Below are positions 1 to 64,000 of a stretch of DNA of 64,000 bases, piece after piece (within the stretch, counting starts at the first letter, position 1; the number at the start of each line of letters is the position of its first letter). This DNA is from Pseudomonadota bacterium (GTDB lineage: Archaea > Thermoplasmatota > SW-10-69-26 > JACQPN01 > JAJPHT01). The notes below the pieces were generated by a model. It did no database searches. It saw only the letters and a program-made list of their open reading frames with translations, and was not told the DNA's origin. Both the position numbers and the translations under genes were made by a program. The stretch is taken from NCBI GenBank assembly GCA_021325135.1, contig JAJPHT010000029.1, forward strand, positions 160,001 to 224,000, given 5' to 3'.

Positions 1-2
1 CC

Positions 3-1112
3 GCGGGCGGCATGGCCGCGCACGCGCAACCGTGGGGCCCCTTCGCGGAGGCCGTGGTCGTGGCGCCCCACGAGGTGGACCTCCCCGGCTTCGAGGGCTT
101 CGTGGGCGGACATCCCACGCCCGACGCGGGGAGCCTCGCGGCGGGCGAGCGCGCGCTGGCCCTCGCCCGCGCCTGCGGGCCCGGCGACCTGCTGATCGTC
201 TTGCTATCAGGTGGGGCCTCCGCGCTCTGCGAGTCGCCCCTGGTGCCGCTCTCCGACCTCCAGCGCGTGAACGGCCTGCTCCTGCACGCCGACGCGCCCA
301 TCGAGGAGGTCAACGCGGTGCGGCGCCACCTCTCGGCGCTCAAGGGGGGCCGCCTCGCGCTGGCGTGCGCGGGCGAGGTCCTGCTCCTGGCCATCAGCGA
401 CGTGGAGCCCGGCGACCTGGCGAGCCTGGGCTCGGGCCCGGTGAGCCCGGACCCCACGACGTGCGCCGACGCGCTGGAGGTCCTGGCGCGTCGCGGCGTC
501 CTCGACGCCGTGCCGCCCCGCGCGCGGGCCGTCCTGGAGTCGGGCGAGGGGGAGACGCCCAAGCCTGGCGACGCGGCGTTCGCGCGCGTGCGCTCCTTTG
601 TGCTGGCCGACAACGACACGGCGCTGCGCGCGGCCTCGCTCCAGGCGTCGCGGCTGGGCTACGACGTGCGGATGCTGTCGGGCTGGCTGCGGGGCGAGGC
701 GCGGGAGCGCGGCCGCGACCTCGCGCAGGCCGCACGCGACGCCGCCACCGGCCGCGGCCGCCCCCTGGCGCTCCTGGCGGGCGGCGAGACGGTCGTGCGC
801 GTCGCGGGACACGGCAAGGGGGGCCGCAGCCAGGAGATCGCCCTCGCGGCGATGGAGGGGCTCTCCGCGCAGGACGCCGCGCTCGCCGCGCTGGGCACCG
901 ACGGCCGCGACGGGCCCACCGACGCGGCGGGCGCCATCGTGGACGGCCGCAGCCTCGCGCGGGCCCAGGCGCTGGGCCTCGACGTGGGCGCGCACCTGGA
1001 GGAGAATGATAGCTTCCCCGTCTTCGAGGCGCTGCACGACCTCATCCGCACGGGCCCCACCGGGACCAACGTGCGCGACGTCGTCGTGCTCCTCGTGCGG
1101 CGCGGCTCATGA
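3..1112 (+). CDS. Glycerate 2-kinase (GckA/TtuD, MOFRL domain); probably 5'-truncated at the window edge
   Basis: Motifs GGHPTPD, LLSGGASAL, RRHLSALKGG, SGPVSPD, GGETVV, GTDGRDGPT and TGPTGTNVRD; the frame is open to the window start. Confidence 0.9.
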   Translation, partial: AGGMAAHAQPWGPFAEAVVVAPHEVDLPGFEGFVGGHPTPDAGSLAAGERALALARACGPGDLLIVLLSGGASALCESPLVPLSDLQRVNGLLLHADAPIEEVNAVRRHLSALKGGRLALACAGEVLLLAISDVEPGDLASLGSGPVSPDPTTCADALEVLARRGVLDAVPPRARAVLESGEGETPKPGDAAFARVRSFVLADNDTALRAASLQASRLGYDVRMLSGWLRGEARERGRDLAQAARDAATGRGRPLALLAGGETVVRVAGHGKGGRSQEIALAAMEGLSAQDAALAALGTDGRDGPTDAAGAIVDGRSLARAQALGLDVGAHLEENDSFPVFEALHDLIRTGPTGTNVRDVVVLLVRRGS

Positions 1113-1439
1113 GGGCGGGCCCAGCATCGAATCGGCCAGCTCCTTCTGGTCCCACGAGAAGGCGCGCGCCATCCTCAGGCCCGCGCCGCGGGGGACGCCC
1201 AGCATCGCCAGCGGCCTCGGGAAGCGCGCCCACTCCACGGCCAGGCGCCCCGGGCCACGCGAGAGCACGCGCCCCACCGCGATGGCGCCCGCGTCCTCGC
1301 GGTGGAGGAACACGTAGTCCCGCGGCTGGAGCGCGACGCGCGACGCGGCCGGCGGGTCGAACGTCCCCGCGGCGATCCAGCGCGACGCCTGCTCCGCGTC
1401 CGCGCGCGCGAGGCGCAGATGCCAGACCCGGGGCGCCAT
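1107..1439 (-). CDS. Hypothetical protein (possible EVE/PUA-like fold)
   Basis: 110-aa ORF with host-like codon usage filling the gap; 'LQPRDYVFLH...IAVGRV' weakly resembles EVE domains. Confidence 0.5.
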   Translation of the reverse strand: MAPRVWHLRLARADAEQASRWIAAGTFDPPAASRVALQPRDYVFLHREDAGAIAVGRVLSRGPGRLAVEWARFPRPLAMLGVPRGAGLRMARAFSWDQKELADSMLGPPS

Positions 1440-1526
1440 GGGGCCACCCGAGCCTCGTCGTCCGTGAGGGGCGTTCGGGAGGGGTGGAACGGAAGTGAGA
1501 CGCGCCCATCCCGGAGTGCCGAATCG

Positions 1527-1533
1527 TTAAATA
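1527..1533 (+). promoter_or_regulatory. TATA box upstream of tRNA-Pro/L30e/NusA
   Basis: TTAAATA in a GC-rich context upstream of the tRNA. Confidence 0.6.
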
Positions 1534-1588
1534 GGGCGAGCGGGATGGGGGCGCCACCCCTGGTGGCGAAAGCCGCCGAGAATTCCAC

Positions 1589-1661
1589 GGGTCCGTGGGG
1601 TAGCTTGGTATCCTTGGTGCTTGGGGTGCACTTGACTCCAGTTCAAATCTGGACGGACCCA
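1589..1661 (+). tRNA. tRNA-Pro(GGG)
   Basis: Cloverleaf: acceptor GGGTCCG/CGGACCC, anticodon arm GGTGC-TTGGGGT-GCACT, T arm TCCAG-TTCAAAT-CTGGA; no encoded CCA. Confidence 0.95.
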
Positions 1662-1711
1662 CTCCTCCGGAGTCACCCCGCGCCTGCGGGGCGGAGAAGG
1701 AGAATCTTTCC

Positions 1712-2014
1712 ATGGACGTGAACCGCGCCCTGCGCAACGCCGCCGCCACCGGCACCGTGAACCTCGGCTACAAGGAGACGCTGGCCGCCATCGAGACCAA
1801 GAAGGCCAAGCTGGTCGTCCTCGCCGACAACGCGCCCGCCGAGATCGTCGGCAACATCGAGACCGCGACCCGCGCCCACAAGGTGCCCGTCTACCGCTAC
1901 GGCGGCAAGAACACCGAGCTGGGCCCCGCGTGCGGGCGCCCCTACAGCGTCGCCGTCCTCTCCATCGTGGACGCGGGCGACAGCGACGTCCTCCAGCTCG
2001 CCAAGGGCGCCTGA
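1712..2014 (+). CDS. rpl30e: 50S ribosomal protein L30e
   Basis: TGTVNLGYKET...KLVVLADNAP...ELGPACGRPYSV...IVDAGDSD; adjacent to nusA. Confidence 0.95.
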   Translation: MDVNRALRNAAATGTVNLGYKETLAAIETKKAKLVVLADNAPAEIVGNIETATRAHKVPVYRYGGKNTELGPACGRPYSVAVLSIVDAGDSDVLQLAKGA

Positions 2015-2040
2015 GGGAGCGAAGGCGGATGCCGAGCGAA

Positions 2041-2082
2041 CGCGAGGACCGCAGCGGCTGCGCTCCGCAGCCGCGAGGACCG
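2041..2082. repeat. Hairpin flanked by an 11-bp direct repeat
   Basis: CGCGAGGACCG at 2041 and 2072; stem GCGGCTGCG-ctc-CGCAGCCGC at 2054-2074. Confidence 0.75.
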
Positions 2083-2095
2083 GAGCTGCGCTGAC

Positions 2096-2521
2096 ATGGT
2101 CGAGATCAAGCTGGACGCCGAGGCGCTCCGCATCTTCTCCATGTTCGAGCGTATGACCGGCGCCGAGCTGAAGGACTTCCAGGAGGAGGAGGACCGCGTG
2201 GTCTTCGTCGTCGTGGAGGGCCAGATCGGCCGCGCGGTGGGCAAGGGCGCGCAGAACCTCAAGCGCCTGCGCGAGACGCTGGGCAAGGAGGTCGTGCTCT
2301 ACGGCTACGCGGCCGACCGCGAGCAGTTCCTCAAGAACGTCTTCCACCGATTCACCGTGGAGGGCGTCGAGTGGGAAGACCGCAACGGCGACATCATCGC
2401 CCACGTGAAGCTCCCGCAAGAGGAGAAGGGCAAGGCCATCGGCAAGGGCGGCCGCAACATCCAGCTTGCGCGGCAGCTCATGAAGCGCCACCACCAGGTG
2501 GCCGACGTCAGCCTGGAGTGA
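2096..2521 (+). CDS. nusA: Archaeal NusA-like transcription factor (two KH domains)
   Basis: GRAVGKGAQN and KGKAIGKGGRNI KH motifs; 141 aa; follows L30e. Confidence 0.95.
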   Translation: MVEIKLDAEALRIFSMFERMTGAELKDFQEEEDRVVFVVVEGQIGRAVGKGAQNLKRLRETLGKEVVLYGYAADREQFLKNVFHRFTVEGVEWEDRNGDIIAHVKLPQEEKGKAIGKGGRNIQLARQLMKRHHQVADVSLE

Positions 2522-3710
2522 CCTCGCGGTACACCGCCAGCGTGCGGTCCGCCACGGCGTCCCACGAGAAGAGCGACATCGCGCGCTCGCGCCCCGCGGC
2601 GCCCATCCTTTTTCCGATCCATGGCGCGCGCAGCAGCTCGCCCATGGCGCCGGCCAGCGCGGCCTCGTCGCCGTAGGGCACCAGCAGCCCCGTGCGCCCC
2701 TCCTGCACGACCTCGGGGGCGCCGCCCACGCGCGTCGCGACGCAGGGCACGCCGCACGCCATGGCCTCCAGCAGCACGATGCCGAAGGCCTCCCACTCGC
2801 TGGGCAGCACGAAGAGGTCCGCCGCGGCGAGGTGCTCGCGGTACGCGCCATCGGGGAGGTGGCCCGTGAAGCGCACGCGGTCCGCGATGCCGCGCTCCTT
2901 CGCCATGGCCTCCAGCCGTGGGCGCCACCCCTGGTCCTCGCCCGCCAGGACGAGCACGGCGGCGGGGTCCCCCTTCGCGGCGGCCGCGAAGGCGGGCACC
3001 AGCACGTGCAGGCCCTTGTTGCTGGCGAGGCGGCCGGCGAAGAGGACGATCTTCGCACCCGAAGGGAGGCCCAAGCGGTGGCGCACGCCCTCGCCATCGG
3101 GCACGCTGCGGAACTTGTCGGCGTCGAAGCCGTTGGGGATGACGCGCACCTTGGCCTCGTCCAGCGGGAGGTGCTTCTTCATCTCCTCGATCTCGCCGCG
3201 GCTCACACCGATGACGCGCGAGGCCTGGCGGACCACCGAGGCGCCCAGCGTGGGGTCGAACGCGCGGCGCAGGAGGCGCCGGCCGGCACCCCCCTCCATG
3301 CTCCAGGGCGGGTGGAAGTGCGGCGTGAAGACCAGCGGCGTGCCGGTCGCGCGGGAGGCCCGCGCCGCGGCGACGGTCTGGTGATAGCCGTAGGAGTGGG
3401 CATGCAGCACGTCGGCGCCGCGGGCGGCCTCGCGCAGCGCGCGGGGCAGGGCGGGCATCACGGTCCACGATCCCAGGAGGCGCCGCGCGCGGTGGCGGAC
3501 GACCTTCACGCCGCCCATCTCGCCCCCCAGGTCGCCGCGCACGAAGGGGTACTCGGTGTGGAGGTCGCTGGTGTGCACGACGACGTCGTGCCCGCGGCGC
3601 GCGTAGGCCTCGGCGAGGCTGCGGACGTGCGTCTCCGCTCCGCCGGGCGCGGGAGGATATCGGACGCACGTCAGGACGATGCGCAGGGCGCGGTTCCCCC
3701 GCGCCGCCAA
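2508..3710 (-). CDS. GT4 family glycosyltransferase
   Basis: YPPAPGGAE, FAGRL...KG, PSEWEAFGIVLLEAMACG. Confidence 0.92.
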   Translation of the reverse strand: MAARGNRALRIVLTCVRYPPAPGGAETHVRSLAEAYARRGHDVVVHTSDLHTEYPFVRGDLGGEMGGVKVVRHRARRLLGSWTVMPALPRALREAARGADVLHAHSYGYHQTVAAARASRATGTPLVFTPHFHPPWSMEGGAGRRLLRRAFDPTLGASVVRQASRVIGVSRGEIEEMKKHLPLDEAKVRVIPNGFDADKFRSVPDGEGVRHRLGLPSGAKIVLFAGRLASNKGLHVLVPAFAAAAKGDPAAVLVLAGEDQGWRPRLEAMAKERGIADRVRFTGHLPDGAYREHLAAADLFVLPSEWEAFGIVLLEAMACGVPCVATRVGGAPEVVQEGRTGLLVPYGDEAALAGAMGELLRAPWIGKRMGAAGRERAMSLFSWDAVADRTLAVYREVTPG

Positions 3711-3791
3711 GGCGGGCTCCCGGCATAAGCCCTGCCCGATTCAAGCGTCTTCATCGCCAACGTTAAGTGGCGCCGCGAGGGTCGCCGAGGC

Positions 3792-4499
3792 GTGAAGCGG
3801 GCGTTCCTGGACGAGGGCAGGCCCGAGGAGGTCGCCCACGCCATCCGCCAGGTGGTGGAGGCGCGCGGCGCCCTCGTGAGGGAGCACGTCGCCCGCCGCG
3901 TCCGCTTCGCCGACCAGCCCAAGGGGCGCGCCTGGCTGCGCGACGGCTACGTCGGCATCTACCAGCCCCTGGGCGAGCCCCAGGTGGAGGTGCGCCTCCT
4001 GCTGCGCGCCCGCTGGCCGTGGCGCATCCTCTGGACCGTCGCCCTGCTCAACCTCGTCCTGGCCCTCGTGCTCGTCATCACCGCCCCCGACGGCAACACG
4101 TGGTTCCTCGCCGCCTTCGCAGGCGGCTTCGCGCTCCTGGCGGCCGCGCTGGTCCACCTCAACACGCTGGAGCCCGTGCGTCAGGAGGAGGCCGCCTGGA
4201 TGGAGGCCTTCGAGCAGGAGCTTCGCCGCGAGCTTCCGGAGACCGAATTGGAGGACGCGCTCCAGCACGAGCGCCGCGCGGCCGAGCTGGAGCTGGAGGG
4301 CGAGATCGCGCAGCGCCGCGTCGCCCGCGCGCGGAAGAGCGCGCCCAAGCCGCCCAAGGAGAAGGGGCGCCGCTTCAGCCTCCGGCCCAACAAGGAGAAG
4401 GAGCCGGAGGAGAGCCCCGAGGACCGCCTCGCCAAGCTGCGCGCGCGCAAGGCGGAGCTTGAGGCCCAGCAGCAGCGCGAGGCCGACGGGAAGGCGTGA
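3792..4499 (+). CDS. Hypothetical membrane protein with charged coiled-coil tail
   Basis: Two hydrophobic segments; TTAAG promoter-like box about 28 nt upstream; host-like codons. Confidence 0.75.
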   Translation: MKRAFLDEGRPEEVAHAIRQVVEARGALVREHVARRVRFADQPKGRAWLRDGYVGIYQPLGEPQVEVRLLLRARWPWRILWTVALLNLVLALVLVITAPDGNTWFLAAFAGGFALLAAALVHLNTLEPVRQEEAAWMEAFEQELRRELPETELEDALQHERRAAELELEGEIAQRRVARARKSAPKPPKEKGRRFSLRPNKEKEPEESPEDRLAKLRARKAELEAQQQREADGKA

Positions 4500-4970
4500 T
4501 CAGGCCTTCGTGAGGTCGAGGACGGCCGTGCCCATCCCCGAGCCGCGGAAGGTCACCGTCCACACGCCGGGCGCCAAGACCTGTCCGTCCTCCGAGACGA
4601 ACGTCTGGCAGTGGCCGCTGGAGCCCTTGACGGTGGAAGACGAGCCGTCGCTCATCGATCCCCCTTCAGGGTCCACGATCTTGACGTCGAACGAGCCGGA
4701 GCAGACCGGCGCGCCCTGGGGGCCGTCGAGGTAGACGTGCAGGTCGAGGGGCCCCCAGGAGGCGTAGATCGTGAAGTTGCGCGTCTCGTCGGGCTGGCGG
4801 TAGTCGTGGGTCCAGTGGAGGGGCGTGAAGCCGGGAGTCCCGGCCGCTCCCGGCTTGCCGGGGCTCCCGCCGTCGGGATGGGAGGGGGCGGAGGGCGTGG
4901 AAGGCGCGTCGGCGCTGGAGGAGCAGCCGGCCACGAAGGCCGCCAGCAGGAGGAGGGCGAGAGGGCGCAC
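4500..4970 (-). CDS. Hypothetical lipoprotein
   Basis: Signal peptide with lipobox VAGC, followed by a Pro/Ser linker and a beta-rich domain. Confidence 0.75.
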   Translation of the reverse strand: MRPLALLLLAAFVAGCSSSADAPSTPSAPSHPDGGSPGKPGAAGTPGFTPLHWTHDYRQPDETRNFTIYASWGPLDLHVYLDGPQGAPVCSGSFDVKIVDPEGGSMSDGSSSTVKGSSGHCQTFVSEDGQVLAPGVWTVTFRGSGMGTAVLDLTKA

Positions 4971-4997
4971 GCGCCGCTAACAAAGGCGGAGGATATG

Positions 4998-5960
4998 TTA
5001 CTTGCGGCGCTTCAGCACGTTGCGCACCGCGTCCGCGAGCGCCTTCCCGGTGAGGCCGTGCTTTTCGTACAATTCAGCGGGCAGCCCGCTCTCGACGTAG
5101 CGGTCCTGCACGCCGACGCGCGCCAGCGGCACGGGGTACGTGTCGCCCAGCGTCTCGGCCACCGCGCCGCCCAGGGCGCCGATCACCGTGTGGTCCTCGG
5201 CGGTGACCACCGCGCCGGTGTCGCGCGCCGCGCGCTCCAGCGTGGCGGCGTCCACGGGCTTCACGGTGTGCGCGTTGAGCACGCGCACCGAGACGCCCTC
5301 GCGCTTGAGGAGGTCGTGCGCGACGAGGGCCTCGGAGACCAGCGCGCCGCACGCGGCGAGGGTGGCGTCCACGCCGTCGCGCAGCACGGGCCACGCGCCG
5401 ATCCGGAAGGGCGCCTCGGGCTCGGTGAGGACGGGCACCTTCTGCCGCGTGAGCTTGAGGTACGCCGGCCCGTCGAAGGCGTTGAGCGCCGCGACGGCGT
5501 TCATGGCCTCGTTGGCGTCCGCCGGCACGACGACGCGGAAGTTGGGCAGCGCGCGGTAGATGGCGACGTCCTCGATGGCGTGGGCCGACGCGCCGTCCTC
5601 GCCGGTCATGATGCCGCCGTGGCTGCCCACGATCTTCACGTTGAGGTTGGGCCGCGCGACGGCGTTGCGCGTGATCTCGAAGGCGCGCTCGGTGAAGATG
5701 GCGAACGTGCTGGCGAAGGGGCGCAGCCCCGTGGTGGAGAGGCCCGCGGCGGTGAGGACCATGTCCTGCTCCGCGATGCCCATCTGGAAGAAGCGCTCGG
5801 GGTGCGCGTCGCCGAACCACTTGCTGCGCGTGCTCTCGGCCAGGTCCGCGTCCAGCGCCACGACGCGCGCGTCGCGCTCGCCTTCGCGGAAGAGGCCCGC
5901 TCCGTAGCCGTCCCGCGTCGGGGCGGGCTTGTCGAACCCTTGCGGCACCTTGTGGCTCAT
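4998..5960 (-). CDS. Transketolase C-terminal subunit
   Basis: TRDGYG, LDADLAEST, GIAEQDM, GEDGASAH, VTAEDH; ATG at 5960 has a GGAGGTG Shine-Dalgarno (SD). Confidence 0.93.
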   Translation of the reverse strand: MSHKVPQGFDKPAPTRDGYGAGLFREGERDARVVALDADLAESTRSKWFGDAHPERFFQMGIAEQDMVLTAAGLSTTGLRPFASTFAIFTERAFEITRNAVARPNLNVKIVGSHGGIMTGEDGASAHAIEDVAIYRALPNFRVVVPADANEAMNAVAALNAFDGPAYLKLTRQKVPVLTEPEAPFRIGAWPVLRDGVDATLAACGALVSEALVAHDLLKREGVSVRVLNAHTVKPVDAATLERAARDTGAVVTAEDHTVIGALGGAVAETLGDTYPVPLARVGVQDRYVESGLPAELYEKHGLTGKALADAVRNVLKRRK

Positions 5961-6017
5961 CGAGCCACCTCCGCAAGGGTTCGACAGGCCGAATCCGCAG
6001 ATTCGGCCGTGTCGAAC
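5930..6017. repeat. Overlapping inverted repeats between the transketolase subunits
   Basis: Perfect 16-bp IR TGTCGAACCCTTGCGG (5930-5945 / 5971-5986); second stem GTTCGACA-GGCCGAATC-cgca-GATTCGGCC-gTGTCGAAC (5979-6017). Confidence 0.85.
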
Positions 6018-6039
6018 TTCGCGGGGACCGCGTGGGCCA

Positions 6040-6903
6040 TCAGATCGCCCCCGTGAACTCTTCCCCAAGCTCCGCGAGCGCGCGCTTCATCTCGTCGTCG
6101 GTGAGCGCCCGCCCGTGGTAGTCCGCCTTGAGGCGCATGAACGAGACGCCGTTCCCCTTCTCGGTCTTCGCGAGGAGGAGCACCGGCTTGCCGCTGCCCA
6201 CGCGGGAGTCGGCGTAGTCGTAGGCCGCCAGGACCTCCTTCAGGTCGTGGCCGTTGAACTCGCGCACGTCCCAGCCGAAGGCGCGCCACTTGTCGGCGAA
6301 GGGCTCCAGGTCCTTCACGTCCTTGACGAAGCCGTCGATCTGGATCTGGTTCCAGTCCACGATGCAGGTGAGGTTGTCGAGCTTGCGGAAGGGCGTCGTC
6401 ATGGCGCTCTCCCACACGCTCCCCTCCTGGCATTCGCCGTCGCCCAGCATCACCCACACGCGCGTGGAGCGGCCCGCGAGGCGCTCGCCCAGCGCGACGC
6501 CGTTGCCGAAGCCCAGCCCCATGCCGAGGCTGCCGGCGCTCATGTCCACCCCTGGAATCTTGTGGTCGGTGTGCCCCTGGAGGAGGTGCCCCGCGCGACG
6601 CAGGCCCTTGAACTCCTCGCGGCTGAAGAAGCCCCGCTCGGCGAGCACGGCGTAGAGGCCCGGGCACGTGTGCCCCTTGCTGAGGATGAAGCGGTCGCGC
6701 CCCTGCTTCTTGGGGTCGCGGGGGTCGACGCGCAGGCGCGTCGCGTAGAGCGCCACCAGCAGCTCGGCCATGCTCATGGAGCCTCCCGGGTGGCCGCTCT
6801 GCGCCTTGTGCGTCATGCGCAGCACGTCGACGCGGACGCGGCGCGCGGCCTCCTTCAGCTCGTCGAGGTTGGGCTTCGCGGGGGCCAGCGCGACGGGGAG
6901 CAT
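6040..6903 (-). CDS. Transketolase N-terminal subunit
   Basis: SGHPGGS, DRFILSKGH, LQGH, GSLGMG, GDGECQEG TPP motif; TTTAT box about 25 nt upstream of the ATG at 6903. Confidence 0.95.
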   Translation of the reverse strand: MLPVALAPAKPNLDELKEAARRVRVDVLRMTHKAQSGHPGGSMSMAELLVALYATRLRVDPRDPKKQGRDRFILSKGHTCPGLYAVLAERGFFSREEFKGLRRAGHLLQGHTDHKIPGVDMSAGSLGMGLGFGNGVALGERLAGRSTRVWVMLGDGECQEGSVWESAMTTPFRKLDNLTCIVDWNQIQIDGFVKDVKDLEPFADKWRAFGWDVREFNGHDLKEVLAAYDYADSRVGSGKPVLLLAKTEKGNGVSFMRLKADYHGRALTDDEMKRALAELGEEFTGAI

Positions 6904-6946
6904 CACGCGGCCCACGAGGCTTCCCCCATAAAGGCGTTTCCCGGGT

Positions 6947-7195
6947 TCAGGAGGGGCAGGACCCTTGGAGGCCGGCGAGCCCTTCGAGGGCGGCGACGAA
7001 GCAGTCGGTGGCGCGGACGAGCCCCCAGCAAGTGGGGCCCTCCTGGTGGAGCGCGTAGCCGCCTTCCTGGAGGGCGCACGAGGCCTCGTAGGTCGCGAGG
7101 ACGACGAGGAGCATGGGATCGGGCACGTTGGCCGAGGCGACGGGCACCGCGAGCAGCGGGGCGCAGAAGAGGGCGACGACGAGGAGCGCGCGCAT
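6947..7195 (-). CDS. Small secreted hypothetical protein
   Basis: Signal-peptide-like N-terminus; Cys-containing 82-aa ORF. Confidence 0.5.
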   Translation of the reverse strand: MRALLVVALFCAPLLAVPVASANVPDPMLLVVLATYEASCALQEGGYALHQEGPTCWGLVRATDCFVAALEGLAGLQGSCPS

Positions 7196-7262
7196 CGCGG
7201 CCCACGCGCCGAGGGCGCGGATGGACCTTGCGGCCGCGCAGCCGGGGGCGCTTCGGACTCAG

Positions 7263-7348
7263 CGCCGAGGGTGAGATTCGAACTCACGAGGCCAGATGGC
7301 CACCAGTTTTCAAGACTGGCGCGTTGGGCCGGGCTCTGCCACCTCGGC
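7263..7348 (-). tRNA. tRNA-Ser(TGA)
   Basis: Reverse complement GCCGAGG...CCAGT-CTTGAAA-ACTGG, long variable arm GGCCATCTGGCC, T arm GTGAG-TTCGAAT-CTCAC. Confidence 0.95.
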
Positions 7349-7445
7349 GGTGCGGCGAAGGAGGGGGGCCCGCCGCATGAAGGCTCCGTGGTCCCGCCCG
7401 CCCCCGGCATAGGTTCAAGCGGGAGAGGCCCCTCGAAGCGGAGCG

Positions 7446-9422
<1,977 letters not shown>

Positions 9423-9472
9423 CCCCGCCTTCGGGCAAGCTCCAAGAGGGAGGCGCGCCTGGGAGCGGAGCG

Positions 9473-10663
9473 ATGGCCGGCGCCGCCGCGGTGGGCGAGG
9501 AGAAACAGGCGACCCCGCCCGCCCCCAGCCGCTTCCTCCTGCGCGTCGCGCTGGTCTTCCTCGCGTGGTCCGCGCTGCACGTGGGCGTCGTGGGCGCGGT
9601 CTTCTGGACGGCCCTCCCCTGGTGGGCCGCGCCCCTGGCGTTCCTCGTCGCGGTGGCGCCCATCCCCGCGCTCCTCTCCAGCTTCCGCGAGGACGCGTAT
9701 CCCGGCGCCCTCACGCGCGTCCTGGTGATGCGCCCCTTCTGGTACGTGCAGCTGGGGCTGCCGCTGCTGAGCCTCGCCGCCGCGCTGGGCCTCCTCGCGG
9801 GCCTTCCCTTCGGCCACGCCCTCCTCTGGGGGCGCGCCGCGGTGGCGGGCACGGCCCTCCTCCTGGTGGCGCTCTACGTCGCGGGCTACCTGGGCTCGCG
9901 CCGCCTGGTGGTGCGCCGCGTCTCGTTCGCGTACCCCGACCTGCCCGAGGGGCTCGACGGGACGGTGGTCGCGCAGCTGTCGGACCTGCACGTGGGCCCG
10001 CACACGTCGCGCCGCTTCCTGAGGCGCATCGCCGCGGCGGTGGAGGCCGCGAAGCCCGACCTCATCGCGTACACCGGCGACCAGGTGGACGACTACGACC
10101 GCGACGTCGCGCGCTTCGCCCAGGTCTTCGGACCGCTGAAGGCGCCCCTGGGCGTCTTCGCCATCGCGGGCAACCACGACGTGTACGCCGGGTGGCCCGG
10201 CGTCAAGGCGGGCATGGAGGGCGCGGGCATGCGCGTGCTGGTCAACGACGCGGAGCCCGTGCGCCGCGGCGGCTCGGAGATGTGGATCGTGGGCACCGGC
10301 GACCCCGCCGGCGCGCAGGGGTTCGGCGGGCTGGCGCCCGAGGCCGCGCCCGACGTGCCCCTCGCGCTCTCCCGCGTGCCGCCCGGCGCGTTCACCCTGG
10401 CGTTGGCGCACAACCCCGCGCTCTGGCCCGCACTTGCGCAGCGCGGCGTCCACCTCACCCTCAGCGGCCACACGCACCACGGCCAATTCAGCATCCCCGC
10501 GCTGGGCTGGTCGCTGGCCTCGCCCTTCCTGGACCTGGCCATGGGGACCTACGAGCGCGCGGGCTCGCGGCTGCACATCCACCCGGGGACGAACTACTGG
10601 GGCATCCCCTTCCGGTTGGGCGCCTGGCCCGAGGTCACGCTGGTCACGCTGCGGCGCGCGTGA
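9473..10663 (+). CDS. Membrane-anchored metallophosphoesterase (YkuE-like)
   Basis: SDLH, TGD, GNHD, LAHNP, SGHTHHGQ; N-terminal transmembrane segments. Confidence 0.9.
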   Translation: MAGAAAVGEEKQATPPAPSRFLLRVALVFLAWSALHVGVVGAVFWTALPWWAAPLAFLVAVAPIPALLSSFREDAYPGALTRVLVMRPFWYVQLGLPLLSLAAALGLLAGLPFGHALLWGRAAVAGTALLLVALYVAGYLGSRRLVVRRVSFAYPDLPEGLDGTVVAQLSDLHVGPHTSRRFLRRIAAAVEAAKPDLIAYTGDQVDDYDRDVARFAQVFGPLKAPLGVFAIAGNHDVYAGWPGVKAGMEGAGMRVLVNDAEPVRRGGSEMWIVGTGDPAGAQGFGGLAPEAAPDVPLALSRVPPGAFTLALAHNPALWPALAQRGVHLTLSGHTHHGQFSIPALGWSLASPFLDLAMGTYERAGSRLHIHPGTNYWGIPFRLGAWPEVTLVTLRRA

Positions 10664-11196
10664 TCGCCCATCATGGCGCGCACCGGCCGCCGCACCGTCT
10701 CCGCCACCGCGCCGAAGAGGAGGTGCATGCCCAGGTTCCGCGCGACGGCCTTCGGCGGCTGCTGCGTCACCGGCGGCGCGAGGTCCAGCGCGGGCAGCGT
10801 CGCGGCGGGGAGCGCGGCCCACACGGCGGCGCCGAAGGGGAGGCCCCACCCCCACGTCGCGGCGGGCGTGGCCTCCGCGGCCATGCCGTAAAGCGCGCCG
10901 GTCACCGCGCCCGTGGCGTAGTGGACCACCTGGCCCGCGAGCTTCTTCTGCGTCTCGGGGACCTCCTCGCCCGTCAGGGGCTCCACGACGGCGTTGGCGA
11001 CGGCGAGCTTGGGGTCCTCGCCCCCGCCCTTCCTCGCGCGCCGCTTGTCCATGCGCTTCATGGCGTAGCCCATCACACCCGCCGCGGCCACGCCCGCGAT
11101 CGCGCCAGCCAACGCACCCTTCGCCAGGTCGGTGGGCGGCGGGACGTGGGGCGCCCAGCGGGCAAGGCCCTGCTCCTTGGGAAGCTCCGGTTCCAT
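10594..11196 (-). CDS. DUF1440-like membrane protein
   Basis: GALAGAIAGVAA...VHYATGAVTGALYG...HLLFG pattern; the 3' end overlaps the convergent gene. Confidence 0.65.
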   Translation of the reverse strand: MEPELPKEQGLARWAPHVPPPTDLAKGALAGAIAGVAAAGVMGYAMKRMDKRRARKGGGEDPKLAVANAVVEPLTGEEVPETQKKLAGQVVHYATGAVTGALYGMAAEATPAATWGWGLPFGAAVWAALPAATLPALDLAPPVTQQPPKAVARNLGMHLLFGAVAETVRRPVRAMMGDHARRSVTSVTSGQAPNRKGMPQ

Positions 11197-11250
11197 GGGG
11201 CCCCTTTTCACGGCCAACGTGCAAGTCTCCTTCCGACCGAAACCCAAATA

Positions 11251-11268
11251 CGTAACCATAGGGTTACG
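11251..11268. promoter_or_regulatory. Palindromic operator, probably for the downstream ArsR
   Basis: CGTAACC-N4-GGTTACG immediately upstream of the SRPBCC-ArsR operon, nested within GAAACCC/GGGTTTC. Confidence 0.7.
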
Positions 11269-11275
11269 GGTTTCC

Positions 11276-11713
11276 ATGGCGCGAAGCATCGTCCACGAGG
11301 TCGACTACCCGCACCCGCCCGAGCGCGTCTGGCGCGCGCTCACCGACCCGCAGCAGATCGGCCAGTGGCTCATGGCCACCGACTTCAAGGCCGTCGTCGG
11401 AGCGAAGTACGAGATGCGCGCGAAGCCCATGCCCGGCTGGCGGGGCCTCGTCGAGGGGGAGGTCCTGGAGGTCGTCCCGCAGCGCAAGCTCGTCTACACC
11501 TGGCTGGGCAACGAGAAGGGGCCCCTCACCACCGTCACGTGGGAGCTGACGCCCACCGCCACCGGCACGCGCCTCAAGCTCACCCACAGCGGGTTCGCGG
11601 GCCTGCGCGGCTTCATCGCGTACAACGCGCTCAAGGGGGGCTGGGGGAAGAAGATCCTCCGCGAAGGGCTGCCCAGCGTGCTCGCGGGCAAGCCGGTGCC
11701 GAGCGTGCACTGA
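11276..11713 (+). CDS. SRPBCC/AHSA1 domain protein
   Basis: PPERVWRALTDP...WL...LVYTW...GTRLKLTHSGF...GW. Confidence 0.9.
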   Translation: MARSIVHEVDYPHPPERVWRALTDPQQIGQWLMATDFKAVVGAKYEMRAKPMPGWRGLVEGEVLEVVPQRKLVYTWLGNEKGPLTTVTWELTPTATGTRLKLTHSGFAGLRGFIAYNALKGGWGKKILREGLPSVLAGKPVPSVH

Positions 11714-12075
11714 TGCAGAAGGCCCGCGGGAAGGGCAAGTCCGCGCGGCGCGAGGAGGCCGTCTACCGCGCCCTCGCGGACCCCACGCGGCGCCGCATCC
11801 TCGCGCTCCTCGCCGAGGCGCCCCGCTCCGTGGGCGCCCTGGCCGCGGAGTTCCCCTCCATCAGCCGCCCCGCCGTGTCGAAGCACCTGGCGCTCCTCGT
11901 GGAGGCGGGCCTCGCCGTGGCGGAGGCGCAGGGGCGCGAGCGCGTCTACTCGCTGGAGCCCTCGCCCCTCTCGGAGGTCGTCTCGTACGTCGCCACGCTG
12001 GACGCCTTCTGGGCCGAGCGCCTCGGCGGCCTGGGCGCGCACCTGGACCGCATGGCGCGCGAGGAAAAAGCCTGA
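11713..12075 (+). CDS. ArsR/SmtB family transcriptional regulator
   Basis: ALADPTRRRILALL...SRPAVSKHL...GRERVYSL; TGATG overlap with the upstream gene. Confidence 0.92.
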   Translation: MQKARGKGKSARREEAVYRALADPTRRRILALLAEAPRSVGALAAEFPSISRPAVSKHLALLVEAGLAVAEAQGRERVYSLEPSPLSEVVSYVATLDAFWAERLGGLGAHLDRMAREEKA

Positions 12076-12101
12076 AGCCCGGACGCCCCCTCGCGCGACG
12101 C

Positions 12102-13106
12102 ATGGACAAGCCCGCCCCCATCGGCGTCGAGATCACCCGCGGCGGCACCGTCGAGAGCGCCCACCGCGTGCACCTGGCCGTCGTCGACGGCGCGGGGCAC
12201 CTCGTCGCGCACGCGGGCGACCCCTCGCGGGTCGCGTTCCTGCGCAGCGCTGCGAAGCCCTTCCAGGCCGTGCCCCTCGTGGCCTCGGGCGCCGCGGACG
12301 CCTTCGGCCTCGCGCCGCAGGAGCTTGCCCTCTGCTGCGGGAGCCACGGCGGCGAGCCCATGCACGTGCGCGTCGTCGAAGGCATGTTCGCCAAGGCCGG
12401 CATCAGCCCCGACCTCCTGCAGTGCGGCACGCACCCCTTGTGGAGCAAGGCCGCCAAGGAGGGGCTCGCGGGGGGCAAGCCCACGCCGAAGAACCACAAC
12501 TGCAGCGGCAAGCACGCGGGCATGATGATCCTCCAGAAGCACCTGGGCGCGAATCCCGCGGACTACCTCGATCCGCAGAGCCCCGCGCAGCGCGCGATCC
12601 TCCGGGCCGTCGCGGAGTGCGCGGGCGTTCCCGAGGCCGAGGTGCGCGTCGGCACGGACGGGTGCAGCGTGCCCAACTTCGCGCTGAGCGTCGCCGCGGG
12701 GGCGCGCATGTTCGCGCGGCTCGCGATGCCCTCGGGCCCGCACGCCGCGGCGCTCACGCGCCTTCGCGACGCCATGACCGCGCACCCCGAGATGGTGGGC
12801 GGCAGCGAGCGCTTCGACACCGCGCTCATGGGCGCCTCCGAGGACCGCCTCGTGAGCAAGGCCGGCGCCGAGGGCGTGCAGGGCGTCGGCGACCTCGCCA
12901 CGGGCCTGGGCCTGCTGCTCAAGGTCGAGGACGGGACCAGCCGCGCCGTGGCGCCCGCCACGGTGGAGGCGCTGCGGCAGCTGGCGTGGCTGGAGGGGCG
13001 CGCCTTCGAGGTGCTGGGCGACTGGTGGCGGCCCGCCATCACCAACTGGAGCGGCCGCGTCGTGGGGGAGACGAGGCCGGTTCTCACGCTGGAACGCACA
13101 GAATAG
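12102..13106 (+). CDS. L-asparaginase II (Rhizobium AnsA-type, class 3)
   Basis: RSAAKPFQA, CGSHGGE, HNCSGKH, DGCSVP, KAGAEGV, KVEDG. Confidence 0.9.
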   Translation: MDKPAPIGVEITRGGTVESAHRVHLAVVDGAGHLVAHAGDPSRVAFLRSAAKPFQAVPLVASGAADAFGLAPQELALCCGSHGGEPMHVRVVEGMFAKAGISPDLLQCGTHPLWSKAAKEGLAGGKPTPKNHNCSGKHAGMMILQKHLGANPADYLDPQSPAQRAILRAVAECAGVPEAEVRVGTDGCSVPNFALSVAAGARMFARLAMPSGPHAAALTRLRDAMTAHPEMVGGSERFDTALMGASEDRLVSKAGAEGVQGVGDLATGLGLLLKVEDGTSRAVAPATVEALRQLAWLEGRAFEVLGDWWRPAITNWSGRVVGETRPVLTLERTE

Positions 13107-13114
13107 ACTCAGTT

Positions 13115-13232
13115 CGTCGCGCGCGCCGCAGCGCGCGTACCCATGGGGGTTTCAGGGGGCGAAGCCCCCTGACGTGAAGGGAAAGAAGCAGACGCTCAAA
13201 ACTTCAGGGGGCTGCGCTCCCCGAACCCCCCG
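13115..13232. repeat. REP-like doublet element, copy 1
   Basis: CGTCGCGCGCGCCGCAGCGCGCG...GGGGTTTCAGGGGGCGAAGCCCCCTGACGTGAAG is nearly identical to 58563-58628 and is followed by an inverted partial unit. Confidence 0.85.
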
Positions 13233-13746
13233 CCTGCCGTCGCACGAGCCACGCCCACGCCACGAGGCCCACGAAGGCCAAGGCGAGGCCCACGGTCAGC
13301 GCAAGGAAGAGGGGGTCGTGCTGGACGGGCGGGGTTTCTGTGGGGGTGGCGAGGCTCTTGGCGAAGCCGGTGGGCGCGGCCTCCGTGGCGTTGGCGACGC
13401 CGCTGCGCAGCCACATCCAGGCCGCCAGCGCGGCGGTGACCAGCGTGCCCAGGGCGGTGCTGAGGATGAGGGCCAGCGTGATGGTCTCGGGGTGGAGGAG
13501 GCGGCGGCCGGTCCACGAGAGCTGCCAGTAGACCCACTTGCGCTCCACGTCCTCCTCGATCTTCTGGATGAGTCCCACCTCGGCGAGCTTCTCCAGGTGC
13601 TCGAAGACCGTGGCCTTGTTGAGGTCCAGCTCGCGCGCCAGCTCGGTCACCGTCTTCTGGCGCTCGTCGAGCGCCTTGAGGATGTCCAGCCGCGTGTCCG
13701 AGGCGAGGGCCTTGAACACGGCGCGGTCCAGGGTGATCTTGTCCAC
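13204..13746 (-). CDS. ArsR-like wHTH regulator with C-terminal transmembrane segments
   Basis: FKALASDTRLDILKAL...TVTELA...KATVFEHLEKL...KWVYWQL, then two hydrophobic helices. Confidence 0.88.
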   Translation of the reverse strand: MDKITLDRAVFKALASDTRLDILKALDERQKTVTELARELDLNKATVFEHLEKLAEVGLIQKIEEDVERKWVYWQLSWTGRRLLHPETITLALILSTALGTLVTAALAAWMWLRSGVANATEAAPTGFAKSLATPTETPPVQHDPLFLALTVGLALAFVGLVAWAWLVRRQAGGSGSAAP

Positions 13747-13874
13747 GGCGTCCTATGCTGGGGCCGCGCGCTTCACGGTTGCGGAACCGGCGGGGAGGCG
13801 CCCAACGCCTTCCCTCCGTGGATCGTCCCGGTGGGCGAGCAAGGACTATGGGAGCGGGAAGCGCTCGGGAGGCG

Positions 13875-14363
13875 ATGACGGAAGAGCCTTTCCTCACCGT
13901 GGGACGCGCCGTGGCCATGGTGCTGATCCTGGCCGGCATCGCCGTCGTGATCACCGCGCCCTGGGATGACAGGCTCCAGAAGGCAGACTGCGACCAGGAG
14001 CCGCACGTGCTCTGCGACTCGTTTAGCCCGGTCCCTCCCGACCTGGCCGGTGTCCTCGCTGCGCTCCCGGGAGCGGTGGGTCTCGTGGGCTCGGCGTGGC
14101 TGCGCTCGGCGGCGGCTCCGAAGCTTGACGCGGGAGAGCGCCGGATCGCCCGCCTCGCGTGGGGCACCGCGCTGGTGGGCCTGGGCGGGTGGGCAACTGT
14201 CTCGGCACTGCTGGGAATCGTGGCCTCCGTCTGTGCCAACAACCTCTGCACGCACCACGTGCTTCCCCGGGACGTCGTCGGGCTGGTGTGGTCCTCTGCC
14301 CTTCTTGTCGGAGGTCTTGTCTTCCTCGCCCGCGGGCTCCTGAAGAGCGCCGCGCCGACGTAG
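13875..14363 (+). CDS. Hypothetical membrane protein
   Basis: GGAGG SD before the ATG at 13875; about four hydrophobic segments with paired Cys. Confidence 0.6.
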   Translation: MTEEPFLTVGRAVAMVLILAGIAVVITAPWDDRLQKADCDQEPHVLCDSFSPVPPDLAGVLAALPGAVGLVGSAWLRSAAAPKLDAGERRIARLAWGTALVGLGGWATVSALLGIVASVCANNLCTHHVLPRDVVGLVWSSALLVGGLVFLARGLLKSAAPT

Positions 14364-14418
14364 CTCCACCGGAACGCATCCCCAAACGCACGTATCCCAA
14401 GAGCGACACTCCCTGCGT

Positions 14419-15384
14419 GTGGACGCCGCCTCCGCCGACGCGCTTCTCGCCCGCGTGCGCGGGGGGCGGACGCTCTGGGTGCTTCACGCCAACGCGGACG
14501 CGGACTGCGTGGGCTCCGCCGCCGCGCTCCAGCGCGCCTTCGGCGGCACCCTGGGAGCTCCCGACGGCCTCTCGCGCGAAGGGCGCGCGCTGGCGGAGCG
14601 GCTGGGGCTGGAGGTCGACCCGTGGCCCCACCCCGAGGCGTTCGACGTCCACGTCGCGGTGGACACCTCGTCGCGTGCCCAGTTGGGCCGCCTGGGGCCG
14701 CTCCTCGCCGCGCCCCTCCTGGTGGACCACCACGCGTATGGCGATCTCCAGGCGGGCGCGCCCGCCAAGGCGTGGGACCCCGCGCGCGCCTCGTGCTGCG
14801 AGGTCGCGCTGGCGCTGCTGGACCGCGCGGGCGCCGCGCTGCACGCGGACGTCGCCTTCGCGCTCCTCGTGGGGCTCCTCACCGACACGGCGCGCTTCCG
14901 CCACGCGGACCCCGCCGCCCTGCGCGCCGCCGCGCGGCTCGCCGAGGCCGCGGGCGCCACGATGGAGGACGCCTACGCCTTCCTGGAGCGCGTGGACGAG
15001 GAGATGGACGATCTCTCGGCGCGCAAGGCGACGCTCGTCGCCGCCTCCCGCGCGCAGGTGGACCAGTGGGGCCCCTGGCTCGTGGCCACGAGCGAAGTGG
15101 GCGCCTTCGACGGCGCGGCCGCCGCGGCGCTGGTGCGCGCGGGCGCCGACCTCGCGTTGGTGGCGCAGGAGAAGAGCGCCTCGGCGCGCATGTCGCTGCG
15201 CGCCAGCGTGCGCGCGAAGGAGGCGGGGCTTCACCTGGGCGAGGTCGCCAACGCGGCGGCGCGCGACGTGGGCTGGAGCGGCGGCGGGCACGAGGCCGCC
15301 GCGGGCCTCCAGGGGAAGCCGCCCCTGGCGCCCGCGCGCTCCGCGGTGCTGCGCCTGGCGCGGGCGAAGCTGGAGGCCGCCTGA
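14419..15384 (+). CDS. DHH family phosphoesterase (DHHA1)
   Basis: HANADAD, VDT, VDHH, TDTARF, GGGHEAAAG. Confidence 0.88.
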   Translation: MDAASADALLARVRGGRTLWVLHANADADCVGSAAALQRAFGGTLGAPDGLSREGRALAERLGLEVDPWPHPEAFDVHVAVDTSSRAQLGRLGPLLAAPLLVDHHAYGDLQAGAPAKAWDPARASCCEVALALLDRAGAALHADVAFALLVGLLTDTARFRHADPAALRAAARLAEAAGATMEDAYAFLERVDEEMDDLSARKATLVAASRAQVDQWGPWLVATSEVGAFDGAAAAALVRAGADLALVAQEKSASARMSLRASVRAKEAGLHLGEVANAAARDVGWSGGGHEAAAGLQGKPPLAPARSAVLRLARAKLEAA

Positions 15385-15869
15385 TGGCGAAGCGCAAGCG
15401 CCCGAAGTACGCCTACGAGGTCGCGCCCGACGTGCAGGCCATGCTGGAGGAGATCGTGCGCCTCCTCCCCGACGAGTTCCCCCACGTGGACGTGCGGCGC
15501 GTCGTGTGCTATCGTTCCCGCGGCTCCACCGCGCGCATCTACGCGCGCATCTGGAGCCTCCCGGGCATCTGGCAGGCCGCGCTGGGCGTCGAGGCGCACT
15601 ACGTCGTCGAGGTCGTGGAGCGCTTCGACCGCGAGAGCCGCGAGGAGCAGGAGAAGACGATCCTCCACGAGCTTCTCCACATCCCCAAGACGTTCAGCGG
15701 CGCGCTGGTGCCGCACAACTGCTTCGGCAAGAAGATCAACTGTGAGGCGGAAGGGCGCCTGCACGCCAAGCTGGAGCGGGCCCGCGCGCTGGAGGCCCGG
15801 GCGCAGGCGGACGCGCAGCGCATCCTGGAGTCCTACGACCTGGGCCGCACGACGACGTCGGCGAAGTAG
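15384..15869 (+). CDS. Putative metallopeptidase (phage metallopeptidase-like domain)
   Basis: RSRGS...ARIW...HELLHIP...GAL.PH (HEXXH); TGATG coupling to the DHH gene. Confidence 0.8.
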   Translation: MAKRKRPKYAYEVAPDVQAMLEEIVRLLPDEFPHVDVRRVVCYRSRGSTARIYARIWSLPGIWQAALGVEAHYVVEVVERFDRESREEQEKTILHELLHIPKTFSGALVPHNCFGKKINCEAEGRLHAKLERARALEARAQADAQRILESYDLGRTTTSAK

Positions 15870-16438
15870 GCGTCGGTCCCCGTCCCGATCCAGAGGGCGA
15901 CGCCGCCCCGCGCGTGCCCCATCTTGAGGTCCTTGACCAGGAGCGCGGGCTGCGACGAGGCGCCCACGAAGAGCTCCGCGCGCTCGCCGCGCACGACGAC
16001 GCGCAGGCGCGTCCACGCGCCGGGCTCCATGTCGGCGTAGGACTCGTAGACGCCCGGCGACTCGCCGCGCAGGCGATGCCAGGGCCAGTCGGGGAGCGAG
16101 GCGTACTGCGTCGTATGGTTGCGCCGAAGCTGGTCGTCCGCGCGGGCGTTGGTGGGGCGCACGAAGAGCAACTCGAACCGGGCGGAGCCCTCCTGCACGC
16201 GGAACGCGAGCCCCGCGAAGCCGCGCATGTCGGGGTCCGCGTCAGGGCGCCGGTCGGCCGCCAGCCAGCACTCGATCTCGCCGTCCTCGAAGAGACCCGG
16301 AAGGTGGGCCAGGGGCTCGACGCCGGGCGCGCCCATCTGCGACTCGACCACGTGGACGGCACGCCGGCCGCGGTGCGTCGCGTCCGCGAGGTCCACGCCG
16401 CGGGGCGTCAGAGTGGCGGCCGAGAAGGCGGGCGGCAT
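15833..16438 (-). CDS. Hypothetical protein (DUF1080-like beta-sandwich)
   Basis: FEDGEIE...RGFAGLAFR...RPTNARADDQLRRNH..QY...GTDAYF. Confidence 0.7.
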   Translation of the reverse strand: MPPAFSAATLTPRGVDLADATHRGRRAVHVVESQMGAPGVEPLAHLPGLFEDGEIECWLAADRRPDADPDMRGFAGLAFRVQEGSARFELLFVRPTNARADDQLRRNHTTQYASLPDWPWHRLRGESPGVYESYADMEPGAWTRLRVVVRGERAELFVGASSQPALLVKDLKMGHARGGVALWIGTGTDAYFADVVVRPRS

Positions 16439-16645
16439 CGGACCGGGCGGGCAGCGGCGCGGCCGTCTTTCAACGTATGCGGGCCCGGTCGGAGCCGGCC
16501 AGCCGGGAACCGGCAAGTGGCGAATCCCGCTTCTGGGATCGTCGTTTGTCCGGCGGGAAGGACGGTCGCTTGGACGGCGCCTACCCAAACGGGGGTAAAT
16601 TACTTACCCTGTCATGGCCCATGGATTCGCGCCGAGGTGCGACGC

Positions 16646-16930
16646 GTGCAGTCCGAAGGTTTCGTCTTCGAAGAGAAGCCCGTGTACGACTGGAACCACG
16701 TCCCCGTGGGGACCGTGAGCGGCGCCGTGCGCGATCCCAAGACCCGCGCCGCCCGGCAGCTGGTCCTGCGCTTGACCCCGGAGGCCCAGACCGAGCTTGG
16801 GGCCGAGCAGCCCACCGTCGAGCTTCCCGCGTCCTTCGTCTTCGGCGTCCGCCGCGACAGCGTCACCCTGGACCGCTCGCTCAGCGAGCTCAAGAAGATC
16901 GATTTCTTCGCCTCGGTCATCAAGAAGTAG
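16646..16930 (+). CDS. PRC-barrel-like small protein
   Basis: GAGGTG SD; KPVYDW..PVGTV..AVRDPKT...LVL pattern. Confidence 0.65.
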   Translation: MQSEGFVFEEKPVYDWNHVPVGTVSGAVRDPKTRAARQLVLRLTPEAQTELGAEQPTVELPASFVFGVRRDSVTLDRSLSELKKIDFFASVIKK

Positions 16931-16959
16931 GTGCCCGGCCTCCTTCTTCTTTTCAAGGG

Positions 16960-17739
16960 CTACTTCCCGTAGCGCCGCTGCCGAAGCTGGTAGGTGCGGA
17001 TCGCGCGCAGGAAGTCCACGCGGCGGAAGCCGGGCCAGAAGACGTCGGTGAAGTAGAGCTCGCTGTACGCCATCTGCCAGAGCAGGAAGTTGCTGATGCG
17101 CTCCTCGCCGCTGGTGCGCAGGATGAGGTCGGGGTCGGGGAGGTGCGCCGTGTAGAGGTGCTTCGCGACGAGGGACTCGTCGATGTCCGAAGGCTTGACG
17201 CGGCCCGCCTTCACGTCCTCGGCGATGCCGCGGATGGCGTCGAGGATCTCCTGCCGGCCGCCGTAGGCGACGGCGATGGTGTAGAAGTAGGACGCGTAGT
17301 CGCGGGTGCGCTCCTCGGCGACGCGGATGGCCTCGCGGACGCGCTTGGGGAGGCGGTCCAATTGGCCGATGGCGCGGATGTGGATGCGGTTGCGGTGGAC
17401 GCGCTCGTCGGCCGCCATCCGGAGGAAGTTCTCCTCGAAGAGCTCCATGAGGCGCTTGACCTCCATGGGGTTGCGGTTGAAGTTCTCGCTGGAGAACGCG
17501 TACACCGTGAGGTGCTTCACGTCCAGCTCCAGGCACCAGTCCAGCACGCTCTCCAGCGTGTCGCGGCCGTACTCGTGCCCCTTGAGGGCGGGCTCGCCCA
17601 GCGCCTCGGCGAAGCGGCGGTTGCCGTCCATGATGATGCCGATGTGGCGGGGGACGGGCTCGCCCCTCACTTCCTTGAGGAGCGCGGCCTCGACGGTCTT
17701 GGCCACCGCGTCGCCGACGCGGTCCTTGATCTCGTGGAT
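16960..17739 (-). CDS. uppS: cis-prenyltransferase (undecaprenyl/polyprenyl diphosphate synthase)
   Basis: PRHIGIIMDGNRR, YAFSSENFNR, YGGRQEI, PDLILRTSGEERISNFLLWQ; start is either GTG 17706 or ATC 17739 (see findings). Confidence 0.95.
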   Translation of the reverse strand: MHEIKDRVGDAVAKTVEAALLKEVRGEPVPRHIGIIMDGNRRFAEALGEPALKGHEYGRDTLESVLDWCLELDVKHLTVYAFSSENFNRNPMEVKRLMELFEENFLRMAADERVHRNRIHIRAIGQLDRLPKRVREAIRVAEERTRDYASYFYTIAVAYGGRQEILDAIRGIAEDVKAGRVKPSDIDESLVAKHLYTAHLPDPDLILRTSGEERISNFLLWQMAYSELYFTDVFWPGFRRVDFLRAIRTYQLRQRRYGK

Positions 17740-17797
17740 CGGCGCTCCTCCTGGTCCGGGCTGACCCGCTGCCGGATGAAATAGATTGCTCCCGCGA

Positions 17798-18511
17798 TCA
17801 GGGCGCCAGCGTCTTGCCCAGCTTGGGGCCGTGCATCTCGAAGCCGCCGTCCACGGGGGGCACGACGACCTTGGCCGCGGTGCCCACGCGCTTCTCGAAC
17901 TCGTGCGGGTCCGCGTGGATGGGCGGGAAGGTGTTGTAGTGCATGGGCACCGCGACGTTGACGCCCAGCCACTCCACGGCGCGCGCCGCGTGCTCGGCGC
18001 CCATGGTGTAGAAGTCGCCGATGGGCACGGCCGCGACGTGGGGCTGGAGGAGGTCGCGGATCACCGTGCGCATGTCGCCGAAGAGGCCCGTGTCGCCCGC
18101 GTGGTAGAAGCGCGTCTCGCCGTCGTCCACCACGAAGCCGCACGCCACGCCGCCGTACCCCTGGAAGTGGTCCCCCTCGCGGTGGAAGCCGCTGGTGTGC
18201 AGGGCGGGCGCGCACCAGACGCGCAGCTTGCCCTTGCGCCAGAAGCCGCCCACGTTCATGCCGACGCTCCCCCGCGCGCCGCGCGCCTCCAGGATGCCCG
18301 CAAGCTCGTAGGTCGCGACGCAGGGCACGCCGAACTCAGGCGCGCTCCCCACGTGGTCCGCGTGGGCGTGCGTCACCAGGATGATGTCGGGGTGGAAGTC
18401 GGCGACGCGCTTCGCGGTCATGCCGTTCTCGACGAACGGATCCACGAGGACCTTCGTGCCGTCCTTGCACGCGAGCGAGAAGAACGAATGGCCGTGCCAG
18501 CGGATCTCCAT
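17798..18511 (-). CDS. Metal-dependent hydrolase, metallo-beta-lactamase fold (UPF0173)
   Basis: WHGHS, VDPF, THAHADH, YHAGDTGLF, PMHYNTFP. Confidence 0.92.
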   Translation of the reverse strand: MEIRWHGHSFFSLACKDGTKVLVDPFVENGMTAKRVADFHPDIILVTHAHADHVGSAPEFGVPCVATYELAGILEARGARGSVGMNVGGFWRKGKLRVWCAPALHTSGFHREGDHFQGYGGVACGFVVDDGETRFYHAGDTGLFGDMRTVIRDLLQPHVAAVPIGDFYTMGAEHAARAVEWLGVNVAVPMHYNTFPPIHADPHEFEKRVGTAAKVVVPPVDGGFEMHGPKLGKTLAP

Positions 18512-18557
18512 GCCGGCGCGAAGAGCGCGCCCAAGGAAAAGACGTTCGGGTACGGGC

Positions 18558-18659
18558 TCAGAAGTGGAAGGCGGCGCCGCACTCGGTGCAGTTCCCGGGG
18601 GCCATGAACTCGGTGCCGCACGACTTGCACAGCGTCAGGAACGTCGTCTCCTCTTGCAT
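18558..18659 (-). CDS. 33-aa zinc-ribbon microprotein (not in the ORF track)
   Basis: MQEETTFLTLCKSCGTEFMAPGNCTECGAAFHF*; two CxxCG motifs, host-like codons, CTTAAC box about 30 nt upstream. Confidence 0.7.
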   Translation of the reverse strand: MQEETTFLTLCKSCGTEFMAPGNCTECGAAFHF

Positions 18660-18798
18660 CCGAGCCCATCCGTCAGCGCCCGGGTAGTTAAGAGTTGTTG
18701 GTTCGGCCGGCGAACGTTCCGGGCCCTTCCCCGGCGCCCCCAGGCCTCAGAAAGTTCTTAGGAGGGAAGCCTTGTGGCCCCATCGCCAGCGACGCATT

Positions 18799-18871
18799 GC
18801 GGCGTTCGCGTAGCGGTTAGCGCAGCAGCTTCCCAAGCTGCCCTCCGGGGGTTCGAATCCCCCACGCCGCA
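18799..18871 (+). tRNA. tRNA-Gly(CCC)
   Basis: Acceptor GCGGCGT/ACGCCGC, anticodon arm GCAGC-TTCCCAA-GCTGC, T arm GGGGG-TTCGAAT-CCCCC. Confidence 0.93.
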
Positions 18872-18889
18872 TTTCAGCGGGCACTCCGT

Positions 18890-19040
18890 CGCACGCGCTT
18901 TCGCGCGTGCGGACTCCGTGGCAGAGGGGGTGACTTCCCCCTCTGCGCTCCCCCTGCCGGGGGGACTTCGTCCCCCACGGACCCCCCTGCGGCGCTGCGC
19001 GCCGCGGGGGCTTCGCCCCCTTTCCCCCGAGGGAAATGAG
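18890..19040. repeat. Cluster of GC hairpins (REP-like)
   Basis: GCACGCG/CGCGTGC, GCAGAGGGGG/CCCCCTCTGC, GGGGAC-TTC-GTCCCC; GGGGCTTCGCCCCCTTTCCCCC matches 60401-60430. Confidence 0.65.
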
Positions 19041-19108
19041 GGACCCTTTCTGGAGGGTCGTGAAAGGGGGATCTTCGGCGCGCGCGGGGGCCCCGCCGCG
19101 GGGTGATA

Positions 19109-22100
19109 TCACGCCTCGCGGTGGGCCTCGTGCTTGGCTGCGCGCTGCGCGTCCACGTCCTCCACGGGGACGCGGCGGGGCGGGCGGCGGTGCTCGCGGC
19201 GGAAGCGGAGCGCGGCGAAGGCGTAGCCGGACGCGCCCACGACGCCCACGCCCACGAGGACGGCCTGCGGGAGGAGGGCCATCTCGTAGGTGACGTAGAG
19301 GGCCATGGCCGCGGCGGCCGCCGCGAGGGAGACGGGCTTGCTCCAGCGCCAGACCTCGCCGCCGGGGAGGGGGCCGAAGGGCATGGCGGCGGTGGCGAGG
19401 GCCGAGACGGCCATGGCGACGCCCACGCTCTCCAGCGTGTAGAAGCCCAGGCGGCCCGCCACGAGGAAGACGAGGCTCCACGCGCTGGTGATGCCCAGGA
19501 TCGCCAGGGCGCGGTGGCCGGCGAGGCGCTTCTCGCCCTCGGTCTCCTCGACGCCGTTGTCCACGTAGCCCGGGTAGCCGAAGGGCGAGCGGAAGGCGAT
19601 GGTGGAGACGAGGAGCGACGCGACGCCCGCGACCCAGATGCGGAAGCGGACGCGCGCGCCCGAGAGGTGGGCGATGAGCGACTCGCTGCCGTACTTCTGG
19701 AGGGCGAGGAGGACGGCCGCGACGCCCACGAAGGGCAGCGTCGCGACGAAGGCCGCCCAGGTGTAGGCGCCCGCCTCGGCGATGGTGTAGAACACCGCGA
19801 TGAGGGAGACGGTGAGGACCAGCGCGATGGCGCTGGCGATGCGGCGGCGTCGCTCGATCGAAGCGAGGTCCTTGGTCCGGTCGCGCAGCGCGTCGCTGCC
19901 CGCGTCGGTGAAGAGGTCCTTGAGGTACTGCGTGAAGCTGAAGCCGGAGCTTCCGCCGCCGCTGGTGACCGCGCTGCCCGCCGCGCTGCTGACGGAGCTG
20001 GAGGCGGTCGCGGTGGCCGCGCCCATGGCGCTGGTGGTGAGGGTGTTGGTGGCCACGGTGGCGAGCGCCGCCGCGCCGACGCCCAGGGCCGCGCCGCCGT
20101 CCGCCGCGGCCGCGGTGTAGGCCGAGTTGCGCACGAGGACGCTCGTGCTGGCGAGGACGACCTCGTGGCCGTCGGGCTGGCGCTCGCGGGCCTCCACGGT
20201 GTAGTGGCCGTCGTCCTGCTGCGTGGTGTCCCAGGTGGCGTCGCTGCCGCCGCCCAGGGTGGTCTCGTGCCCCTGCTCGTCGATGACGACGAAGCGCACG
20301 CGGTCCGGGTGCGGCGCGTTGCGGAGGCTCACATGGACCTGCCCGCGGGCGCCCGCGTCCAGGCTCGCCGTGGCGTTGGCGTCCTGCGTGACCACCAGCT
20401 GCGGAGCCGGAGGGGGCGAGGAGGGGGATGCAGACGCGGGCGTGGGCGTGACGCTGGCCTGCTCCAGGGGCTGGCCGCCGCCGGAGGAGGGCGAGCCGCT
20501 GTTGCCTGAGGGCGCGGGCGTCGAGGGAGGGCGCGCGGTGGGCGAGGTGGGCGCCGTGGCGTTGTCGTTCTGCGCGGTGGCGAGGGGCGCGTCCATGCGG
20601 AAGCTGCCGCCGGAGCCCGAGGTCTCGTGGCCCGCGTGGTCGCGCGCGACGAGGCTCACCGAGTAGGAGCCGGCCGCGCGGGGGGAGAGCGTGCCCACGA
20701 AGGAGCCGCCGGCGGGCGAGAGGTCGACGCTCGTGCCGTCGGAGAGCAGCGCGCGGACGGAGGCGACGCCCGAGGCGTCGTCGTGGGCGCGCACCGTGAG
20801 CGTGACGCCGTGGCCCACCGTGGCGTTGGGCGCGGAGAGCGAGGCGCCGTCCAGCGAGGGAGGCGCGAGGTCCACCTGGAAGTCCTGCGCGTGCTCGGCC
20901 TCGTCGGGCGCGCCCGTCTGCGTGGCGTGCCAGTGGAGCGTATGGCGTCCCGCGGGGATCGCGATGGGACCCGAGTAGGCCTGGTCCGAGCCGCCGTCGA
21001 GGCGCCAGAGCAGCGAGGCGCCGGAGGAGGCGTTCAGCGCCACGCTGGGCGAGGAGACGTACCACCCTTCGCCGCCGTCGGGCGACGCGGGGGAGATTGT
21101 GGCGTGGCTCGTGGGCGAGGGGAGCGCCGGGAGCGTGGCGGTGGACTCGGGGCTCGACGAGCCTTCGCCCACGTCGTTGACTGCCGCGACGGAGTACGCG
21201 TAGGTGCCGCCGGGGCGCGCCGTGGCGTCGTCGAAGGACGTGCCCGACACGGTGGCGAGGAGCGCGCGCCCTTCGCTGGCGCGGCGGTAGAGGTGATAGC
21301 TCGTGAGGGGCGGTGAGCCCGCGTCGCCGGGCGGGGCCCACGCGACGAGGACGTGGCCATCCGCGACGGTGACCGAGGGCGCGCCGGGGGCGCCGGGCGC
21401 GTGGCGCGCGGGCGTCGGCGGGGGAGGCCGCGGCGGGGGCGGGGCGGGCGGGCTCTGCACGTCCACCGTGCCGGCGTCCGCGTCGCGCGCGTTGCCCGCG
21501 GCGTCCACGGCGTGGGCGCGCAGCGTGAGCGCGCCGGCCGGAGCGGCGTGGAGCGTGGCGTTGGCGAAGCGGCCGTCGAACGTCGTGGGCAGCGCCGCGT
21601 CGCCGACGCGCAGCGAGACGCCCGCGACGCCCGAGAGCGGATCGCTCACGGGCAGGCTGAAGGCGATGTCATCGCCAGGGCGCGGGAGCGCGGGGCTCAC
21701 CGAGAGGTTGCCCAGGATGGGCGCCTGGTCGTCGACGCGGATCTCCACCGCGTGGGGCGTCTCGTCGGGGAGGCCGTCGGCGGTGGCGTTGTACGTCAGC
21801 TCGTGGACGCCCGCGGGGATGGCAAAAGGCCCGTCGTAGATGATATCATCGCTGCCGTCGAGGCGGTAGGTGATGCGCGCGTTGTCGGGCGTCGCCGTGA
21901 GCGTCGCGTTGGGCGCGTGGACGTACCAACCGGCGGCGCCGTCGGGCGCGGGGAGCGAGAGCGTCGTCTGCACCGCGGGGCCCAGCGGCGTGAACGCGAA
22001 GGGCGCGGCGAGGCGGTTGCCCGCGAGGTCCGAGGCCCCGGTGCCCACGACGACGGGCGGGGGGGTCGTCCAGCCGTCGCGGCGCTCCAGCGCGAGGTAG

Positions 22101-25100
22101 CCCTCGTCGTACCAGACGAGGTGCCAGCCGTCGAGCCCGCGCAGCGCGGAGCCCACGGCGTACTCGCTCATGCCCTCGGAGAACTCAAGGTCGACCTCGT
22201 AGGAGACGGCCTCGGCGCGGACGGAGGCGTCCTTGGCGCGCGCGTGCGCGAGGGCCGCGTCCTCGAAGCCGCCCTGGTCGAAGCGGTCGAGACGGACCGT
22301 GGGGCGCGTGAGGTCGATGCGCACGCTGCGCTCGGCGACAGGGCTCTGGGTGCCGTTCTCGTCCAAGACCACGGCCTCCACGTCGTGCCAGCCCTCGGGG
22401 AGGGTGAGGTTGTCGCCCTGGACCCAGTCGCCGTCGTCCACGCGGTAGGCCAGCGTGGAGAGGTTGAGGGCGCCCGTGCCGGCGACGGGGGCGAGCGTCA
22501 CGTGGACGGGGCTCGTGTAGACGCCTTCGTGGCCGTCGGGCGTCGCGGGGTCGAGGTCGAGGCGGACGCATGGCGGGACCGTCGCGTCGGGGGAGGGCTC
22601 GTAGGCGAGGGAGGCACGCGGGCCTTCGCCCGCGGCGTTGCGCGCGGCCACGGAGTACGTGGCGGGGAGCGACGCGTCGAAGGCGGGGTCGGACGCGCCC
22701 GGCTTGCCCACCTGCGCGACGAGGACGTCGCCTTCGCAGGGCGTCGAGCGGAAGAGGTCGTAGCCGAGGATGGCCGCGCCGCCGTCGCCCTCAGGCGCGC
22801 TCCACGAGAGGGAGGCGCCGCCCTGCTCGGAGGGCGTGAGCGAGAGGCCCGTGGGGGCGTCGGGGGGCGTGGCGTTGGGGGGCGTGAAGAGGATGCCCGC
22901 GTCGGCGAGGCCGAAGAGGCCGTGGCGGTAGCTCAGCCCGATGGCGCCGCTGGGGTCCTCGATGCCCACCGTCCGGAGGTGGCTGCCGTCGCTGGGCACG
23001 TCGGCGCTCTGCACCTCGACCTGGTTGGTGCCCTCGTGGAGGATGATCTCGAACGTGACGGGCTCGCGGTGGTAGAACTGCGAGACGCCCTCCCACGAGA
23101 CGACGAAGGAGCGCTCGGGGGCCTGGCCCAGGGTGGCGACGTGGATCGTGCCTTCGCCGGGGGCGTAGAGGTCCTCCCAGTCGCCCGCGATGACGTCGTG
23201 GAGGTAGGAGCCGGGGATCGCCTGGCCGTTGCAGCACCCCTGGCTCGTGCCGGGGTCGAAGGCGAGGAAGCCGTTGCTGCCCACGTAGAGGGAGTCGTGG
23301 GTCTGGCCGTAGAAGGTGAAGTTGAACCCGATGGGGACGAGGGTGCTCAGCACGTCGTCCTCCAAGGGGAGGGGCACGCCGCCGGTGGCGTCGACCCAGC
23401 GGAAGTCCGTGGTGGCGCACGAGTAGCCCGCGGCGTCGGTGGCCGTCTCGCAGGGGGCGAGGTCGCCGGCGCTCAGCGAGGCCGCGAGCGCGCCGGGGGC
23501 GTCGCCCGGCTCGCCGTAGGCCACGAGGCGATAATGATAGCGCGCGTGGGCGTCGAGGCCCTCGTCCTGGTAGCCCGTGGCGTCGGCGCCGAGGCTCGCG
23601 ACGTACCGGTTCTCGTAGCCCTCCGCGGTGCCGCGGTAGAGGCGGTAGCCCGCGAGGCCTTCGCCCAGCGTGCGCGGCGCGGTCCAGTTGAGCTGCACGC
23701 TGCCGGGCTCGCTCCCAGGAACGGCGGTGAGGTTCTGCGCCTCGCTGAGGTGGTCGCCGGGGAGGAAGAGCGTGGCGGCGTGGTGCAGCGCGTCCGCGCC
23801 GTAGAGCGCGCGCAGGCCCGAGGAGCCCTCGGGGCTCTCGATGCCCGTGACGTGGACGCGGCCGTCGGAGGGGGCGTCCACGACCTGCGTCTCGATGATA
23901 TCAGACGACTCGTGGAGGATGACCTGGAAGGTGGAGGGGGCGGCGCCGTCGGGGTTGGGGACTCCGCTCCACTCGGCGACGAACTCGCGCTCGGGGGCCG
24001 AGCCCAGCGTGGCGTAGCGCACGGCGCCGGCGAGGCCGGGGTCGAGGTCGCCCCAGTGGCCCGCGACGAGGTCGTTGGGCGCGTTGGCGTCGGGGACCTC
24101 CTGGCCCGCGCAGCAGCCGGCCGTCTCGTCGTCCTGGAACGTGAGGTAGCCGTTGGGCGAGAGGTAGGCGTGGTCGTGGGCCTCGCCGTAGAAGGAGAAC
24201 GAGAAGCCCAGGGGGATGGGCTCCGAGAGCCCCTCGTCGCCCAGGTGGACGAGGGTGGCGTTGGAGGGCAGCGCGCGCGGCGCGAAGGGCGTCTCCTCGC
24301 ACGCGTAGCCGAAGGTGTCGTTGACCATGCCGCAGGCGGGCTGGAAGGGGGCGTCGCCGCAGGGCGCGGCGTCGCGCACGAGGCAGTCGGCGTCCAGGAC
24401 GCCGGCTCCGGTGGCGTCGTCGTGGCCCCGCGCGCCCACGTCGCGGGCGGTGGCGAGGAGGCGCGCGCGAAGCTGCGCGGCGGTGAGGTCGGGGTTGGCG
24501 CTCCACGCGAGGGCCAGGGAGCCGCTCACGAAGGCGGTGCTCATGCTGGTGCCCGAGAGGGAGGCGTACGACGAGTCGTCGCCGTCCCACGTCGAGAGCA
24601 CGCCCTCGCCGGGCGCCGCGATGGCGACCTGCGGGCCCTTGGAGGAGAAGGAGCAGGGGAGGTCCGAGCCGTCGACGCACGAGACGGCGATGACGTCGGG
24701 GAGGCGGGCGGGGAAGAGGACGCAGTCGTTGCAGCCCTCGTTGCCGCTGGCGGCGACCACGAGCTTGCCGTGCGCAGCCGCGTAGGCGACGGCGTCGTCC
24801 AGGGCGGAGGAGTCGGCCTCGCCGCCCAGCGACATGGAGATCACCGTGCGCGGCGGCGTGTGGCCGACGCACCAGGTGACGCCCTGCGCGATGACGTCCA
24901 TGCTGCCCATGCCGGCGAAGTCCAGGACCTTGACGCCGTAGAGGCTGACGTTGGCGACGCCCGCGATGCCCAGGCCGTTGTCCACGGTGGCCGCGGCGAT
25001 GCCCGAGACGTGCGTGCCGTGGCCGTTGTCGTCCATCGGGTCGTCGTCGCCGTTGACGAAGTCGTGCCCGCCCATCCAGCGCGTGCCGTTGAGGTCCTCG

Positions 25101-25570
25101 TGGGTGTAACGGACGCCAGTGTCCACGACGCAGAGGGAGGCGTTGGCCGCGTCGCCGAAGCCGGCGGTGGCCCACGCGAGGCCCGCGTGGATCTGCGCGA
25201 GGCCCTCCTGGTCTGCGAAGGAGGGGTCGTTGGGCGCGACGGGTGTGGCGGCCTCGTCCAGAAGGAGCGTGAGGGTGGGGGCGGCCTCGACGGACTCGAC
25301 GCGCGGGTCCGCGGCGGCGCGCTGCGGGAAGGAGGGGTCGGTGGAGACGACCGAGACGCGCTGGATGGGCGCGTTCACGGCGACGACGCGCGCGCCGTCA
25401 AAGGAGCTGCCCACGTCCGCGGAGGGCTCGCCCCGCAGGTGGAGGACGTAGCGCGTCTCGGCGGCGCGGGCGGTGGCGCCGAAGGAGGGGGCGAGGACGA
25501 GAAGGGCCAGCGCGAGGCACGCGGCGCGGGTCGTGGTCGTGGAGCGGGATGAATGAATGCGGGTCGCCAA
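19109..25570 (-). CDS. Giant S8 subtilase surface protein with repeated beta domains, FN3/Ig-like modules and a multi-pass membrane C-terminus
   Basis: Signal peptide; catalytic triad motifs VVDTG / NGHGTHVSG / SGTSM; two 'PLGFSFSFYG...SPNG.L.F' repeats; FN3 repeats; Ser/Pro linker; TM region. Confidence 0.88.
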   Translation of the reverse strand: MATRIHSSRSTTTTRAACLALALLVLAPSFGATARAAETRYVLHLRGEPSADVGSSFDGARVVAVNAPIQRVSVVSTDPSFPQRAAADPRVESVEAAPTLTLLLDEAATPVAPNDPSFADQEGLAQIHAGLAWATAGFGDAANASLCVVDTGVRYTHEDLNGTRWMGGHDFVNGDDDPMDDNGHGTHVSGIAAATVDNGLGIAGVANVSLYGVKVLDFAGMGSMDVIAQGVTWCVGHTPPRTVISMSLGGEADSSALDDAVAYAAAHGKLVVAASGNEGCNDCVLFPARLPDVIAVSCVDGSDLPCSFSSKGPQVAIAAPGEGVLSTWDGDDSSYASLSGTSMSTAFVSGSLALAWSANPDLTAAQLRARLLATARDVGARGHDDATGAGVLDADCLVRDAAPCGDAPFQPACGMVNDTFGYACEETPFAPRALPSNATLVHLGDEGLSEPIPLGFSFSFYGEAHDHAYLSPNGYLTFQDDETAGCCAGQEVPDANAPNDLVAGHWGDLDPGLAGAVRYATLGSAPEREFVAEWSGVPNPDGAAPSTFQVILHESSDIIETQVVDAPSDGRVHVTGIESPEGSSGLRALYGADALHHAATLFLPGDHLSEAQNLTAVPGSEPGSVQLNWTAPRTLGEGLAGYRLYRGTAEGYENRYVASLGADATGYQDEGLDAHARYHYRLVAYGEPGDAPGALAASLSAGDLAPCETATDAAGYSCATTDFRWVDATGGVPLPLEDDVLSTLVPIGFNFTFYGQTHDSLYVGSNGFLAFDPGTSQGCCNGQAIPGSYLHDVIAGDWEDLYAPGEGTIHVATLGQAPERSFVVSWEGVSQFYHREPVTFEIILHEGTNQVEVQSADVPSDGSHLRTVGIEDPSGAIGLSYRHGLFGLADAGILFTPPNATPPDAPTGLSLTPSEQGGASLSWSAPEGDGGAAILGYDLFRSTPCEGDVLVAQVGKPGASDPAFDASLPATYSVAARNAAGEGPRASLAYEPSPDATVPPCVRLDLDPATPDGHEGVYTSPVHVTLAPVAGTGALNLSTLAYRVDDGDWVQGDNLTLPEGWHDVEAVVLDENGTQSPVAERSVRIDLTRPTVRLDRFDQGGFEDAALAHARAKDASVRAEAVSYEVDLEFSEGMSEYAVGSALRGLDGWHLVWYDEGYLALERRDGWTTPPPVVVGTGASDLAGNRLAAPFAFTPLGPAVQTTLSLPAPDGAAGWYVHAPNATLTATPDNARITYRLDGSDDIIYDGPFAIPAGVHELTYNATADGLPDETPHAVEIRVDDQAPILGNLSVSPALPRPGDDIAFSLPVSDPLSGVAGVSLRVGDAALPTTFDGRFANATLHAAPAGALTLRAHAVDAAGNARDADAGTVDVQSPPAPPPPRPPPPTPARHAPGAPGAPSVTVADGHVLVAWAPPGDAGSPPLTSYHLYRRASEGRALLATVSGTSFDDATARPGGTYAYSVAAVNDVGEGSSSPESTATLPALPSPTSHATISPASPDGGEGWYVSSPSVALNASSGASLLWRLDGGSDQAYSGPIAIPAGRHTLHWHATQTGAPDEAEHAQDFQVDLAPPSLDGASLSAPNATVGHGVTLTVRAHDDASGVASVRALLSDGTSVDLSPAGGSFVGTLSPRAAGSYSVSLVARDHAGHETSGSGGSFRMDAPLATAQNDNATAPTSPTARPPSTPAPSGNSGSPSSGGGQPLEQASVTPTPASASPSSPPPAPQLVVTQDANATASLDAGARGQVHVSLRNAPHPDRVRFVVIDEQGHETTLGGGSDATWDTTQQDDGHYTVEARERQPDGHEVVLASTSVLVRNSAYTAAAADGGAALGVGAAALATVATNTLTTSAMGAATATASSSVSSAAGSAVTSGGGSSGFSFTQYLKDLFTDAGSDALRDRTKDLASIERRRRIASAIALVLTVSLIAVFYTIAEAGAYTWAAFVATLPFVGVAAVLLALQKYGSESLIAHLSGARVRFRIWVAGVASLLVSTIAFRSPFGYPGYVDNGVEETEGEKRLAGHRALAILGITSAWSLVFLVAGRLGFYTLESVGVAMAVSALATAAMPFGPLPGGEVWRWSKPVSLAAAAAAMALYVTYEMALLPQAVLVGVGVVGASGYAFAALRFRREHRRPPRRVPVEDVDAQRAAKHEAHREA

Positions 25571-25650
25571 GCGGCCGCCTCCCGCGCGGCCGTAGGTGCT
25601 CGCCTTGAAAGCCTTTTCCGTGCCCGGATTCGCCGGGGTGGAGGACTCCT

Positions 25651-26028
25651 CTATCCGAGAACTCCACCGCCGCCGTTGGAGGCGGCGCAGCGCGCGGCGG
25701 CGCCGAGGTTGCTCTGGCCGGTGGCGGAGTCGTAGACCAGCGCGCCCGACTTGTCGAAGACGCGGTAGGCCTGCGTGTTCACGTGGAACTGGACCTGATA
25801 GCCCACGCAGACGAAGTCCGCGACGTTGGAGGGGATCGTCTTCTGGACGTGGACGCCGGGGAGGAGCTTGGGCGTCACGACGACGTAGGGGTTGCCCGAG
25901 GAGTCGGTGCCCTTGCCGGTGATGGTGGCCTGCGCGGCGTAGTCGGTGAAGTAGAGGTAGGCGGCGATGCCCACCAGCGCGAGGACGAGGACGCCCAAGA
26001 CGGTGAAGACGCCCTTGAGGAGGCCCAT
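25651..26028 (-). CDS. Hypothetical membrane-anchored protein
   Basis: N-terminal TM helix, host-like codons. Confidence 0.7.
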   Translation of the reverse strand: MGLLKGVFTVLGVLVLALVGIAAYLYFTDYAAQATITGKGTDSSGNPYVVVTPKLLPGVHVQKTIPSNVADFVCVGYQVQFHVNTQAYRVFDKSGALVYDSATGQSNLGAAARCAASNGGGGVLG

Positions 26029-26080
26029 GGGGCGCGCATGGCGGGGGGTTCGGAAAAAGGCGAGCCTTGACGGCGCATGC

Positions 26081-26686
26081 TCAGAGCGTCAGGCTGCATC
26101 GCATGGAGGGGCCTGAGGGGAGGGGTGCGATGGCGCAGGTGGCGAGGAAGGGGGCGCGCGTGGCGACGACGAGGCCGTATCCTTGCGCCTCGGGGTGGAC
26201 CACCTGCTCGAGGGTCCAGCCTGCGTCCTGGAATCTGCTGGCGGTGTCGTTCACCACGGCTGAGGCGTTGGCGTCCGCGGGGTAGGCCACGGAGAGGAAC
26301 GCGAGGGGGTGGCCCGCCGCGGCGACGGGGCCCGAGGAGGCGGAGGCGGAGGATTCGCCCGGCGCGCGGGGGAGGTGCGCCGCCATGTCGCGGAGCATGA
26401 ACGGGAGCGGCGCGTTGACCACGAGCACCAGCGCGACGCCCACGGCGGGGGCGGCGGCCGCCAGCGACAGGGGCGAGAGGCGTAGCGCGAGGCCCACCGT
26501 GAGGGTGAGGGCCACGAGGAGCGCCAGCGCGCCGACGTAGGACCACGGGGCGCGGGTCGCGAAGGCCGCGAGGCCGCGGTCCAGCGCCACCACGAGGAGG
26601 ACCACCAGCAGGACCGCGGACGCCAGGTAGGCCGGGAGGGCCCAGGGGCGGCGGCGACGAGGGGCTAGGTTCAAGGGAATGCCCAC
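26081..26686 (-). CDS. Hypothetical membrane protein
   Basis: Three hydrophobic segments; start uncertain. Confidence 0.55.
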
Positions 26687-26741
26687 GTTCGGAGGCGTCA
26701 ACGGCCCGGGAACGGGCTCCTTCCGCTTCAGGTGCGCGGCG

Positions 26742-27857
26742 ATGGCGACCAAGGCCGACTACTACGAGCTGCTGGGCGTCCCCCGCGACGCCAGCGCCGA
26801 GGACGTGAAGAAGGCGTACCGCAGGCTGGCGCTCCAGTACCACCCCGACCGCAACCGGGAGCCGGGGGCCGAGGAGCGCTTCAAGGAGATCAGCGAGGCC
26901 TACGCGGTCCTCAGCGACGCCGAGAAGCGGAAGACCTACGACCAGTTCGGGCACGCCGGGTTCGACGAGCGCTACACCCAGGAGGACATCTTCCGCGGGG
27001 CGGACTTCGGCGACATGGGCTTCGACATGGGGAGCATATTCCGCACCATCTTCGGGGCCGGCTTCGGCGGCGGGCCGCAGGGCGGGCGCAACCTCGAGAC
27101 CTCCCTGGAGATCACCCTGGAGGACGTGGCCAACGGGGGCGAGAAGGAGGTGCGCGTGACGCGGCTGGAGCGGTGCGAGTCGTGCGGCGGCTCGGGCGCC
27201 AAGCCCGGCACGCGGCCCACGCGCTGCCCGACGTGCCGCGGCCACGGCCAGGTGGCGCGCCAGATGCGCACGCCCTTCGGCCTGGTGCAGACCGCGGGCC
27301 CCTGCCCCCAGTGCGGCGGCCGCGGCGAGGTCGTCGCGACGCCCGACCCCGCGTGCAAGGGCGAAGGGCGCATCCAGCGCACGCGCACGCTCAACATCCG
27401 CATCCCAGAAGGCGTTCCCGACGGGGGCACGCTGCGCCTGCGCGGCGAGGGCGAGGCCGGCCCTGACGGATTCCCCGACGGCGACCTCTACGTGCACGTC
27501 CGCGTGAAGCCGCACGCGGTCTTCCAGCGCGACGGCGACGACCTGCACGTCCCCGTGCCGCTCACCTTCAGCCAGGCGGCGCTGGGCGACGAGGTGGACG
27601 TGCCGCTGCTGGAGGGCAAGCAGGACCGCATCATCATCCCGGCGGGCACGCAGGGGGGCGAGGTCTTCCGCCTGCGCGGCAAGGGGCTCCCCAGCCTCAA
27701 CGGCAGCCGCCGCGGCGACCTCCTGGCCCACGCCCGCGTCTACACGCCCGTGAAGCTGAGCGCGGAGGAGCGGAAGCTCTTCGAGGAGCTTGCGCGGCTC
27801 GAAGGGCGCGAGCCGAGGAAGGGGTTCTTCTCCGACCTCAAGAAGAAGCTGGGATGA
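26742..27857 (+). CDS. dnaJ: Molecular chaperone DnaJ
   Basis: DYYELLGV...YHPDRN J-domain, G/F region, CxxCxGxG repeats, GDLYV C-terminal domain. Confidence 0.96.
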
Positions 27858-28011
27858 GGAGCGCCGGGCGCGCCAGGATACGAGGTCGAGCCGCCAGCGC
27901 GATGGCCTCCAGCGCGAGGTCCACGTCCATCTCCAGCGCGCAGCCGACGCCCGCCTCGAAGTGCTCGCACGAGCGGCATCTCGCGGGGGACTTGCACGAC
28001 ATCGACTCCAT
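27838..28011 (-). CDS. Possible 57-aa Cys-rich microprotein
   Basis: [38 protein letters not shown]...; fills an otherwise empty gap. Confidence 0.45.
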
Positions 28012-28143
28012 GGGCCACGCGCCATGCGTCCAGTGGACACGAGGGGTCATGGGGGTGCCCATGGGGGAGGGGGCGCCGAAAGTGGAGGCGGGCGGGCGTT
28101 CCTCCGGCGTCACCCTTAAGGAGCGCGCCCCGTCTGGGACCCT

Positions 28144-28578
28144 GTGCCCGTCACGCGCCTGGAGCTCACCGGCATCGAGGCCAAGCGGTACTCGAAGACC
28201 AACGAGCGGCTCCCGCAGATCCGGATCGACCACTCCTCCACCGTGACGCTGGTGAAGGAGCTGACGCCCCAGGAGGTCAACGTGGAGTTCCGCTACACGG
28301 CCGCCTACGGCGCCGTGGGCGTCATCCGCATCGAGGGGAACATGAACTTCACCTGCGACGCGAAGGCCTTCGAGACGCAATGGCGCACCACGAGCCAGAT
28401 GCCCCACGAGGCCGCGACCGAGATCCACAGCACCGTCATGCGCGCGTGCGTGCCCCAGGCCGTGGGCATCGCGAAGGACCTCCAGCTCCCTCCCCCCATC
28501 CCGCTCCCGCAGGTGAACTTCGGCCCCCAGCAGCAGGCGCAGAAGGCCGGCGCGGTGCACGGGCCCGAAGTGATGTGA
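28144..28578 (+). CDS. Conserved archaeal hypothetical protein (SecB-like pattern)
   Basis: IEAKR...IRIDHSSTV...GVIRIEG...IAKDLQLPPPIPLP; CTTAAG box about 28 nt upstream. Confidence 0.75.
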   Translation: MPVTRLELTGIEAKRYSKTNERLPQIRIDHSSTVTLVKELTPQEVNVEFRYTAAYGAVGVIRIEGNMNFTCDAKAFETQWRTTSQMPHEAATEIHSTVMRACVPQAVGIAKDLQLPPPIPLPQVNFGPQQQAQKAGAVHGPEVM

Positions 28579-28670
28579 TATCACGGCTCGCGATAGCAGA
28601 ATGAGAAGCCATCAAGCTATCAAAATGGATTGATAGCATGCGCTTGCGCGACCTCGAACGGATGCTATCA
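28575..28670. repeat. AT-rich array of GATAKC motifs
   Basis: GATATC 28577, GATAGC 28592, GCTATC 28616, GATAGC 28632, GCTATC 28664. Confidence 0.75.
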
Positions 28671-29261
28671 CGCGTCCCGCCGCACCCTTCCCCCAAGCTG
28701 GAGCTGGAGCAGTACGCGACGCCCGCCGACCTGGCGGGGCCGCTCCTGCACGAGGCGCTCGCGCTGGGCGACGTCGAGGGGAAGCGCGTCGTCGACCTGG
28801 GGTGCGGCACGGGCGTCTTCGCCCTGGGCGCCTCGATCTTGGGCGCGGCCGAGGTCGCGGGCGTCGACGTGGACGCCAGCGCGCTGGCCGTCGCGCGGCG
28901 CGAGGCCGATCGCCTGGGCGCGCGCGTCGAGTGGGTCGAGGCCGACGTGCGCGCGTGGCGCGGCGCGGCCGACACCGTGCTCATGAACCCGCCCTTCGGC
29001 GCGCAGGCGCGCGGCGCGGACCGCGCCTTCCTGGACGCCGCGTTCCGCGCGGCGCCGGTCGTCTACTCGCTGCACAACGCGGGGACGCGCGCGTTCGTGG
29101 AGGAATACGCCGCGGCGGCCGGCTTCCGCGCCACGCACGCGTGGGCCATGCGCTTCGCCCTTCGGCACACCTACCGCCACCACGAGAAGGCCGTCCAGGA
29201 GATCGACGTCGTCGCGCTCCGGCTTTGCCGTGATTCCGTCACCGAAGCCCGGGATGAGTAG
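28638..29261 (+). CDS. METTL5-family (N6-adenine-type) methyltransferase
   Basis: LEQYATP, VDLGCGTG, MNPPFG, YSLH. Confidence 0.9.
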   Translation: MRLRDLERMLSRVPPHPSPKLELEQYATPADLAGPLLHEALALGDVEGKRVVDLGCGTGVFALGASILGAAEVAGVDVDASALAVARREADRLGARVEWVEADVRAWRGAADTVLMNPPFGAQARGADRAFLDAAFRAAPVVYSLHNAGTRAFVEEYAAAAGFRATHAWAMRFALRHTYRHHEKAVQEIDVVALRLCRDSVTEARDE

Positions 29262-29377
29262 GACTTTGTCACGGCGCCACCACAGGTGCCGCCGAGATTC
29301 GACAATCTGTCACTGAAGAACCGTACTTCAAGAACTCGATCAGCCAAACAGCAGCCGCGACGGTCGCCCGATGCGGC

Positions 29378-29384
29378 TTTATAT
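29378..29384 (+). promoter_or_regulatory. TATA box for csl4-rpoL
   Basis: TTTATAT about 30 nt upstream of the csl4 ATG. Confidence 0.65.
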
Positions 29385-29413
29385 GAGCGCCCCTTTGCCC
29401 GCTCCGGGTTTTC

Positions 29414-29983
29414 ATGGCGGACCGGCGTCTCGTGTATCCCGGGGACTCCGTCGGCGTGGCCGAGGAGTTCGTCGCAGGGCCGGGCACCTACGAGGAGAAT
29501 GGCGAGGTCTTCGCCGCGACCGTGGGCATGCTCACGCTGGACACCACGGACTTCGTGGCGCGCGTCGAGCCCTTCCCCAGCCAGCCGGCCGTCGTCAAGC
29601 CCGGCGACATCGTGCTGGGCGTCGTGCAGGCCACGCGCCCCAGCATGGCCATCGTCGAGGTCAAGGCCATCGCGAGCAGGCCCAACCGCGGCATCGGCGG
29701 CGACACCAACGGCACGCTGCACGTCTCCAAGAGCAGCGACCAGTACGTCGACAGCATGGAGAGCGCCTTCCGCGTGCGCGACATCGTGCGCGCCAAGGTG
29801 CTCGAGTCCGACCCCGCCATCCAGCTCACCACCAAGGGCCCCGACCTCGGGGTCCTCAAGTCCTACTGCCCGCGCTGCGGCAGCCCCATGGCCCGCAAGG
29901 GCCGCGGCGTCGTGTGCCCCGAGTGCGACTGGAAGGACACCAAGAAGCTCGCCGCGGACTACGGCGAGGGCTACATCCTCTGA
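29414..29983 (+). CDS. csl4: Exosome RNA-binding protein Csl4
   Basis: VYPGD..EEF..GPGTYE, S1 domain, DIVRAKV, C-terminal CPRC/CPEC zinc ribbon; next to rpoL. Confidence 0.95.
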   Translation: MADRRLVYPGDSVGVAEEFVAGPGTYEENGEVFAATVGMLTLDTTDFVARVEPFPSQPAVVKPGDIVLGVVQATRPSMAIVEVKAIASRPNRGIGGDTNGTLHVSKSSDQYVDSMESAFRVRDIVRAKVLESDPAIQLTTKGPDLGVLKSYCPRCGSPMARKGRGVVCPECDWKDTKKLAADYGEGYIL

Positions 29984-29992
29984 GGTCTCCCC

Positions 29993-30271
29993 ATGGAACT
30001 GCGCCTTCGAAACAAGACGAACAACAAGCTGGAGCTCGAGGTCATCGGGGAGAACGACACGCTCCTCAACCTCCTCAAGCAGAAGCTCCTCGAGGACCCC
30101 GGCGTCGAGACGGCCACCTACGTCATGGGCCACCCGTACCTCGACAACCCCCTCTTCGTCGTGGAGACCAAGAGCGGCAAGCCCGAGCAGTCGCTGAAGA
30201 ACGCGGCCAAGGAGCTGCGCCAGCAGTTCGACGAGTTCGAGACGCTGCTCGTCCGCGCAACGGGGGCGTAA
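29993..30271 (+). CDS. rpoL: DNA-directed RNA polymerase subunit L (Rpo11)
   Basis: LELEVIGENDTLLNLL...DPGV..ATY..GHP. Confidence 0.93.
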   Translation: MELRLRNKTNNKLELEVIGENDTLLNLLKQKLLEDPGVETATYVMGHPYLDNPLFVVETKSGKPEQSLKNAAKELRQQFDEFETLLVRATGA

Positions 30272-30324
30272 GCCACCGTGCGCCGACGAACCGAAGGATC
30301 GTCGAGCGCCACGGGCCAGTGAGC

Positions 30325-31644
30325 ATGATCGAGCCCCAGGCGTTCGAGAAGGCGCTGGGGCTCGAACGATATCTCACCGCGGACCTCCCCGGCACGGGCG
30401 GCCGCCTCAAGGCGCGCCCCGAGGACTTTGTCGTCGAGGAGGTGCCCCTCGCCTTCCCACCCCCCGTCGCGGAGGGCAAGTACACCGTCGCCGCGCTGCG
30501 CGTGCGCAACTGGGAGACCAACCGCCTCGTGGGCGAATTGGCCCGCCGCCTGGACCTGCCGCGGGAGAGCGTCTTCTTCGCCGGCACCAAGGACAAGCGC
30601 GCCGTAACGACGCAGTACGTGAGCCTCCGCGCGCCCGAGGAGCGCGTGCGCGCCCTGGACCTCAAGGACGTGGAGGTGCTGGAGACGCGCCGCGTGGACC
30701 GCGCGCCCAAGATCGGCGAGCTGGTGGGCAACCGCTTCGCCATCATCGTGCGCTCCATGGACGCGCCGCTGCGCGAGGCCGCCGCGCGCGCCTCCGCGAT
30801 CCTCGCCCGCGTCGAGCGCGAAGGGGGCTTCCCCAACTACTTCGGCGTGCAGCGCTTCGGCGTCGTGCGCCCCGTGACGCACCTCGTGGGCGAGCAGATC
30901 GTCCGCGGCGACCTGGAGGAGGCCGTGCGCCTCTACGTGGGCAACCCGCAGCCCGACGAGCCCGCCGAGACGCGCGAGGCGCGGGCCCGCTACGACGCGA
31001 CGCGCGACCCCGCCTCGTCCCTCCCCCTCTTCCCGCGCTACGCGGGCTTCGAGCGCCAGATGCTCGACCACCTCGCGCGCCACCCGGGCGACTTCGAAGG
31101 CGCCCTGCTCTCCCTCCCCGCGAACCTGCGCACCATGTTCGTCTACGCGGCGCAGAGCCTCCTCTTCAACCGCATCGTGAGCCGCCGCATGGCCGCGGGC
31201 CTGGGCCTCAACGACCCCACCGTGGGCGACCTCGTCGCGGCCGTGGACGCCGAGGGCCGCCCCGAGAAGGAGCGCCTCCACCGCGTCACCCCCACGAACC
31301 TGGAGCGCGTCCGGAGGCTGTGCCGCAAGGGCGGCGCGCTGGTCACGGGCGGCATCCTGGGCAGCGACGCGCCCTTCGCGGAGGGCCCCATGGGCGAGAT
31401 CGAGCGCGCCGTCCTCGCCGAGGCAGGCTATCGCCAGGAGGACTTCCGCATCCCGCACCTCCCCGAGGTCGCGAGCTTCGGCACGCGCCGCGAGCTTCTC
31501 GCCCCCTTGGGCCCCGTGACGTGGGACGCGGGCGAGGACGACGCCGGCGAGCGCATCGCGCTGCGCTTCTTCCTCCTCAAGGGGAGCTACGCCACCTGCC
31601 TCCTCCGGGAGGTCCTCAAGAGCCCCGCCGCAGCCTTCGGCTGA
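30325..31644 (+). CDS. truD: tRNA pseudouridine(13) synthase TruD
   Basis: GGRLK..PEDFVVEE, AGTKDKRAVTTQ, GNRF, PNYFGVQRFG, F.L.KGSYAT..LRE. Confidence 0.95.
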   Translation: MIEPQAFEKALGLERYLTADLPGTGGRLKARPEDFVVEEVPLAFPPPVAEGKYTVAALRVRNWETNRLVGELARRLDLPRESVFFAGTKDKRAVTTQYVSLRAPEERVRALDLKDVEVLETRRVDRAPKIGELVGNRFAIIVRSMDAPLREAAARASAILARVEREGGFPNYFGVQRFGVVRPVTHLVGEQIVRGDLEEAVRLYVGNPQPDEPAETREARARYDATRDPASSLPLFPRYAGFERQMLDHLARHPGDFEGALLSLPANLRTMFVYAAQSLLFNRIVSRRMAAGLGLNDPTVGDLVAAVDAEGRPEKERLHRVTPTNLERVRRLCRKGGALVTGGILGSDAPFAEGPMGEIERAVLAEAGYRQEDFRIPHLPEVASFGTRRELLAPLGPVTWDAGEDDAGERIALRFFLLKGSYATCLLREVLKSPAAAFG

Positions 31645-31711
31645 GCCTCGGCCGGGCCGCACCCCGGCAGATTCCGGTTGGCTTAAGCGTGGCGGGAGGA
31701 GGATACCCCCC

Positions 31712-32230
31712 ATGCGCTCGGGGCTCCTCACGGCCATCGCCCTCGCCCTTGCCGGCGTCGGCGAGGTCCAGTGGGCCATCGCGTTCTTCACCCATGGGAA
31801 CCAGCTCTTCGACGCGCTGATGACGCTCATCGCCGGCATCGGCCTGGGAATCGCGGCCTTCGGGTTCTACGCCGACGCCGAAGGGCGCCACGTCGCCGCC
31901 CCCGTGGGCCTCGCCGTCGCGGCCGCCGCGCAGGTGGGCTACGTCGCCGCCTACGCCGGGCACGCGGCGCTCACCCCCGTGGGCCCCATCACGCTCGCCA
32001 CGCTGGGCAGCGCGCTGGGCCTCGTGCTGGCCGCCTTCGGCGCGCGCCGCGGCGCCGCCACGCTGACCCTCGCCCGCGCGGGCCTCGCCATCGCCTGCGT
32101 GAGCGGCATCCTCTGGATCGTCGGCGACGCCAGCGCGGGCGAGTTCAGCTTCATGTTCGGCAACGTCATGGCGCCCCTGGGCTGGGGGCTCGCCGCCCTT
32201 TTCGCCGGGCGCGCGGACGCCGAGGCGTGA
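31712..32230 (+). CDS. Hypothetical polytopic membrane protein
   Basis: About six hydrophobic segments; CTTAAG box and GGAGG upstream. Confidence 0.7.
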   Translation: MRSGLLTAIALALAGVGEVQWAIAFFTHGNQLFDALMTLIAGIGLGIAAFGFYADAEGRHVAAPVGLAVAAAAQVGYVAAYAGHAALTPVGPITLATLGSALGLVLAAFGARRGAATLTLARAGLAIACVSGILWIVGDASAGEFSFMFGNVMAPLGWGLAALFAGRADAEA

Positions 32231-32285
32231 ACGCGCGTTTCAGGATCGGTGCCTTCTTAATCGCGCGCCGAGTCTAAGCCATCGG

Positions 32286-33299
32286 ATGCACACCTTGGAC
32301 GCGTTTCTTGCGGAGGTCGACCGGCGCCTCAAGGACGCCGACGACCGGGAGCCGCGCGTGATCGACCTGCTTCGCCCCGAAGAGACCGCCGCCCTGCGCG
32401 CCCGCGGCTCCAAGGTGTTCCGCGTCCTCGTGCGCATCAGCGACGACAAGCTCCTCTCCATCCCCCAGCAGGTCAAGGAGTGCGTCCGCTACGCGTGGGG
32501 CGACGCCGTCGCGGGCGCGCGCCGCGCCGACGCCGACGAGGTCGGCGGGGTCGTCGACCGCGTCTACAGCCTGGGCGAGCACAGCGGCTTCAAGATCGAC
32601 CAGAGCCCCGTGATGGCGCGGGTCCTCCGCGAGGCCGAAGAGGGCGGGTTCGACGCGCTGGTGTGCCGCGACGGCTCGCGCCTGGGGCGCGACTACTGGG
32701 AGAAGATGGGCACCATCCGCGACCTGCGCCGCGCCGACGTCGAGCTGCACATCCTGGAGGACGGCGGCTTCTTCGACTACGAGGACAGCATGAGCAAGGT
32801 CCGCAGCTTCGCCAACACATGGGGCGACGAGGGCAAGAAGCTGGAGGAGATCCGCAAGTCCATGCGCGCCACGGAGGCCATCCGCGAGGCGCGCTTCCCC
32901 ACCACGAGCCTCCCCTACGGCTACGAGCCCGCGCTGGACCCCGTGAGCCGGCGGAAGGTGTGGCGCCAGACGCCCGACGCGGCCAAGGTGCGCGCGATCT
33001 TCCAGAGCCTCACCGAGGAGCCCTACGAGGAGTTCAGCAGCCTCTCGCGCCGCTTCGGCGTGAGCCGGCAACTCCTCCGCAAGATCCTGCGCAACCGCGC
33101 CTACACGGGCGGGTTCAACTGGAAGGGCGAGTTCGTCCACGCCGAGCCGCACGTCATCCCGCCCGTGATCGACGAGGCGCTCTTCGAGGCGGTCCAGAAG
33201 ATCCTGGAGCGCCGCGAGATGACGGCCCGCATCCGCAGCCCGGACCTCATGGACGTGCTGCTGGGCTTCCAGGGGAGCCCCCAGAAGCCGGCGCCGTAA
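32286..33299 (+). CDS. Serine recombinase (resolvase catalytic domain plus recombinase domain), paralogue A
   Basis: VRIS (catalytic Ser), SIPQQ, HSG, SRLGRD, PYGY, ILRNRAYTG, PPVIDEALFEAVQ. Confidence 0.85.
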   Translation: MHTLDAFLAEVDRRLKDADDREPRVIDLLRPEETAALRARGSKVFRVLVRISDDKLLSIPQQVKECVRYAWGDAVAGARRADADEVGGVVDRVYSLGEHSGFKIDQSPVMARVLREAEEGGFDALVCRDGSRLGRDYWEKMGTIRDLRRADVELHILEDGGFFDYEDSMSKVRSFANTWGDEGKKLEEIRKSMRATEAIREARFPTTSLPYGYEPALDPVSRRKVWRQTPDAAKVRAIFQSLTEEPYEEFSSLSRRFGVSRQLLRKILRNRAYTGGFNWKGEFVHAEPHVIPPVIDEALFEAVQKILERREMTARIRSPDLMDVLLGFQGSPQKPAP

Positions 33300-33385
33300 G
33301 GACCGGGTTTCTCGTACCGTTCGTACGAGTCCTACGGTTAGTAATTTAGGAATCACCCTGAACAAGTCAACGATTTTTCCAGGTC

Positions 33386-34282
33386 CTACTTGGGGCTTCT
33401 CCGGTCATCACCCTTGGAAGCCCCTCGGCGCTGCCCCCGGATCTCCTGGACCGCCCCAAACGCCTCGGCGGTCACCAGGGGCGGGACCACCTCGGCGGAG
33501 CAGGCCCGGAAGGCCCCCTCCCAGGTGTAGCCACCCGTGTACGCCCGGTTCGACAGGATGCGGTCGACCTGCGAGGGCGTGAGCCCCCGGTCGCGCCCCA
33601 AGGCGCTGAGGTTCGCGTCGGGCTCGCGCAGCAGCGCGTCGAAGAGGCTCCGGACGTTGGCGCCCTCCGCCTCGTGGACGCGCCACACGCGGCGCCCCAG
33701 CCTGGGGTCCTTCACGCTGCGGTAGCCGTAGGGGGGCCGCGTCGTGGGCAGGCCCATGTCGCGCAGCGCGGCGGTGGCGCGGGTGGCCTTGCGGATCTCC
33801 TCGCGCTTCTTCTCCTCGTCGGCCCACGTGCTGGCCCACGACTTGACCTTGTGGAGGCGGTCCTCGAAGTCGAAGGCGCCGCCGTCCTCGACGACGTGGA
33901 ACTCGATCTTGGCGGCGCGCAGGTCGCGCAGCGTGCCCATCTTCTCCCAGTAGTCGCGCCCCAGGCGGCTGGAGTCGCGCACCACCAGGGCATGGAACCG
34001 CCCTTGGCGCGCGTCGTCGAGGAGCTGCTGGTAGACGGGGCTCGCCGTCATGCTGAAGCCGCTGTGCTCGCCGACGTTGTAGATGCCGTCGAGGAACGCC
34101 GGGGCGCCCAAGGCGGCCACGTAGGCGGCGCAGTCGTGGACCTGCTGCGGGATGCTGCGGAGCTTGTCGTCGCTCACGCGCGTCAGCACCCGGTAGCGCT
34201 TGGCCCCGTCCGGCGCCTCCAGCGTGACGACGGCGGGCTTGGTGTCGGGGCGCGGGAGGAGGTCCTCAAGCCTTGCGGACAT
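33386..34282 (-). CDS. Serine recombinase, paralogue B
   Basis: TRVSDDKLRSIPQQ, GEHSGF, SRLGRDYWEKMGT, PPYGY, ILSNRAYTG, PPLVT..FGAVQ; clearly homologous to paralogue A. Confidence 0.85.
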   Translation of the reverse strand: MSARLEDLLPRPDTKPAVVTLEAPDGAKRYRVLTRVSDDKLRSIPQQVHDCAAYVAALGAPAFLDGIYNVGEHSGFSMTASPVYQQLLDDARQGRFHALVVRDSSRLGRDYWEKMGTLRDLRAAKIEFHVVEDGGAFDFEDRLHKVKSWASTWADEEKKREEIRKATRATAALRDMGLPTTRPPYGYRSVKDPRLGRRVWRVHEAEGANVRSLFDALLREPDANLSALGRDRGLTPSQVDRILSNRAYTGGYTWEGAFRACSAEVVPPLVTAEAFGAVQEIRGQRRGASKGDDRRSPK

Positions 34283-34583
34283 GGGCGGCGGTCCCTTGGA
34301 GCTCCCAGTCGACGCGGGAGCGGTCGTTCATGCGAAGCTGCTCCACCACGGCGGCGGGCAGCGCGGTGTAGAGGCTGTTGCCGCGGGTCTGCTTGTAGAG
34401 CCGGTACGTCGCCGCCTCGCCCTCCTCGCTCCCGGCCTTGGTGACCCGGGCATACCCCCCCTCCACGTTCCAGCGCAGCCGGTCCGACGGGACCAGCCCC
34501 AGCTGGTCGCGGACCGCCTTGGGCACGGTCGTGAGCAGGTTGGATTCGTATCCGGTGCGCCAGACGCGCGTTTCCAGCCCCAT
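34266..34583 (-). CDS. Tandem AbrB/SpoVT-like DNA-binding protein
   Basis: Two repeats: 'SNLLTTVPKAVRDQLGLVPSDRLRW' and 'NSLYTALPAAVVEQLRMNDRSRVDW'; overlaps the start of recombinase B. Confidence 0.78.
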   Translation of the reverse strand: MGLETRVWRTGYESNLLTTVPKAVRDQLGLVPSDRLRWNVEGGYARVTKAGSEEGEAATYRLYKQTRGNSLYTALPAAVVEQLRMNDRSRVDWELQGTAAHVRKA

Positions 34584-34628
34584 CTAGTGACTCACCTAGT
34601 TTGACATCTAGTGAAAGGTCTAGTTAAA
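34581..34628. repeat. Four 12-bp tandem units with a CTAGT core
   Basis: CATCTAGTGACT CACCTAGTTTGA CATCTAGTGAAA GGTCTAGTTAAA; CTAG at 34584, 34596, 34608 and 34620. Confidence 0.85.
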
Positions 34629-34922
34629 TTCCCGCGGTTTTGATTTCGCGGTGGACGGGGCCTCGTTTCACCCCTCCAGGCGCCCGAGGGCCATCGCTTC
34701 AGCCATGGGCGACAGGCCACTCAGGCACCCAACAAGCCCGATTCGCATTTCTCGGTTGCTTCCAGAATTAATGCCTCAAGATCGCCAGCTTGTGAGATAG
34801 AATCACGGAAAACGCGAACACAAAAAAAGAATCACGCTTCTTCCGTACAAGGCAGGTGAACCCCCCGGTGACACGCGAAACCGTATGCCCGCGGGGGTGG
34901 GCTTGGCGGTCCGGAGGCCGTG

Positions 34923-35417
34923 ATGCGAGTGCGAGCCAGGTGGATCGCCGTTGCGCTGGCCTTGCTCCTTCTCTTCCCGCTGGCGGGGGGCGAGTCCGGC
35001 TCGCACCTGACGCGGCGGGTCACGCAGCTGGTGGCCAGTCCGACGCCCGTCGCGGGCGTGACGCTCCTGGACGACGCCCATGCGTGGCGCGTCGACCTGC
35101 CCGTGGGCGTGTGCGTCATGGTGGTCGCGCACGAGGCGGGCTTGGCCCCCTTCGTGCTGCGCGCGGCGAACGGGGATGACGCGGTGGACACCCCCAACCC
35201 CGGGTTCGACCAGTCGCTGGTCCTCCCGGCGCCCGTGAGCGCGCCCGGGTCGTGGACCGTGACGCTGGACCCCGTGGCCGGCGGGCCCGTGGACGTGATG
35301 CTCTCGTTCGACGGGCGCTACGTGGACTGCGCCGCCAGCGCCCCCGCCTCGTTCTCCCTGTGGGACGTGTCCCGCGCGCCCCCGTGCGTGGACGGCGCCG
35401 GAGCGTGCCTTCCTTGA
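34923..35417 (+). CDS. Secreted hypothetical protein
   Basis: GGAGG SD, signal peptide; TTGA overlap with the next gene. Confidence 0.7.
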   Translation: MRVRARWIAVALALLLLFPLAGGESGSHLTRRVTQLVASPTPVAGVTLLDDAHAWRVDLPVGVCVMVVAHEAGLAPFVLRAANGDDAVDTPNPGFDQSLVLPAPVSAPGSWTVTLDPVAGGPVDVMLSFDGRYVDCAASAPASFSLWDVSRAPPCVDGAGACLP

Positions 35418-38400
35418 CGCGCCGCGGCTGGATGGCCCTCGCCTTCGCGGGGCTGCTCCTCGCCGCGTCGCTGCCCCTGGTCCTGGGCGGCGCGGGGTCG
35501 CGCCTCGCGGCGTTCCTCGTGGACCCCGCGGCGCCCGGCGCGCTGCCCGCCCCGCCGACCATCCGCCTCGACGCGCCCGCGCCGGGCGAGGGCGTCGGCC
35601 CCGCGGTGACGCTGGCCGGCGAGGCGCGCGCGACGCCCGGCGGCGCGGTGCAGGATATCGAACTGCGCGTGGACGGCGGCCGCTGGGCCAGCCTGCCCGA
35701 CGCGCCGCGCGGCGCGCCCGCGGTGCCCTTCCGCGCGGACCTGGACCTCGACCCGGGCGACCATCTTCTCGAAGTGCGCGCCTGGGACGGCGCCTCCTTC
35801 TCCCTGCCCGCCCGATCTCTCGTCCGCGCGGGCGCGACGCCCGCCCCCACCGTCGCCATCGTGACGCCCGCGGACGGCTCGGGCCTCGCCTCGGGCGACG
35901 CCACGGTGACGGGCACGCTGCGCAACGGCCCCGCCCGCGTCGTCGTCGAGGCGGCGGGCGCCACCACGGACGCCACCGTCGAGGGCTCCGTGTGGCGCGC
36001 GAAGGTCGCCCTGCCCCCCGGCGTCTCCTCCATCGTCGCGCGCGCCATCGCGTCCCAGGAGAGCCTCCCCGCCCGCGCTACGGTCTCCGTGGGCGGCCCC
36101 ACCCTCGCGGTGGTCGCGCCCCAGGAGGGGGACGCGTTCGGCTCGGCGGGCGATCCCACCTGTTCGTGCGTGCTCGTGGCGGGCGCCGTCTCCCCCGACG
36201 CGGCGCGCGTCGAGGCCTCGCTGGACGGCGAGCCCGCCGCCAACGCCACCCTGGAGGGCGCCTCCTTCTCGTGGCGCATCCCCATGGATTCCCTCGTCTC
36301 GGGGCCCCACCGCGTCGCGCTGATGCCCGTCTCCGCCGCGGGCGCGCCGGGGGCCCCGCGCGAGGTCCGCTTCCTGGCGCGCACGCCTCGCGTCGTGGCC
36401 GTGACGGGCGACGAAGCCCCGCGCCTCACGGGCACGCCCCTCTCCTTCTCCCTCGCGGGCAACGCCACCGCGCGCTGGACGCTGGACGGCGCGCCCGCGG
36501 GCGAGGGCCCCTCGGTTGATATCACCCTCGCGTCGCCCGGCCCGCACGCGCTGAGCGCCGCGACGGAGGACGGTCGGGGGCGCCCCGCCACCGCGGAGGT
36601 CCCGCTTCTCGCCCTCAACCGCCCTCCCATCGCGGCGCTCCACGCCCAGGCGGGCCTCGCGGTGGCGGACACGCCGTTCCGCGCCGAGGCCTCCGACCCG
36701 GACGGCTCCGTGGCGCGCTACGCGTGGGAGTTCGGCGACGGATCGGCCACCACCACCACCTCGGGCCCTGAGACGATGCACCGCTACGCCTCCGAGGGGC
36801 TTTACCGGGCGAACCTCACCATCTTCGACGACCTTGGCGCCGCGAGCCCCGTCGCCACGCTCCTCGTCGCCATCGCCAACGCGCCCCCCGTCGCGTCCTT
36901 CTGGCACGAGCCCGACGCGCCCACCGTCTTCGACGACGCGCAGTTCACCGACGCGTCGCAGGACCCCGAGGGCGCGCTGGTGGCCCGCCACTGGGACTTC
37001 GGCGACGGCGCCACCGCCGAGGGCGCGTTCGCGACGCACCGCTTCGCGACGCGGGGCGATCACACCGTCACGCTGCGCGTGGAGGACGCCGCGGGCGCCG
37101 CGGCCATCGCCACGCAGGTCGTCCACGTGCAGGACGTCGCGCCGCAGCCCGCCTTCACGTGGTCGCCCCTGGCGCCCCGCGCCGGCGAGGAGGTGGCCTT
37201 CGCCGACGCCTCGCGCAAGCCCGACGGCGCCATCGTCGACTGGAGCTGGAGCTTCGGCGGCCGCGGCCCCCTGGCGACGCACGCGTTCCCCGCCCCTGGC
37301 GCTTATGATATCACGCTGAACGTCACCGATGACTTCGGCCAGCGCGCGTCGGCCACGAGGACGATCCGCGTCGGCGACGCCGCGCCCGAGGTGCGCGCCA
37401 TCCTGGCCGACCCCGCGCGCCCCCTTGCGCGGCAGCCCGTCGCGTTCCGCGCGCTGGCCAACGACGCCCTGGGCGCCATCGCGTCGCTCCGCTGGGACTT
37501 CGGCGACGGCAACGCGTCCGACGCGATGGCGCCCACGCACGCCTACGCCCGCAGCGGGTCCTACCGGGTCGCGGTCCTCGCCACGAGCCCCGCCAACGTC
37601 ACCGCGCTCGCCAACGTGACGATCGCGGTGGAGGACGCTCCGCCCGTCGCGCGGCTCGACGCGCCCGGCGGCGAGGCCGGCGATCCGCTGGTCCTGGACG
37701 GCTCGGGAAGCGCGGACCCGGACGGCCGCGTCGCGCGCTACGTGTTCGATGCCGATGGCGACGGCCTCCCCGACTGCGACGGCCCCTCGCCGCGCTGCTC
37801 CTTCGCCTACCCCGCCGCGGGGCTCTACCTGGCGAACCTCACCGTGCAGGACGACGAGGGCGCCACCGCCAGCGACACGCTCGCGGTGGCGATCCTCGCC
37901 GCGCCCCCCGAGAAGGCGCCGCCCCAGGTCGTCGTCCAGAAGCCCCTTCCCGGCTCCGCGCTCTCGGGGCCGACGGTCCTCTCGGGCGTCGCCACGGGCA
38001 ACCGCAGCGTCGTGTCCGTCGACGCGCAGCTTCGAACCGGCTCGCGGGCCCTCGCGCTGGGCGTCGCGCCCTGGATGCCCGCGCAGGGGATCGCGCCCTG
38101 GCGGCTCGCGCTGGACACCGCGGCATTCCCCGACGGGCCCTACACGCTGGTCGTGCGCGCGACCGACTCCGCGGGCGTGCAGGGCTTCGCCTTCGTGCCG
38201 GTAGAGATCCGCAACGGCCCGCAGGAGACGCCCCTCGCGCTGCGCATCGCCAACGCGCCCCTGGACCCGGTGGGCCCCGACTACGACCTCGAAGGGAGCG
38301 CGTACCACCCGCAGGGCGTGAGCGCGGTGCGCTGGCGCATGGACGAGGGCCCCTGGAGCGACCCCGACGGGCCGCCCCAGGCGTTCACGCTCCCGCTGCG

Positions 38401-38914
38401 CGGCCTCCTTCCGGGCCTCCACGTCGTGGTCGTGGACGCCTACCACGGCGTCTCCGAGAAGCGCGAGGCCACGGTGGAGGTGCGCGTCGCCTCGCCGCCC
38501 CCCGCGCTGGCGGTGGACGAGCCGCCGGGCCCCCTGGCGTATGGCCTCCTGCACGCCGCGGGGCGCACGGTGGGCAACGGCTCGGTGGAGTGGCGCCTGG
38601 ACAGCGGCGTCTGGCGGAGGGTCGACGCGACGGGCCCCGAGTGGCGCCTCGACGCGCCCACGGGCGACCTGCCCGCCGGCCGGCACGCCCTCTCGCTGCG
38701 CGCCGTGGGGCCCGAGGGCGCCGCGGGCGACGCGAGGACGTGGAGCGTCAAGGTCGTGCGCGCCGTGGGCGACTCGCGCTTCGCCGGCTGGGGCGCCGAG
38801 GAGATCGACGGTCCGGCTCCTGCGCCCGAGCGCCGCGCGCCCCTGGACCTCATGGCACCCCTCGCGGCGCTGGCGCTGGCGGCCGCGTTCGGCGCCGCCC
38901 GGAGAAGGCTTTAG
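35414..38914 (+). CDS. PKD-repeat / Ig-like cell-surface protein with C-terminal sorting-like anchor
   Basis: Repeated WDFGDG...H.Y...G.Y.V.L.V.D PKD motifs; ends in a hydrophobic helix plus RRR. Confidence 0.88.
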   Translation: MTRRGWMALAFAGLLLAASLPLVLGGAGSRLAAFLVDPAAPGALPAPPTIRLDAPAPGEGVGPAVTLAGEARATPGGAVQDIELRVDGGRWASLPDAPRGAPAVPFRADLDLDPGDHLLEVRAWDGASFSLPARSLVRAGATPAPTVAIVTPADGSGLASGDATVTGTLRNGPARVVVEAAGATTDATVEGSVWRAKVALPPGVSSIVARAIASQESLPARATVSVGGPTLAVVAPQEGDAFGSAGDPTCSCVLVAGAVSPDAARVEASLDGEPAANATLEGASFSWRIPMDSLVSGPHRVALMPVSAAGAPGAPREVRFLARTPRVVAVTGDEAPRLTGTPLSFSLAGNATARWTLDGAPAGEGPSVDITLASPGPHALSAATEDGRGRPATAEVPLLALNRPPIAALHAQAGLAVADTPFRAEASDPDGSVARYAWEFGDGSATTTTSGPETMHRYASEGLYRANLTIFDDLGAASPVATLLVAIANAPPVASFWHEPDAPTVFDDAQFTDASQDPEGALVARHWDFGDGATAEGAFATHRFATRGDHTVTLRVEDAAGAAAIATQVVHVQDVAPQPAFTWSPLAPRAGEEVAFADASRKPDGAIVDWSWSFGGRGPLATHAFPAPGAYDITLNVTDDFGQRASATRTIRVGDAAPEVRAILADPARPLARQPVAFRALANDALGAIASLRWDFGDGNASDAMAPTHAYARSGSYRVAVLATSPANVTALANVTIAVEDAPPVARLDAPGGEAGDPLVLDGSGSADPDGRVARYVFDADGDGLPDCDGPSPRCSFAYPAAGLYLANLTVQDDEGATASDTLAVAILAAPPEKAPPQVVVQKPLPGSALSGPTVLSGVATGNRSVVSVDAQLRTGSRALALGVAPWMPAQGIAPWRLALDTAAFPDGPYTLVVRATDSAGVQGFAFVPVEIRNGPQETPLALRIANAPLDPVGPDYDLEGSAYHPQGVSAVRWRMDEGPWSDPDGPPQAFTLPLRGLLPGLHVVVVDAYHGVSEKREATVEVRVASPPPALAVDEPPGPLAYGLLHAAGRTVGNGSVEWRLDSGVWRRVDATGPEWRLDAPTGDLPAGRHALSLRAVGPEGAAGDARTWSVKVVRAVGDSRFAGWGAEEIDGPAPAPERRAPLDLMAPLAALALAAAFGAARRRL

Positions 38915-38937
38915 CCGAGGCCGCGCGTCGTGCACGC

Positions 38938-41508
38938 GTGGACGGCGATCCCCTCGCGCTCCTCCACCCGCCCCTCGCGCGGTGGTTCCGCGAGACGCTG
39001 GGCGCCCCCACCCCCGCCCAGGCGCAGGCCATCCCCGCCCTCGCGCGCGGCGAGCACGTCCTCGTCTCCAGCCCCACCGGCAGCGGCAAGACGCTGGCGG
39101 GCTTCCTCGTCCTTCTCAGCGACCTCGCGCGCCTCGCGCAGGAGGGCGCGCTGGAGCCGCGCCCCCACGCCGTGTACGTCTCGCCGCTGAAGGCCCTCGC
39201 GCACGACGTGGCGCGCAACCTCCAGCGCCCCCTGGAAGGCATGGCCGCGGAGCACGCGCGCCTGGGGCTTCCCGACCCGGGCATCCGCGTCGCGATCCGC
39301 ACCGGCGACACGCCCCCCTCCGAGCGCGCCCGGCAGCTTCGCGCGCCGCCGCACGTCGTCGTCACGACCCCCGAGTCGCTGGCCCTTCTGCTATCGTCCG
39401 AAGGCTGGAGGCGCCACCTGCGGAGCGTGCGCTGGGTCGTCGTGGACGAGATCCACGACCTGGCGGCCTCCAAGCGCGGCGCGCACCTCTCGCTCCTGCT
39501 GGAGCGCCTCGACGCGCTGGCCTCGTCGCCGCCCGTCCGCGTAGGCCTTTCCGCCACGGCGTCGCCCCTGGACGAGGTGGCGCGCTTCCTGGCGGGCGGC
39601 CGCCCCGCGCGCGTCGTGGAGGTCCCGCCACAGGGCCCCATGGAGATCGCCCTCGAGCTTGCGATGGAGGACCCGGTGCGGGCGCGCTTCGACCAGGTGG
39701 AGGCCGCGCTGGTGGAGCGCATCCGCGGCATCGTCGAGGCGCACCGCACGACGCTGGTCTTCGTCAACACGCGCCAGCGCGCCGAGTCGCTGGCGCTCAA
39801 GCTCCACGCCGCCATGGGAGACGCCGAGGCGCCCAGCGAGGCGAGCGCGGACCCCGAGTTCCCCGACGAGGAGCCGGCGCCCTCCGTCGCGACGCACCAC
39901 GGCAGCATGAGCCGCGAGGCGCGCCTCGTGGTGGAGGAGCGCCTGAAGCGCCAGCAGGTTCGCTGCGTCGTCGCCAGCAGCAGCCTGGAGCTGGGCATCG
40001 ACGTCGCGGGCGTCGACCACGTCGTGCTGCTGGGCAGCCCCAAGGGCGTCGCGCGCACGCTCCAGCGGGTGGGCCGCAGCGGCCACTTCGTGGGGGGCGT
40101 GCCGCGCGCCACGCTCCTGCTGCGCGACCCCGCCGACGTGCCCGAGGCCGTCGCGCTGCGCGCCCTCGCGCTGGCCCGCGCCCCCGAGCCGCTCTCCCTC
40201 CCCGATGCGCCCCTGGACGTGCTCTCCCAGCACGTCGCGGCCGTCGCGCTGGAGGGCCCGCAGCGCGTGGACGACGCGTGGGCCCTCGCGCGCCGCTCGT
40301 GGTGCTATCGAAACGTCTCCCGGGACGAGTTCGCGCGCCTCGTCGCCCGGCAGCCGTGGGTCCGCCTTGAGGGCGACGCCTTCCACGCCCGCCGCGGCGC
40401 GCGCCAGGTCGTGCTCACGCACACGGGGACGATCCCGGACGCGGGCCGCGTGCGCGTGCTGGAGGAGGGGCGCTTCGTGGGCGAGGTCGAGGAGGCGTTC
40501 GTCGAGACGCTGGAGCCCGGCGACGTCTTCCGCCTGGGCGGCTCCACCTGGCGCGCGCTGCGCGCCGCGGGCATGGCGCTCCACGTCGAGGCCGCCCGCG
40601 GGAAGGACGCCACCGTGCCCGACTGGCGCGGCGAGGGGCTTGGCATGACGCCCCTCCTGGCCCGCGCCACGCGCGACCTCCTCCAGACGCCAGAAGCCAT
40701 TCAAAATCATCTAAAGAACGATTCTTCCGTGACTCAGAATGGCTTCCAGCGTTGGAGCGCCCAGCCGGGATTCGACGCCCAGGAGGGCGACGTGGAGGCC
40801 TTCCTGGACGACGACGGGCGCCGCGCGCTGGTGGTCCACCTGGTGGCGGGCCGGCGCGTGAACGAGGCGCTGGCCCGCGCGCTGGCCGCCCGCCTGGAGC
40901 TGCGCCTTGTGGAGCGCGTCGACGCGCAGGCCAGCGACCTGGGCTTCGCGCTCCTCGCGCCGCGCCGCTGGAAGCCGACACCGCGCGCGCTGGCCGACCT
41001 GCTGCGCGACCCCCTGGAGCCCTCGCTGCGCGCCGCGCTGGCGGGCTCCGAGCTTCTGCGGCGCCGCTTCCGCCACGTCGCGACGCGCATGCTCCTCGTC
41101 CTGCGCCGCGAGGGCGTCCCCCTGGGCCAGCGGCAGCGCGAGGCCAACGGCCTGCTGGCGCGCCTCCAGGAGGAGGAGCCCGACCACCCGGCCCCGGTGG
41201 AGGCGTGGCGCGAGACGCTGCGCCACGCGCTGGACCTTGACGGCGCCGAGCGGGCGCGCGAAGGGCTCGCGGCGCGGCTCTCCTGGGTGCCCGAAGGCCC
41301 CGCGAGCCCGCGCGCCATCCGCGTGCTCGCGCAGATGACCGACCCCGAAGGGCACGCGCGCATCCGCGACGCGGAGGAGACGGCGCGCGCGTTTCCGAGA
41401 GAAGGAGGCAAGGGCGTCCCGCGGCGGTTTGGGGAGGCTGTGGAAAATGGACCGCAGGACGCCTCGCGCCCGGAGGGCGCGACCTCGATCGACCCTACGT
41501 CCTCCTGA
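38938..41508 (+). CDS. lhr: Lhr-like SF2 ATP-dependent helicase
   Basis: PTPAQ, SPTGSGKT, YVSPLKAL, TTPESL, VDEIH, GLSAT, FVNTR, HHGS, SLELGID, QRVGRSGH. Confidence 0.9.
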   Translation: MDGDPLALLHPPLARWFRETLGAPTPAQAQAIPALARGEHVLVSSPTGSGKTLAGFLVLLSDLARLAQEGALEPRPHAVYVSPLKALAHDVARNLQRPLEGMAAEHARLGLPDPGIRVAIRTGDTPPSERARQLRAPPHVVVTTPESLALLLSSEGWRRHLRSVRWVVVDEIHDLAASKRGAHLSLLLERLDALASSPPVRVGLSATASPLDEVARFLAGGRPARVVEVPPQGPMEIALELAMEDPVRARFDQVEAALVERIRGIVEAHRTTLVFVNTRQRAESLALKLHAAMGDAEAPSEASADPEFPDEEPAPSVATHHGSMSREARLVVEERLKRQQVRCVVASSSLELGIDVAGVDHVVLLGSPKGVARTLQRVGRSGHFVGGVPRATLLLRDPADVPEAVALRALALARAPEPLSLPDAPLDVLSQHVAAVALEGPQRVDDAWALARRSWCYRNVSRDEFARLVARQPWVRLEGDAFHARRGARQVVLTHTGTIPDAGRVRVLEEGRFVGEVEEAFVETLEPGDVFRLGGSTWRALRAAGMALHVEAARGKDATVPDWRGEGLGMTPLLARATRDLLQTPEAIQNHLKNDSSVTQNGFQRWSAQPGFDAQEGDVEAFLDDDGRRALVVHLVAGRRVNEALARALAARLELRLVERVDAQASDLGFALLAPRRWKPTPRALADLLRDPLEPSLRAALAGSELLRRRFRHVATRMLLVLRREGVPLGQRQREANGLLARLQEEEPDHPAPVEAWRETLRHALDLDGAERAREGLAARLSWVPEGPASPRAIRVLAQMTDPEGHARIRDAEETARAFPREGGKGVPRRFGEAVENGPQDASRPEGATSIDPTSS

Positions 41509-41590
41509 GGATAAACCTTCGCGGCGGGAGGCCTCGCAGGCAAGCGCGACGCGTCGGGACCTTTAAGGGGCGGAGGCCGTACCCGATTTC

Positions 41591-41902
41591 GTGCAGGCCG
41601 AAGGCCACCCCTTCCGGATGCGGGTCCACCGCCAGGGGCGCGAGGTGCTCGTGGCGGTGAGCGACGCGACACTCGTGGGGAAGGAGTTCCGCGAGGGCAA
41701 CATGCGCCTCCTCGTGAGCGAGCACTTCTACGGCACGGAGCACGCCGACGCCATGGAGGTGCTCCGCCAGCTGGCCGGCTGCACCATCGCCAACCTCGTG
41801 GGCGTCGGCGCCGTGACGCTGGCGATCCAGCACGGCTACGTGGACCCGGAGAACGTGCTGGACATCGACGGCGTGCCCCACGCCCAGATGTGCACAGCGT
41901 GA
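41591..41902 (+). CDS. DUF424 family protein
   Basis: LVAVSD..LVGKEFREG...HFYG...TIANLVG...GYVDPENV..IDGVPHAQ. Confidence 0.9.
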   Translation: MQAEGHPFRMRVHRQGREVLVAVSDATLVGKEFREGNMRLLVSEHFYGTEHADAMEVLRQLAGCTIANLVGVGAVTLAIQHGYVDPENVLDIDGVPHAQMCTA

Positions 41903-41972
41903 TAGCAGCTATCAAAAAGAAACGATAGCAAAATGAAAAGATAGCAAATCAAACTCGATATCAGATATCAAA
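41900..41972. repeat. AT-rich array of GATAKC motifs
   Basis: GATAGC 41901, GCTATC 41908, GATAGC 41924, GATAGC 41940, GATATC 41957, GATATC 41964. Confidence 0.8.
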
Positions 41973-41980
41973 CGGTCGTT

Positions 41981-43027
41981 ATGTTCTGCGTCGTCTGCGG
42001 GAAGGAGAAGCCCATGGAGGAGCTGCGCGGAGGCGTCTGCGCGGCGTGCTACCTCGAGAAGAACGTCCTCGCCTCCGTGCGCGAGAACGTCGACCTGGAG
42101 GTGTGCGTCCACTGCCACGCCCGCAAGCGCGGCGAGGTCTGGGTGGAGGGGCACGGCGGCATGGAGCCCATCGTGGAGGACGCCGTGCGCGAGGCCGTCC
42201 AGTGGGCCAAGGTCGTCGAGCGCCCCCGCGCGCAGATCGAGATCGTGCCCGAGGACGAGCGCAACTTCACCGTCCACGTGCGCGCCACCGGCGTCGCGGA
42301 GGGCGTCCCCTTCGACTCCGCGCTCAGGACGCGCGCCCGCGTCAAGAACGGCACCTGCCTGCGATGCAGCCGCGTCCAGGGGGGCTACTACGAGGCCATC
42401 GTGCAGATCCGCCGCACGAAGCGCGCCATCGGCAAGGAGGAGATGCGCGCGCTCAAGTCGCTGGCCAGCCGCTTCATCGAGCGCGTCGTGAGCGAGGGCG
42501 ACCGCAACGCGTTCGTGCTGCGCGACGAGGAGGTGGACCGCGGCCTGGACGTCTACATGGGCACGACCAACTCGGGCCGCATGCTCGCCAAGCAGATCGC
42601 GCAGGAGTTCGGCGGCAAGACCACCGAGCACGCCAAGACCGTGGGCCAGAAGGACGGCCTCGACCTCGTGCGCATGACCTTCGCCGTCCGCCTCCCCGAG
42701 TACCAGGCCGGCGACGTCGTCGTGGTCAAGGAGGAGCCCGCGCAGATCACCAGCGTCGGCGCCAAGACCGTGCAGGCCCTCGACCTGCGCACCGGCCGCC
42801 TGAAGCACATCGACCGCGACGCGGTGGACAAGGCCCTCGTGCTGCGCCGCGAGGACGCCCTGGACGCCGTCGTCGTCGCGGACCTGGGCGCCGAGCTTCA
42901 GCTCCTCGACCCCGTCACCTACGCCACCGTCAACGTGATCCGCCCCGAGGGGACGGACTCCGTGGGCGAGACGGTGAAGGTGCTGCGCCACGAGGGCGAG
43001 CTTCTCGTGCTGAGGCCGACGCGCTGA
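41981..43027 (+). CDS. nmd3: NMD3-family ribosome maturation protein
   Basis: FCVVCG...CAAC, CVHC, CLRCSR..GGYYEAIVQIR; follows DUF424. Confidence 0.92.
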   Translation: MFCVVCGKEKPMEELRGGVCAACYLEKNVLASVRENVDLEVCVHCHARKRGEVWVEGHGGMEPIVEDAVREAVQWAKVVERPRAQIEIVPEDERNFTVHVRATGVAEGVPFDSALRTRARVKNGTCLRCSRVQGGYYEAIVQIRRTKRAIGKEEMRALKSLASRFIERVVSEGDRNAFVLRDEEVDRGLDVYMGTTNSGRMLAKQIAQEFGGKTTEHAKTVGQKDGLDLVRMTFAVRLPEYQAGDVVVVKEEPAQITSVGAKTVQALDLRTGRLKHIDRDAVDKALVLRREDALDAVVVADLGAELQLLDPVTYATVNVIRPEGTDSVGETVKVLRHEGELLVLRPTR

Positions 43028-43029
43028 GC

Positions 43030-43079
43030 GCACGCCCGTGCACGGGCGTGCACGGGTGCGCCCGGGCGTGCACGCCCGG
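43030..43079. repeat. 10-nt-period palindromic repeat at a convergent junction
   Basis: 22-bp perfect palindrome GCACGCCCGTGCACGGGCGTGC (43030-43051) followed by further GTGCAC units. Confidence 0.7.
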
Positions 43080-43100
43080 CCCCGCCCGTCTCCGCCCGCC

Positions 43101-43823
43101 CTACCCCTCCCGCAGCGCCTTCGCCAGCCGCTCGACGATCCACGCGTTCGCGGCCTTGCCCAGCGCTTCGGACGCGAGCGTGGGGTCGCCCATGACGCCC
43201 TCGGGAAAGTGGCGCTCCGCGTGGGCCTCCACGAGGAAGTCCGGGAACTCGACGCGGTGCGTGCGGCCGCGGCCGTGCACGAGGTCGGGCCGGATGGCCA
43301 GCAGGCGCGAGGTCTCCAGCGCCCCGGCGTGGCCGTCCCAGCGCGGGACGTCGACGCCGGCCGCGGCGCGCGCGTCGAAGTCGTCCAGCAGCTCGTAGTC
43401 CGAGAGGACCCAGACGCGCATCGCGGGGTCCGTCTCCAGGTGCTCCTCGGCGGCGAGCTTGAGCGCGCGCATGTGCGCGCCCCCCGCGTGCCCGCTCACG
43501 AATGCGACCCGCTTGATGCCGTGGCGTTGGCAGTCCGCGAGGATGTCCCGCGCGATGGCGCGCAGCGTGTCGAAGCGGAGGCTGAAGCTGCCGGGGAAGT
43601 TCCGGGTGGAGGAGCAGTTCCCGTAGGCGAGGAGCGGCGCCACGAGCGCGCCCACGCGCTCGGCCACGAGGTCGCACGTGTGCTGCGCCTGGATGCTGTC
43701 CGCGTCCAGGGGCAGGTGCGGGCCGTGTTCCTCCACGATGCCCACGGGCACGAGGAGCGGGGGCTTGGGGGCGAGGGCGGCGAACGCGGGGCTCGTCAGG
43801 TCGCCCAGGCGCACGGGAGGCAT
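43101..43823 (-). CDS. Creatininase family amidohydrolase
   Basis: PVGIVEEHGPHLPLDAD, SGHAG, HAGALETS, GVMGDP. Confidence 0.9.
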   Translation of the reverse strand: MPPVRLGDLTSPAFAALAPKPPLLVPVGIVEEHGPHLPLDADSIQAQHTCDLVAERVGALVAPLLAYGNCSSTRNFPGSFSLRFDTLRAIARDILADCQRHGIKRVAFVSGHAGGAHMRALKLAAEEHLETDPAMRVWVLSDYELLDDFDARAAAGVDVPRWDGHAGALETSRLLAIRPDLVHGRGRTHRVEFPDFLVEAHAERHFPEGVMGDPTLASEALGKAANAWIVERLAKALREG

Positions 43824-43881
43824 GGGGGCGCACTCCCGCGGGCGCGCAAACCCTTTGTGGCCCCCGCGCGCTGGCCGCGCC

Positions 43882-44424
43882 GTGGAGCGGCGCGACGTCG
43901 TCATCGTGCTCATCGGCGCCCTGCTGGTCGCGGGCGCCACGGCCTACGCGGCGGTGGGCGGAGCGCCGGCGCCCGCGACGACGCGGGCGATCGTCCCGGC
44001 GAGCGTGACCCTGCCCCCGCCCTTCCCCGGGCCGCCCCAGGCCGTGCCCACCGGGTACAGCGCTTCGCCCTCGATGTCGGTCCCCGCCAACGCCAGCGCG
44101 CTGCACCTGCGCGTCTGGATCAACGCCACGCCCGCGATGGCGCCCGGCGCGTCGGCGCGCCTGGAGGCCCTCGCGCCCAACGGCACGCGGTACGAGACGG
44201 AGGCCACCGCGCAGCAGGGGGACCCGGGCCTCGCGCTCGCCCTTGATATCGCGGTGGCGACGCCCGCGCTCGACGTCTCGGTCCCCGCGGGCTCGTGGAA
44301 CCTGAGCCTCGCCTTCTCGCCCGGCCTCGCCCCGGCCCCCGCGGGCACGCCCTACGCGCTGGAGAGCCGCGCGGCCGCGGAGGTCTGGACCGTGGTCGAG
44401 GTCCCGGCGCCCTCGGGCAAGTAG
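43882..44424 (+). CDS. Hypothetical membrane-anchored secreted protein
   Basis: GTG start, N-terminal TM helix, N-x-S/T sequons. Confidence 0.65.
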   Translation: MERRDVVIVLIGALLVAGATAYAAVGGAPAPATTRAIVPASVTLPPPFPGPPQAVPTGYSASPSMSVPANASALHLRVWINATPAMAPGASARLEALAPNGTRYETEATAQQGDPGLALALDIAVATPALDVSVPAGSWNLSLAFSPGLAPAPAGTPYALESRAAAEVWTVVEVPAPSGK

Positions 44425-44469
44425 GACCGCTGGGGAAACCCTAAGAACCCCCGCCCCGCTGCGCGCAGC

Positions 44470-44958
44470 ATGGCCCAGCCTCCGAAGGTCGCCATCATCA
44501 TGGGCAGCAAGTCGGACTGGGAGACGATGCGCGCCGCGGCCGAGACGCTGGAGCAGCTTGGCGTGCCCTACGAGCGGCGCGTCGTGAGCGCGCACCGCAC
44601 GCCCGACCTCCTCTTCGAGTTCGTGGCGGGCTGCGAGGCGCGCGGCATCCAGGTGATCATCGCCGGCGCCGGCGGCGCGGCGCACCTGCCCGGCATGGCG
44701 GCGAGCAAGACGACGCTGCCCGTCTTCGGCGTCCCCGTGCAGAGCAAGGCGCTCAACGGCATGGACTCGCTCCTCTCCATCGTGCAGATGCCCAAGGGCG
44801 TCCCGGTGGGCACGCTGGCCATCGGCACGGCGGGCGCGGCCAACGCGGCGCTCCTCGCGGCGCAGGTGCTCGCCCTCCAGGACGCGAAGCTCCGCGAGTC
44901 GCTCAAGGCCCTGCGCGCCGCGGAGCGCGACCGCGTGCTGGGGGAGAGGCTCGATTGA
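44470..44958 (+). CDS. purE: N5-CAIR mutase
   Basis: [34 protein letters not shown]. Confidence 0.97.
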
Positions 44959-46097
44959 GGCCCCTCCTCCCCGGCTCCACCGTGGGCGTCCTGGGCGGCG
45001 GCCAGCTTGGCCGCATGCTCGCCTTCGAGGCCCACCGGATGGGCTATCGCGTCGTCGTGCTCGACCCCGCCGAGGACGGCCCCGCGGGCCTCGTCGCGGA
45101 TGATATCGTCGTCGGGAAGTGGACCGACGCCAAGGCGGCGCTGGAATTGGCCAAGCGAGCCGACGTCGTGACGCTGGAGACGGAGCACATCCCCTTCGAG
45201 GTGCTCGCCGAGCTGGAGAAGGCAGGCGTCGCGCTGCGCCCCGCGGCGGAGGTGCTGCGCGTCGTGCAGAACCGCCTTCGCCAGAAGCAGTTCCTCCACG
45301 AGAACGGCTTCCCCCAGCCCGCCTTCGCGCACGTGCACGACGCGGCGAGCCTCGCGGACGCCGTCTCCGTCATCGGCGCGCCCGCCGTCCTCAAGAGCCT
45401 CACCGGAGGCTACGACGGAAAGGGCCAGAGCCGCGCGCTCAGCGCGGAGGGCGCGGACGAGGCCTGGTCGCGCATCGGCCGCCAGCCGTGCATCTACGAG
45501 GCGTTCGTCCCCTTCCGCGCCGAGGTGAGCGTCGTGCTGGCCCGCGGAGCGGAGGGCGCCATCGCTTACTATCCCCTCGCCGAGAACGTGCACCGCCACG
45601 GCGTGCTGCACACGACGCGCGCGCCCGCCCGCGTGGACCTGGCGGTGGCGCGCGAGGCGCAGGAGATCGCCTCCGGCATCGCGACCGCGCTGGGCCACGT
45701 GGGCGTCATGGCCGTCGAGATGTTCCTCCTGGAGGACGACTCGCTCCTCGTCAACGAGATCGCGCCGCGCGTCCACAACTCGGGCCACTACACCTTCGGC
45801 GCGTGCGCCACCTCCCAGTTCGAGCAGCACCTCCGCGCCGTCTGCGGGCTCCCCCTGGGCGACCCCGCGCAGATGCGCCCCGCCGCCATGCTCAACCTCC
45901 TGGGCGACTCGTGGGCCCGCGGTGAGCCCGACTGGTCGGCCGTCTTCGCGACGCCCGGCGCCGCGCTGCATCTCTACGGCAAGGCCGACGCGCGCCCCGG
46001 CCGCAAGATGGGCCACGTCACCGTCACGGCGGAGAGCGCCGACGAGGCCCTCGCGCGCTGCGAGGCGATCCACGCGCGGCTTCAGCCTCCGGGCTGA
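44955..46097 (+). CDS. purK: N5-CAIR synthase
   Basis: [47 protein letters not shown]. Confidence 0.96.
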
Positions 46098-46158
46098 GCG
46101 TCGGCGCCAGGGTGCCGCGGCAGGCAACGTTAAGGCGGGCCGCGCGGGTGGCGACGCG

Positions 46159-47601
46159 ATGGCCGCCGGCCTGCGACGCGACCTGGGCCTCTGGTCCGCC
46201 GCCAGCGTCGTCGTGGGCAGCATGATCGGCGTGGGCATCTTCCTGGGCCCGCGCGTCGTCGCGCAGCAGCTCCCCACGCCCGCCCTCATGCTCCTCGCCT
46301 GGGCGCTGGGCGGCCTCTTCGTCCTCTGCGGCGCCATGACCTACGCCGAGATGGGCGCCGCGTTCCCGCGCTCGGGCGGCTCGTACAACTTCATCCGCGA
46401 GGCCTACGGCCCGCTCCCCGCCTTCCTCAACGGCTGGAGCGGCGTCGCCATCGGCAAGGCCGCCAACGTCAGCGCGCTCGCGGTGGGCTTCGGCGAGACG
46501 CTATCGTTCCTCCTCTCCGCGCTGACCCCGCAGCACCTCGCCCTCACGCCCCTCGCCAAGGGCGCCTTGGCCGTCGCGCTCATCCTCGCCCTGGCGCTCG
46601 TCAACGTGCTGGGCGTGCGCCACGCGGGGCGCCTCAGCCTCGCGGCCGCCCTGGTCAAGATGGGCGCCCTCCTCCTCCTCGTGGTCGCGGGCCTCCTCGT
46701 CCTCGCGCCGCGCCTCCCCGCCCTCGCCGCGCAACCCGCCGCCATCCCCGGCGCGAGCCTGGGCGGCGCGCTCTCCGCCTTCGGCCTCGCCCTCATCCCG
46801 ATCTTCTTTGCCTACGACGGCTGGGAGAACAGCACGCAGGTCGCCGAGGAGGTGCGCGACCCCGCGCGCAACGTGCCGCGCAGCCTCGTCCTGGGCACGC
46901 TGGCCGTGCTGGCCGTCTACGTCGCCGCGAACCTCGTCTACCTCCTCGCCCTGGGCCCCGCCTCGGTGGGCGCCAGCACCGCCGCCGCGGGCCAGACCGC
47001 CAGCGTCATCGTCTCGGGCAACGCGGACGCCTCCGCCAGCGCCGCGGGCGCCATCGCGGCCGCGCTCGTGGGCGTCGCCATCGTCCTCTCCATCCTGGGC
47101 ACCGTGAACAACATCGTCCTCACCGGCCCGCGCATCGCGTTCGCCATGAGCCGCGACGGCCTCTTCCCCGCCGGCATCGCGAAGCTCACACGCTGGGGCA
47201 CGCCCGCGCGCGCCATCGCCCTCCAGTGCGCCATCAGCCTCGCCCTTGTCCTGATCCCGCCCGTGGGCGGCGCGCCCCTCTTCGACACGCTGCTCACCTA
47301 CATCATCGTCGACTCGTTCATCTTCTACGCCCTCGCCACCAGCGCGGTCTTCGTCCTGCGCCGCAAGCATCCCGACCTCCCGCGCCCCTTCCGCGTGCCC
47401 CTCTACCCCTGGGTCCCGCTCCTTTTCGTCGTGGGCAGCGCCGCGTTCGTCCTCAACGCCTTCCTGCGCACGCCCCTGGAGGCCAGCGTCGGCGTGCTCA
47501 TCGTCCTCGCGGGCCTCCCGCTCTACGCGCTCCTGCGCCGCGCCGCCAAGCCGCGCCTCGTGCGCGACGCGACCTACGAGGTCGTGGAGACGCCGAGGTA
47601 G
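46159..47601 (+). CDS. APC family amino acid permease
   Basis: GSMIGVGIF, YAEMG..PRSGG.Y, FAYDGWE, EEVRDP.RNVP, RPFRVPLYP. Confidence 0.93.
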   Translation: MAAGLRRDLGLWSAASVVVGSMIGVGIFLGPRVVAQQLPTPALMLLAWALGGLFVLCGAMTYAEMGAAFPRSGGSYNFIREAYGPLPAFLNGWSGVAIGKAANVSALAVGFGETLSFLLSALTPQHLALTPLAKGALAVALILALALVNVLGVRHAGRLSLAAALVKMGALLLLVVAGLLVLAPRLPALAAQPAAIPGASLGGALSAFGLALIPIFFAYDGWENSTQVAEEVRDPARNVPRSLVLGTLAVLAVYVAANLVYLLALGPASVGASTAAAGQTASVIVSGNADASASAAGAIAAALVGVAIVLSILGTVNNIVLTGPRIAFAMSRDGLFPAGIAKLTRWGTPARAIALQCAISLALVLIPPVGGAPLFDTLLTYIIVDSFIFYALATSAVFVLRRKHPDLPRPFRVPLYPWVPLLFVVGSAAFVLNAFLRTPLEASVGVLIVLAGLPLYALLRRAAKPRLVRDATYEVVETPR

Positions 47602-47669
47602 CGCCCTTGGGCCCACCGCTGCGATGGCAAGCATAGGCTTTATTCTGGGTCAGACCTGACGGCCCCTTC

Positions 47670-48038
47670 GTGAGTGCACCCTCCGGCCCCTCCCGTCCCC
47701 CCGCCTATGGCAGCGCGCCCCGTGGGCCCCCGCCCCAGCGCCGCGGCTTCGAAGGGGACGAGCGGCGCGGCGGCGGCACGCCCCGCAAGCGCATGATGGC
47801 CCAGGGGCGCAAGGGCCACTTCATGCACGACGCCAAGGCGCTGCTCGCGCGCACGCAGGGCGGCATGGACGACCAGCACGTGCGCGCGTTCCTGGAGGGC
47901 CTCTTCGCCCGCGGCGCGCGCCACAGCACGGCCGACGCGCAGCAGTTCCTCGACGAGAAGCTCCAGGCCCAGACCATCACGCCGGAGCAGCGCCAGGGGC
48001 TTGGACGCCTCGTCGAGCAGTACTCGTTCTGGCGATAG
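47670..48038 (+). CDS. Hypothetical protein
   Basis: Host-like codons, TTTAT box about 30 nt upstream, helical C-terminus ending YSFWR. Confidence 0.7.
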   Translation: MSAPSGPSRPPAYGSAPRGPPPQRRGFEGDERRGGGTPRKRMMAQGRKGHFMHDAKALLARTQGGMDDQHVRAFLEGLFARGARHSTADAQQFLDEKLQAQTITPEQRQGLGRLVEQYSFWR

Positions 48039-48044
48039 GTCCGG

Positions 48045-48917
48045 CTAGATGGGCAGGACGTACTTCGTCGAGGGGCGCACGATGTCCCAGAAGACCATGC
48101 GGGGCTCCGAGCCGCCGGGAAGCACCGACGCCGACACGACGAACTCCCGCTCCTGGGAGCCCCACCCGAGCCGCCACGGAAGATCGCGCACCAGGTCGAC
48201 GTAGCGGCGCAGGAGAGACTCCGGAAGGGGCGCGTAGGCCTCCTGGTCAAGAAGGAGGGTCCGGTCGATCTTCCGCAGGTGCTCCTCTCCCGCGCCCGCC
48301 AAATCGCCTGGAGACAGAGGAGCCCCCGTGGTGAGGCTCCGGCCGATCTTCTCCAGCCGCAGCCGCTTCGAGATGGCGTAGTCCTCAGGCGTGACCAAGT
48401 GGCGGCTCAGCACGGCGGGAAGGACTCGGTCGGCGTAGCAGAGCAGGCGGATGCGCTCGTGAGGCGTCACGTCTCCACGGTTGATGTCGCTCACGTCGAA
48501 GCCGGGGCCCACGATCTCCAGGATCGCCTCCGCCTTGCCGTTGGGGAGAAGGAGGTTGATGCCGTACAGGTTTTCATGGCGGTCCGAAGGCTCCAGGAGG
48601 GAGACGATGCGGCCCATGGCGAGAATCTCCGGGACCCTGGCATCGACTTCGCGCGCCTCGATCTGGAAACCCCCCCGCATGTACGAGCCCCGCTCCTCGC
48701 TGGAGTCCGTGCGCACGAGGACCTTCTTCCACCCCTTCTGCCGGATGGCCTCTCCAAGCCACGAGGCGATCCCTTCGCTCCAGCGGGTCACGACGAAACC
48801 CTCTCTTGCAGGCAGGCCCAGCCGCCACGTCTCGTACGTGGACGCTGTCTTGGCGTAGGCCCTTAGGGGCGCGGGGGTCGCCTCGGCTCCAAGCACGAAC
48901 GCGCCCTCCGGGATCAC
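48045..48917 (-). CDS. Stand-alone PPDK/PEP-synthase N-terminal-like ATP-grasp protein
   Basis: K...LGLPAREGFVVT, VLVRTDS, EIVGPG...RGDVTPH and FWDIVRP echo PPDK_N motifs; GGGAGG SD; GTGA overlap with the upstream gene. Confidence 0.6.
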   Translation of the reverse strand: MIPEGAFVLGAEATPAPLRAYAKTASTYETWRLGLPAREGFVVTRWSEGIASWLGEAIRQKGWKKVLVRTDSSEERGSYMRGGFQIEAREVDARVPEILAMGRIVSLLEPSDRHENLYGINLLLPNGKAEAILEIVGPGFDVSDINRGDVTPHERIRLLCYADRVLPAVLSRHLVTPEDYAISKRLRLEKIGRSLTTGAPLSPGDLAGAGEEHLRKIDRTLLLDQEAYAPLPESLLRRYVDLVRDLPWRLGWGSQEREFVVSASVLPGGSEPRMVFWDIVRPSTKYVLPI

Positions 48918-49984
48918 GATGGCTTCCTCCCAAGGACGGCGACGGGATCTCTGGCCAGGGGGTGGGCCTGGAATCCGCGGGACCGGACCAGCTCCAGGAG
49001 CTCCTCCGGGCTGAATCCCTTCTGGAACGTCCGAGACGTGGTCAACCAACCGTCGGCGCACGCCTGCCACGCGGGGGTCCGGAGCCGGTCGATCTCTGTC
49101 GCCGAACGGACTGCGATGGCCAAGTGCCCGCCGGGGGGGAGGAAGGCGAAGATGTCGTCAAGCACGCGCGCCCGCTCGCGCGGATCGGCGAGGGTGTTGA
49201 GGACGAATGCGCAGTGGACCCAGGTGAACCTCCCGCCAGGGTAGGCCGAGGGGGGCGGGTGAGGCCGGTGGGCCGGGTCCCAGCCTTCGGCTTCGAGGCC
49301 GGAGGCTCGGAAGTGCTCGATGTCCTTGCCCTTTCCGCACCCCCAGTCGAACACGGGCCCGTCGATGAGGCCCTGGCCCACCACCAGCTGGGCCAGCGAG
49401 GAGGGGCCGCGGCGCGACATGGTGGTGCGGCCCGACAGGCGCAGGGTCGCGCGCGCGTCGGGGGCCTCGGGATCGCCCAGCGTCGCCTGGCGCGGCGTGG
49501 CGCGGGGGGCTGACCCTTGGAGAAGCCGATGGCCCTCGATGCGGACCCCGGCCTGCCGGAGGAATCCTTCCCACGCGAGCTTGCGGCCGATGACACGCAG
49601 CTTCTCCGGGGCGTAGAGGCCTGCGGCCTCCTCCTGACGCGTGAGGGCCGCGTACTCCGCGCGCCGAGGGTGGGCGTCGGCCACGAACGCCTCCTTCCGG
49701 TGAAGGATCGAGGGGTTCGAGCGCGACTCCTTCCGGGTGCGCGCCTGGCGGGCGTCGAGGTCCACCGTCACGTACTCCCTCAGCTCGGGGTGGGCCTCCT
49801 CCTCGAACCCGGGGTACCAGGAGAACGTGACGCGCCGGAGACCGCGGTCGACCTTGACGAGGTTCCAGGGGGCATCGGGCGGGACGAGGCGACGAGCCTC
49901 CTCAAGGGTCGCCAGGGCCTCGGAGGGCAAGGCCCGGAGGTTGTCGCGGTGGACGTACCAATTGCCGTGCACGATCTTAGGCAA
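48914..49984 (-). CDS. Putative methyltransferase resembling the DNA-phosphorothioation-associated methyltransferase family (single unit)
   Basis: YVH, FSWYPGF...HPEL...VDL...NPSILHRKE...IG..W domain, then FDWGCGKGKD, GWDP, FVLN, DGWLT..RTFQK. Confidence 0.75.
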   Translation of the reverse strand: MPKIVHGNWYVHRDNLRALPSEALATLEEARRLVPPDAPWNLVKVDRGLRRVTFSWYPGFEEEAHPELREYVTVDLDARQARTRKESRSNPSILHRKEAFVADAHPRRAEYAALTRQEEAAGLYAPEKLRVIGRKLAWEGFLRQAGVRIEGHRLLQGSAPRATPRQATLGDPEAPDARATLRLSGRTTMSRRGPSSLAQLVVGQGLIDGPVFDWGCGKGKDIEHFRASGLEAEGWDPAHRPHPPPSAYPGGRFTWVHCAFVLNTLADPRERARVLDDIFAFLPPGGHLAIAVRSATEIDRLRTPAWQACADGWLTTSRTFQKGFSPEELLELVRSRGFQAHPLARDPVAVLGRKPS

Positions 49985-50663
49985 GCGCCTTCCTCCCTGA
50001 GCCCGGGATGCCCGGCGCCAGGCGGCGCACCGTCGCGACGAGGTCCCCCGTCTTCGGAGCCACGTTCCAGTCGTATTCGTCCCCGCGGCCCAGCGCGTGG
50101 GCGATGCGGCGCCTCATGAACTGGCTCTGGAAGCCCTCCGCGTCCACGACCAGCAAGCCCCGCTTGAGGCCATACGCGCGGACGTACAGATAGGGCTTCC
50201 CGGCGGCCAGCAGGCGCCGAGCCTCGGGGACGTACCCGCCCCGAGGGGCCCAGGTCAAGCCCTGGACAGCCTCCTGCGCGACGCGCGCAGGGAGGGGCAC
50301 GAGGTGGAGATGCGCGTGATCCACGCACCCGCCTCCCCGGCACGATTCCGTGGCCATGCCATGCTCGAACGCCAGGACGCAGCCTCCGTACGTGGCCCGA
50401 AGCGTGCGGACCAGGCCAGCGACGAATGGGCTGAACGCGGCCGCCTCGGCATGCTCCAGGTGCCCCACGGACAGGGCATGCCGGATCGGCGAGACCAGCA
50501 GGTGCCCTTCGACGAGGGGTCCGACGGAGGGGAACGCGACGAGGCCGGGAGCCGTCCGGACGACGCGCGAGGAGAGCCCGGGCGCGAGCTCGCGCAAGAT
50601 GGAGGGCATGGTGGGCGCCAGGGGGTCGAGCTCGGCGCAGAGCTCGCAGGCCGTCTCGGTCAT
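49977..50663 (-). CDS. HIT-superfamily nucleotide hydrolase
   Basis: N-terminal CELC, GPLVEGHLLV.P..H, FEHG, CVDHAHLHLVP, SQFMRR; ATGA overlap with the upstream gene. Confidence 0.78.
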   Translation of the reverse strand: MTETACELCAELDPLAPTMPSILRELAPGLSSRVVRTAPGLVAFPSVGPLVEGHLLVSPIRHALSVGHLEHAEAAAFSPFVAGLVRTLRATYGGCVLAFEHGMATESCRGGGCVDHAHLHLVPLPARVAQEAVQGLTWAPRGGYVPEARRLLAAGKPYLYVRAYGLKRGLLVVDAEGFQSQFMRRRIAHALGRGDEYDWNVAPKTGDLVATVRRLAPGIPGSGRKALA

Positions 50664-51232
50664 GGGCGGCCCTCCGGGGAAGCCAGTTCGGTCGAGATCA
50701 GGGAGGGGGCGAGCCCTTCCGTCCCGTCGTACGTTCCCAGGATGGGGTGCGATCCCCGGATCTCGGCCAGCGCCAGGTGGCAGATGGGCATCATGGGACG
50801 CAGCGTGAGGGGCGTGGGATTGCGGCTGCTGACCTCCAGCGTGAGGGGCGTGGGCCGCGTGCTTCCGAACCCCGCCTGGACAAACGTGGACCCGAGGTGG
50901 ACGTCGAGGCCCAGGCGCGCCAGGTGGGAGAGATTGGAGAGGACGCCCGCCAGGTCTGCGGGCAGGCGGAGCCGCTCGTGGGTGCGCAGGAGCAGGAAGT
51001 CCCCCGGCCTGACCTCCAGGCGGGAGAACTCGAACTCGGGGCCGGCGTTCCTCTCGGCCTCGCGCGGGTCCGTCAGGTCCAGCGGATCCTCGGACTCCAG
51101 GAGGCGCCGGCCGCGGTTCCCCAGGTGGAGCACGAGGGACGTGCTGCGGACGGGGTGGACGGGCCACGGGTCCACGACGAGGCGTCCGGAGAGGGCGAGG
51201 CGGAGCATGCCGCGAGGGCCGATGAGACTCAA
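50660..51232 (-). CDS. Divergent dCTP deaminase (trimeric dUTPase fold)
   Basis: GRLVVDPW, SLVLHLG, PGDFLL.RTHERLRLP.DL.G, SHLARLGL.VH, LTLE, PICHL, YDG..G..PS; TTG start inferred from alignment to the family N-terminus. Confidence 0.8.
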   Translation of the reverse strand: MSLIGPRGMLRLALSGRLVVDPWPVHPVRSTSLVLHLGNRGRRLLESEDPLDLTDPREAERNAGPEFEFSRLEVRPGDFLLLRTHERLRLPADLAGVLSNLSHLARLGLDVHLGSTFVQAGFGSTRPTPLTLEVSSRNPTPLTLRPMMPICHLALAEIRGSHPILGTYDGTEGLAPSLISTELASPEGRP

Positions 51233-51288
51233 GGTTGTCCCCGTCGCCTCGGCGCCTGACCAAGGCTTAAGTCTGTTACACGGCATGT

Positions 51289-51324
51289 GGGAAGTGCGTC
51301 AAGTCTGTCAAGTCAGGCAAGTCC
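51289..51324. promoter_or_regulatory. 9-bp direct-repeat array in a divergent promoter
   Basis: GGGAAGTGC GTCAAGTCT GTCAAGTCA GGCAAGTCC; palindromic CTTAAG at 51266. Confidence 0.65.
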
Positions 51325-51337
51325 AGGAGGCTTCCCA

Positions 51338-52147
51338 ATGAAGGAGACCGTGAACATCGTGCCCGTGGGCTGGGAGGTGGACAGGGTGATCGAGGCCGCC
51401 AAGATGCGGAAGGCAGACCGCGTCATCCTGCTGCGGCGCGACACGGGAACCGAGAGCGCGCGCTTCTTCCAGAAGATCGCCAAAGGCCTGGAAGCCAGCC
51501 GGATCGAGTGGGAGGACGAGGTCGTGGGGCTCGACAACGAGTTCCAGGACACGCTGCGGGCGGTGGCACACTGCGTCCGCCGGGAGCACCACAAGAAGCA
51601 CCGCGTGGAGGTGAACATCAGCGCGGGGGGCAAGACCGCGGCCGTCGCCGCGAGCCTCGCCGCCATGTACCACCAGGGGCGGTGCACGCTCTTCCAGGCG
51701 ATCCCGGAGAGCTACACGGCCTCGAAGCTGGAGCAGGGGGCCGAGGCGGCCGCGAAGCTCTACGAGAACCACGGCCTCACCATCGGGGTCAAGGACGTGC
51801 CCGATCTGACGCACTACCATCTCACGGCGCTTCCCCTGGAGCAGGAGATCGTGCTGGCCGCCTGCACGACCAAGCAGCAGACCCTGGACGATCTGCTCAA
51901 TCTCCTTCGCAAGCACGGGTCCACTTCGTTCCGTCTCAAGCTGGGGAAGGACAGGGACGCGGCCGTGAAGGTCCTGGAGCGCTGGGTCCTTCAGGACCTC
52001 GAGGAGAAGAAGTACGTCGAGCGCGACCAGCACCTCGGGAGCAAGGGGAACAGGAAGAGCTTCCTCGTGACGGACGTGGGACTGGATGCCGCGCTCATCA
52101 CGGGCCTCCTCAACAAGGAGAGGACGCCTCAATTCGACCTGGCCTGA
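51338..52147 (+). CDS. DUF6293/HFX_2341-type CARF-like plus wHTH regulator
   Basis: VNIVPVGWEVDRV...ADRVILL...VEVNISAGGK...AAM, C-terminal wHTH (LQDLEEKKYVE...RKSFLVTDVG); GGAGG SD. Confidence 0.78.
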   Translation: MKETVNIVPVGWEVDRVIEAAKMRKADRVILLRRDTGTESARFFQKIAKGLEASRIEWEDEVVGLDNEFQDTLRAVAHCVRREHHKKHRVEVNISAGGKTAAVAASLAAMYHQGRCTLFQAIPESYTASKLEQGAEAAAKLYENHGLTIGVKDVPDLTHYHLTALPLEQEIVLAACTTKQQTLDDLLNLLRKHGSTSFRLKLGKDRDAAVKVLERWVLQDLEEKKYVERDQHLGSKGNRKSFLVTDVGLDAALITGLLNKERTPQFDLA

Positions 52148-52278
52148 CGTGCCAGGGGCCCCGCCAAAGCATATAAATCGTGCCGAGGATCGGCTCGGGG
52201 CTTGCCCGCGACCGAGAAAGGACAACCTTCAAGTCCGCGCCGCTGGCATGGGCTCGGCGTGGGAGTCGTAGCTCCCCC

Positions 52279-53103
52279 GTGGTTTCGGAGGGCTTCGCAC
52301 TGAAGGAACTCCCCGTCGACGAGTTCACCACGGACAAGGCGTTCTTCGCGGCGCTGAAGCTCCACGTCTACGGCACCGTCCACGACTCCTTCCTGGCGAC
52401 GCTGGTGAAGGGCCGCAGCCTCGTGCTCGACCAGGCCTTGAAGCTGGAGGTGGGGCGCTTCACGAGCCGCAAGGCGAACCACCTCTTCGTCTCCGAGAAC
52501 GGCAGCCGCGGCGGGTGCAGCGCGGAGTTCTACGGCTTCACGTCCCACAAGGTGCGCGAGAAGCTGGCGCAACTGCACGACCTGGGCGTCGTCGAGCTTC
52601 TGGGCAAGGGGCTGCGCGATGCGTACACGTACCGCTGGAAGGTGCCGGTGAAGCACTGGGAGGTGTGCAGCTTCATGCGCTTCCGCAGGCTCACGGCGGA
52701 GGACCTCTCGCTGAACCTGGAGCTCTTCCGCGTCTTCCACGCCCGCGGCACGGCGCCCTTCACGGCGCGCGAGTTCGTGGAGCTCTACGGGCGCGCGCAC
52801 GGCGCGGAGTACACCAGCACGCGCTGGGGCGCGCGCAAGTGGGAGAAGATCGCGTCCTCCTTCGCCTACGGCGAGTTCGTCAAGGACCGCCTCGACCTCC
52901 TGGTGAAGCACGGCCTCGTCGCGCAGCAGGGGGACTCCTACCAGCTTCCCGCGCCTGTGCTGGACGCGGTGAACCACTTCGACCTCTTCCTCAACGGCGT
53001 GCCCTACCGCGCCTCGCGCGCCATGTGCGACGCCTGCCCCCTGGACGCGCTCTGCCAGACCGGCAGCACGCAGCGGCTCATCGTGTCGCTCAACCAGGCG
53101 TGA
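52279..53103 (+). CDS. Hypothetical protein, tandem wHTH-like with C-terminal CxxCPx4C
   Basis: Host-like codons; 'REKLAQLHDLGVVE' and 'DRLDLLVKHGLV' repeats; CDACPLDALC; ATATAAA at 52171. Confidence 0.7.
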   Translation: MVSEGFALKELPVDEFTTDKAFFAALKLHVYGTVHDSFLATLVKGRSLVLDQALKLEVGRFTSRKANHLFVSENGSRGGCSAEFYGFTSHKVREKLAQLHDLGVVELLGKGLRDAYTYRWKVPVKHWEVCSFMRFRRLTAEDLSLNLELFRVFHARGTAPFTAREFVELYGRAHGAEYTSTRWGARKWEKIASSFAYGEFVKDRLDLLVKHGLVAQQGDSYQLPAPVLDAVNHFDLFLNGVPYRASRAMCDACPLDALCQTGSTQRLIVSLNQA

Positions 53104-53240
53104 GCCGCTTCGACACGTCCGGCCCATCTCTCGGGGGCCCGCCAAGGGTCCGCGCGCTGGGCCAGGCCTGCTGAAGAACGCTTATATGGGCCCCTCTCCA
53201 GTCACGGCCGCTCCCCGCCCCCGGGGGCTGAGGCTCTCCC

Positions 53241-56200
53241 ATGCGCATCTCCCAGCGCAGTGCCCGCGTCGTGGCCGTGGCCCTCGTCCTCGTGTCGCTG
53301 GCGCCCAGCGTGCAGGTGGCGTCCGCGGGCTACACCGTGACCTTCCCGCGCCCCGGCACCAACGACACCGTCGAGCGCTACAACGACACCGTGTTCGTGG
53401 GCCTCGCCCCCGTCAACGCGGTGGCCTTCGCGGAGAACGGCGACGTGTGGTACGCGGCCTTCGGCGGCGTCGTCCACGAGCGGCTGGGCACCGGCACGCG
53501 CCAGCTCTTCACCCGCGACGACGGCCTCCCGGAGAGCGTCGCCCTGGACCTCAGCGTCGCCCACGGCAAGGTCTACGTGGGGACGGACCTGGGGCTCGCC
53601 ATCATCGACGAGGCCTCGGGCGCGGTGACGGCGAAGACGCCGGACAACAGCCCGCTCCCCGACCCCTACGCGGGCGCGGTGGCCACGCTGGGCGACCAGG
53701 TGTGGGTCGGCACGGGCGCGCACGGCATCGCCGTGTGGAACACCACCACCGACCAGTGGTTCGTGAAGAACACCAGCACGTCGCTCTACCGCCCCGAGCC
53801 GGTCATGCACTTCAACGTCGAGCCGCGCTACCTGTGGGCCGCGACGGACGGCGACGGCGGCTGGCGCTTCGACCGCGCCAACGGCGTCCTGGACGACCGC
53901 AACGCGTGGATGAACGTCACGACGCTCAACAGCCGCATCTTCAACGACCACGTCCTCTCCGTGCAGGACCTGGGCGGCGACACGTACTTCGCGACGCGCT
54001 TCGGCATCGCGCGCTGGCGCCCCTCGGCGAACGGCACCACGGAGGAATGGTCGAAGCTCAACGCGACCAACGGCCTGCCCAACAACCAGGTGGACATGCT
54101 CCACGTCGTGCCCAACGCCGACGGCATCCCCTTCCTCGTGGCGGACACGAGGGACGGCGTGTGGCGCTACGAGCCCCAGAGCGGCTCCAACTCCACCCTC
54201 GCGCAGCCCGAGGGGCTCTTCGGCTCCTACGTGGCCAACGACGCCTGGAGCCCCGACTGGGGCTGGGCGTTCGCGACCTCGCGGGGCGTCTCGCTGCTGC
54301 GCGGCGACGCCTGGACCTACTTCACCACGGGCCCCGGCACGGGCGCCTCCAACGGCCCCGACAGCTATCGTTTCACCTCTGGCGGCACGGGCGACTCGGG
54401 GAGCTTCCTCTGGTTCGGGCGCCCCGACGGCCTCACCGCCTACAAGCTGCCCAAGCCGGGCTCTCCCGGGCGCTTCTGGAACTTCGGCGCGTTCGACCGC
54501 GTGCCCGGCGGGCCCGTCACCTGGATCTCCACCGACGGGACGATCACCTGGTTCGCCACCATGAACGGCGCCTACGGCTACGACCAGACGCGCAACGCGT
54601 GGATCGGGACGCCGTGGACCACGGGCATCTCCTACGGCGTCGACGCGCAGGGCGGCGAATTGTGGATCGCGGCCTTCGGCGACGGCGTCTACAAGGTCAA
54701 CGAGACGACGCATGCCTTCGTCGCGTGGAACCACACGACGGCGCCCACCTTCCCCGACCTCTACACGACCGACGTGCGCCTGACGCCCAGCGAGGTCTGG
54801 CTGGGCGCGTCCACGGGCCTCATCCGGCTCAACCGCGTGACCGGCACCGTGCTGCACTCCTACGGCAAGGCCGACGGGCTGCCCGGCGACGGGTTCGTCT
54901 ACCGCACGCTCCCCGACGGCGCGTCCGTCTACGCGGGCCTGCGCTCGGGCGGCGTCGCGCGTCTCGACGTGGCCAGCGGCAAGGTCACCAAGGTCTGGAA
55001 CGCGACCACGACGCCCGGCTTCCCCGACAGCGAGGTGGACGCGATGCTGCGCGACGGGCGCTACCTGTGGGTCGGCACGCACCAGGGGCTCGCGCGCATC
55101 GACGTGCTCACCTCCGAGGTGAAGCTCTTCGACGCGACCAACGGCCTCGTGCAGGAGTTCGTGAGCGGCATCTCCGAGGCCGACGGCATCCTCTACCTCT
55201 CCACGTACAGCGGCATCGCGCGCCTGGACCTCGCCACCATGACGTTCCTCCCCATGCAGGACGGCGCGGGCGTCGTGCGCGTGGGCGCGGGCGCCACCGG
55301 CACGGCCTCCGGCGGCGGCCCCTCCGCGGGCGGGCTCTCGGCGCGCTTCGACGCGCCCCGCGACGGCAGCGCCGTGACGGGCCTCGTGCAGCTTCGCGGC
55401 ACGGCCGTCGACTTCGGCGGCAGCGTCGACCGCGTCGAGGTGCGCATCGGAGAAAACGGCCCGTGGCAGCCCGCGCGCGGCACCGGATCGTGGACCTACT
55501 CGTGGGACACGACCCAGGGCCCGCTGGACTCGCCCATCCCCGTCTACGCGCGCGCCGTCTCCGGCAACGACACCAGCGCCCCCGCCGAGATCCTCCTCAC
55601 CCCCGTCGCGCCGCCCACGATCCCGCTCACGGCGAAGCCGACCATGCCCGACGCGTGGACCGCCGGGCGCGACCTGCCCGTCACCGTGTACGCCACCGGG
55701 GACGAGCCCCTGGGCGCCACGCTCTACTACAAGCCCGAAGGCGCGGACACCTACACGCCCCTCGCCCTTGCGCGCTCCGGCTCGTACTTCTCGGGCACGA
55801 TCCCGGGCCGCGACGTGCTCGTGGGCAACCTCACGTGGTACGCCGAGGCGAGGAGCGGCCTCCTCACCGCCACGAGCCCCGACGACCCCACGCAGCCCGC
55901 GCTGCTGCCCATCGGTCCCGCGCCGCGCCTGGGCGTCGCGCTCTCCGCGCCCGCGAGCCTGCGCGCCAACGCCGGCGCCTCGACGCCCCTCGCGCTCACG
56001 CTGAGCAACGTCGGCACCGACGCCGTCACCGTGCGCCTCGCCGCCACGGGGCTGCGCTCCTCGTGGGCCCGCGTCCCCGCCGACGCCATCACCCTCGCGG
56101 GGGGCGAGACGCGCCAGGTGAACGCCACGCTGGAGGTCCCCGCCGCCGCGTTCGCCGACAACACGACCCTCGTGCTGGAGGCGCGCGACGTCAACGGCGT

Positions 56201-56360
56201 CGCGACGCCCGCCAGCGCCACGCTCCCCGTGCAGATCGTCCCCTCCGACGTGAAGCCCGCAGGCTCCGGCTCCGACGCGAAGCCCACGCCGGGCCCCGCG
56301 CTCCCCCTGGCGCTGGCCGCGGTCGCGGTGGCCCTCCTCGCGCGGAGGCGACGCCCATGA
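53241..56360 (+). CDS. Beta-propeller surface protein with Ig-like domains and PGF-CTERM-like tail
   Basis: Repeated DGLP/NGLP...VWVGT..G blades; tail KPTPGP + hydrophobic helix + RRRRP. Confidence 0.85.
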   Translation: MRISQRSARVVAVALVLVSLAPSVQVASAGYTVTFPRPGTNDTVERYNDTVFVGLAPVNAVAFAENGDVWYAAFGGVVHERLGTGTRQLFTRDDGLPESVALDLSVAHGKVYVGTDLGLAIIDEASGAVTAKTPDNSPLPDPYAGAVATLGDQVWVGTGAHGIAVWNTTTDQWFVKNTSTSLYRPEPVMHFNVEPRYLWAATDGDGGWRFDRANGVLDDRNAWMNVTTLNSRIFNDHVLSVQDLGGDTYFATRFGIARWRPSANGTTEEWSKLNATNGLPNNQVDMLHVVPNADGIPFLVADTRDGVWRYEPQSGSNSTLAQPEGLFGSYVANDAWSPDWGWAFATSRGVSLLRGDAWTYFTTGPGTGASNGPDSYRFTSGGTGDSGSFLWFGRPDGLTAYKLPKPGSPGRFWNFGAFDRVPGGPVTWISTDGTITWFATMNGAYGYDQTRNAWIGTPWTTGISYGVDAQGGELWIAAFGDGVYKVNETTHAFVAWNHTTAPTFPDLYTTDVRLTPSEVWLGASTGLIRLNRVTGTVLHSYGKADGLPGDGFVYRTLPDGASVYAGLRSGGVARLDVASGKVTKVWNATTTPGFPDSEVDAMLRDGRYLWVGTHQGLARIDVLTSEVKLFDATNGLVQEFVSGISEADGILYLSTYSGIARLDLATMTFLPMQDGAGVVRVGAGATGTASGGGPSAGGLSARFDAPRDGSAVTGLVQLRGTAVDFGGSVDRVEVRIGENGPWQPARGTGSWTYSWDTTQGPLDSPIPVYARAVSGNDTSAPAEILLTPVAPPTIPLTAKPTMPDAWTAGRDLPVTVYATGDEPLGATLYYKPEGADTYTPLALARSGSYFSGTIPGRDVLVGNLTWYAEARSGLLTATSPDDPTQPALLPIGPAPRLGVALSAPASLRANAGASTPLALTLSNVGTDAVTVRLAATGLRSSWARVPADAITLAGGETRQVNATLEVPAAAFADNTTLVLEARDVNGVATPASATLPVQIVPSDVKPAGSGSDAKPTPGPALPLALAAVAVALLARRRRP

Positions 56361-57556
56361 GGGCCCTCCTCGCCGTCGCCCTCGTGGCGCTGCTCCTGGC
56401 ACCCGCCGCCGCGGCCCGCGCGCCGCTCCCCTACCCCGACCCCATCGCGGCCCTCGCGCCCAAGGTCGTCGAGAAGGTGGCGCCCCTGGAGGCCAACGCC
56501 AGCCAGGCGCCCTGGTGGCCCGACGCGAAGCCCTGGCTGGAGCGCGCCCGCGCCGACGCCGCGGCCGGCCGCTTCCATGCGACGCTCTACGACGCCGAGA
56601 CGTTCCAGGAGATCGTCTCCGCGCATACGCTCCAAGACAGCGTCAACGCCACCGCCGCCACCGCGGCGGACCGGCGCAACCTCGCCATCCAGGCCGCGAC
56701 CGCGTGGCGCGCGGACGAGAACGCGACGTGGCTCGCCTTCCGCGCGCGCCTCCACCAGGCGGACGGCGCCATCCGCAGCCTGGGTGCCTTGGAGACCGCG
56801 CTCTTCGCCGCGGACCTCGCCGTGGAGGGCAAGGCCGTCGACGCGGACTTCCCCGGCTACGTCTCGCAGCTCTCCCGCGAGCCCGACCTCCCCTTCGACT
56901 ACCTCCTGGTGCTCGCGCGCTCCACGAAGACGCCGCAGCTTGACATCGAGATGGCGGGCGACGCGCTGGAGGCGGCCTTCGCGCAGGACGGCGTCCCGCC
57001 GCAGTTCCTGGCGGACCGCTGGGCCAACGACACGCGCGTCGCCCTCTCCGCCCCCAAGGGCGCGCCCGCCACCATGCAGCGCTTCGAGGACCTGGCCGCC
57101 CCCGCGCGCGAGGGCGGCGAAGGCATCCTCGGCGTGGCCATCACACTGGCCGAGCAGCGCCAGAGCCGCCTCGTGGGCATGCAGACCATCTTCGGCGACG
57201 CCGCCACCCGCGGCAAGTCCGTCGTGGCCGACGCCGACCGCGGCTTCCTGCGCCAGCTCAACAACACCACGCTGGAGGCCTCGCGCGCGCACGGCCTCGC
57301 GGGCGTCTTCGTCGCCGACGCCTACGACCGTGCCGCCTACGCGCAGGACGTCGTCGACAACGGCACCGCCTCCCTGGGCGTCGTGCTCAACGCCTGGAGC
57401 GGCCTCGACCATGCGGGCTACGCCTACACGGTCCTCGCCGACGCGAGCCCCGTGCAGCCCCCCGCGCCCGCCAAGAAGTCGCCCGGCCCCGAGGCGGCGC
57501 TGCTCCTGGGCGGCGTCGCGCTCGTGGCGCTCGCCCTGGCCCGGCGCCGTCCGTGA
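56357..57556 (+). CDS. Secreted helical protein with PGF-CTERM-like tail
   Basis: Signal peptide; tail KKSPGP + hydrophobic helix + RRRP; ATGA overlap with the upstream gene. Confidence 0.8.
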   Translation: MRALLAVALVALLLAPAAAARAPLPYPDPIAALAPKVVEKVAPLEANASQAPWWPDAKPWLERARADAAAGRFHATLYDAETFQEIVSAHTLQDSVNATAATAADRRNLAIQAATAWRADENATWLAFRARLHQADGAIRSLGALETALFAADLAVEGKAVDADFPGYVSQLSREPDLPFDYLLVLARSTKTPQLDIEMAGDALEAAFAQDGVPPQFLADRWANDTRVALSAPKGAPATMQRFEDLAAPAREGGEGILGVAITLAEQRQSRLVGMQTIFGDAATRGKSVVADADRGFLRQLNNTTLEASRAHGLAGVFVADAYDRAAYAQDVVDNGTASLGVVLNAWSGLDHAGYAYTVLADASPVQPPAPAKKSPGPEAALLLGGVALVALALARRRP

Positions 57557-57572
57557 TGCGTCCCTTGCTGGC

Positions 57573-57675
57573 GGGTCCAAAGAACGCGACGAGCGCAAAG
57601 AGCGCCAAGGTCGCAAAGGTTCCTTTCGTCGTCGCGTCCTTCGCGCTCATGGCGCTCTTTGCGTTCTTTGGACCC
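57573..57675. repeat. Long inverted repeat built of 9-nt units
   Basis: GGGTCCAAAGAACGC...GCGTTCTTTGGACCC with internal GCAAAGAGCGCCA / TGGCGCTCTTTGC. Confidence 0.8.
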
Positions 57676-57688
57676 TTGACCAGGAAGC

Positions 57689-57991
57689 CTAGCCAAGCTC
57701 GCGCAGCCGGGCGCGCCCCAGCGCCACAAGCGTTTCGCGCAGCACGTCGGGCTCGCCGCCGGCCTGGGCGTAGTACGCGAAGCGCCGCGCCAGGGGCTCG
57801 TCCCCCACCACGTCGCGCAGCCACGGGACGAAGTGCTCGCGGTGGTAGCCGACGACAGTGGGCGTCGCGCGGGAGAGGGCCTCCACGAGGCCCGCGAGGC
57901 TGGAGGCCGTCTGGCCGTCGGAGAAGCGGAACGCCTCGGCGTCGGGCGCGTCGTCGCGCACGTGGCGGGGCGGGGGCTCGGGGATGCGCAT
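57689..57991 (-). CDS. DUF5752-like small protein
   Basis: AFRFSDG..A.SL..L..AL...YH..HF..WLRDVVGD..LA. Confidence 0.7.
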   Translation of the reverse strand: MRIPEPPPRHVRDDAPDAEAFRFSDGQTASSLAGLVEALSRATPTVVGYHREHFVPWLRDVVGDEPLARRFAYYAQAGGEPDVLRETLVALGRARLRELG

Positions 57992-58061
57992 GGGCGCGGA
58001 ACCGGCGAGGCGCGGATAAGCGCGTCGCCACCTTTTAGGGGGAGGGGGCGTTGCGGTCGCG

Positions 58062-58547
58062 ATGCGCGTCCTTCTGCCCATCCTCCTCGTCTCCGCGGCC
58101 GTCCTCGCGGGCTGCGCCAGCAACAGCGCCACGCCGCCCACCGCGGCCAACAACAGCACCGACATGACGCCCGCGCCCATGGCGATGGTCGCCACCATCG
58201 AGCTTGGCGAGAGCCCCACCGCGCCCGGCGGCCCCGCCGTGGGCCCCGGCAGCATGTACCTCACCCCCAAGGGGTTCGACGGCCTCACCGCGGGCATGAC
58301 CATCACCATCAACATCACCAACAAGGGGAGCGAGACGCACGACGTCGTCATCGACGGCACCGACTTCAAGAGCGGCGACATCGCGGCTGGCAAGTCGGTG
58401 ACCAAGACGTGGACGCCCACCAAGGACGGCACGTACACGGCCTACTGCGACAAGGGCGCGGGCGTTCCCGACCCCTCGGGGCAGAACCTCGGCACGCACC
58501 GCGGCAACGGCATGCAGGCGACGATCACGGTCAAGAAGGCGGCGTAA
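58062..58547 (+). CDS. Cupredoxin (type-1 copper) lipoprotein
   Basis: Lipobox LAGC; HDV...GTYTAYC...H...GMQATITV. Confidence 0.85.
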   Translation: MRVLLPILLVSAAVLAGCASNSATPPTAANNSTDMTPAPMAMVATIELGESPTAPGGPAVGPGSMYLTPKGFDGLTAGMTITINITNKGSETHDVVIDGTDFKSGDIAAGKSVTKTWTPTKDGTYTAYCDKGAGVPDPSGQNLGTHRGNGMQATITVKKAA

Positions 58548-58562
58548 AAAAAAAAACCTCAC

Positions 58563-58680
58563 CGTCGCGCGCGCCGCAGCGCGCGCAAAATGGGGGGTTT
58601 CAGGGGGGCTCGCCCCCCTGACGTGAAGTCCCGTTCCATTCGATGATGAGCCCTCAGGGGGTGGCTCCCCCAGAGCCCTT
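58563..58680. repeat. REP-like doublet element, copy 2
   Basis: Near-identical to 13115-13179, followed by an inverted partial unit; preceded by an A11 run (58546-58556). Confidence 0.85.
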
Positions 58681-59346
58681 TGTCCTGGCGCGGTGGAGGA
58701 GCGATTCCACCATGTCCACGAGCGCCCAGCCCACCACGGGGTCGTGGGTCTCCTGGGCCAGCGCGCTCTCCAGCGTGGCGCGTTCTTCGGGGCTCGCGGC
58801 CCAGGCCACGCTGCGGAAGGGGCGGCGCAGGGCGGGCGCCACGGCTTCGGGGGCGCCGGCGAGGAGGGCTTCGCGCGCGGCGCGGAGGCCTGCCCAGGCG
58901 GGGGCCGGCGGCGAGGCCGCAGGAGCGCCCTCTATGGCGTCGGCCCACTGGGCGAGCGCCTGCTCCAGGCCGCGCAGCACGGTTCGCGCCGCGGTGATGA
59001 GCGCGACCAGGCGGAACGCGTCCCCGTGGCCCGACTCCAGGTTGCGCAGCGCCAGTTGAAGCTGGAGGAGGATGCCTTCGCTCTCCGCCATGCGCTTCGC
59101 GAGCGACGCGTGCGCCCACGCTTCGCGTTGCACGGCCGACGGGTGGGCCAGGGCCGCGAGGTCGGGCGCTTCGCCTGCGCCTTGGCGCGCGGCGGCGATC
59201 TCGGCGGGCAGCGTCTCGCCCAGCGCGGCGAGCAGGCCGTCCACGGCCTCCAGCGTGCGCGCGCCCTCGCCACTGGAGAGCGCCTCGGCGTGCCGGTCCA
59301 GGAAGAGGCGCGTCGCGGCGGCGAGCTCCGAGGCGGGGCTGGTCAT
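58654..59346 (-). CDS. Hypothetical alpha-helical protein
   Basis: 230-aa Ala/Leu/Glu-rich ORF filling the gap. Confidence 0.6.
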   Translation of the reverse strand: MTSPASELAAATRLFLDRHAEALSSGEGARTLEAVDGLLAALGETLPAEIAAARQGAGEAPDLAALAHPSAVQREAWAHASLAKRMAESEGILLQLQLALRNLESGHGDAFRLVALITAARTVLRGLEQALAQWADAIEGAPAASPPAPAWAGLRAAREALLAGAPEAVAPALRRPFRSVAWAASPEERATLESALAQETHDPVVGWALVDMVESLLHRARTKGSGGATP

Positions 59347-59447
59347 CGGGGGCGCCAGGCCGGGAGGGGCGCTTGAGGGTTCGGGCCGCCTTCCCCCGGC
59401 GCAAGCATGATGAACCCCATCCCGGATGGCGCGCCCGAGGATTCCCC

Positions 59448-60383
59448 ATGACCAAGATCGGCTTCGTGGGCGCCGGCAAGATCGGCGCGAACGCTGTCTA
59501 CTCCACCCTCCACCGCGTCAAGGGCGTCAGCGAGGTCGCCATCGTCGACATCGTCGAGAACCTCGCGGTGGGCGAGGCCATGGACCTCAACACGGCGGCG
59601 GCGGGCCTGGGCCTCTCCACCAAGGTCGTGGGCGGCAGCGACTACGGCCTGCTGAAGGGCGCCGACGTGGTCGTCGTCTCCGCGGGCCTGGCGCGCAAGC
59701 CGGGCATGACGCGCGAGGACCTCCTCTCCAAGAACGCGGGCATCATCAGCGACATCACGCGCAAGGTCTTCGCCGCGGCGCCCGACACGCAGATGCAGAT
59801 CGTCTCGAACCCCGTGGACCCCCTCGTCTACAAGGCGTGGAAGGTCAGCGGCAAGGACCGCTCCAAGGTCTACGGCATGGGCGCGCTGCACGACAGCATG
59901 CGCCTCTGGGACGTGCTGCGCGACACGTACCACGCGCCCGTCTGGCACGACTCGTGGATCCTGGGCAACCACGGCGAGCAGATGTTCCCCGCCTCCTCGC
60001 TGGCCAACACCGGCGGCGCGCACGTGGACTGGAACGCCGCGAAGGAGGCCGTCCGCGGCCGCGCGGCCACCATCATCGAGAAGAAGGGCGCCACCTACTA
60101 CGCGCCCGGCATCGCCATCAGCCAGATGGTGCTCGCCGCCCTGGGCCAGGGTCCCAAGCAGTGCATCCCCGTCGTCAGCGTCCTCCAGGGCGAGTACGGC
60201 CTCAAGGACGTGGCCCTCGGCGTGCCCGCGATCCTCGGCCAGCGCGGCCTGGAGAAGGTCGTCGAGATGAAGCTCAGCGGCCCCGACCAGGACTGGATGA
60301 ACAGCGCCGCCAAGGCCATCCAGGACCAGATCGCGATGATCGAGCAGATGGAGAAGGCCGCCGCGTCGCAGCCCAAGGCGTGA
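59448..60383 (+). CDS. mdh: LDH-like malate dehydrogenase
   Basis: GAGKIG, SAGLARKPGMTREDL (Arg specificity residue), SNPVD, GNHG, KGATYYAP. Confidence 0.88.
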   Translation: MTKIGFVGAGKIGANAVYSTLHRVKGVSEVAIVDIVENLAVGEAMDLNTAAAGLGLSTKVVGGSDYGLLKGADVVVVSAGLARKPGMTREDLLSKNAGIISDITRKVFAAAPDTQMQIVSNPVDPLVYKAWKVSGKDRSKVYGMGALHDSMRLWDVLRDTYHAPVWHDSWILGNHGEQMFPASSLANTGGAHVDWNAAKEAVRGRAATIIEKKGATYYAPGIAISQMVLAALGQGPKQCIPVVSVLQGEYGLKDVALGVPAILGQRGLEKVVEMKLSGPDQDWMNSAAKAIQDQIAMIEQMEKAAASQPKA

Positions 60384-60387
60384 TCAC

Positions 60388-60395
60388 TTTTTTTT
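60388..60395 (+). terminator. Oligo-T terminator after mdh
   Basis: T8 run immediately after the stop codon. Confidence 0.6.
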
Positions 60396-60400
60396 CTCTG

Positions 60401-60481
60401 GGGGCTCCGCCCCCTTTCCCCCCGGGGAAACCCGAATCTCCGAATCTCAGAATCACATCCTGAGATTCGGAGATTCGCGGG
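60401..60481. repeat. REP-like hairpin plus 18-bp perfect inverted repeat of 8-nt units
   Basis: GGGGCTCCGCCCCCTTTCCCCC; CGAATCTCCGAATCTCAG (60433-60450) / CTGAGATTCGGAGATTCG (60460-60477). Confidence 0.8.
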
Positions 60482-60513
60482 TTTTTCCGCCGGAGGCGGC
60501 GCGATCGGCGATA

Positions 60514-61953
60514 TCAATCCAGCTTCGCCCGCGCCATCCACAGGTGCGCGTTGGTGGAGTGGCCGCCGCGCACCTCGTCCCCGGGCTCCGTGGAGGGCTG
60601 CGGCGCCTTGATCGCGCTCACGGCGAACGCGACGTGGACCCACCCGTCGCGCCATGCGATGCCAGGATAGTCCAGAAGCTCGCGGTCCTGGGGGCAGTCC
60701 GCGCCGCGGGGGCAGAAGGTGCCCACCTTCACGGGGAAGGGGCTCGCGCGCACGGGCTCGCCGGGGGTGGTGCCGTTGGTCGTGACGACGAGGGCCCAGG
60801 CGTCCCAGCGCGTGTCGGCGGGCGCCTGCTCGGGGCTCACGGCGGCGGGCGTGCCGTAGAATGCGATCACGGCGCGGCCGGGGCCCGCGGCGGCGATCCA
60901 GGGGAGGAGCGCGGTGCCGTTGGTCCAGCCCACCTGGCGCGGCGCGCTCCACGTGGCGGCGCCGTCGCGGCTCGCGCTGTACCAGAGCGTGCTGCCCCCG
61001 CCGGGCGTGCGCTGCATCCACGCGGCGTGGAGCGTGCCGTCGGGGCCGACGTCCATCTGCATGGGCCAGAGGCCGCCAACGCCCGTGGGGATCGTCGCGA
61101 CGGTGTGCGGCGTGAAGGTCTGCCCGTGGTCGCGGCTCGCGGCGACGACGACCGTGGCGGTGCCGTTCCACGGGTCGGCGTTGGGCGACTCGACCCAGGG
61201 GTAATAGAACGTGCCGTCCGGCGCGACGCGGGGGCGCGCGATGAAGGAGCCGCTCTGCGCGCTGTTGGGGTGGACGGTGCCCAGGGGGACCCAGGTGCGT
61301 CCCGAGTCGGTGGTGCGCGAAAGGAGCAGCCCATCGTCGGGCGCGGAGACGGGAAGCCCCACCGGGAGGGGCAGCCCGCCGCGCGCGAAGGCCAGGTACG
61401 CCTCCCCAGGGTCGCGGCCCGCGACGATGTACTGCCGGTCGTTGGCGGCGGGGCGCGCGACGGTGACGAAGTTGCCCGGGTCCCACGAGGCGCCGCCATC
61501 GTGGCTCGCCTCGGTGACGAAGCCGTTGTGGCCGGGCACGACGCCCGTGCCCGTGGGGTCGGGCGCGCTGGTGACCCAGAAGTCGGTGATGTAGACCGTG
61601 CCGTCGGGCCCCACGTCCACGTCGGTGTCGCAGGAGCAGAAGCTCGCGTTCTTGTCCTGCCCCTGGGGCGCGCGCAGCGTCTTGTAGGAGGCGCCGGAGT
61701 CGTCGCTGCGCCAGAGGCTCAATTCGCCGTGGGCGTAGTTGGGCTGGCTCACGACGCTGCCCACCGCGATGACCCACACCTTGCCGCCGGCCGCGGTCGC
61801 GACGTTGGGCTCCGCAGCAAGCTGGTCCCCCGGGAGGCGCAGCGCGGGCTCGAAGGCGAGGCCCGATCCCGGGGTGGAGGAGGAGGGGCCGGGCGCGGCG
61901 GGCTGCGCGCAGCCGGCCAGGAGGAGGATCGCCGCGAAGGCGAGGACGCGCAT
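60514..61953 (-). CDS. BNR/Asp-box (sialidase-like) beta-propeller lipoprotein
   Basis: Lipobox LAGC; Asp boxes SDDSGASY, SHDGGASW, TTDSGRTW, SRDHGQTF, SRDGAATW. Confidence 0.85.
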   Translation of the reverse strand: MRVLAFAAILLLAGCAQPAAPGPSSSTPGSGLAFEPALRLPGDQLAAEPNVATAAGGKVWVIAVGSVVSQPNYAHGELSLWRSDDSGASYKTLRAPQGQDKNASFCSCDTDVDVGPDGTVYITDFWVTSAPDPTGTGVVPGHNGFVTEASHDGGASWDPGNFVTVARPAANDRQYIVAGRDPGEAYLAFARGGLPLPVGLPVSAPDDGLLLSRTTDSGRTWVPLGTVHPNSAQSGSFIARPRVAPDGTFYYPWVESPNADPWNGTATVVVAASRDHGQTFTPHTVATIPTGVGGLWPMQMDVGPDGTLHAAWMQRTPGGGSTLWYSASRDGAATWSAPRQVGWTNGTALLPWIAAAGPGRAVIAFYGTPAAVSPEQAPADTRWDAWALVVTTNGTTPGEPVRASPFPVKVGTFCPRGADCPQDRELLDYPGIAWRDGWVHVAFAVSAIKAPQPSTEPGDEVRGGHSTNAHLWMARAKLD

Positions 61954-61979
61954 GGCGGGCGCAGCCGGGTCGCGGCGGA

Positions 61980-63377
61980 TCAGGCTTGCGCGGGAATGGG
62001 CACCCACGTCTCCTGGTCGCCCTTCCACGCGTAGCCGGAGTCGGGCTTGCGGGCCGCCAGCGCGCGCACGGCGTCGAGGAGCGCCTCCACGTCGGCGTCG
62101 TCGTTGTAGACGCCCAGGCTCGCGCGCACGGCGCCGGGCACCCCGGGCGCGGAGGTCGAGCCGCCGCGGCGGATCTCCTCGATGAAGGGGCCCGCGTGGA
62201 CGCCCAGCAATTCCATGAGGTAGGGGTGCGCGCAGAAGCAGCCGTGGCGCACCGCGACGCCGTGCTCCGCGTTGAGGGCGGTCGCCATGGCGGCGGGGCT
62301 CCACCTCCCCAGGCTGAAGGAGACGACGCCCACGCGCTCCTTGGCCGTGTGCGGGCCCAGCATGCGGACCTCGGGGATCTCCGAGAGGCCGCGCAGGAGC
62401 TTGGCGAAGAGGCGCATTTCCCGGCGCTCCGCCTCCTCCATGCCGACGCGCTCCAGGAAGTCCAGCGCGGCGGCGAACGCGACGGCGCCGGGCACGTTGG
62501 GCGTGCCGCCCTCGTGCCGGTCGGGGCTGTCGGCCCAGAGGATCTCCTCGTCGAGGACGAGCTTCACGGTCCCGCCGCCGGGCATCCACGGGGGCGCCTG
62601 GTCCAGGAGCGAGCGCTTGGCCACCAGCGCCGCGCTGCCCAGGGGCGCGTAGGCCTTGTGGCCCGCCGCGGCGAAGTAGTCGGGGCCGCCGCCGGGCAGG
62701 CGCGAGAAGTCCAGCTTCTCGTGGGCGAGGATCTGCGCGCCGTCCAGGAGCACGGGGACGCGGGCGTCCTGCGCATGCTCCAGCACCTCCTTGATGGGCG
62801 TCTTGACGCCCGTGACGTTGCTGGCGCAGGAGAGCGCCAGGAGGCGCGGCTTGGGGCGCTGGCGGAGGCGCTCCTCCAGCCGCTCCAGGTCGATGCGCCC
62901 CTCCTCGGTGACGCGGATCATCTCCACGCGGCCGTACCAGGGGGACGCCTCGCTGAACTGCACCTCGCCGCGGCTGCCGTGGCTCGCGTGGGGCAGGAGG
63001 TTGCTGTGGTGCTCCAGGCGCGTCGAGAGCACGGGCCCGTCGTGGAGCGAGCAGGCGACGTGGCTCGCCAGCGAGAGCGCCTGCGTCGTGTTCATGACGA
63101 AGACGGCCTCGCGGTCCGAGGGCGCGCCGACGAAGGACTTCACGCGCTCGCGGGCGTGCTCGAAGCGGTCCGTCGCGCGCTCGCTGAGGTGGTGCGCGCC
63201 GCGGTGCACGTTGGCGTAGGACGTGGTGAGGAAGTCCACCAGGGCGCGCACGACGGGCTCGGGGGCGTGCGTGCTCGCGGCGTGGTCGAAGAAGCGCAGC
63301 GCGTGGTCCTTCCCGTCGCGGCCCGGGATGCGCTCGCGCAGGATGGGGAACTCCCGGCGGATCGCCGCGACGTCCAT
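61980..63377 (-). CDS. Class V PLP aminotransferase / SufS-like cysteine desulfurase
   Basis: IRREFP, FDHAAST, YANVHRG, EHHSNLLP, DGAQ, GHKAYAP, EGGTPN, RHGCFCAHP, RASLGVYN. Confidence 0.9.
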   Translation of the reverse strand: MDVAAIRREFPILRERIPGRDGKDHALRFFDHAASTHAPEPVVRALVDFLTTSYANVHRGAHHLSERATDRFEHARERVKSFVGAPSDREAVFVMNTTQALSLASHVACSLHDGPVLSTRLEHHSNLLPHASHGSRGEVQFSEASPWYGRVEMIRVTEEGRIDLERLEERLRQRPKPRLLALSCASNVTGVKTPIKEVLEHAQDARVPVLLDGAQILAHEKLDFSRLPGGGPDYFAAAGHKAYAPLGSAALVAKRSLLDQAPPWMPGGGTVKLVLDEEILWADSPDRHEGGTPNVPGAVAFAAALDFLERVGMEEAERREMRLFAKLLRGLSEIPEVRMLGPHTAKERVGVVSFSLGRWSPAAMATALNAEHGVAVRHGCFCAHPYLMELLGVHAGPFIEEIRRGGSTSAPGVPGAVRASLGVYNDDADVEALLDAVRALAARKPDSGYAWKGDQETWVPIPAQA

Positions 63378-63482
63378 GCGTTGCCATGATCGATGGCTTG
63401 ATTTGGACCTTCCGCTGGGGCGCGAGGCGCGGACGAAAGCCCGAACCCTTATCCCCGAGGCCGCCGAAGAGAGAGGCGTCCC

Positions 63483-63995
63483 ATGGACGAGCGCGCCCGC
63501 TTCGACGCCCTCCTGGTCCTCCTGGAGGACCTGGTCGAGGCCAACGCGGAGACGCCCATCCTCGTCGAGGGGCAGCGCGACGTCGCGGCGCTGCGCGAGC
63601 TGGGCTGCCGGGGCGCGGTCATGACGATCCACTCGGGCGATCCCCTGCCCGACGTGGTGGAGCGCGTGGCGGAGCGGTGCCGCGCCGTGATCCTGCTCAC
63701 TGACTGGGACCGCAAGGGGGACCGCTTCTTCGACGAGTTCTCCAGCGCCCTCGCGCACCGCGGCGTGCGCTGCGACCGATCCTTCCGCGACAAGATCCCC
63801 GCCTACGCCCGCGCGGCGTTCAAGGACGTGGAGTCGCTCCCTTCGTTCGTCGCGCGGGGCCTCGCCCGCTGGCACGGCAAGGCGCTGGAGGAGCATCGCG
63901 CCTCGCTGGCGGAGGACCTCTCCCACCTGGCGGCGCGCCTCGCGGAGGAGTTCCCGCACCAGCCCCTGCCTGAGAAGCGCCGGCGCCACCGGTGA
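63483..63995 (+). CDS. Small Toprim-domain protein
   Basis: ILVEGQRDVAALRELG...VILLTDWDRKG...KDVESL. Confidence 0.88.
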   Translation: MDERARFDALLVLLEDLVEANAETPILVEGQRDVAALRELGCRGAVMTIHSGDPLPDVVERVAERCRAVILLTDWDRKGDRFFDEFSSALAHRGVRCDRSFRDKIPAYARAAFKDVESLPSFVARGLARWHGKALEEHRASLAEDLSHLAARLAEEFPHQPLPEKRRRHR

Positions 63996-64000
63996 GGGCC

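Follow-up and report, generated by a model that had tools for sequence, protein, structure and literature searches.

Relationship to described nucleotide-acting systems

Anti-phage systems that manipulate nucleotides include dCTP depletion by deaminases of the AvcID type, Kongming and the prokaryotic viperins; dCTP-depletion defence and Kongming employ a zinc CMP-deaminase or an adenosine deaminase together with HAM1 and SIR2. Nucleoside and nucleotide-phosphoramidate antibiotics come from other gene clusters, those of the blasticidin/mildiomycin type and that of microcin C with its HIT immunity. The cassette described here, found in a window (the whole stretch of DNA analysed) of 64,000 nucleotides, encodes a dCTP deaminase (DCD), a HIT protein, a methyltransferase and an ATP-grasp protein, next to a divergent gene for a CARF-wHTH protein. 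Like the anti-phage systems, it is a small mobile set of enzymes predicted to act on free nucleotides, but its deaminase is a DCD with the dUTPase-like fold rather than a zinc CMP-deaminase, SIR2, HAM1 and viperin are not found in the window, and there is no zinc CMP-deaminase, adenosine deaminase, HAM1 or SIR2 among the five proteins. Resemblance to the antibiotic clusters is apparent in the related loci L003, L179 and L180, which likewise combine HIT, cysteine desulfurase, deaminase, methyltransferase, sugar-nucleotide enzyme and exporter genes; this is a likeness of gene families, not of demonstrated orthologues, and the window itself lacks an exporter, a glycosyltransferase and a precursor peptide.

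PADLOC gives no convincing match for any of the four enzymes; the best one, that of the HIT protein to ThsC of Thoeris, is weak (E 0.051), no other Ths match appears among the five proteins, and ThsA and ThsB are not found beside the HIT gene. No named system matching the cassette was found, nor was a description of the operon or of the function of DUF5919 or TIGR04096 in the literature, in agreement with the earlier note, which did not recognise the combination; a mention in Iyer 2013 or in the 2020 CARF classification is possible. The UC06 HIT cluster goes unmentioned in a lactococcal anti-phage screen (PMC11381338).

A horizontally acquired block of five genes

The five genes, four overlapping minus-strand enzyme genes and the divergent CARF-wHTH gene, make up a 4,181-bp insertion (48039..52219, ends placed to within about 2 nt) between two host genes that are otherwise neighbours. 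The left end coincides with that given in the earlier note, and the right end lies slightly farther out than the 52150 proposed there. The sister genome G002 (99% complete) carries the empty site: there, the left gene's stop codon abuts the sequence that begins at 52220 in the window. This empty site, together with a search of 400 other genomes of the phylum in which the ATP-grasp gene was not found, supports horizontal acquisition of the block, as originally suggested. Integrase genes, terminal repeats and an adjacent tRNA were not found at the insertion ends, and neither a sigma-70 promoter nor a terminator was found at the locus.

All five frames are intact at the positions first assigned to them, and the four enzyme genes are joined by the reported overlaps: ATGA at 50660-50663, 8 nt at 49977-49984 and GTGA at 48914-48917. 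GGAGG stands 7-8 nt upstream of three starts, those of the last two genes, already noted, and that of the HIT gene, which had been missed. The excess of A/T-ending codons is clear: A or T fills 11.3% of the synonymous third positions in the four genes (117/1031) but 2.3% in ten host genes that flank them (77/3299; Fisher p ~1e-28), with 6.8% in the CARF gene. These intact frames and coupled starts and stops, along with conserved active-site motifs, speak against the view that the nucleotide-enzyme genes in this genome are a chance collection, or one in decay, with no shared pathway. Such a collection would fit the variable order and content of the related loci and the copies that are split or frameshifted (L007, L035, L039 and L122), but two Streptomyces plasmids retain both the DCD-HIT-grasp order and the same deaminase variant (see below), and we regard this explanation as highly improbable.

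The conserved core: HIT and ATP-grasp proteins

The family assignments made from the sequence hold, by profile for the deaminase, HIT, methyltransferase and CARF proteins and by fold for the ATP-grasp protein. The latter (48045..48917, minus strand) has no Pfam match, its family being without a Pfam model, and a search of the PDB sequences with its profile gave no match. Its structure model (pLDDT 94) predicts a stand-alone ATP-grasp domain of the PPDK/PEP synthase/RPH type that lacks the phospho-histidine swivel; the fold matches include RPH (Z 14.7, rmsd 3.8, 227 aligned positions) and HpeI (Z 13.7). The cassette protein thus has the ATP-binding fold in common with the dikinases, i.e., RPH, the two-component HpeHI and PEP synthase/PPDK, and, as in HpeHI, where HpeI is the ATP-binding subunit, it stands alone. 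It differs in that the operon contains no swivel or substrate-binding domain, the sequence identity is 11-17% and the constant partner is a HIT protein. None of the five inserted genes encodes a swivel domain, and the only one in the genome lies within a 780-aa PEP synthase-like frame outside the insertion. Among the relatives of the ATP-grasp protein (465 at 50% clustering), four are fused to a swivel domain whose histidine is intact, an arrangement like that of the dikinases, and therefore the family can apparently act as a dikinase half; a search for fused forms of greater length, covering 735-2095 aa, gave none.

The HIT protein (49977..50663, minus strand) is of the CwfJ/CWF19L1 type (PF01230 and CwfJ_C_1), with an intact HxHxH triad (H116, H118, H120), a CwfJ C-terminal extension and an N-terminal CxxC; its best solved relative is CWF19L1 (E 7e-14). 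The predicted complex of the two proteins scored 0.00, which is evidence neither for nor against contact.

A HIT gene lies near the ATP-grasp gene in 50 of the 58 non-redundant related loci (the HIT protein of L037 is a canonical one). Most of these 50 are Nudix-membrane-HIT-ATP-grasp operons, which share the two families with the window, usually adjacent and in the same order. The ATP-grasp protein of the window belongs to a separate, well supported subclade of 13 members (99/97) which differs from these operons in lacking the Nudix and membrane genes and in having a deaminase and a methyltransferase. DCD, methyltransferase, PRTase or MazG genes occur in 10 loci of this subclade, and its partners are pyrimidine and sulfur enzymes (deaminase, methyltransferase, ThyX, PRTase, MazG and cysteine desulfurase). 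All four families are found together in two metagenome loci (L003 and L040) and on two related Streptomyces plasmids (L176/L177), where the DCD-HIT-grasp order and the SHLAR variant of the deaminase are the same as in the window. Plasmid pSMg1-2 of Streptomyces sp. Mg1 carries a DCD-HIT-grasp-desulfurase set. Co-occurrence of the four families is thus borne out, but the fixed unit is smaller than the four-gene system originally envisaged: judging by gene content, the conserved core is the HIT and ATP-grasp pair, to which the deaminase and methyltransferase are accessory in one subclade. The swappable partners are nearly all small-nucleotide enzymes (Nudix, MazG, ThyX, nucleoside deoxyribosyltransferase-like and PRTase-like proteins, UDP-glucose pyrophosphorylase, thymidylate kinase), with cysteine desulfurase as a further one, and, like the enzyme families themselves, fit the nucleotide-centred character of the locus. 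Because the accessory genes vary from locus to locus, a single common product is unlikely.

Accessory enzymes and the question of nucleic acid modification

The deaminase (50660..51232, minus strand) is a variant dCTP deaminase of the SHLAR subfamily (PF22769, E 1e-19) that scores 75.8 bits against TIGR02274, below the equivalog cut-off of 92.8. Aligned to the canonical copy of the host (contig C23), it keeps the Ser, Arg and Glu positions, which we take to be catalytic as in E. coli Dcd, and the base-binding positions are altered. Its start is most likely the TTG at 51232, in register with the homologues, rather than the upstream ATG at 51286.

The methyltransferase (48914..49984, minus strand) is a two-domain class I SAM-dependent enzyme (Methyltransf_23). 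Both domains of TIGR04096, a family linked to Dnd/Ssp, are present, and cysteine desulfurase or DndB-domain genes accompany some related loci; however, the protein is shorter, has the opposite domain order (residues 8-155 correspond to profile positions 330-476) and, at 144.9 bits, falls below the cut-off of 150. The fold search finds N-methyltransferases that act on small molecules and heterocycles, together with METTL6 (Z 15-16.5); the N-terminal domain, searched as part of the whole protein, has no fold match.

These relationships bring up modification of DNA or RNA, by incorporation of a modified dNTP or by methylation of the polymer, akin to the phosphorothioation-linked modules. Apart from the link to TIGR04096, the cysteine desulfurases, the DndB-domain gene and the METTL6 match, such a role would fit a methyltransferase relative adjoining a PAPS-reductase-family gene (L154) and a fusion to an EEP nuclease-fold domain in Streptomyces. 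Motif IV, however, is VLN, with VLN or ILN in 9/9 aligned members, whereas N6A/N4C DNA methyltransferases have [DNSH]PP[YFW] after strand 4 (PMC4738411), and because of this departure DNA methylation is disfavoured. Furthermore, DndC (TIGR03183) has no match in the 94%-complete genome, the insertion contains no DndC-type PP-loop enzyme, ATPase or nuclease genes, and the ATP-grasp and HIT families were not found in IMG/VR or among GenBank phages. Altogether, a modification role appears distinctly improbable.

The CARF-wHTH protein as a local addition

The fifth gene (51338..52147, plus strand) encodes a CARF3/HFX_2341-like protein (HFX_2341_N/DUF6293_C; PADLOC CARF3, E 1e-30). Three CAAGTC direct repeats with 9-nt spacing (51300..51323, plus strand) lie between the divergent starts and could be an operator; the pattern, picked after being seen, has two overlapping matches against none in 100 shuffles. 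The protein combines CARF and winged helix domains like the Csa3/CARF3 regulators and is divergent from the operon, but its genome (94% complete) has no match to Cas10 (PF22335) or Cas1 (PF01867), and therefore the CARF ligand is not obviously cOA.

In a second-messenger scheme, the ATP-grasp protein would make a signal nucleotide, the HIT and Nudix proteins would erase it and a receptor would read it: the CARF protein here and, elsewhere, a membrane protein bearing DUF5919 or a PRTase-like domain. A membrane DUF5919 gene is present in 39/58 loci and a PRTase-like gene in 3/58, encoding a hydrophobic segment at the N-terminus in two cases; the CARF gene arrived with the insertion, in a genome where no Cas10 or Cas1 was found. 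Yet the 57 other non-redundant loci all lack this gene and have different regulators (XRE-HTH, HTH-IrrE, HTH-TPR, LysR) in its place, and the relatives it has elsewhere in the phylum, one of which lies near DprA and a type I specificity gene, have no cassette genes within 1.5 kb. With neither a membrane nor a toxic effector in the window, signalling seems rather improbable. The distribution points to the CARF-wHTH protein as a local add-on, not integral to the enzyme cassette, and does not sustain the sensor role given to it in the earlier note.

Possible function

Defence-type genes adjoin several loci of the subclade, including CBASS (L002), NERD-DndB (L039), a PLD nuclease (L036), NACHT with RT (L005) and caspase with patatin (L120). 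The 150 ORFs that flank 30 mostly Nudix-type loci, a sample with no control set, yield few PADLOC matches and belong mostly to housekeeping families. Proximity to defence genes is seen in part of the subclade, and most loci of the family lie among housekeeping genes; the link to defence is only suggestive. Among the roles initially proposed, defence remains plausible and methylation of DNA loses ground.

The interpretation that we tentatively prefer, granting it just short of an even chance, is that the mobile cassette turns free (deoxy)nucleotides into a non-canonical nucleotide or nucleoside, probably derived from a pyrimidine, for use in conflict. The variant deaminase would supply or edit a cytidine or uridine nucleotide, which the ATP-grasp protein would activate by transferring a (pyro)phosphoryl group from ATP; the methyltransferase would N-methylate the base or a P-linked group, and the HIT protein would cleave or transfer a nucleotidyl group, thereby releasing the product or protecting the producer; the CARF-wHTH protein would be a locally recruited regulator. 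The product would poison viral replication in the cell or, where an exporter is present, harm competitors. Against this stand the absence of an effector or exporter gene from the window and the occurrence of the HIT family without ATP-grasp in other loci; moreover, the phosphoryl acceptor is left unexplained, as a swivel domain is missing from the window and the genome encodes just one, elsewhere.

Conversely, the cassette might inactivate modified nucleotides of foreign origin, whether nucleotide antibiotics or the non-canonical dNTPs of viruses, by deaminating, methylating, phosphorylating and hydrolysing them. The closest folds are those of inactivating enzymes (rifampin phosphotransferase and a heterocyclic-toxin methyltransferase), house-cleaning is a classic role of the Nudix, MazG and HIT families, HIT hydrolases confer microcin C resistance, and the insertion is solitary among housekeeping genes. 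The related loci, however, hold synthetic genes (ThyX, cysteine desulfurase, ThiF, radical SAM, UDP-glucose pyrophosphorylase) and exporters, which makes detoxification unlikely. As a bolder form of the preferred synthesis of a conflict nucleotide, a speculative and unlikely one, the swivel-less dikinase-type ATP-grasp protein might pass a (pyro)phosphoryl group via, or to the product of, the HIT histidine enzyme, yielding a methylated pyrimidine nucleotide able to block the replication of viruses; subtypes would then be distinguished by how the base is tailored (methyl, sulfur) and by the receptor, and the chemistry would be new to immunity and toxins.

Altogether, the HIT and ATP-grasp proteins form a widespread pair of enzymes, as yet without a name, that is an exception to the usual association of a PPDK-type ATP-binding domain with a phospho-histidine swivel, and the subtypes of this pair point to undiscovered modified nucleotides. 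Since the four-family version occurs on two plasmids of cultured Streptomyces, the question lends itself to direct testing. Should the product prove antiviral, it would represent a new chemistry for nucleotide-based immunity, here in an apparently archaeal host.

An inserted cassette with a divergent CARF gene

The four minus-strand frames of the cassette, which encode a dCTP deaminase-like protein (gene 1), a HIT protein (gene 2), a methyltransferase (gene 3) and an ATP-grasp protein (gene 4), and the divergent plus-strand CARF-wHTH gene (51338-52147) are intact, and both their positions and the overlaps between the four agree with the earlier note. Together they are an insertion that extends from 48039 to ~52219, as follows from the empty site in the 99% complete G002 genome of the same genus, where the host genes on either side stand next to each other and the stop codon of the left one joins directly to sequence matching position 52220. 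These two host genes (47793-48038 and ~52280-53103) are conserved and have no assigned function. From their sequences, the genes flanking the insertion look archaeal (NMD3-like, DUF424-like). The GTG start listed for the right gene (52180) falls within the insertion, so that its true start is further downstream; this gene ends with a Cys-rich motif, and in a search of five genomes its copies were 57-85% identical. Neither an integrase nor terminal repeats or a tRNA were found at the ends of the insertion; the genes for tRNA-Pro (1589-1662), tRNA-Ser (7262-7348) and tRNA-Gly (18798-18872) are distant. The ATP-grasp was not found in 400 genomes of the phylum nor the methyltransferase in 40 relatives, and the CARF gene is represented in the family genomes only by a paralogue (28-36%). 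The reported excess of A/T-ending codons holds: A/T occupies 11.3% of synonymous third positions in the four genes; the corresponding value for ten host genes flanking the insertion is 2.3% (Fisher p ~1e-28), and the CARF gene, with 6.8%, is intermediate.

A GGAGG motif is located 7-8 nt upstream of three of the four minus-strand starts. By register with homologues, the deaminase most likely starts at TTG 51232, which leaves ~105 bp between the divergent starts; three CAAGTC repeats with 9-nt spacing in this gap (51300-51323) are a candidate operator for the CARF-wHTH protein.

Distribution and variants of the HIT-ATP-grasp loci

The 116 loci identified form 86 clusters at 80% identity, 58 of them with at least 2.5 kb of upstream sequence. 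Within 7.5 kb of the ATP-grasp, these 58 clusters (window included, soil Acidobacteriota over-sampled) encode HIT in 50 cases (one of the canonical type), Nudix in 40, a membrane DUF5919 protein in 39, a methyltransferase in seven and a deaminase in five. In the tree of 61 ATP-grasps, the window's copy belongs to a 13-member clade (support 99/97), in which the Nudix and membrane genes are absent throughout and a deaminase, methyltransferase, PRTase or MazG is present in 10 members.

All four families are found together in L003 (HIT, cysteine desulfurase, deaminase, ABC exporter, UDP-glucose pyrophosphorylase, methyltransferase, ATP-grasp, PPDK-like), in L040 (ThyX, PRTase-like, HIT, deaminase, methyltransferase, ATP-grasp) and on plasmids of the cultured strains Streptomyces sp. 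Mg1 (pSMg1-2, L176 3586-9898) and NBC_01278 (L177), near copies counted once. The plasmid loci, arranged as deaminase-HIT-ATP-grasp-cysteine desulfurase, also carry a divergent LysR gene, MazG and an EEP-fused form of the gene 3 methyltransferase domain; in L177, a phage portal gene is located 1 kb downstream. Three-family subsets occur in L002, L039, L118, L120 and L122. Thus, the grouping proposed in the earlier note recurs beyond the window, and the outcomes that the note named as refuting it did not occur. A chance assortment of the four genes is very improbable.

The ATP-grasps of L069 (1139-2659) and L070 (536-2041) have an N-terminal MazG/PRA-PH-like fusion and a convergent HIT gene, and L029, L031, L032 and L033 encode homologues that form a long-branch group without HIT; translations indicate thymidylate synthase and DHFR-like genes near that of L029 (a Woesebacteria genome). 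A viral contig (L153 234-2858) encodes an 874-aa methyltransferase fusion with a long, uncharacterised C-terminal part. The HIT family of gene 2 is also found without the ATP-grasp, next to cysteine desulfurase, EamA transporter, thymidylate kinase, ThyX or DHFR genes. Examples are Parabacteroides L178 (3346-8632; ThyX, ATP-binding protein, CwfJ-type HIT, small ORF, DHFR), Lactococcus plasmid pUC06C (L179 5787-8494; aminotransferase V, CwfJ-type HIT and EamA transporter, with IS elements on either side) and Rhizobium L180 (1176-9332; thymidylate kinase, HIT, anthranilate-PRTase-like and methyltransferase genes), which looks like an unnamed small-molecule pathway.

Possible defence context and the CARF protein

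In the clade of the window's cassette, genes for deoxyribosyltransferase-like, HIT, methyltransferase and ATP-grasp proteins in L002 (7763-20555) immediately precede a type II CBASS (SAVED, SMODS, Cap2, Cap3) with HTH and IrrE-like regulators and a Schlafen-domain gene, and other neighbours include NERD-DndB (L039), a PLD nuclease (L036), NACHT and reverse transcriptase (L005), caspase and patatin (L120), and integrases or transposases (L121, L122). Evidence on the other side is that the 150 ORFs surrounding 30 loci, mostly of the Nudix type, gave few PADLOC matches and belong mostly to housekeeping families, and that the window's cassette is alone among host genes. The clade's neighbourhoods suggest a possible defence role for the cassette.

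This comparison does not support the view that the CARF protein is the system's own regulator: among the 58 clusters, CARF is found only in the window, and no cassette genes lie within 1.5 kb of its relatives elsewhere in the phylum, so that the protein is best read as a local recruit. Searches of the source genome (94% complete) found no Cas1, Cas10 or DndC, and the cassette does not belong to the type III CARF signalling, Dnd/Ssp, Thoeris or dCTP-depletion systems. Second-messenger signalling by the cassette appears improbable.

Predicted functions of the components

Gene 1 encodes a dCTP deaminase of the dUTPase fold that scores below the equivalog cut-off; its catalytic positions (Ser, Arg, Glu) are kept and those that bind the base are altered. 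The host encodes a second, canonical dCTP deaminase (33% identical), and the SHLAR variant represented by gene 1 is also present in related loci. The HIT protein of gene 2 is of the CwfJ type, with the triad and CxxC invariant among 51 aligned members; CWF19L1 is its best solved relative. Gene 3 encodes a class I methyltransferase whose two domains stand in reverse order to those of TIGR04096, to which it is related. The [DNSH]PP[YFW] motif, the defining mark of N6A/N4C methylases (PMC4738411), is absent from gene 3, and its fold matches are small-molecule N-methyltransferases and METTL6. Marking of DNA or RNA by the cassette is given little weight.

No Pfam family matches gene 4. Fold comparison of its predicted model (pLDDT 94) scored rifampin phosphotransferase (ATP-binding domain; Z 14.7) and HpeI, a stand-alone protein (Z 13.7), above other ATP-grasps. 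The relatives of gene 4 number 465 at 50% clustering. Unlike complete dikinases, gene 4 lacks the phospho-His swivel and resembles one dikinase half, as which it would work; in four homologues, one of them in a Nudix-membrane-HIT operon, a swivel with an intact His is fused.

Proposed mechanism

With few exceptions, the exchangeable partners of the cassette either supply sulfur or have free pyrimidine nucleotides as substrates, and some related clusters include exporters, so that the chemistry most likely takes place at the small-nucleotide level. Detoxification of foreign nucleotides seems unlikely. The literature searched, where coverage of relevant papers is incomplete, describes neither the HIT-ATP-grasp family nor its deaminase/methyltransferase subtype, to which the cassette is assigned. 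The leading, though tentative, reading is that the cassette, in like manner to known nucleotide-manipulating cassettes, makes a non-canonical nucleotide for conflict. In this synthesis, each step of which is read from fold and neighbourhood, the main gap is the absent swivel, for which HIT may stand in; the deaminase would edit the base, the ATP-grasp would activate it, the methyltransferase would tailor it, and HIT would release the product or protect the producer.
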